Shown: positions 1-64,000 of the stretch, piece after piece
Position numbering within the stretch: position 1 is the first letter of the stretch
Layout of the letters: the number at the start of each line of letters is the position of its first letter
NCBI RefSeq assembly: GCF_036588685.1
Contig: NC_086382.1
Span: 1,612,001 to 1,676,000 of the forward strand
DNA length: 64,000 nucleotides
Direction: 5' to 3'
Source of the DNA: Mytilus trossulus
Lineage: Eukaryota
The notes under the pieces: generated by a model
Seen by the model: only the letters and a program-made list of their open reading frames with translations
The model's database searches: none
Told to the model about the DNA's origin: nothing
Made by a program: the position numbers and the translations under genes

Positions 1-213
1 GTAGGGTGATATGTCCTTCTGTGGACTTTTTCCTCGTACACAAATTCGTATCAATCCCTCCCGCTCAGCGTGTATTTCTAGTACACAAAGGGTTTCATAT
101 ATTATATTTATATATATATCACTTAAATAGTATGTGCACGCCCTGTTATGCATGTTATATTTGCCACTAGACGTTTTCAGGAAGTATTTCATTCACCCAG
201 TAAAATGATGGAT

Positions 214-354
214 AACTAAGATATCAAGCCACATGATATCAATCAAACATGCTCGAACATCTCTCTATTATCAACCAACCAATCAAAACTAAGATATCAA
301 GCCACATGATATCAATCAAACATGCTCGAACATCTCTCTATTATCAACCAATCA
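214..354. repeat. 73-bp direct tandem duplication (about 2 copies)
   Basis: AACTAAGATATCAAGCCACATGATATCAATCAAACATGCTCGAACATCTCTCTATTATCAACCAA occurs at 214 and again at 287. Confidence 0.9.
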
Positions 355-451
355 GTGATGAGATGCAATATATTGCTCTTGTTTGACATGGGTATACTAC
401 ATGTAGTTCTTCAACGTTTTTTATGTGAATTTATTTTTATTAATTTTTCAG

Positions 452-2800
452 AACTTGCCCCAAAGCAAATTAGAGTAAACAGCGTAAAGTAAGTTTAATA
501 AGTATCCTCAATATGAAACTGATTTTTGTAATATTTTATTTGAATTCTCAATGATCACTTATCATATGAGAACCTCCTGCAAAACCAATAGTTACCATAC
601 ATGTATATAGTTTCAAGTCTAAAAGCATTGAAAAACATCATCCGTTGGGCAATGCACGTAAATTATACGATCGAGTTCCATGGCACATGTCAAAGCTCAA
701 GGGTGCCATGTGGAGCTGAATATAGTTACACTTTTTGGAGCTTCACGGTCACCTGAGGTTAATATGAATGGTTTAATGGGATTCGCTTGCTTGATCTTTA
801 GTTTTTTAATGTTGTATTTTATATGCTCTTGGGGTTTTTTTTGTTTTGTTTTTTGCTACGATATTGTCAGTTTGTTTTCGACTTATAAGTTTGATTTTTG
901 TTTGTATCTGTTTCGTATACGTAACCACGTCTTTCTTTAATACAAAAGATCTGTCCTTAATAAAAATAATTGTTCAGCTAAATTATCACCGTGATATTAA
1001 TAGGTGCCATAATAATTGAGATTCCTGTACTTTGAATGGTGAATTAACTGTAGGAGCTAAGACATGTATTTTGAGTATGCAACACTCCACCTTATGAGAT
1101 CGTTCAATGTAATGAATAAATTTACGTGTTTTTTTTTAACGACATTAACCACCAAAGACCGTCTTGCACGAACGGTACCGAATTGAGAAAGTTACAGGGA
1201 AAATTCATGTATATTACAAATTGTGTAGAACAGCACTTTTCATACGTTCATTGTAAAAAGTAAAAACACAAAAATACTTCAACTCCAAGGAAAATTCAAA
1301 AAGGAAAGTACAAAATCAAAAGGCAAAAATCAAAAGTTCAAACACATCAAACGAATGGATAACAACTGTCATATTCCTGACTTGGTACAGGCATTTTCTA
1401 ATGTAGAAAATGGTGGATTGAACCTGGTTTTATAGCTAGCTAAACCTCTCACTTGTATGACAGTCGCATCAAATTCCATTACATTGTCAACGATGCATTA
1501 ACAAAACAAACATACTCATTTTTATTTTTTGAATAGTCCAGGAGTAATTAAGACAGAAATACACAAGAGAGGTGGAATGGACGAAGAAGCTTATCAAAAA
1601 GTATGTTTATAATAAGAAATATGTTCATGGGCGAAACAGTTGGACAAGTTAGTCGGATTCGTGTGTGTTTTGGCTGAAAGATTTACTTCCGTTGCCCACG
1701 CTGTAAATTATATGGTGGGGTAGCATAATGAATGTTTAAGGTCAAACTTAATTGATAAAACATTTACGAAAATTGAAAAGACATTTCAATATAAAGTGAA
1801 TATGACCTTTACTATTTTCATATATTCACGGTCATTAATGGAATATGCCACAAAGCGTCTTTTTCTTACTTCAAAGAATGGTTATCATATTATTATTATT
1901 CATTCATATCATACATAAACTATATAAAAGAGGACGACCAATTGATATTATGGAACGGGGGTGGGGTGGGGGCATGAGTTCAGGAAGACTTTATTATTAA
2001 AAAGTATTCATCTGTTGCTACGCTTACTTTTTTCACCATGTCTTTTGCAAAATTTTCCTCCCTCTCCAGAAACTAAATTGGTCGTCTCTATACTTTAGTA
2101 TATACATGAGGGTCTAGATGGAAGGGTGTCATTCAATTTTTAAACAATTGAACCCTATTTTTAATTTGATTTTAACATTTGGACACCAAATTATTCTCTG
2201 TTCCTTATTTTTTTTTGTCCTTTTTTCTGTATTAATTTTTTGCTCTAATTCCATATTTAGCCACGGTATACTTGGGGACAAGACACACTATTTTTGCCCT
2301 CCCGTTTTACCAAAATCTGTGTTTTTTTTTTCTTTTTCTGTTGAATTAGTTCCAAATTTCCCATCTTCAGCGGTCACTGATATATACATGTATGATTAAT
2401 TCTACACCGTCGGTCCATCGTTATCTATTTTGTAAACCCCATCCAATGCACAGGCACTTGTCTCAATTTTTTTCCCCCTATATACCTTAATATAACGTTA
2501 TATTAAGGTATATGGGAATTTTTGTTTTGAGACAAGTGCCTGTGATCCAATGACTGAGTATTGTTCTTATTTAAAAAAGAATGAAGATTTTTCATATCTT
2601 CATTTGAAAAAATCCTAATGTTGTGACGCTTTTATTCTCAGTTTTTGGAAAGGACAAAGATTACACATGCTTTAGGAAGACCCGGAGAAGTACAGGAAGT
2701 AGCCGGTATGATTGCATTCTTGGCTTCTGATGATTCCTCCTTTATTACGGGAACACAAGTACCTATTGATGGTGGAAGACATTGCATTTGTCCTCGGTGA
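452..2800 (+). CDS. Classical SDR (FabG/3-oxoacyl-ACP reductase-like oxidoreductase), paralogue 1; last 3 exons only, 5' part upstream of the window
   Basis: AG/GT-bounded exons 452-488, 1537-1600 and 2642-2800 splice in frame to [86 protein letters not shown]. IRVNxVxPG and FITGxxxxxDGG are SDR C-terminal motifs. Exon sizes (37, 64, 159) equal those of paralogue 2. AATAAA at 2875-2880. Confidence 0.93.
1365..1464 (-). ncRNA. Twister-ribozyme-like motif (P5-type permutation) within a dispersed repeat (about 1250-1520)
   Basis: Minus strand reads ACUGUCAUA-caaguga-GA-GGU-uUAGCUAGCUA..AACCAGGUU-CAA-UCC-ACC-AUUUUCU-acauu-AGAAAAU-G-CCUG-U-ACC-AA-GU-CAGG-aa-UAUGACAGU. This gives a 9-bp P5, 7-bp P3, P4 CCUG/CAGG, T1 ACC/GGU and T2 AC/GU. 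P2 is weak. Confidence 0.6.
2449..2544. mobile_element. 96-bp MITE with 8-bp TSD (hAT-like)
   Basis: 18-bp TIRs CACAGGCACTTGTCTCAA / TTGAGACAAGTGCCTGTG. ATCCAATG is duplicated at 2441-2448 and 2545-2552. Central perfect 34-bp palindrome at 2480-2513. Confidence 0.85.
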
Positions 2801-5007
2801 AAGGAGAGTTCAGTAACCAAGCAATGCATAAAAGACACACTCAACATTGTAGTCAAACATGTTCTTGTTACATCAATAAACCATTCCTTCATTTAAAACA
2901 TTAAAAGCTTTTGGATATTGTTTTAGCTACTATTTCACGCAACTTCTTTAAGATATAAAAAAGAAGAAGTGGTATATATATATATATGATTGCCAATGAG
3001 ACAACTCTCCACAAGTGACCAAATGACATAGGAACGAACTATAGAAGCCAATATATAAAAAATTAAAAAAATCAATGTCAGGCTAAAAAACTATGCAGAT
3101 CTTGAAAAAAACATGATATTTTGAAAAAAAAAAATACCAAAGGAGTCCACCCTGAATGTACCTGCACTGTGAGGTAAGTTAATGCAATGAGGTTAAACGG
3201 GATCTCCGGTATTTGTCCATTAAACTGTAACTTGCATAATTTTCAATCAAAGGAGTTCAAATAAGAAGATATTCGTATTAGTGTTTTGTCATAGATTATA
3301 CCGTTATTTTTCTGAATTCAATTCTTTCATCTTTTTTCTTGTCGTCTACTCAACACAGTATGTTTTTTTCCTTTGCAAGGTCTTGCGGTTGCCTTTAATT
3401 GCTTACAATAAATTCACATTTGGACATCGGTTGATAATAATTGTCACATTGTCAAACATACAATATAACACCCTTATTTTTATATTTAACGTCTAAGGCA
3501 GCAACCATTTGATTTTCAGGGGGGGGGGGGGGGGGGGGGGGCTATGCATTTTTTTCTCGACAAACTTTTTTTTCCACCTTCGGTGAAGAACAATATATTT
3601 TTTTTGCGACAAGTCGAAAGCATCACATAAAGTGGCAGCTGAGGGTGACACAAACAATTTTTTTTATCTCAGGGTCAAAAACAAATTATTTTTTCTCTCC
3701 ATATACACACACTCATACCTACTGTAAGGCTTGAACAATAAATAAAACTTGTGTGCTACCTCTGAAAATAAAAGTATAGAGTAAAAGAATAGGCAAAACA
3801 TTTCACACAGACTTTAAAGGGATATCAAGCGCGTATAAATACTTTATCCGTCCATTATGAAAGGGGGTCAAACACCCGTATGGTCCACCAATTATGAAAT
3901 GGTAATCACTGCTTATCCCGTTGAAAATGCTTGTACTTTAATGGCGCTAAATTATTTGTTTAAAAAAATGCCAGAGAAGGCATGCATATATGTGAATTAA
4001 TGATAGGTATCTAGGCAAGACATACAGCTATTATATATTTTTGTTTTAGCCTAATATATATTCATTGAGAATGGCTCGAGGTCGCGAAGTTATTGTCAAG
4101 GTAGACCTGGTATGAACCAGCTTTATATGTCTGATAGTCTCAAACGTACAAAAGTTTATCATACAGTGTGTCCGACAGACAGGTCAATCAGAATGTCATG
4201 AAATAAATGTGATAATCCAGGTCATGGTACATATTGACCGTTCCATGACCGAGGTAAATTAAGGTCCTCATGCTTCAGATTCTCAAATAAGACCTAAAAT
4301 GTTTATACAGGAATTCTTATAGAAATCCATTAGAGTTATTGAAAAGAAAATAAGTGTTCGTAGTTGCTTCATAACTCCAGCATCCTTATATAATGGGGCA
4401 TAAAACTGTCAAAAAAATTATCACCGATTTGACTCAAATTCGCATATTGAATTACAACATACTGAAACTAATACCCGAATAACCGTATGAAAAGTATGAA
4501 ATAGATATTTAGCAATGCATGGACTCGATAATATATAACAACATTTCTTGTGTATTATAGTCTAGACGCCATTCAATTAACCGACGGTCAAATAACCCAA
4601 TATACACATATATACATATAAAAAAAGATTGTGAAAGTGTTCACATTTTGTTCCTTAATAATACACGGCCAAACAATCTCTTAGACTAGATAAGTGGTAA
4701 AATTGAAGGTCATGTGAATCCATCAATAAGGTCGAATTATTCACTTTTAAGTGAGAAATTTGTCAGCAATATTTCATGGCTTCTTTTGACAAAATTTTAC
4801 TAAACTGCCTGCTAAAAGCGAATTATAATTTCACTATAAGTTCACTTTCATTAAACTTTTTTTTTCATATATTGTAGCTAAAGACTGTAAAATAAACTAA
4901 AAGCAATGACAATGAACCTTTATTCGCGCCAAATATACGCACAGCATGCTGGTACATGTGTAGGTATAAACAAATAATTGAAAACGCAATATTTTGAAAG
5001 AAGAAAT

Positions 5008-7072
5008 TTAATTTGAATTTTTTAATTTGTCTTCTAATTCTAATATTTTATTATTCTTTTCCTTATTTTCATGTTCTAGGTTGTTGATTCTATTTTCAAG
5101 TCTGCTGAAATTTTCCATGATCCCAGCGTCTCCAGAAGTTTCACTGCTGTTTTCCATTTGTGACTGCTTTTCCACATCTGAAATTATAAGTTAGCGCATT
5201 ACATTGTACCCCTTCAACAATGAAATCCGCCAGACTATGGCTGTACCATAAGCATACAGTCAATTTCATTTTACTACGTTTTGTACCGTTTTACCTCATA
5301 TCATTTTTTTTTCGGTTTACGGTACCGTGACATATATGTACGAAGTGCCACGGAGACAAACATTCACCAAACTCCAACTAAGGAAGACATTAGCAATATA
5401 TAAACACATCATAGATACCAGGACTATAAATTTAGTTTAGTTTAAACATATTTTATTTACTCAAAGTAAAATGGATTGGACACAAGTAAGCCATACTTAT
5501 GAAGTCCGCTCCGAATGACAATAATTTACAATACAATATTAATATGAGCATGCAATATCAAAATAAACAACATTTTACGAGTCTATCAATTGAGAAGAAA
5601 AAAAATTAGTATGTACGCCAGACGCGCGTTTCGTCTACGAGAGACTCATCAGTGACGCTCGAATCCAAAAAGTTAAAATGGCCAAACAAAGTACGAGGTT
5701 GAAGAGCAGTGAATACAAAAATTCCTGAAAGTTTTGCCAAATACAGCTAAGGTAATCTATGCCGGAGGTAGAAAAGCCTTAGTATTTCAAAAAATTAAAA
5801 AAATTGTAAACAGCAAATTTATAAATATAACCATATCAATGACAATTCATGACAGCACAAAAAGTGCTAACTACTGGGCTTGTGATACCCGCGGGGAAAT
5901 ACATTTCCACCAGCAGTGGCATCGACCCATTGGTTGTAAATAAACTCGTCATTTAAGGTCATAGTACGGCTTGTAACAATAATAACAAAGCATACTGTAT
6001 AGTCATCTAAAAAATGGCCCCGGGCCCGACATGAAAGATGTGAAACAATTAAAATAAGAAAACTCACGGCCTTATTTGATAACAATACAATTAGCGAAAA
6101 ACAGATATGACAGACACGAGCTAACGACAACCACTGATACCAGGCTCCTGACTTTGGACAGGCACAGAAAGAATGTTGGGATTAAAAATAGTTTGAGCGC
6201 TCACTATGACAATGGTATAGCAGCACAACATAAAGAACAAACTGTGAAAAGCATTTCCAAAAGGTTTAACTCGTTAGAAACGCAAACAGATACTACCATA
6301 TAAATCATTAAACACAAAGCATCGATATAGGAGTACTCGCAGTTGCTTGAAAATATTTAAAAAGCCAATAACAACTAATAAATTAATCATGTTCTCTCCG
6401 ACTGTTTTTGTTTGTTTTGATTGTGTTCTCTATGACTCTCTCCATCTTATTGGCATTCTTGTAAATCGCACTAGTTCAATGTATTTTTGAGTTATTTGGA
6501 CTGTATATTTTGGTATTTTCAGTATTTGTGTTTACAGTGACATATATGCAGTTATTTTTGCAACTGGTGAAATAATATAAAGACTAACTTTCATTTAAGG
6601 CTGTACAATAAGGGCTACCATTGATTGGAGTTACAAACATTGTACGCAAGTCACGTTGTTTTAATAATAATAAACAATTACATTTAAAAAGTATACAAAT
6701 GTTTCTTGACAGGTTTCACTCACCTCTTCGGCCTTTGGTCGTACCATTCACGGCCCTTTTTAAGAGAAAAACCGACCGTTTCAGTTCTAAAATCTCTTTC
6801 ACCATCAATTCCTCCTTGGTCATAGTTTCACCGGTTAACAGAAACATTTCGGTCTCCAAAAAATGAATAGCTTCTGACAGTTCACTATTACTTTTTCCAT
6901 CATCGGCATTCTGTGGGTTGGCTCCGTGTAGCTCTCCGGTGTCCACGATTTTAGCATTAGTCCCTGAACGTAAGGCTCTGAAAAGCTCCCTTATAGTTAT
7001 TTTGTCACAAGTCACAGAACAAACGAAGGAAATGACACAAATGGTGAATAATAAATGACGTTTCATTATCAT
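5008..7072 (-). CDS. Uncharacterised secreted coiled-coil protein, 2 exons, about 172 aa
   Basis: Exon 1 (7072-6724) encodes a signal peptide (MIMKRHLLFTICVISFVCSVTC) and ends at a G|GTGAGT donor. Exon 2 (5177-5008) follows TTTCAG in matching phase 1 and reads DVEKQSQMENSSETSGDAGIMENFSRLENRINNLEHENKEKNNKILELEDKLKNSN*, with a heptad L/I pattern. Minus-strand AATAAA at 4924-4919. Confidence 0.75.
5401..5952 (-). mobile_element. Near-complete retrozyme-like (hammerhead-carrying, non-coding) monomer, interrupted by a 174-bp insert
   Basis: Ends repeat TAAAC(A/T)C(A/G)TCAT at 5401 and 5941. Contains an intact hammerhead. Homologous to 7235-7550, 14473-14715, 31619-31742 and 54279-54495. About 366 nt without the insert at 5437-5610. 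Confidence 0.7.
5615..5658 (-). ncRNA. Minimal type I hammerhead ribozyme (intact core)
   Basis: GCGUCA CUGAUGA GUCU-CUCGU-AGAC GAAA C-GCGC-G UC UGGCGU: stem I GCGUCA/UGGCGU, 4-bp stem II, palindromic stem III (ACGCGCGU), GUC triplet. Confidence 0.85.
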
Positions 7073-7270
7073 CCTTGGCTATATTTTGGCATCAAATCTC
7101 TTATCAGTCACCAACGTGACTTAACCTTAAACGAAGATATGTAGGTGCTATGTTGATAATAAATAGGTCCTGTAATACGTCTTTGCCGATATCTGTGACC
7201 TTAATAGTTTTACAAATCTAAATCAAAGTAAAGCTAATAGTTATCAAAGGTAAAAGGATTATAATTTAGT

Positions 7271-7314
7271 ACGCCAGACGCGCGTTTCGTCTACACAAGA
7301 CTGATCAGTGACGC
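7271..7314 (-). ncRNA. Hammerhead motif with core mutation (CUGAUCA), probably inactive; in a retrozyme-like fragment about 7235-7550
   Basis: Same scaffold as 5615-5658, but the conserved G8 is C. Confidence 0.7.
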
Positions 7315-8365
7315 TCATATCAAAATATTTATAAAGCCAAACAATTTAAAAAAAAAGTTGAAGAGCATTGAGGATCCAAAATTCCAAAACGTTGTGCAAA
7401 ATACGACTAAGGTAATCTATGCCTGGGATAAGAAAATCCTTAGTTTTTCGAAAAATCAAAAGTTTTGTAAAAAGGAAATGTATAAAAATGACCACAGTAT
7501 TGATATTCATGTCAACACCGAAATGTTGACTACTGGGCTGGTGATACCCTTGTGTTCAATACGTTTGATTCATGTAGGTATGTGAATAAATTAGATTGGG
7601 AGCAGACCAATTTATGAGCAACACAATGCCAAAAGTATCCGCAAAAAGATGTAAAATAAAATTGATAGTGAAAACGGGGAATGTGTCAAAGAGACAACAG
7701 CCCGACTAAAGAGTAGAAACCCGCCCGAGGCCACTAATGGTTTTCAATCAAGCGAAAAAATGCCTCGCAGTACTTAGCGGGCTCCATGCAGCTGGCCCCT
7801 AAAAAAATAATTTGTGTACTTGTTCAGTGAAATTAAATGGACGTCACACCACAAGGCAACTAAATGAACCAAGATATTATGTAGAGCAGTATATCAGTGA
7901 CCGCTGTGGTGGAAAGGAAACTAAATACTAATAGTCATATTGTACATTAAAAGGCGAAAAAAGTTGAATTAATGGATAACAAATAATTAAAAAAAAAAAA
8001 AAATTTTTTTTAAAAGGGGGAGGGTCAAAACAATTATCCTGTCCAAAAAAAAAAAGTATAAGTCCTTCTAAGTCTGATGAGTTTATTAAGTTTAAATACC
8101 ATGCGAAAACTGTTACTATGATAATGATTTATTTGGCGTTTTGAAAGTATATTTTTTTTCTGTAGTGGAAGTTAGAGTGTCTAGAGAGGGCCATGATAAC
8201 AATAAGTACGGAAAATACAATATAATGTGAACTAATAAACAGGTTTCTTTTATCCACCTCCCGTTTTTGGATAACTTGTATGTAAAAGGCTAGCCTAGGG
8301 CTAGACTAATGGCCATTCATTAGGCTGCCCGTAATAGTTTCTTTCCACATTCCGTGTTTGATTTG

Positions 8366-8371
8366 TCAGTT
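8366..8371 (+). promoter_or_regulatory. Possible initiator (TCAGTT) for SDR paralogue 2
   Basis: TCAGTT matches the invertebrate Inr consensus TCAKTY and lies just upstream of the ATG at 8395. Confidence 0.35.
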
Positions 8372-8394
8372 AGAAAAACGAAAGGTCAAGAAAT

Positions 8395-16797
<8,403 letters not shown>

Positions 16798-17814
16798 AAT
16801 AATAGGCCAATAACGGCTGTATTTGGAAGCTCTGTATATGGAGTGACTGTGTATTACAAAATTTTGATAATATCTATCTGTGTTATAACATTAACATGTT
16901 GAATGTCCCTTTAATATCATTCATCTCCCTTTTACAAGAATTTTTGCCGATTTTTTTAAAATTAGTATGAATGAAAAATGTCTACCTATATATTTTTTTT
17001 GTTTATGAAATTTTTATATCCAAAATTTGCTTAAGTGTGGCCTTATATTTTGTAGGAATTGAAAATAAATGCAATTTTTCGAAAAATCAAAATGGATTAT
17101 GTATACTTTTTTAAAAATCATTGTATGTTTGTACTAGTCACACATTTGTAATATTAATGTACCAGGTAGATTCAATATTGACAGTGATGTTTTATGAAGA
17201 GTACCATACAGCATAGTATTTTGCTTTTTAAGTGGCCCTTTTTTTTTTATTGCAACTACATGTAGTATAGAGTACATGTTGAAATACACTACCTATACTA
17301 CTAAATGGTATGATAAAAATCAAAGGACAGTTTTAGAATTAGAATAATTGTATCTATCTATTGTATCTTGTCTTTATTCAGGATAAATGAAATTTGTGAT
17401 TTAAAGAAAATAATTTAAATATATTTTTAACAGGTGTGAAATCTTGTTCTCTTTTTTTTTCTTTTTTTTTTTTTTATCAATTACTGTCCACAGCAGTCAT
17501 CACATCAAACACCAGATGTTTTCTTTGTCAGTTGTCAGATCAGTGTTCAGTTAGTGTCTTTGTCAGTTGTCAGATCAGTCACCACTCACACCAGTCAGTT
17601 AAGCCACTTCGATCTTAATATTTTATGAGAGTCATTTTTGGCTGTTTTTTATATATAAATTGGAATTTGGTATGTGTGTTAATAAGTTTGGGATAGCAGA
17701 TGACAAAAAAGGCCTGTCTATGGATTTTTCTTTAAATGAAAAGACCATTTTTTTTATTTTGATACAGGAATGCAAGTCATTTGTGTGCATTTTCTTAATG
17801 TTGTATTTGATGTT

Positions 17815-19218
17815 ATTGTCTCGTTTACGACGAAAGTCGCAGAGTGCAAGACATAAGAATTACAATCCGGTGGTGGCAACGAAAAAGGCGTAAACTTTTT
17901 GTATAAAGCTTATATTTCAGAAAGTAGAAATCCTGGATGCTTTATACATTGTATTCATATACCTTTTATTACAAATTTTTCGTCTGCCGCATTTTCCTTG
18001 CTCTCATTTTCATAGCTAGGTGACTGCTTGAAACAACTATTGTTTTTTTGATTTTTCATGTGAAATACTCAGTCTGTCTTTCAGACAGGGTTCACTTGTC
18101 CTCGACCTCATTTCATGGATCAGTGAACAAGGTTAGTACGTTTAAGTGATGAAGTCCTTATTTCATATACTATATATATAAGGTCATATTTGATGTCTGG
18201 AATGGTTGTAAGATGAACATATACAAATAAGAAGATAGAATGTGATTGCCAATGGTCAACTCTTCGAATGTCAGAATGGTAGGTTTCAATTGACCATGAT
18301 CACAGTTTGATCTATTTTCTGGTCCTATATACTATACGCAATAATGCCTCTTTATTTGGTGTATGGAATGATTGTAAGGTTATGTCTGACCTTGACACCA
18401 TTTTCATGGTTAATGGAGATTATTTAGCTTTTGTGATTAAGTTTATGTCTTAGGTAGTATAAGCAATAGGGCCACTTAGTTTTCTGTTCCTTTTCAAAGG
18501 GTCGTAACTCTAGAACGGTAAAAGTGACGCCCCCAACATTCAAACTTGATCTACGTACTGTGGTAAAATGAGTAGTATAACGCTGTTCATAGAGAAAAAA
18601 ACAAATCCGGGTCACAAACTAAAACTGAATGTAACGTATCAAATATAAGAGAATCACAACACAACAGAAACACCACACCAAAATGTAACACACTCAGAAA
18701 CGAAGTAAAATGAGCATTTTGTGTAAGTTTCATAACAATTGGTTGAGGCAAACTTAAAATGAGAACAAAAACGAAAAATTCAGCAAATTTTCCATTTGTT
18801 AAGGAGTAAAACTAGAATGTAAAAGTGACGCAATCCAAATTCAATATTTATCTGTGTTTTGTGGCAATGAGCAATGAACATTGTGTATTAGGTTCCTAAC
18901 AATCATTTGCTTGAAGAAATCTAAAGTAAGAGAACGAAAACCAATTTTGGGGCGAACGTACAGACGGACAAGAGTAAAACTGAATATCCCCATCCGCTAC
19001 GGCGGTGGCATACAATACGATTGCCTGATTTATGACAATACCATAGACAAAAAAAACAACAACAAAAAACAGTTATAAAAGGATATAACTCACGAACAGT
19101 TAAAGAAATGCTACCTAAATTCGTACTTGATCTTAGTTTTTTGTTAACAAGGATTGTGTATATGTGTCTTACCATTTGGTTTAGGCAAACTTTAAGTAGA
19201 GAAAGGAAACACAAAAAT
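17815..19218. mobile_element. Cluster of decayed HINE/Helentron-like (pearl/DINE-type) and other interspersed repeat fragments
   Basis: Recurrent AACTCTAGAACGGTAAAAGTGACG-like internal units, plus a GACG/ACAG microsatellite followed by a terminal hairpin (CCGCTACGGCGG, about 18990-19010). Confidence 0.4.
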
Positions 19219-21782
19219 GGTGAACATTTCATCGGGAAGCCGCACGTTAGACGCGGACAGGCTACCGCGGGTCTCTCGACCATCCAGGCCGGCAAACTAT
19301 ACCCTCGGTAAATTTGTTTTACGTGGGTGAAATTTTCATCGGGAAGCCGCACGTTAGACGCGGACAGGCTACCGCGGGTCTCTCGACCATCTAGGCCGTC
19401 AAACTATACCCTCGGTAAAAAAAATTTACGTGGGTGAAATTTTCATCGGGATGTCGCACGTTAGACGCGGACAGGCATCCACGGGTCTCTCGACCAACCA
19501 GGCCGGCAAACTATACCCTCGGTAAATTTTTTTTACGTGGGTGAAATTTTTATCGGGAAGCCGCACGTTAGGCGCAGGCGAGCTACCGCGGGTCTCTCGA
19601 CCATCCAGGCCGGCAAACCATACCCTCGATAAAATTTTTCTACGTGGGTGAAATTTTCATCGGGAAGCCGCGCGTTAGACGCAGGCGAGCTACCGCGGGG
19701 CTCTCGACCATCCTGGCCGGCAAACTATACCCTCGGTAATTTTTTTTTACGGGGGTGAAATTTTCATCGGGAAGCCGCACGTTAGACGCAGGCGAGCTAC
19801 CGCGGGTCTCTTGACCAACCAGGCCGGCAAACTATACCCTCGATAAAAAATTTCTACGTGGGTAAAATTTTCATCGGGAAGCCGCACGTTAGACGCGGAC
19901 AGGCTACCGCGGGTCTCTCGACCATCTAGGCCGGCAAACTATACCCTCGGTAAAATTTGTTTACGTGGGTGAAATTTTCATCGGGAAGCCGCACGTTAGA
20001 CGCGGACAGGCTACCGCGGGTCTCTCGACCATCTAGGCCGTCAAACTATACCCTCGGTAAAAAAAATTTACGAGGGTGAAATTTTCATCGGGATGTCGCA
20101 CGTTAGATGCAGACAGGCTACCGCGGGTCTCTCGACCATCTAGGCCGTCAAACTATACCCTCGGTAAAAAAAAATTACGTGGGTGAAATTTTCATCGGGA
20201 AGCCGCACGTTAGACGCGGACAGGCTACCGCGGGTCTCTCGACCATCTAGGCCGTCAAACTATACCCTCGGTAAAAAAAAATTACGTGGGTGAAATTGTC
20301 ATCGGGAAGCCGCACGTTAGACGCGGACAGGCTACTGCGGGTCTCTCGACCATCTAGACCGTCAAACTATACCCTCGGTAAAAAAAATTTACGAGGGTGA
20401 AATTTTCATCGGGAAGCCGCACGTTAGACGCAGACAGGCTACCGCGGGTCTCTCGACCATCCAGGCCGGCAAACTATACCCTCGGTAAAAAAAATTTACG
20501 TGGGTGAAATTTTCATCGGAAAGCCGCACGTTAGACGCGGACAGGCTACTGCGGGTCTCTCGACCATCTAGACCGTCAAACTATACCCTCGGTAAAAAAA
20601 ATTTACGAGGGTGAAATTTTCATCGGGAAGCCGCACGTTAGACGCAGACAGGCTACCGCGGGTCTCTCGACCATCCAGGCCGGCAAACTATACCCTCGGT
20701 AAAAAAAAATTACGTGGGTGAAATTTTCATCGGGAGGCCGCACGTTAGACGCGGACAGGCTACCGCGGGTCTCTCGTCCATCCAGGCCGGCAAACTATGC
20801 CCTCGGTAAAAAAAAATTACGAGGGTGAACATTTCATGAGGAAGCCGCACGTTAGACGCGGACAGGCTACCGCGGGTCTCTCGACCATCTAGGCCGTCAA
20901 ACTATACCCTCGGTAAAAAAATTTTACGAGGGTGAAATTTTCATCGGGAAGCCGCACGTTAGACGCGGACAGGCTACCGCGGGTCTCTCGACCATCTAGG
21001 CCGTCAAACTATACCCTCGGTAAAAAAAATTTACGAGGGTGAAATTTTCATCGGGATGTCGCACGTTAGATGCGGACAGGCTACTGCGGGTCTCTCGACC
21101 ATCTAGGCCGTCAAACTATACCCTCGGTAAAAAAAAAATACGTTGGTGAAATTTTCATCGGGAAGCCACACATTAGACGCGGACAGGCTACCGCGGGTCT
21201 CTCGTCCATCTAGGCCGTCAAACTATGCCCGCGTTAAAAAAAATTACGAATGAACATTTCATCGGGTAGCCGCACGTTAGACGCGGACAGGCTACCGCGG
21301 GTCTCTCGACCATCTAGGCCGTCAAACTATACCCTCGGTAAAAAAAATTTACGAGGGTGAAATTTTCATCGGGATGTCGCACGTTAGATGCGGACAGGCT
21401 ACCGCGGGTCTCTCGACCATCTAGGCCGGCAAACTATACCCTCGGTAAAAAAAATTTACGTGGGTGAAATTTTCATCGGGAAGCCGCACGTTAGACGCGG
21501 ACAGGATTCCAAGGGTCTCTCGACCATCTAGGCCGTCAAACTATACCCTCGGTAAAAAAAATTTACGAGGGTGAAATTTTCATCGGGATGTCGCACGTTA
21601 GATGCGGACAGGCTACCGCGGGTCTCTCGACCATCTAGGCCGGCAATCTATACCCTCGGTAAAAAAAATTTACGTGGGTGAAATTTTCATCGGGAAGCCG
21701 CACGTTAGACGCGGACAGGCTACCGCGGGTCTCTCGACCATCTAGGCCGTCAAACTATACCCTCGGTAAAAAAAATTTACGT
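19219..21782. repeat. GC-rich 107-bp satellite array, about 24 copies
   Basis: Unit GTGAAATTTTCATCGGGAAGCCGCACGTTAGACGCGGACAGGCTACCGCGGGTCTCTCGACCATCTAGGCCGTCAAACTATACCCTCGGTAAAAAAAATTTACGTGG. ATCGGG recurs at 19231, 19338 and 19445 (period 107). Confidence 0.97.
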
Positions 21783-22299
21783 AAAGTCCCCATTTTAATA
21801 CCTCAGTACTGCAAACTACCCTATGTAATTTTATAGTGCTGATCCATCGATTACGGTCACCTTCACTGGCATGCCAGCTCTGAGGTACCACATGCAATCA
21901 TTTACGCTATCATCCAATCTACACTCATCAAACTAATGAGGCTGAAAAATTGAAGAGAATTCGACTAAATAAAGATATCATTACAGGCGATTACTGTATA
22001 CATAATCTACTTCTAATATACTGATGTTTTCTAAGAGATCCAACATCAGTCATTTATTACTCAAAACAGATCAAGTAGAATTATGTACTGGTGCATGTAT
22101 GTGTTATTTGTACCTTTATAACCATATCAAGAACGACAAATGTGTTAATCATACACAAACATACTAGGTCTTTCGTTATTACCTTAATCCTTCGTTTTTT
22201 ACAATTTTCTTTTTATTGCTCTCCTCAAATCTAGCTATGTGACAATTTTCATAAATTAGAAACACTTCACAATCAAAGTTATACTGCCTGAGACAATTT

Positions 22300-23757
22300 G
22301 AGGGGATTAAAACAACATATAAACATACACCGGACCTAAACATCTTCCCCCGTCAATTACTTATAGAAATAAGTATCGTAATATTATCCACGAATCACTC
22401 CGTACCTACTGTTCAAAATGGATAAAACAGGGAAAAAGCTGACAAAAAATCTTTTGACTCTTTTTTTGTATTCAGTAATGAACATAGTTGATATACGTAT
22501 TCAGCATTGTAAAGAACATTTTACACTTAATAATAACCACAATAAACCTATTTCTCGTATCAAACATAAACTAAAAGAACTAACCAAGGATTTTTTTTTG
22601 TCCCGGCAGATAAAGCTGCTAATAATATTATTATTGTTTGACGCAACTTTTACATTGAGGTTTTACAAAAAGAAATCACCAATTCACCAACATTACAACT
22701 GACACCATTTTCAGAAAACGACATCTGTAACAAACATACACTTTTAGCTACCGCTTTACAAGCAGAACAAAAAACAATGAAAGTCCCAACTACATTTTGT
22801 ATGTATTGGCTTCCGAAGCTAAACAAAACACCTTAAGAATATAGATTTATTTCGTCTTCAAGCCATTGTTCAACTACTAAATTATCTATTCTTCTTACCA
22901 GCACACTTGGTACAATCAAAAACCTGAAAATAAATTGTTGAAGTAAGGCCTTCAAAAACAGTGGAATTAATTACTTTTGGAATGTCAAGAACTCGTTGGA
23001 AGTACTTGATAAATTGCATGCTTATATTGGTGATTTTGAATCTGATAAAAGTTTGGATTTTTCTACCCTGTATACCATATTGCCTCCCATTCTCATTAAA
23101 AAAAGTTCCCACACCTAATATGGGCATTTAAAAAGTCAGAATGTAAATATTTATGGTAAAACTCTTTTGGGTCATTTTTTAGTAGCAATTAACAAAACAA
23201 AAACTATGTCAATTGGACATGCTTTGATTTTATATCTGCACTTGCATCTTTACTGGTTAACATTTTTGTTCGCTTTAGAGATGCCGCAAATCGTCAGGTT
23301 ATCGGAATTCTTATGGGGACTAACTGTGCACCACTTATTGCGGACCTGTTTTTGTATTGCTATGAGTTGACAAAAATCAGCAAAGACCCATCGAAACAAC
23401 ATCTGATACACATATTTAATAATACTTTTAGATATTTGGATGATATTTTGGCTCTAAATAATGACGACTTCAGTATAAATACTAAAGAAATGTATCCTGT
23501 TGAACTTACTTTAAATAAAGCTAATACTAACAATGACCACTGCCCCTTTCTCGATCTTGATATCTTTATCATTAACGGAAAGCTCAATACTAAAATTTAT
23601 GATCAAAGAGATGATTTCTCATTTCCTATGATCGTTAATTATCCATTTTTAGAAGATGCCGTTCACTTGTCACCATCTTACGGTGTTTATATATCTCAAC
23701 TTGTAAGATTCGCTCGTGAATGTAAAAATGTTTTATATTTTAACGAGAGAAATTTCT
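22300..23757 (+). mobile_element. Decayed Penelope-like retroelement, reverse transcriptase region (frameshifts and stops; 3' truncated; left boundary approximate)
   Basis: Translated fragments VPADKAANNI, YWLPKL, DFSTLYT, MGTNCAPLIADLFLYCYE, FRYLDDI, PFLDL and YGVYISQLVRFAR. Confidence 0.85.
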
Positions 23758-23852
23758 GAGGCATTGAAACCTCGCTATTACAAAATATCCGAGATAGCAC
23801 TTACATGTTTGCGAAAATTGAAGTCTTGCTATAAAAAAAAATTCCGAGATAG
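23758..23852. repeat. Left remnant of the 53-bp minisatellite (continues at 26159)
   Basis: ATTGAA.CCTCGCTATTACAAAA..TCCGAGATAG units match those at 26159-26850. Confidence 0.8.
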
Positions 23853-26158
23853 TATAAAAAAGAAGATGTGGTATGATTGCCAATAAGACAACTATCCACA
23901 AAATACCAAAATGACACAAACATTAACAACTATAGGTCACCGTACGGCCTTCAACAATGAGCAAAGCCCATACCGCATAGTCAGCTATAAAAGGCCCCGA
24001 TAAGACAATGTAAAACAATTCAAACGAGAAAATTACCTTTATTTATTTATTTATGTAAAAAAATGAACGAAAAACAAATGTGTAACACATAAACAAACGA
24101 CAACCACTGCATTACAGGCTCCTGACTTGGGACAGGCACATACATAAATAATGTGGTGGGGTTAAACATGTTAGTGGGATCCCAACCCTCCCCTAACCTT
24201 GGACAGTGGTATAACAGTACAACATAAGAACGAACTATAAAAATCAGTTGAAAAAGGCTTAACTCACCAGATAGACAAAAAATACAAGTGGACGTGGCCG
24301 GGTACTTATACATCCCGACACAAAAAGACACAATGAATAGATCTGAGAGTACTCGCAGTTATCTGACAGCTAGTTCAAAGCCACTAACAACTAATAAAAA
24401 AATCATGCCTCTAAGACTGAACAATCAATCCGTACACATCCAACATACAATGGATTTAGTGTAAAGACGCCATACACAGCCAGAGAAAAACATGACCATG
24501 TGCAATGCCAAGTTACAGGTATCAACAGATTGTAGATCCATGAAAATGTATATATGTATATAACATACTAGTAATATTTAGTTAGCTTTTAATCTACTGA
24601 TAACAACATCAATATTTATACCAATAAAAACAATATCCAATGATCTTATTACAGTGTTGAATAGGTAACCTTTTATAATAAGTTTATTTAAAGGAGCAAC
24701 AAGTTTACATGGATCATTTCCGGGCACGGTTAACAACATTTCCGTATAAATGAGGATGTGCTATCCCGTTTGAAATAAGTTTTTTACAGGTACAACCAAA
24801 CTTCAAAACCAAATCTTTATATCTATGGAAAAATTTAGTAAAGGTTTTAAGTAATTTATGGTTTAATAATTTACCAGTAATACATAGGTTGCGTTCGTTA
24901 AAATCAAAAACGTCACAACAGACACGGGCATAGCGAACAAGTTGTGAAATATAAACACCGTAAGATGGTGCCAAAGGAACATCACCATCGAAAAATCGAA
25001 ATTTAACAATAGGGAATGAAAAATGGTCTCTTTTGTCGTAAATTTTAGTGTGTAGTTTCCCGTTTAAAACCGAAATATCTAAATCCAGGAAAGGACAGTT
25101 ATTACCGAATACATTTAATTTATTTTAAGTGAGTTTCTTGGGATAAATTTCAGCAGTATATTGAGAAAATTGTTGATTATTTAACGAAAAAATATCATCA
25201 AGATAACGGTAAGTGTTGTTGAATTTATCAATTAAATGCAATTTCGACGGATCTTTACTGAGTTTAGTCATAAACTGTAATTCGTAACAGTACAAAAACA
25301 AGTCTGCTATTAAAGGGGCACAATTAGTGCCCATGGGGATACCTACAATCTGTCGATAGATTTTGTTGCCGAAAAGTACGTAAATATTATCAAGGAGAAT
25401 TTAACAGCTTCAATCATTTCATTACACCTCAAGTAAGTATAAATTATCTAGAATATTTACCTTTCTCATTAGAGAAGAAGGCTTTAAATGAGTTGCAGCA
25501 AATATATCTACATTCAGCTTTACCAAACGACCATTTAATTAAATAGGAAAACTGTTGTTTAATAAGATAGTGTGGAAGTGTAGTGTAAAGAGAAGAAAAA
25601 TCAAAACTATTAACAGAATCAAAAGGACCATCAGAAGCCCGTAATTTATCTTAAACATCCAAAGATTTTTTTACACTCCAAAAATGGTTTATACCACTAT
25701 GTTCATATATTTTATTACAATAGTTTATGATAAGCTCTTTAATAGTAGTTAATGAACTAGTTAAGAGCACTGACAGATAACACTAGAACACTTACTAGAG
25801 GCCGAGATGAAACGATATTTAAATGGTTTTTTGTGTAGTTTAGGTAGCCAATACATAGTAGGAACCTTCAAATGTTCAGAAGAAGCCTTAAGCTTTGATG
25901 TGGTTGTGATATGCTTGTTTACTATATTACTCTCTGTGAAGCGGATGGACTTGAATGTAGATGAATTTAAAATTTCATTCTTAAGAACGTCCGTGTAGTA
26001 TTTACGTCATACCACAACCACATTGTTGGCTGCTTTGTCGGCCGGTACAAACACAAACCGCTTTGAAAATATTTGAAGTTAATTTCTTATTTTGGAAATA
26101 GGTGTATTATGTACTCTTTTATTTACTTCTAAATTATTATCTTATCTACCACATTTAA
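23853..26158 (-). mobile_element. 5'-truncated Penelope-like retroelement: RT pseudogene (about 26140-24578) plus about 0.7-kb 3' non-coding region
   Basis: Minus-strand FVFVPADKAANN, YWLPKLHK, FDFSSLYTTLPH, GIPMGTNCAPLIADLFLYCYE, YRYLDDI, PFLDL and SYGVYISQLVRYAR. The frame ends ...RLKAN* at 24578 with no C-terminal GIY-YIG. Inserted precisely within a minisatellite unit (GATAG|CCCTACATG). Confidence 0.85.
24104..24209 (-). ncRNA. Twister-ribozyme-like motif (P5-type permutation) in the 3' region of the Penelope-like element
   Basis: CCACUG..AGGUU-AGGG-GA-GGG-uuGGGAUCCC-acu-AACAUGUU-UAA-CCCC-ACC-ACAU..AUGU-G-CCUG-U-CCC-AA-GU-CAGG-AGCCU..CAGUGG. All twister blocks are present: UAA cleavage loop, P2, T1 CCC/GGG, T2 AC/GU, P3, P4, P5. 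Confidence 0.7.
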
Positions 26159-26850
26159 CCCTACATGTTTGCGAAGATTGAAGTCTCCCTATTACAAAAC
26201 GTCCAAATCAGCCCTAAATGTTTGTGAAGATTGAAGCCTTCCGAGATAGCCCTACAAGTTACCGAAGATTAAAGCTTCGCTATTACAAAACTTCCGAGAC
26301 AGCACTACATGTAAGCGAAGATTAAAGCCTCGTTATTACAAAACTTCCGAGACAGCACTACATGTTTGTGAAGATTGAAGCCTTCCGAGATAGCCCTACA
26401 AGTTACCGAAGATTAAAGCTTCGCTATTACAAAACTTCCGAGACAGCACTACATGTAAGCGAAGATTAAAGCCTCGTTATTACAAAACTTCCGAGACAGC
26501 ACTACATGTTAGCGAAGATTAAAGCCTCGCTATTACAAAACTTCCGAGACGGTCCTACATGTTTCCGAAGATTGAAGCCTCGCTATTACAAAACTTGCGA
26601 GAAAGCCCTACATGTAAGCGAAGATTGAAGTATCACTAAACAAAAGTTCGGAGACAGCCCTACAGCAAAGTACATGTAAGTTATGATCGAAGTAGCTACA
26701 TCTGCCTATCACAGAACTTTTGACACAACCCTACATGCTAGCCAAGATTGAAGCATCGCTATTACAAAAACTTCCGAGGTAGCCCTACATGTACAATGTA
26801 ATTGAAAATCGACAGACCCTACATGTTAGCCACGATTGAAGCATCGGTCA
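26159..26850. repeat. 53-bp minisatellite with 38-bp deletion variants
   Basis: CTACATGT.AGCGAAGATTAAAGCCTCGCTATTACAAAACTTCCGAGACAGCA. Unit starts at 26305, 26358, 26396 and 26449 give spacings of 53, 38 and 53. Confidence 0.9.
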
Positions 26851-27739
26851 TTATAACAAACCCCAAGGTAGCCCGTTATATTCTCCTAGTGCACGTGATC
26901 CTCGGCAATATACCTTACTAGTATTTGCATGCTAACTGTACATATTTATATAGATTAGGCCGTTGGTTTGCCCGTGTGAATGGTTTTACACTAATAATTT
27001 TGGGCCCTTTATAGCTTGTTGTTCTGTGTGAGGCAAGGCTCCGTGTTGAAGGCCGTACTTTGACCTATAATGGTTTATTTTTAAAAATTATTATTTGGAT
27101 GGAGAGTTGTCTCATTGACACTCACACCACATCTTCCTATATCTATATATTATACATTTTTACTCGCTCTCAAATGGCTATATAACGTTCCTTTTTTCGT
27201 TTTTCTTTATAATATATAATTTATACCGTGTGCCTTCCGCTCTGAAGTATTTTAATTATCAATGAATGCATTGTATTGTTTGTCTAATTAATGACAGTGA
27301 CCGATACGCACTGTTGTGTCATGTATTTTGTCATTGTTTGGTTATAAATAGTTTGTACTAGGTAAATTAATTGTTTTATTTTCAATTATTGTTCATCCCT
27401 ACTTTTTGCATACTGTAATTGATAAACAATATTTAGATAAAGTTTCGGTTAGTATATATTATATATGCAGCAGACTAGACGAGTCTGAGAAACTGCACTA
27501 ATGGCACATGTGTGGTACCAGATTCATGCACAAAATAGCAACAAATTCATCATAATTATGCTTTAATGTGATTTCAGGTAATTCATTGACGCCTGATTTT
27601 ATGTCTTTTTTTGTTTTGTCTTTTGATAAATCGTCGTTAATTGTTATGTTTTTTTATTTAAATGTAAAAATTCGTCCATATTGGTAACCACGAATGTTGG
27701 TAACATATTGCAAGTTTTGTCTAGTCGAATGTGAGGTAA

Positions 27740-27746
27740 TATAAAA
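27740..27746 (+). promoter_or_regulatory. TATA box of the WSC-EGF-CCP gene
   Basis: TATAAAA about 30 bp upstream of TCAATTCAG and about 50 bp upstream of the ATG of the signal-peptide exon. Confidence 0.5.
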
Positions 27747-27792
27747 GGCCCATGCAGAGGCTGTATCAATTCAGGTTGCATTTAGACAGAGG

Positions 27793-63575
<35,783 letters not shown>

Positions 63576-64000
63576 GTATGATGTCAGATAGAAAATAGAC
63601 AAAGGGGACAATAAAATCCGTATTGGGAATACAAACTGTCAATGCTTTTTTAACTTTTAGACTTCCAAAGCGAGTTATTATTTTTTTTACAATCAATTCA
63701 AAAAGGGTCTTAAGTCTTACAAGATCCGGTGAAGTATTCCGAGTTTTGCATGAGGGAGATATATTCCTCAAATTATGACTGTCTTATGTGATAAATGTTG
63801 AAACAAAAAGTACTTGCAAACACTTTAATGTTTTCTCGCTACATTGAAGACCTGTTTGGGACCTTCTGCTGTTGTTTTTTTCTTTGGTCGGGTTGTTGTC
63901 TCTTTGACGCATTCCCAATTTCCATTATCAATTTTAATTGTACTTTAATACCATGTGAAAAAGTTAAAATGATTTATCTAAACTGTATCAATTAACTACT

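Follow-up and report, generated by a model that had tools for sequence, protein, structure and literature searches.

The insertion at positions 23853-26158 of the window (the whole 64,000-nucleotide stretch of Mytilus trossulus DNA analysed here) is one dead, front-truncated copy of a Penelope-like element, and the family to which it belongs is almost certainly Naiad, to judge from its sequence features. Our main reading, to which we assign a probability of about 0.6, is that intact members of this family combine a likely selenoprotein with a predicted self-cleaving ribozyme, a P5-permuted twister that is likely paired through palindromes. The selenocysteine codons, the SECIS element, the P5 permutation, and the palindromes that replace P1 were all absent from an earlier note on this DNA.

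The reverse transcriptase (RT) remnant and its tail interrupt one unit of a 53-bp minisatellite (Table 1). When 23853-26158 was excised, the flanks rejoined as a single 53-bp unit (..TTCCGAGATAG directly followed by CCCTACATG..), in agreement with the one insertion of RT and tail that had been proposed. No target duplication was visible at the flanks of 23853-26158. A (TA)n target bias is an optional trait of Naiads; 3' flanks were AT-rich, with short TA runs at their start, and the copy described here sits in the minisatellite. As previously noted, the RT frame ends at 24578 (minus strand) and is not followed by a C-terminal endonuclease; the non-coding tail, which had been put at about 720 bp, measured 725 bp (23853-24577) and had the terminus quoted. 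A second broken RT fragment of the Naiad type, from another family, was observed at 22332-23753 (plus strand; 41-63% amino-acid identity to the sister ORF) and runs up to the left end of the minisatellite. Tandem arrays were also present at 19219-21782 (107 bp x 24) and 9656-9966 (25 bp x 12).

Table 1. Features of the insertion and of related repeats in the window.
Feature	Position	Strand	Basis or remark
Insertion of a dead subfamily C Naiad (Penelope-like), truncated at the 5' end	23853..26158	-	Colinear 89-93% identical copies elsewhere, same end base
Interrupted 53-bp minisatellite, left part	23763..23852	+	78-85% to array units
Interrupted 53-bp minisatellite, right part	26159..26860	+	TRF and array comparison
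Broken RT coding region	24578..26158	-	71-78% amino-acid identity to intact sister ORF for most of five pieces
RT landmarks: DKA; YLDD; stop TAA	26039-26031; 25205-25194; 24580-24578	-	
In-frame UGA, likely selenocysteine, eight codons after DKA	26007..26009	-	Subfamily copies; recoded likewise in clam and spider Naiads (PMC8557442, accessible part)
SECIS hairpin	24412..24480	-	5' core AUGG in window copy, AUGA in family
P5-permuted twister fold (predicted)	24115..24200	-	Core matches, family parse, covariation
Twister parts: GAGGG; UAA; P3; P4/L4	24190-24186; 24164-24162; 24155-24137; 24136-24121	-	
Palindrome 1, 10 nt	24175..24184	-	Begins one base past GAGGG; retained in four families, each with its own sequence
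Palindrome 2, 8 nt	24165..24172	-	Ends directly before UAA; family parse
Predicted cut	between 24164 and 24163	-	Twister fold model
Short 5'-truncated subfamily C copy, worn twister	50215..50663	-	91-92% to subfamily tails; fold degraded
Short subfamily C terminus copy	42808..42875	-	90-92%
Terminus copy, younger sister family B	26945..27146	+	93% to L033 tail; 69-71% to C
Terminus copy, sister family B	48505..48716	-	89% to L033 tail
B-like older tail copy	28420..28760	+	80% to B, 69% to C
C-like diverged terminus copy	29294..29439	+	74-81% to C
Further C-like copies	2954-3028, 30007-30279, 39803-39893, 45039-45125		74-81% to C
Family A tails	7654-7832, 12961-13378, 63832-63939		

Compared with an intact relative by tblastn, the RT of the window copy fell into five pieces in alternating frames with four stops, one of which is the conserved UGA at 26009-26007; Pfam recognised RVT_1 weakly (15.6 bits). 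Longer copies carry an N-terminal GIY-YIG region, which the truncated window copy itself lacks: it was found in three C loci (L044/L085, L049, and L086; 65-86% to amino acids 7-243 of L033) and in the sister family B. This family is younger, with copies that are 99% alike, 75% DNA identity to C, and full-length members of 4.44 kb. Its member L033 has a 1002-amino-acid frame, interrupted only by five TGA codons, in which a GIY-YIG-type region is followed by CxC, DKA, and the RT. CxC reads U-D-C in L033, and DKA replaces DKG both in L033 and in the window copy (26039). The N-terminal region of L033 matched, by eye, the published Naiad_Scon endonuclease, and a Pfam search of the full L033 protein named no endonuclease family.

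Three C loci and family B share the same five in-frame TGA codons, each at a cysteine position, and single copies or family A carry TGC or TGT at two of the five. At the codon eight positions after DKA, TGA was present in 11 of the 13 parsed C copies and TGC in the other two. The SECIS hairpin, with AUGA, an AA loop, and a GA core, follows the stop at about 100 nt; the AUGA core was kept in 19 out of 23 parsed copies. The Rfam model SECIS_1 gave 24.8 and 24.3 bits in L042/L044 and 28.4 bits (E 0.003) in the sister family, against a cut-off of 35, and the folding z-score of the hairpin in L033 was -3.1. Intact members likely make an endonuclease-RT protein that contains selenocysteine. In family A, TGA was observed at the codon eight after DKA and cysteine at CxC, together with a hairpin resembling a SECIS element by eye.

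The clam elements Naiad_Scon and Naiad_Mmer (Craig et al. 2021; accessible part of PMC8557442) are alike in having an N-terminal GIY-YIG, DKA, partial tandems, and a SECIS element after the stop; they also have UGA at the first CCHH cysteine, at the cysteine before GIY-YIG, and at the codon eight after DKA, and three of the five TGA positions found here are those recoded in them. However, the family described here has five UGA codons, including the first cysteine of CxC, a position absent from the relevant section of that paper, against three or four in the clam Naiads, in which the SECIS element lies only 1-21 nt after the stop. Moreover, the host here is a mussel, whereas the two published mussel Naiads are not marked as selenoproteins in the accessible part of that paper. 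A search for selenocysteine in Penelope retrotransposons of Mytilus found nothing beyond PMC8557442 in the literature covered.

The twister-like motif described in the earlier note was found to exceed chance by its copy number and covariation, though it scored far below the Rfam cut-off. At 24200-24115, Rfam gave only a twister-P1 match of 17.2 bits against a cut-off of 67.2, with no twister-P5 match; a second twister-P1 score, of 14.4 bits, was likewise below this cut-off, and no twister was reported in the whole window at E <= 1. Only a weak P1 match was obtained because the motif is permuted, with GAGGG upstream of UAA and P5 closing the ends. Folding-energy z-scores (+1.4 for the window motif and -0.8) were not significant, and the motif in the window is therefore not shown by its folding energy. 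Across the genome, exact core matches numbered 14,439, against 0 for the reversed control, and a shorter core pattern and the fourth family gave 19,421 and 6,921 matches, respectively (reversed control 0 each).

A family parse took in 64 of the 97 distinct cores, the remainder being truncated or mutated upstream; the catalytic GAG and NAA were present in all 64, which the parse itself requires. Families A, B, C, and D keep P2, P3, P4, P5, T1, and T2 with different letters, and covarying pairs were found in P2, P5, and the pseudoknot across the four. T1 pairs as CCC/GGG, CCU/AGG, or ACC/GGU, and T2, known from the family parse only, as GC/GU or AC/GU, while P5 stems of 5-10 bp are family-specific. 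The middle T1 pair is changed in cnidarian copies, so that covariation is seen somewhere for each of the three T1 pairs. In family D, P2 has only 2-3 pairs and T1 is mismatched in 12 out of 22 copies. An unfitted alignment of 11 copies, which are related and of which four rows are shifted by one column in P5, had 86% of its cells paired (at most 59% in slid controls) and 6 of 15 pairs changed on both sides; columns A52/A53 and G21/A22 were invariant in all 11 copies and P4 never varied. The fold is very probably under selection, and it is probably active in self-cleavage. No hammerhead matched in 23853-24600 or in the L033 tail (Rfam, E <= 10). Overall, the Naiad features, the conserved fold, and this absence bear out the proposal of a Penelope-like lineage that would use a twister fold and not a hammerhead. 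Twister cores of other Naiad families were observed at 1391 (-), 50726 (-), 63176 (+), 6162 (-), and 13229 (-); the core at 1391 matches by eye the published Naiad_Mgal tail, which family D also matches.

To extend the comparison, published tails were inspected by eye in the accessible part of the PMC8557442 supplement (34 of 54 Naiad tails, 30 recognised by header and 4 by motif search, with names taken from the file order). The same twister with two palindromes was seen in seven of the 34 tails (Mgal, Bpla, Mphi, Scon, Mmer, 1_Movir, and 4_Chem), two of them the clam elements compared above. It was absent from the last 500-600 nt of the other 27; Naiads can therefore spread lacking that twister. 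The available tails suggest that this slot may always hold some ribozyme. Within the same set, the oyster, ark clam, pearl oyster, hemichordate, and two Clytia Naiads had in common a different, conserved motif with a central palindrome, and several other tails contained hammerhead cores in reversed order, with GAAA before CUGAUGA.

Canonical P1 is not formed in these folds: 0-2 of its 4 pairs are possible, and both of the nearest pairs are U-U. Its place is taken by a linker of 20-23 nt made of two palindromes, the first 1-2 nt after GAGGG and the second just before UAA, which differ by family and, within B, in a two-sided variant (GGGCCC/GGATCC). Both palindromes arose in 0.05-1.1% of linker shuffles, depending on the family. 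Linker homodimers were predicted at -12.5 to -18.2 kcal/mol, with the monomer at about 0 (unfolded); three linkers were strong relative to shuffles (2-4% as good; one of the three was mis-split), and the family D homodimer did not outdo shuffles, 22% of which were as good. On these models we lean towards dimer-dependent cleavage through the palindromes that replace P1. Cleavage by a monomer without P1, the palindromes then having some other function (protein binding, for instance, or dimerising the RNA for RNP assembly), is unlikely, even though minimum-energy folds of single copies already give P5, P3, and P4 and the accessible text of PMC8501958 reports slow or inefficient cleavage without P1 and weak P1 stems in Schistosoma mansoni. 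Every family has palindromes directly adjoining the missing P1 on both sides, and in the predicted monomer folds the GGG and UU strand is often paired with the strand of the cleavage site.

The 3' end of the element is fixed and lies about 310 nt beyond the predicted cut. In family B, 35 end-to-start junctions (partial tandems, pLTR) were found together with heavy 5' truncation, and the terminus is also fixed in C. The earlier note had expected element 5' ends to map to the twister cut; at the DNA level there was no pile-up, and no excess of integrated 5' ends at the cut was detected in 20 inspected loci, in family B pattern counts, or at 30 junctions. The cut therefore does not determine the template's 5' end. 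Since no measured junction lies at 305 nt, the upstream repeat expected from a cut template, and no end excess was seen, the template is uncut or re-ligated at the cut site. Three RNA-seq runs and one small-RNA run, compared with the sister element, contained unstranded read-through of the tail and, among the matches listed, no end at the cut, a result that says nothing either way on cleavage. Small RNAs of about 30 nt from both strands of the tail (L033:5598-6438, run X19) were piRNA-like. A 254-bp mini-tandem of the end-to-start junction was observed at L133/L134/L154 (G000:C1 about 87805388-87805929); composed of 65 nt of tail and 190 nt of start, without a twister, it is a candidate non-autonomous derivative.

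An absence of ends at the cut is also expected from an inactive fold. A twister-derived structure that no longer cleaves and serves RT binding, stability, or translation would accord with this lack of a DNA footprint, and with Poseidon, whose RT starts internally and whose insertion in vitro needed no hammerhead cleavage (accessible text of PMC11167929). We nevertheless regard it as distinctly improbable, as the catalytic G, the A of the cleavage site, and both pseudoknots persist across the range from mussels to cnidarians although the stems change. Less probable still, and strongly disfavoured, is a cut that sets the 5' end of the integrated template, the role known for S. mansoni twister variants (accessible text of PMC8501958): among the 20 inspected loci without the upstream pattern, one starts at the cut and three nearby, but an 8-base extension up to the cut in family B kept 3129 of 3890 matches (80%; a loss of 20%, the control step) and the next 8 bases, across the cut, kept 2719 of 3129 (87%; a loss of 13%). 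Moreover, in the 30 of 35 family B junctions that were measured, upstream repeats ranged from 30 to >1500 nt, with none at 305 and 13 longer.

Whether the RT and the tail form one unit was assessed with a 91-amino-acid RT piece as query (150 scored out of 18,477 candidates). Of the best 29 other RT loci, some of which are duplicates of one event, 25 run into the tail (15 to the same terminus, 7 past the twister, and 3 into the tail), and the other 4 stop at the RT or within it; the unrelated 3' flanks that would speak for separate elements were not seen. Because RT loci continue into it, the tail is the element's own 3' region and not an adjacent SINE. An independent SINE abutting an RT fragment, for which one could cite tail-only short copies that far outnumber RT-bearing ones, is hardly credible and was ruled out by these 25 loci, the more so as families A and B have RT-linked tails of their own and the SECIS element fits the UGA codons of the ORF. 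RT linkage in family A was observed at L081:6270-6930 and L054.

The ten short copies that had been listed as sharing the terminus all exist, with 68-91% identity to it (E <= 3e-9), and several are longer than listed, e.g. 26945-27146 and 28420-28760. The claim that 23853-26158 was their parent did not hold, as it is a dead copy and only two of the ten belong to its subfamily (>=90%). Of the two origins offered for the short repeats, truncation was retained and non-autonomous derivation was not: 5'-truncated copies of several autonomous families are favoured over SINEs. The most plausible reading of the short repeats is that several related families gave rise to them as 5'-truncated products, with the window copy as a sibling.

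Under the mechanism that we propose for the palindrome-paired twister, transcripts of tandem copies would carry two twisters, which would dimerise via the palindromes, cut, and release unit-length RNA. This RNA might be re-ligated to a circle, a step that we hold to be rather doubtful. Reverse transcription would begin within uncut or re-ligated RNA, at the fixed terminus, and an early stop of the RT, as the usual outcome, would leave many short tails. A lone twister would mostly be off and would spare the SECIS-bearing mRNA. More broadly, and with somewhat less than even confidence, Naiads from cnidarians to bivalves may have an obligate-dimer twister with a shared palindromic P1, which would have evolved in parallel to the dimeric hammerheads of other Penelope-like elements. 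This twister would cut the transcripts of tandem copies of an element with five selenocysteines into RNAs of unit length, possibly circular, ribozyme classes having been swapped in the same slot.

Among described ribozymes, the type-P5 twister (Rfam clan CL00120; accessible parts of PMC6154101 and PMC8501958) shares UAA, GAGGG, P2, P3, P4/L4, T1, T2, and the opening at P5. The predicted ribozyme described here differs in having no canonical P1, a two-palindrome linker of 20-23 nt, and a score below the Rfam cut-off. The minimal hammerheads of Penelope pLTRs, whose stem III is palindromic and which, in tandem transcripts, likely cleave as dimers (accessible text of PMC6765202), occupy the same terminal-repeat position on the sense strand with a palindrome in place of a helix; they belong, however, to an unrelated ribozyme class, and two palindromes are present here. 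Known links between twisters and retroelements sit at the 5' ends of RTE-type elements (accessible text of PMC8501958). Among these, the Perere-3 variants of S. mansoni are likewise retrotransposon twisters with P1 weak or absent, but are P1-type, lie at the 5' end, and cut beside the target duplication, whereas the twister described here is P5-type, lies in the 3' tail, and has no ends at its cut.

The paper that defined Naiads reported no canonical hammerhead and considered ribozymes perhaps dispensable or parasitic for Penelope-like elements; the word 'twister' has 0 occurrences in its accessible text (PMC8557442). No Naiad twister was found in literature on twisters, Penelope-like elements, Mytilus, retrotransposons, or dimer cleavage, a search largely confined to sources outside subscription, and main-text term searches of two 2026 preprints, one on retrozymes and one surveying ribozymes, returned no link between twisters and Naiads. 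A twister in the hammerhead slot, with the same palindrome-for-helix design, would point to selection for pair-dependent self-cleavage, and an RNA of 90 nt would allow a direct test of what ribozymes do in Penelope-like elements. Tens of thousands of twister-like copies that lack annotation would be added in one genome, along with a twister architecture of which we found no description and a lineage of mussel selenoprotein retrotransposons that spreads SECIS elements.

Hammerheads were observed elsewhere in the window. Five near-identical 1786-bp units (54401-62422, plus strand) lie inside a repeat region at ~45600-63800, and every unit contains a type I hammerhead (33 bits) as well as short cysteine-rich exons, which are presumably EGF-like. 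These units look like part of a retrozyme that was amplified along with an array of tandem exons. More type I hammerheads, likely copies of mussel retrozymes, were present at 5615-5658 (-), 7271-7314 (-), and 31648-31691 (+).

Follow-up and report, generated by a model that had tools for sequence, protein, structure and literature searches.

Permuted twister-like domains with palindromes at the place of P1 in the 3' UTR of Naiad-type Penelope-like retroelements of Mytilus trossulus

A dispersed repeat is scattered over both strands of a 64-kb stretch of the Mytilus trossulus genome (referred to below as the window), and an earlier note suggested that it conceals a permuted twister-like ribozyme in which palindromes stand in for the P1 helix. 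What kind of element carries this repeat, whether its RNA folds as a twister, and what the palindromes may do are the questions addressed here. All ten copies listed in the earlier note fall into one repeat superfamily, eight of them by matches at E<1 to a covariance model (R1, described below) and two more by nhmmer. For the copy that had been described as split (10301-10580, minus strand), the 3' half was recovered by nhmmer and the rest was not. The superfamily numbers about 10^5 copies in the 1.3-Gb genome, with 96-98% identity among many members of the same subfamily. The copies in the window are:

1363-1465, minus strand: subfamily B copy with T1 GGU/ACC, palindrome UAGCUAGCUA and an imperfect P2 (R1, 35.3 bits)
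6136-6218, minus strand: decayed, 5'-truncated copy, given as 6131 in the earlier note (R1, 20.1 bits)
10310-10362, minus strand: 3' half of a copy interrupted by an insertion of ~225 nt (nhmmer, E 8e-06; alignment)
13201-13293, minus strand: decayed subfamily D copy with palindrome UUGAGAUCUCAA (R1, 49.7 bits)
24108-24207, minus strand: subfamily A copy, the one treated in most detail (R1, 58.4 bits, E 3.7e-15)
28423-28517, plus strand: decayed subfamily C copy with T1 AGG/CCU (R1, 61.9 bits)
35668-35773, plus strand: subfamily B copy with a mutated P4 (nhmmer, E 7.4e-18)
50467-50566, minus strand: decayed subfamily A copy (R1, 43.9 bits)
50700-50798, minus strand: subfamily B2 copy with palindrome UGGCAUGCCA (R1, 13.5 bits; nhmmer, E 7e-21)
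63107-63201, plus strand: decayed subfamily B copy (R1, 29.2 bits)

The repeat is the 3' UTR of 5'-truncated Naiad-type Penelope-like retroelements. Among 30 aligned copies the 5' ends vary and the 3' end is fixed, an open reading frame for a reverse transcriptase (RT) lies upstream of the repeat, and the twister-like domain, in sense orientation, follows the RT stop by 150-900 nt and precedes the fixed 3' end of the element by ~250-350 nt. A tRNA- or SINE-type origin was considered and rejected, because the copies are the 3' parts of RT-encoding elements. In the window, the copy at 24104-24209 is a relic within a dead, 5'-truncated element, of which two parts were delimited:

23853-26141, minus strand: Naiad-type element of subfamily A, 5'-truncated and decayed, with its fixed 3' end at 23853 (~2.3 kb common to loci L051 and L052)
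24581-26006, minus strand: RT remnants in frame-shifted pieces (tblastn with the L053 ORF, five pieces at 70-82% identity)

No ORF of at least 150 aa was found in this RT-remnant region.

The Naiad identity follows from an RT with PADKA, in-frame UGA codons and SECIS-like elements. The DKA version of the RT DKG motif occurs as PADKAANN in L053, L055 and the close homologues P0093 and P0114, and an in-frame TGA lies eight residues after PADKA in L053. Between endonuclease and RT, the CxC motif reads CSC in P0114 and U-D-C in L055, where the first Cys position is UGA. Many elements of this Naiad type appear to encode selenocysteine, and SECIS_1 matches of 24.8-33.1 bits (threshold 35) lie between the RT stop and the twister at 10 loci; a SECIS search of the window copy detected none. 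Upstream of its RT, L055 carries GIY..YIG-like, U-D-C and KR-rich blocks, and by eye the GIY-YIG-like region reads LIYVV...IQYVGQT, followed by R..H, E and N blocks. Pfam returned no match for the L055 endonuclease-region pieces between UGA codons, and the RT sequence matched nothing in the PDB. The family is also present in high copy number, is often truncated at the 5' end and has a short 'tail' duplication at its terminus; at the 3' end of the element, RNA-seq reads contain joints that go back by 30-51 nt.

In the Naiad clade the RT motif DKG is changed to DKA, and in many invertebrates no other Penelope-like elements are as abundant as Naiads, which include selenoprotein-encoding members in clams (PMC8557442). 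The elements described here resemble those Naiads in the RT DKA motif and CxC region, in what reads by eye as an endonuclease-like block at the N terminus, in UGA at conserved Cys positions, one of them eight residues after DKA, a very high copy number in bivalve-type genomes, and abundant 5'-truncated 3' ends. Naiads were reported to be without canonical hammerheads and to stand apart from other clades in having no ribozyme; no other ribozyme was named for them, and the word 'twister' occurs 0 times in that description (PMC8557442), so a twister-fold domain would fill a gap in it. Likewise, we found no hammerhead at E<=10 in L051, L053, L054 or 18 metagenome loci. The Naiad 3'-UTR context, which is the main biology of the repeat, had been missed in the earlier note.

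Alignment of the copies and their relatives confirmed the order of blocks that had been read from the window, namely P5 - P2' - GA-NNN - linker - U/C-AA - P2 - P3 - P4/L4 - P5'. In the subfamily A copy, the parts of the domain are:

24103-24210, minus strand: whole twister-like domain with an outer closing stem ACCACUG/CAGUGGU (R1 and Rfam Twister-P5 matches)
24195-24199, minus strand: P5 5' strand AGGUU, with its partner AGCCU at 24116-24120 (both-side changes in nine of nine P5 pairs)
24189-24193, minus strand: P2' GGG (24191-24193), then GA, aligned with GAG in the Rfam consensus, with G24190 as the predicted catalytic guanine
24186-24188, minus strand: T1 strand GGG, with its partner CCC at 24129-24131 (GC, AU and UA pair types, though outside the model)
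24175-24184, minus strand: palindrome 1, UGGGAUCCCA, at the place of the P1 3' strand (linker palindrome counts)
24165-24172, minus strand: palindrome 2, AACAUGUU, adjoining the predicted cleavage site (palindromes at the same place in relatives)
24163-24164, minus strand: predicted scissile bond U24164^A24163, then A24162 (where UAA falls when relative L133 is aligned to Rfam Twister-P5)
24156-24161, minus strand: P2 CCCC (24158-24161) and T2 strand AC (24156-24157; subfamily consensus GC) (P2 and T2 pair types)
24137-24155, minus strand: P3 hairpin (compensatory changes in all four modelled P3 pairs)
24121-24136, minus strand: P4 CCUG/CAGG with loop L4 UCCCAAGU (aligns with CGGUCcCAAGCCCG of Rfam Twister-P5)
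24129-24131 and 24125-24126, minus strand: L4 strands of pseudoknots T1 and T2, respectively

This architecture is that of a type-P5 circularly permuted twister, in which P5 closes the domain, P2, P3 and P4 are present, L4 pairs with the three bases after GA (T1) and with the two bases after P2 (T2), and the N^AA bases at the predicted cleavage site are conserved. The model R1 contains P5, P2, P3 and P4 only, and T1 and T2 were left out. Its seed consisted of four sequences that align without a register shift at GA-NNN, and the others were realigned by Infernal; MAFFT placed GA-NNN one base out of register in mixed subfamilies. Within the own-genome sample (~350 kb), 83.6% of cells are paired, compared to 71.5% in shuffled alignments and 31-44% with slid partners, and 21 of 26 pairs have changes on both sides. 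R1 also matches 34 of 80 marine-metagenome relatives (RT identity 37-100%), on the sense strand and downstream of RT; here 90.4% of cells are paired (60.9% shuffled, ~40% with slid partners), the covariation score is 0.685 against 0.182 after shuffling, and both-side changes are found in 24 of 26 pairs. P5 and P3, which had been noted to differ among subfamilies while still pairing, do so by both-side changes in the own genome and in the metagenome alike. Minimum-free-energy folds of single sequences also give P5, P2, P3 and P4.

The two pseudoknots, although outside the model, are paired in 90% of their cells versus 75% after shuffling, a value reached by 0 of 2000 shuffles. The T1 combinations from which covariation had originally been read (CCC/GGG, ACC/GGU and CCU/AGG) are all present, and relatives add UCC/GGA, UCU/AGA and CAC/GUG, so that the types seen are GGG/CCC, AGG/CCU, GGA/UCC, AGA/UCU, GUG/CAC and GGU/ACC; those of T2 are AC/GU, GC/GU, CC/GG, UC/GG and GC/GC. 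P4, 96-97% paired, comprises several types of pair, and P2 occurs as GGGG/CCCC, GGGA/UCCC, GGGC/GCCC, GGGU/ACCC, GUGU/ACAC and GACA/UGUC. The earlier description of P2 as imperfect holds for the 1365/50703/63105 subfamily, whereas the consensus of the other three subfamilies has a perfect P2 of 4 bp. One large group of relatives has U-U as its third T1 pair and a U-C or A-C mismatch in P2. Among the core bases, GA is kept by 36 of the 37 relatives in the alignment; U/C-AA and the U-NNN-AAG of loop L4 hardly vary at all, and nearly all copies have UAA or CAA.

Among Rfam families, the window copy scores best against Twister-P5 (RF02684, clan CL00120; gathering threshold 37.6 bits), with 16.8 bits at 24121-24193. 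At gathering thresholds Rfam finds nothing in the 64-kb window, and a genome-wide RF02684 scan gives nothing over the cut-off, with a best score of 24.9 bits. The highest score among relatives, 35.3 bits (E 0.0012), belongs to the most divergent one, L133. Since every copy scores below 37.6 bits, the repeat stands formally outside the Rfam family. It shares with RF02684 the order P2' - GAGNN - 20-25 nt - UAA - P2 - GC - (P3) - P4/L4 UCCCAAGY - P5, both pseudoknots and the same conserved core bases. It differs from RF02684 in lacking a cis P1 hairpin and having two palindromes instead, in a T2 that is usually G-U/C-G or C-G/C-G, in always having both a P3 and a long closing stem P5, in its sub-threshold scores, and in its host, an animal retroelement at ~10^5 copies. 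The permuted, P5-type twister-like reading of the earlier note is well supported, because all helices and both pseudoknots covary, the core is invariant and Twister-P5 is the best family.

As for P1, we found no cis helix: the bases after GANNN and those before UAA, which flank the linker, are not complementary in any subfamily, and a cis P1 was rejected on that ground. The palindromes noted in its place are real and far above chance, with perfect palindromes of at least 8 nt in 39 of 44 distinct linkers versus 7% of shuffles. There are 27 distinct palindrome sequences, whose centre dinucleotides include all four self-complementary ones (AU, CG, UA and GC), and they lie exactly where canonical P5-type twisters have their P1 hairpin and match it in length (20-25 nt). 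The second palindrome overlaps the predicted cleavage site; in relatives its position is taken by AAACGUUU, UAAACAUGUUUA, AAACUAGUUU and UAAACCGGUUUA. The symmetry of the palindromes holds right to the centre, which is not required of a hairpin. That they replace P1 and would pair between molecules fits these data. The 20-25-nt unpaired linker adjoins the predicted active site, which we counted against the preferred explanation, together with the sub-threshold Rfam scores, the poor P2 of subfamily B and the T1 and P2 mismatches in the large group of relatives.

We consider it likely, taken as a whole, that the repeat is a type-P5 twister domain of the Naiad 3' UTR, that intact copies self-cleave, and that their palindromes pair with a second copy. 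The RNA of an intact copy would cut itself between U/C and AA; the predicted cuts, U24164/A24163 in the window copy and C1420/A1419 in the subfamily B copy, coincide with the twister N^AA position. Cutting may shorten read-through or tandem (pseudo-LTR) transcripts to one unit length, as has been proposed for the hammerheads that other Penelope-like elements carry. The two self-complementary segments would most likely pair with a second copy, on another RNA or next to it in a tandem transcript, and folding or cleavage could then depend on two copies being present. In four RNA-seq runs, reads were present on both strands of the C-type and the A-type copy considered (one of each), and read ends did not accumulate where cuts are predicted in these libraries, which are not end-specific; this null result is weak evidence, because passive transcripts of dead copies dominate and the end-calling threshold was one fifth of depth.

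Several other readings of the domain have to be weighed. A chance resemblance to twister, in transposon sequence conserved only through the youth of its copies, would agree with the scores below the Rfam gathering score and with the 96-98% identity of many copies within a subfamily. It is nevertheless highly improbable: all six helices, the two pseudoknots outside the model among them, carry compensatory changes, both between subfamilies and in metagenome relatives (RT identity 37-55%), while slid-partner controls are ~40% paired. The metagenome covariation and the T1/T2 pairing thus already contradict it. An unlikely reading, if a less remote one, is a structured 3'-UTR element, twister-derived or twister-like and non-cleaving, that serves the Naiad RT as a recognition site for starting target-primed reverse transcription. 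The domain does lie in the 3' UTR near the 3' end of every copy, RNA-seq is without sign of cleavage, P1 is missing, and some groups have an imperfect P2 and T1. However, tested twisters tolerate exactly such imperfections (PMC11662667), and the catalytic bases GA, N-AA and L4 AAG, for which a structure that merely binds RT would have no use, stay invariant while every helix varies, among elements whose RTs are only 37% identical.

The role of the palindromes divides the readings further. P1 is dispensable in tested twisters, which also tolerate mismatches in P2 and P4 (PMC11662667), and a dimer is therefore not needed for catalysis. This favors an ordinary monomeric twister without P1, whose palindromes would be tiny hairpins, the site of a dimeric protein, a symmetric site at the DNA level or a means of pairing genomes for template switching; the computed gain from dimerization (-8 to -20 kcal/mol) likewise exceeds the shuffled average (-8 to -10) only moderately. 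Such a monomer is a reading that we take seriously but rate less likely than not. A hairpin would not select palindromes perfect to centres as different as AU, CG, UA and GC, 27 different palindromes argue against a sequence-specific protein site, and the palindromes sit exactly where the canonical P1 hairpin does, with the same length. From this sequence pattern we tentatively suggest a dimer-dependent Naiad twister, in which two intermolecular helices of similar length (8-12 bp) may take over from P1 and connect two active sites. An encounter of two copies, within one tandem pseudo-LTR transcript or between separate element RNAs, would then be a prerequisite for cleavage, or for the pairing of genomes for template switching.

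Among known retroelement ribozymes, a twister-class ribozyme in another high-copy animal retrotransposon is similarly element-borne and co-transcribed. It lies at the 5' end, is of P1 type with P1 drawn partly from the target-site duplication, and was shown to cleave, whereas the motif described here is a P5-permuted form without P1 that lies in a Penelope-like 3' UTR and has a predicted cleavage site. Hammerheads of Penelope-like elements are said to have been described by Cervera and de la Pena in 2014, and their minimal type-I hammerheads reportedly cleave as dimers, according to Lunse, Weinberg and Breaker in 2017 (cited in PMC10085705). As in these minimal hammerheads, a ribozyme-type motif occupies the terminal repeat or 3' region of the element, a palindrome has taken the place of a reduced helix and lets two copies pair, and tandem element copies give two ribozymes per transcript. 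Unlike them, the repeat is of the twister class, has two palindromes rather than one palindromic loop, and has a putative dimer.

If the preferred explanation is true, all Penelope-like clades would possess a self-cleaving motif, of two unrelated classes, which would suggest a required RNA-processing step in the life cycle. Each bivalve-type genome would contribute ~10^5 more twister-like sequences, none of which reached the Rfam gathering score in our scans. The exchange of P1 for palindromes parallels the dimeric hammerheads and would be a second, independent case for probing dimer-gated cleavage as a possible general strategy of these elements. Tandem insertions are typical of Penelope-like elements, and dimer dependence would link RNA dimerization to them.

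The ten stretches listed in the earlier note could be aligned to one another, and 10/10 were recovered by a profile search or a covariance model, which makes them one family, in an AT-rich window (GC 31-41%) placed at C10:1612001-1676000 of a 1.3 Gb assembly of 541 contigs. The subfamily of 24104-24209(-) has at least 3,142 first-look matches, the best at 96-98% identity. Random 10-kb genome samples gave a density of about one copy per 10-15 kb, and extrapolation from it implies a genome total of about 10^5 copies. R1, a covariance model built from four sequences and holding only helices P5, P2, P3, and P4 (pseudoknots were left out on purpose), gave 561,893 rough first-look candidates when run genome-wide. 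Contig C1 alone holds more than 100 copies of one young subfamily with an identical R1 score (107.2 bits), and dozens of intact 482-aa open frames are found (motif example, L053:5549-5643). Activity of the C-type family appears to be recent or still ongoing.

The motif lies about 240 nt upstream of an exact 3′ end that 30 copies of the 24104 subfamily have in common; their 5′ ends vary. This is the pattern of 5′-truncated retroelements, and it places the motif on their sense strand. Stepwise upstream extension delimited the window's own copy, which holds reverse transcriptase (RT) remnants:

~26141 to 23853 (-), element copy
24581-26006 (-), frame-shifted RT remnants within it

In better-preserved copies, open frames 482-488 aa long bear RT motifs. 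Public data hold more than 3,400 homologues, of which the longer P0093 and P0114 extend the N terminus by 225-280 aa and contain PADKA and CSC. Craig et al. described DKA plus a CxC motif as diagnostic for the Naiad clade of Penelope-like retroelements, and reported that Naiads prevail in bivalve genomes, that what automated annotation mostly picks up is their numerous 3′ ends, and that in clams some Naiads encode selenocysteine at conserved Cys positions, including one eight residues after DKA (PMC8557442). In-frame TGA codons at conserved Cys positions are present in both L053 and L055, a metagenome contig with a 100% identical RT. In L053, a TGA precedes the 482-aa frame exactly eight residues past PADKA; in L055, this frame extends upstream across several TGA codons, through U-D-C (CxC), KR-rich, and GIY..YIG-like blocks, and a Pfam search of these upstream pieces recognised none. 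Ten loci have SECIS-like matches (25-33 bits; the threshold is 35) after the RT stop and before the motif, including these SECIS_1-like hairpins:

L113:945-1005
L079:3720-3786
L060:3095-3159
L072:3969-4031
L051:6081-6147
L054:1422-1488 (-)

Given the fixed 3′ end, the upstream RT, PADKA/CxC, the TGA positions, and the SECIS-like matches, the repeat is the 3′ UTR of Naiad-type Penelope-like elements. These Naiads probably encode selenoproteins, as some clam Naiads are reported to do.

A second RT relic, 58-64% identical to the ORF of L053, occupies the other strand at 22642-23753(+) and faces position 23853, where the minus-strand element has its 3′ end; it could be a nested insertion, or one of the inverted arrangements typical of Penelope-like elements. 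In L053, a tandem array of ~94-bp units (L053:2330-2900) directly upstream of a truncated Naiad copy produces spurious 139-aa open frames. NCBI files two RT homologues (P0098 and P0117) under Candidatus Thiodiazotropha MAGs (lucinid clam symbionts); they are probably host DNA binned into bacterial genomes.

Nearly every helix differs in sequence between subfamilies, and a common plan is preserved. R1 matched 39 times in ~286 kb of the M. trossulus genome, and in the alignment of these matches 83.6% of cells were paired, against 71.5% when shuffled and 31-44% with slid partners. An independent set of 80 marine-metagenome contigs encoding RT relatives (37-100% identical) gave 34 sense-strand matches, each located 3′ of the RT match, and three further weak ones. 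In the metagenome alignment, 90.4% of cells were paired (shuffled, 60.9%; slid, 28-48%), 24 of the 26 pairs had changes on both sides, and the covariation score was 0.685 vs. 0.182. P5 and P3 change between subfamilies yet still pair, as had been claimed, and the proposed covariation of pseudoknot T1 was borne out by several pair types; although outside R1, T1 and T2 are jointly 90% paired vs. 75% when shuffled, a value reached by 0 of 2000 shuffles. Single-sequence folds also recovered P5, P2, P3, and P4.

Pair types of helices and pseudoknots
P2: GGGG/CCCC, GGGA/UCCC, GGGC/GCCC, GGGU/ACCC, GUGU/ACAC, GACA/UGUC, GAGU/ACUC
P4: CCUG/CAGG, ACCG/CGGU, GCAG/CUGC, GCUG/CAGC, CAGG/CCUG
T1: GGG/CCC, AGG/CCU, GGA/UCC, AGA/UCU, GUG/CAC, GGU/ACC, GGU/GCC
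T2: GC/GU, AC/GU, CC/GG, UC/GG, GC/GC

One large group has T1 as GGU/UCC, leaving a U-U over. Essentially invariant are GA after P2′, U/C-AA before P2, and U-NNN-AAG in loop L4.

Searched as a whole, the window gave no match to twister models at E<=10. For a 201-nt stretch around the 24104 copy, Twister-P5 was the best among 4,227 Rfam families, which agrees with the resemblance first proposed, but its 16.8 bits fall below the gathering score of 37.6 bits. The most divergent relative (L133; RT 37% identical, without P3) reached 35.3 bits (E 0.0012) and aligns nearly base-for-base with the Twister-P5 consensus. All defining structural features of twister are present except a cis P1, the Rfam threshold also being missed, and tested natural twisters tolerate P1 loss, P2/P4 mismatches, and extra sequence inserted before the cleavage site (PMC11662667). 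We therefore count the motif among the twisters as a new variant and not as a formal Rfam member. Among the papers searched, none combines “twister” and “Naiad”, no twister inside a Penelope-like element (“PLEs”) is described among the matches listed, and twister is absent from the text of the Naiad paper (PMC8557442). A large twister survey dealt with type P1 only, and a search for new twister permutations yielded zero candidates. The nearest precedent is a twister variant that Perere-3 of Schistosoma carries at its 5′ end.

The linker from GANNN (the invariant GA and three T1 bases) to UAA, the predicted cleavage site, is 20-25 nt long, as long as the P1 hairpin of canonical P5-type twisters, and its flanking bases are unable to pair as a cis P1. 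Palindromes occupy this place, as the earlier note had observed: 39 of 44 distinct linkers (shuffled linkers, 7%) have a perfect one of at least 8 nt, beginning 0-2 nt past GANNN, and the end of a second, (U)AAAC-NN-GUUU(A), lies at or overlaps the cleavage-site U. The perfect palindromes comprise 27 different sequences with AU, CG, UA, or GC as centre dinucleotides. They might serve as a hairpin, but their self-complementarity runs to the very centre, where it is of no use to one; a protein site would account poorly for sequences that are unconserved. The simplest reading is that they pair with a second copy. Two RNAs could then be held together by two intermolecular helices, similar in length, that link two active sites. 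In energy calculations dimer formation was favourable, yet not far beyond the values of shuffled controls. Such second-copy pairing is an inference; it would have a parallel in the dimeric hammerheads that other Penelope-like elements carry.

The window also contains type-I hammerhead matches of 33 bits, just short of the gathering score of 34, with the short helix III typical of dimer-type hammerheads in Penelope-like elements and retrozymes:

54419-54462 (+), tandem array, period ~1,786 bp
56205-56248 (+), same array
57991-58034 (+), same array
59777-59820 (+), same array
61561-61604 (+), same array
5615-5658 (-), further match
31648-31691 (+), further match
7271-7314 (-), further match

Four 2026 RNA-seq runs with the same species label were examined over one C-type and one A-type copy. 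Over these two copies, no site where many molecules start or stop qualified and no depth dip appeared at bin resolution; this weak test lends no support to in vivo cleavage. Reads cover both strands of both copies, and depth climbs towards the element 3′ ends, as expected from numerous truncated copies within other transcripts. At L023:1004-1055, reads join the C-type 3′ end to points 30-51 nt upstream, with a few extra letters added. These go-back joints fit the short terminal “tail” known in Penelope-like elements, and suggest that many copies carry such a terminal duplication.
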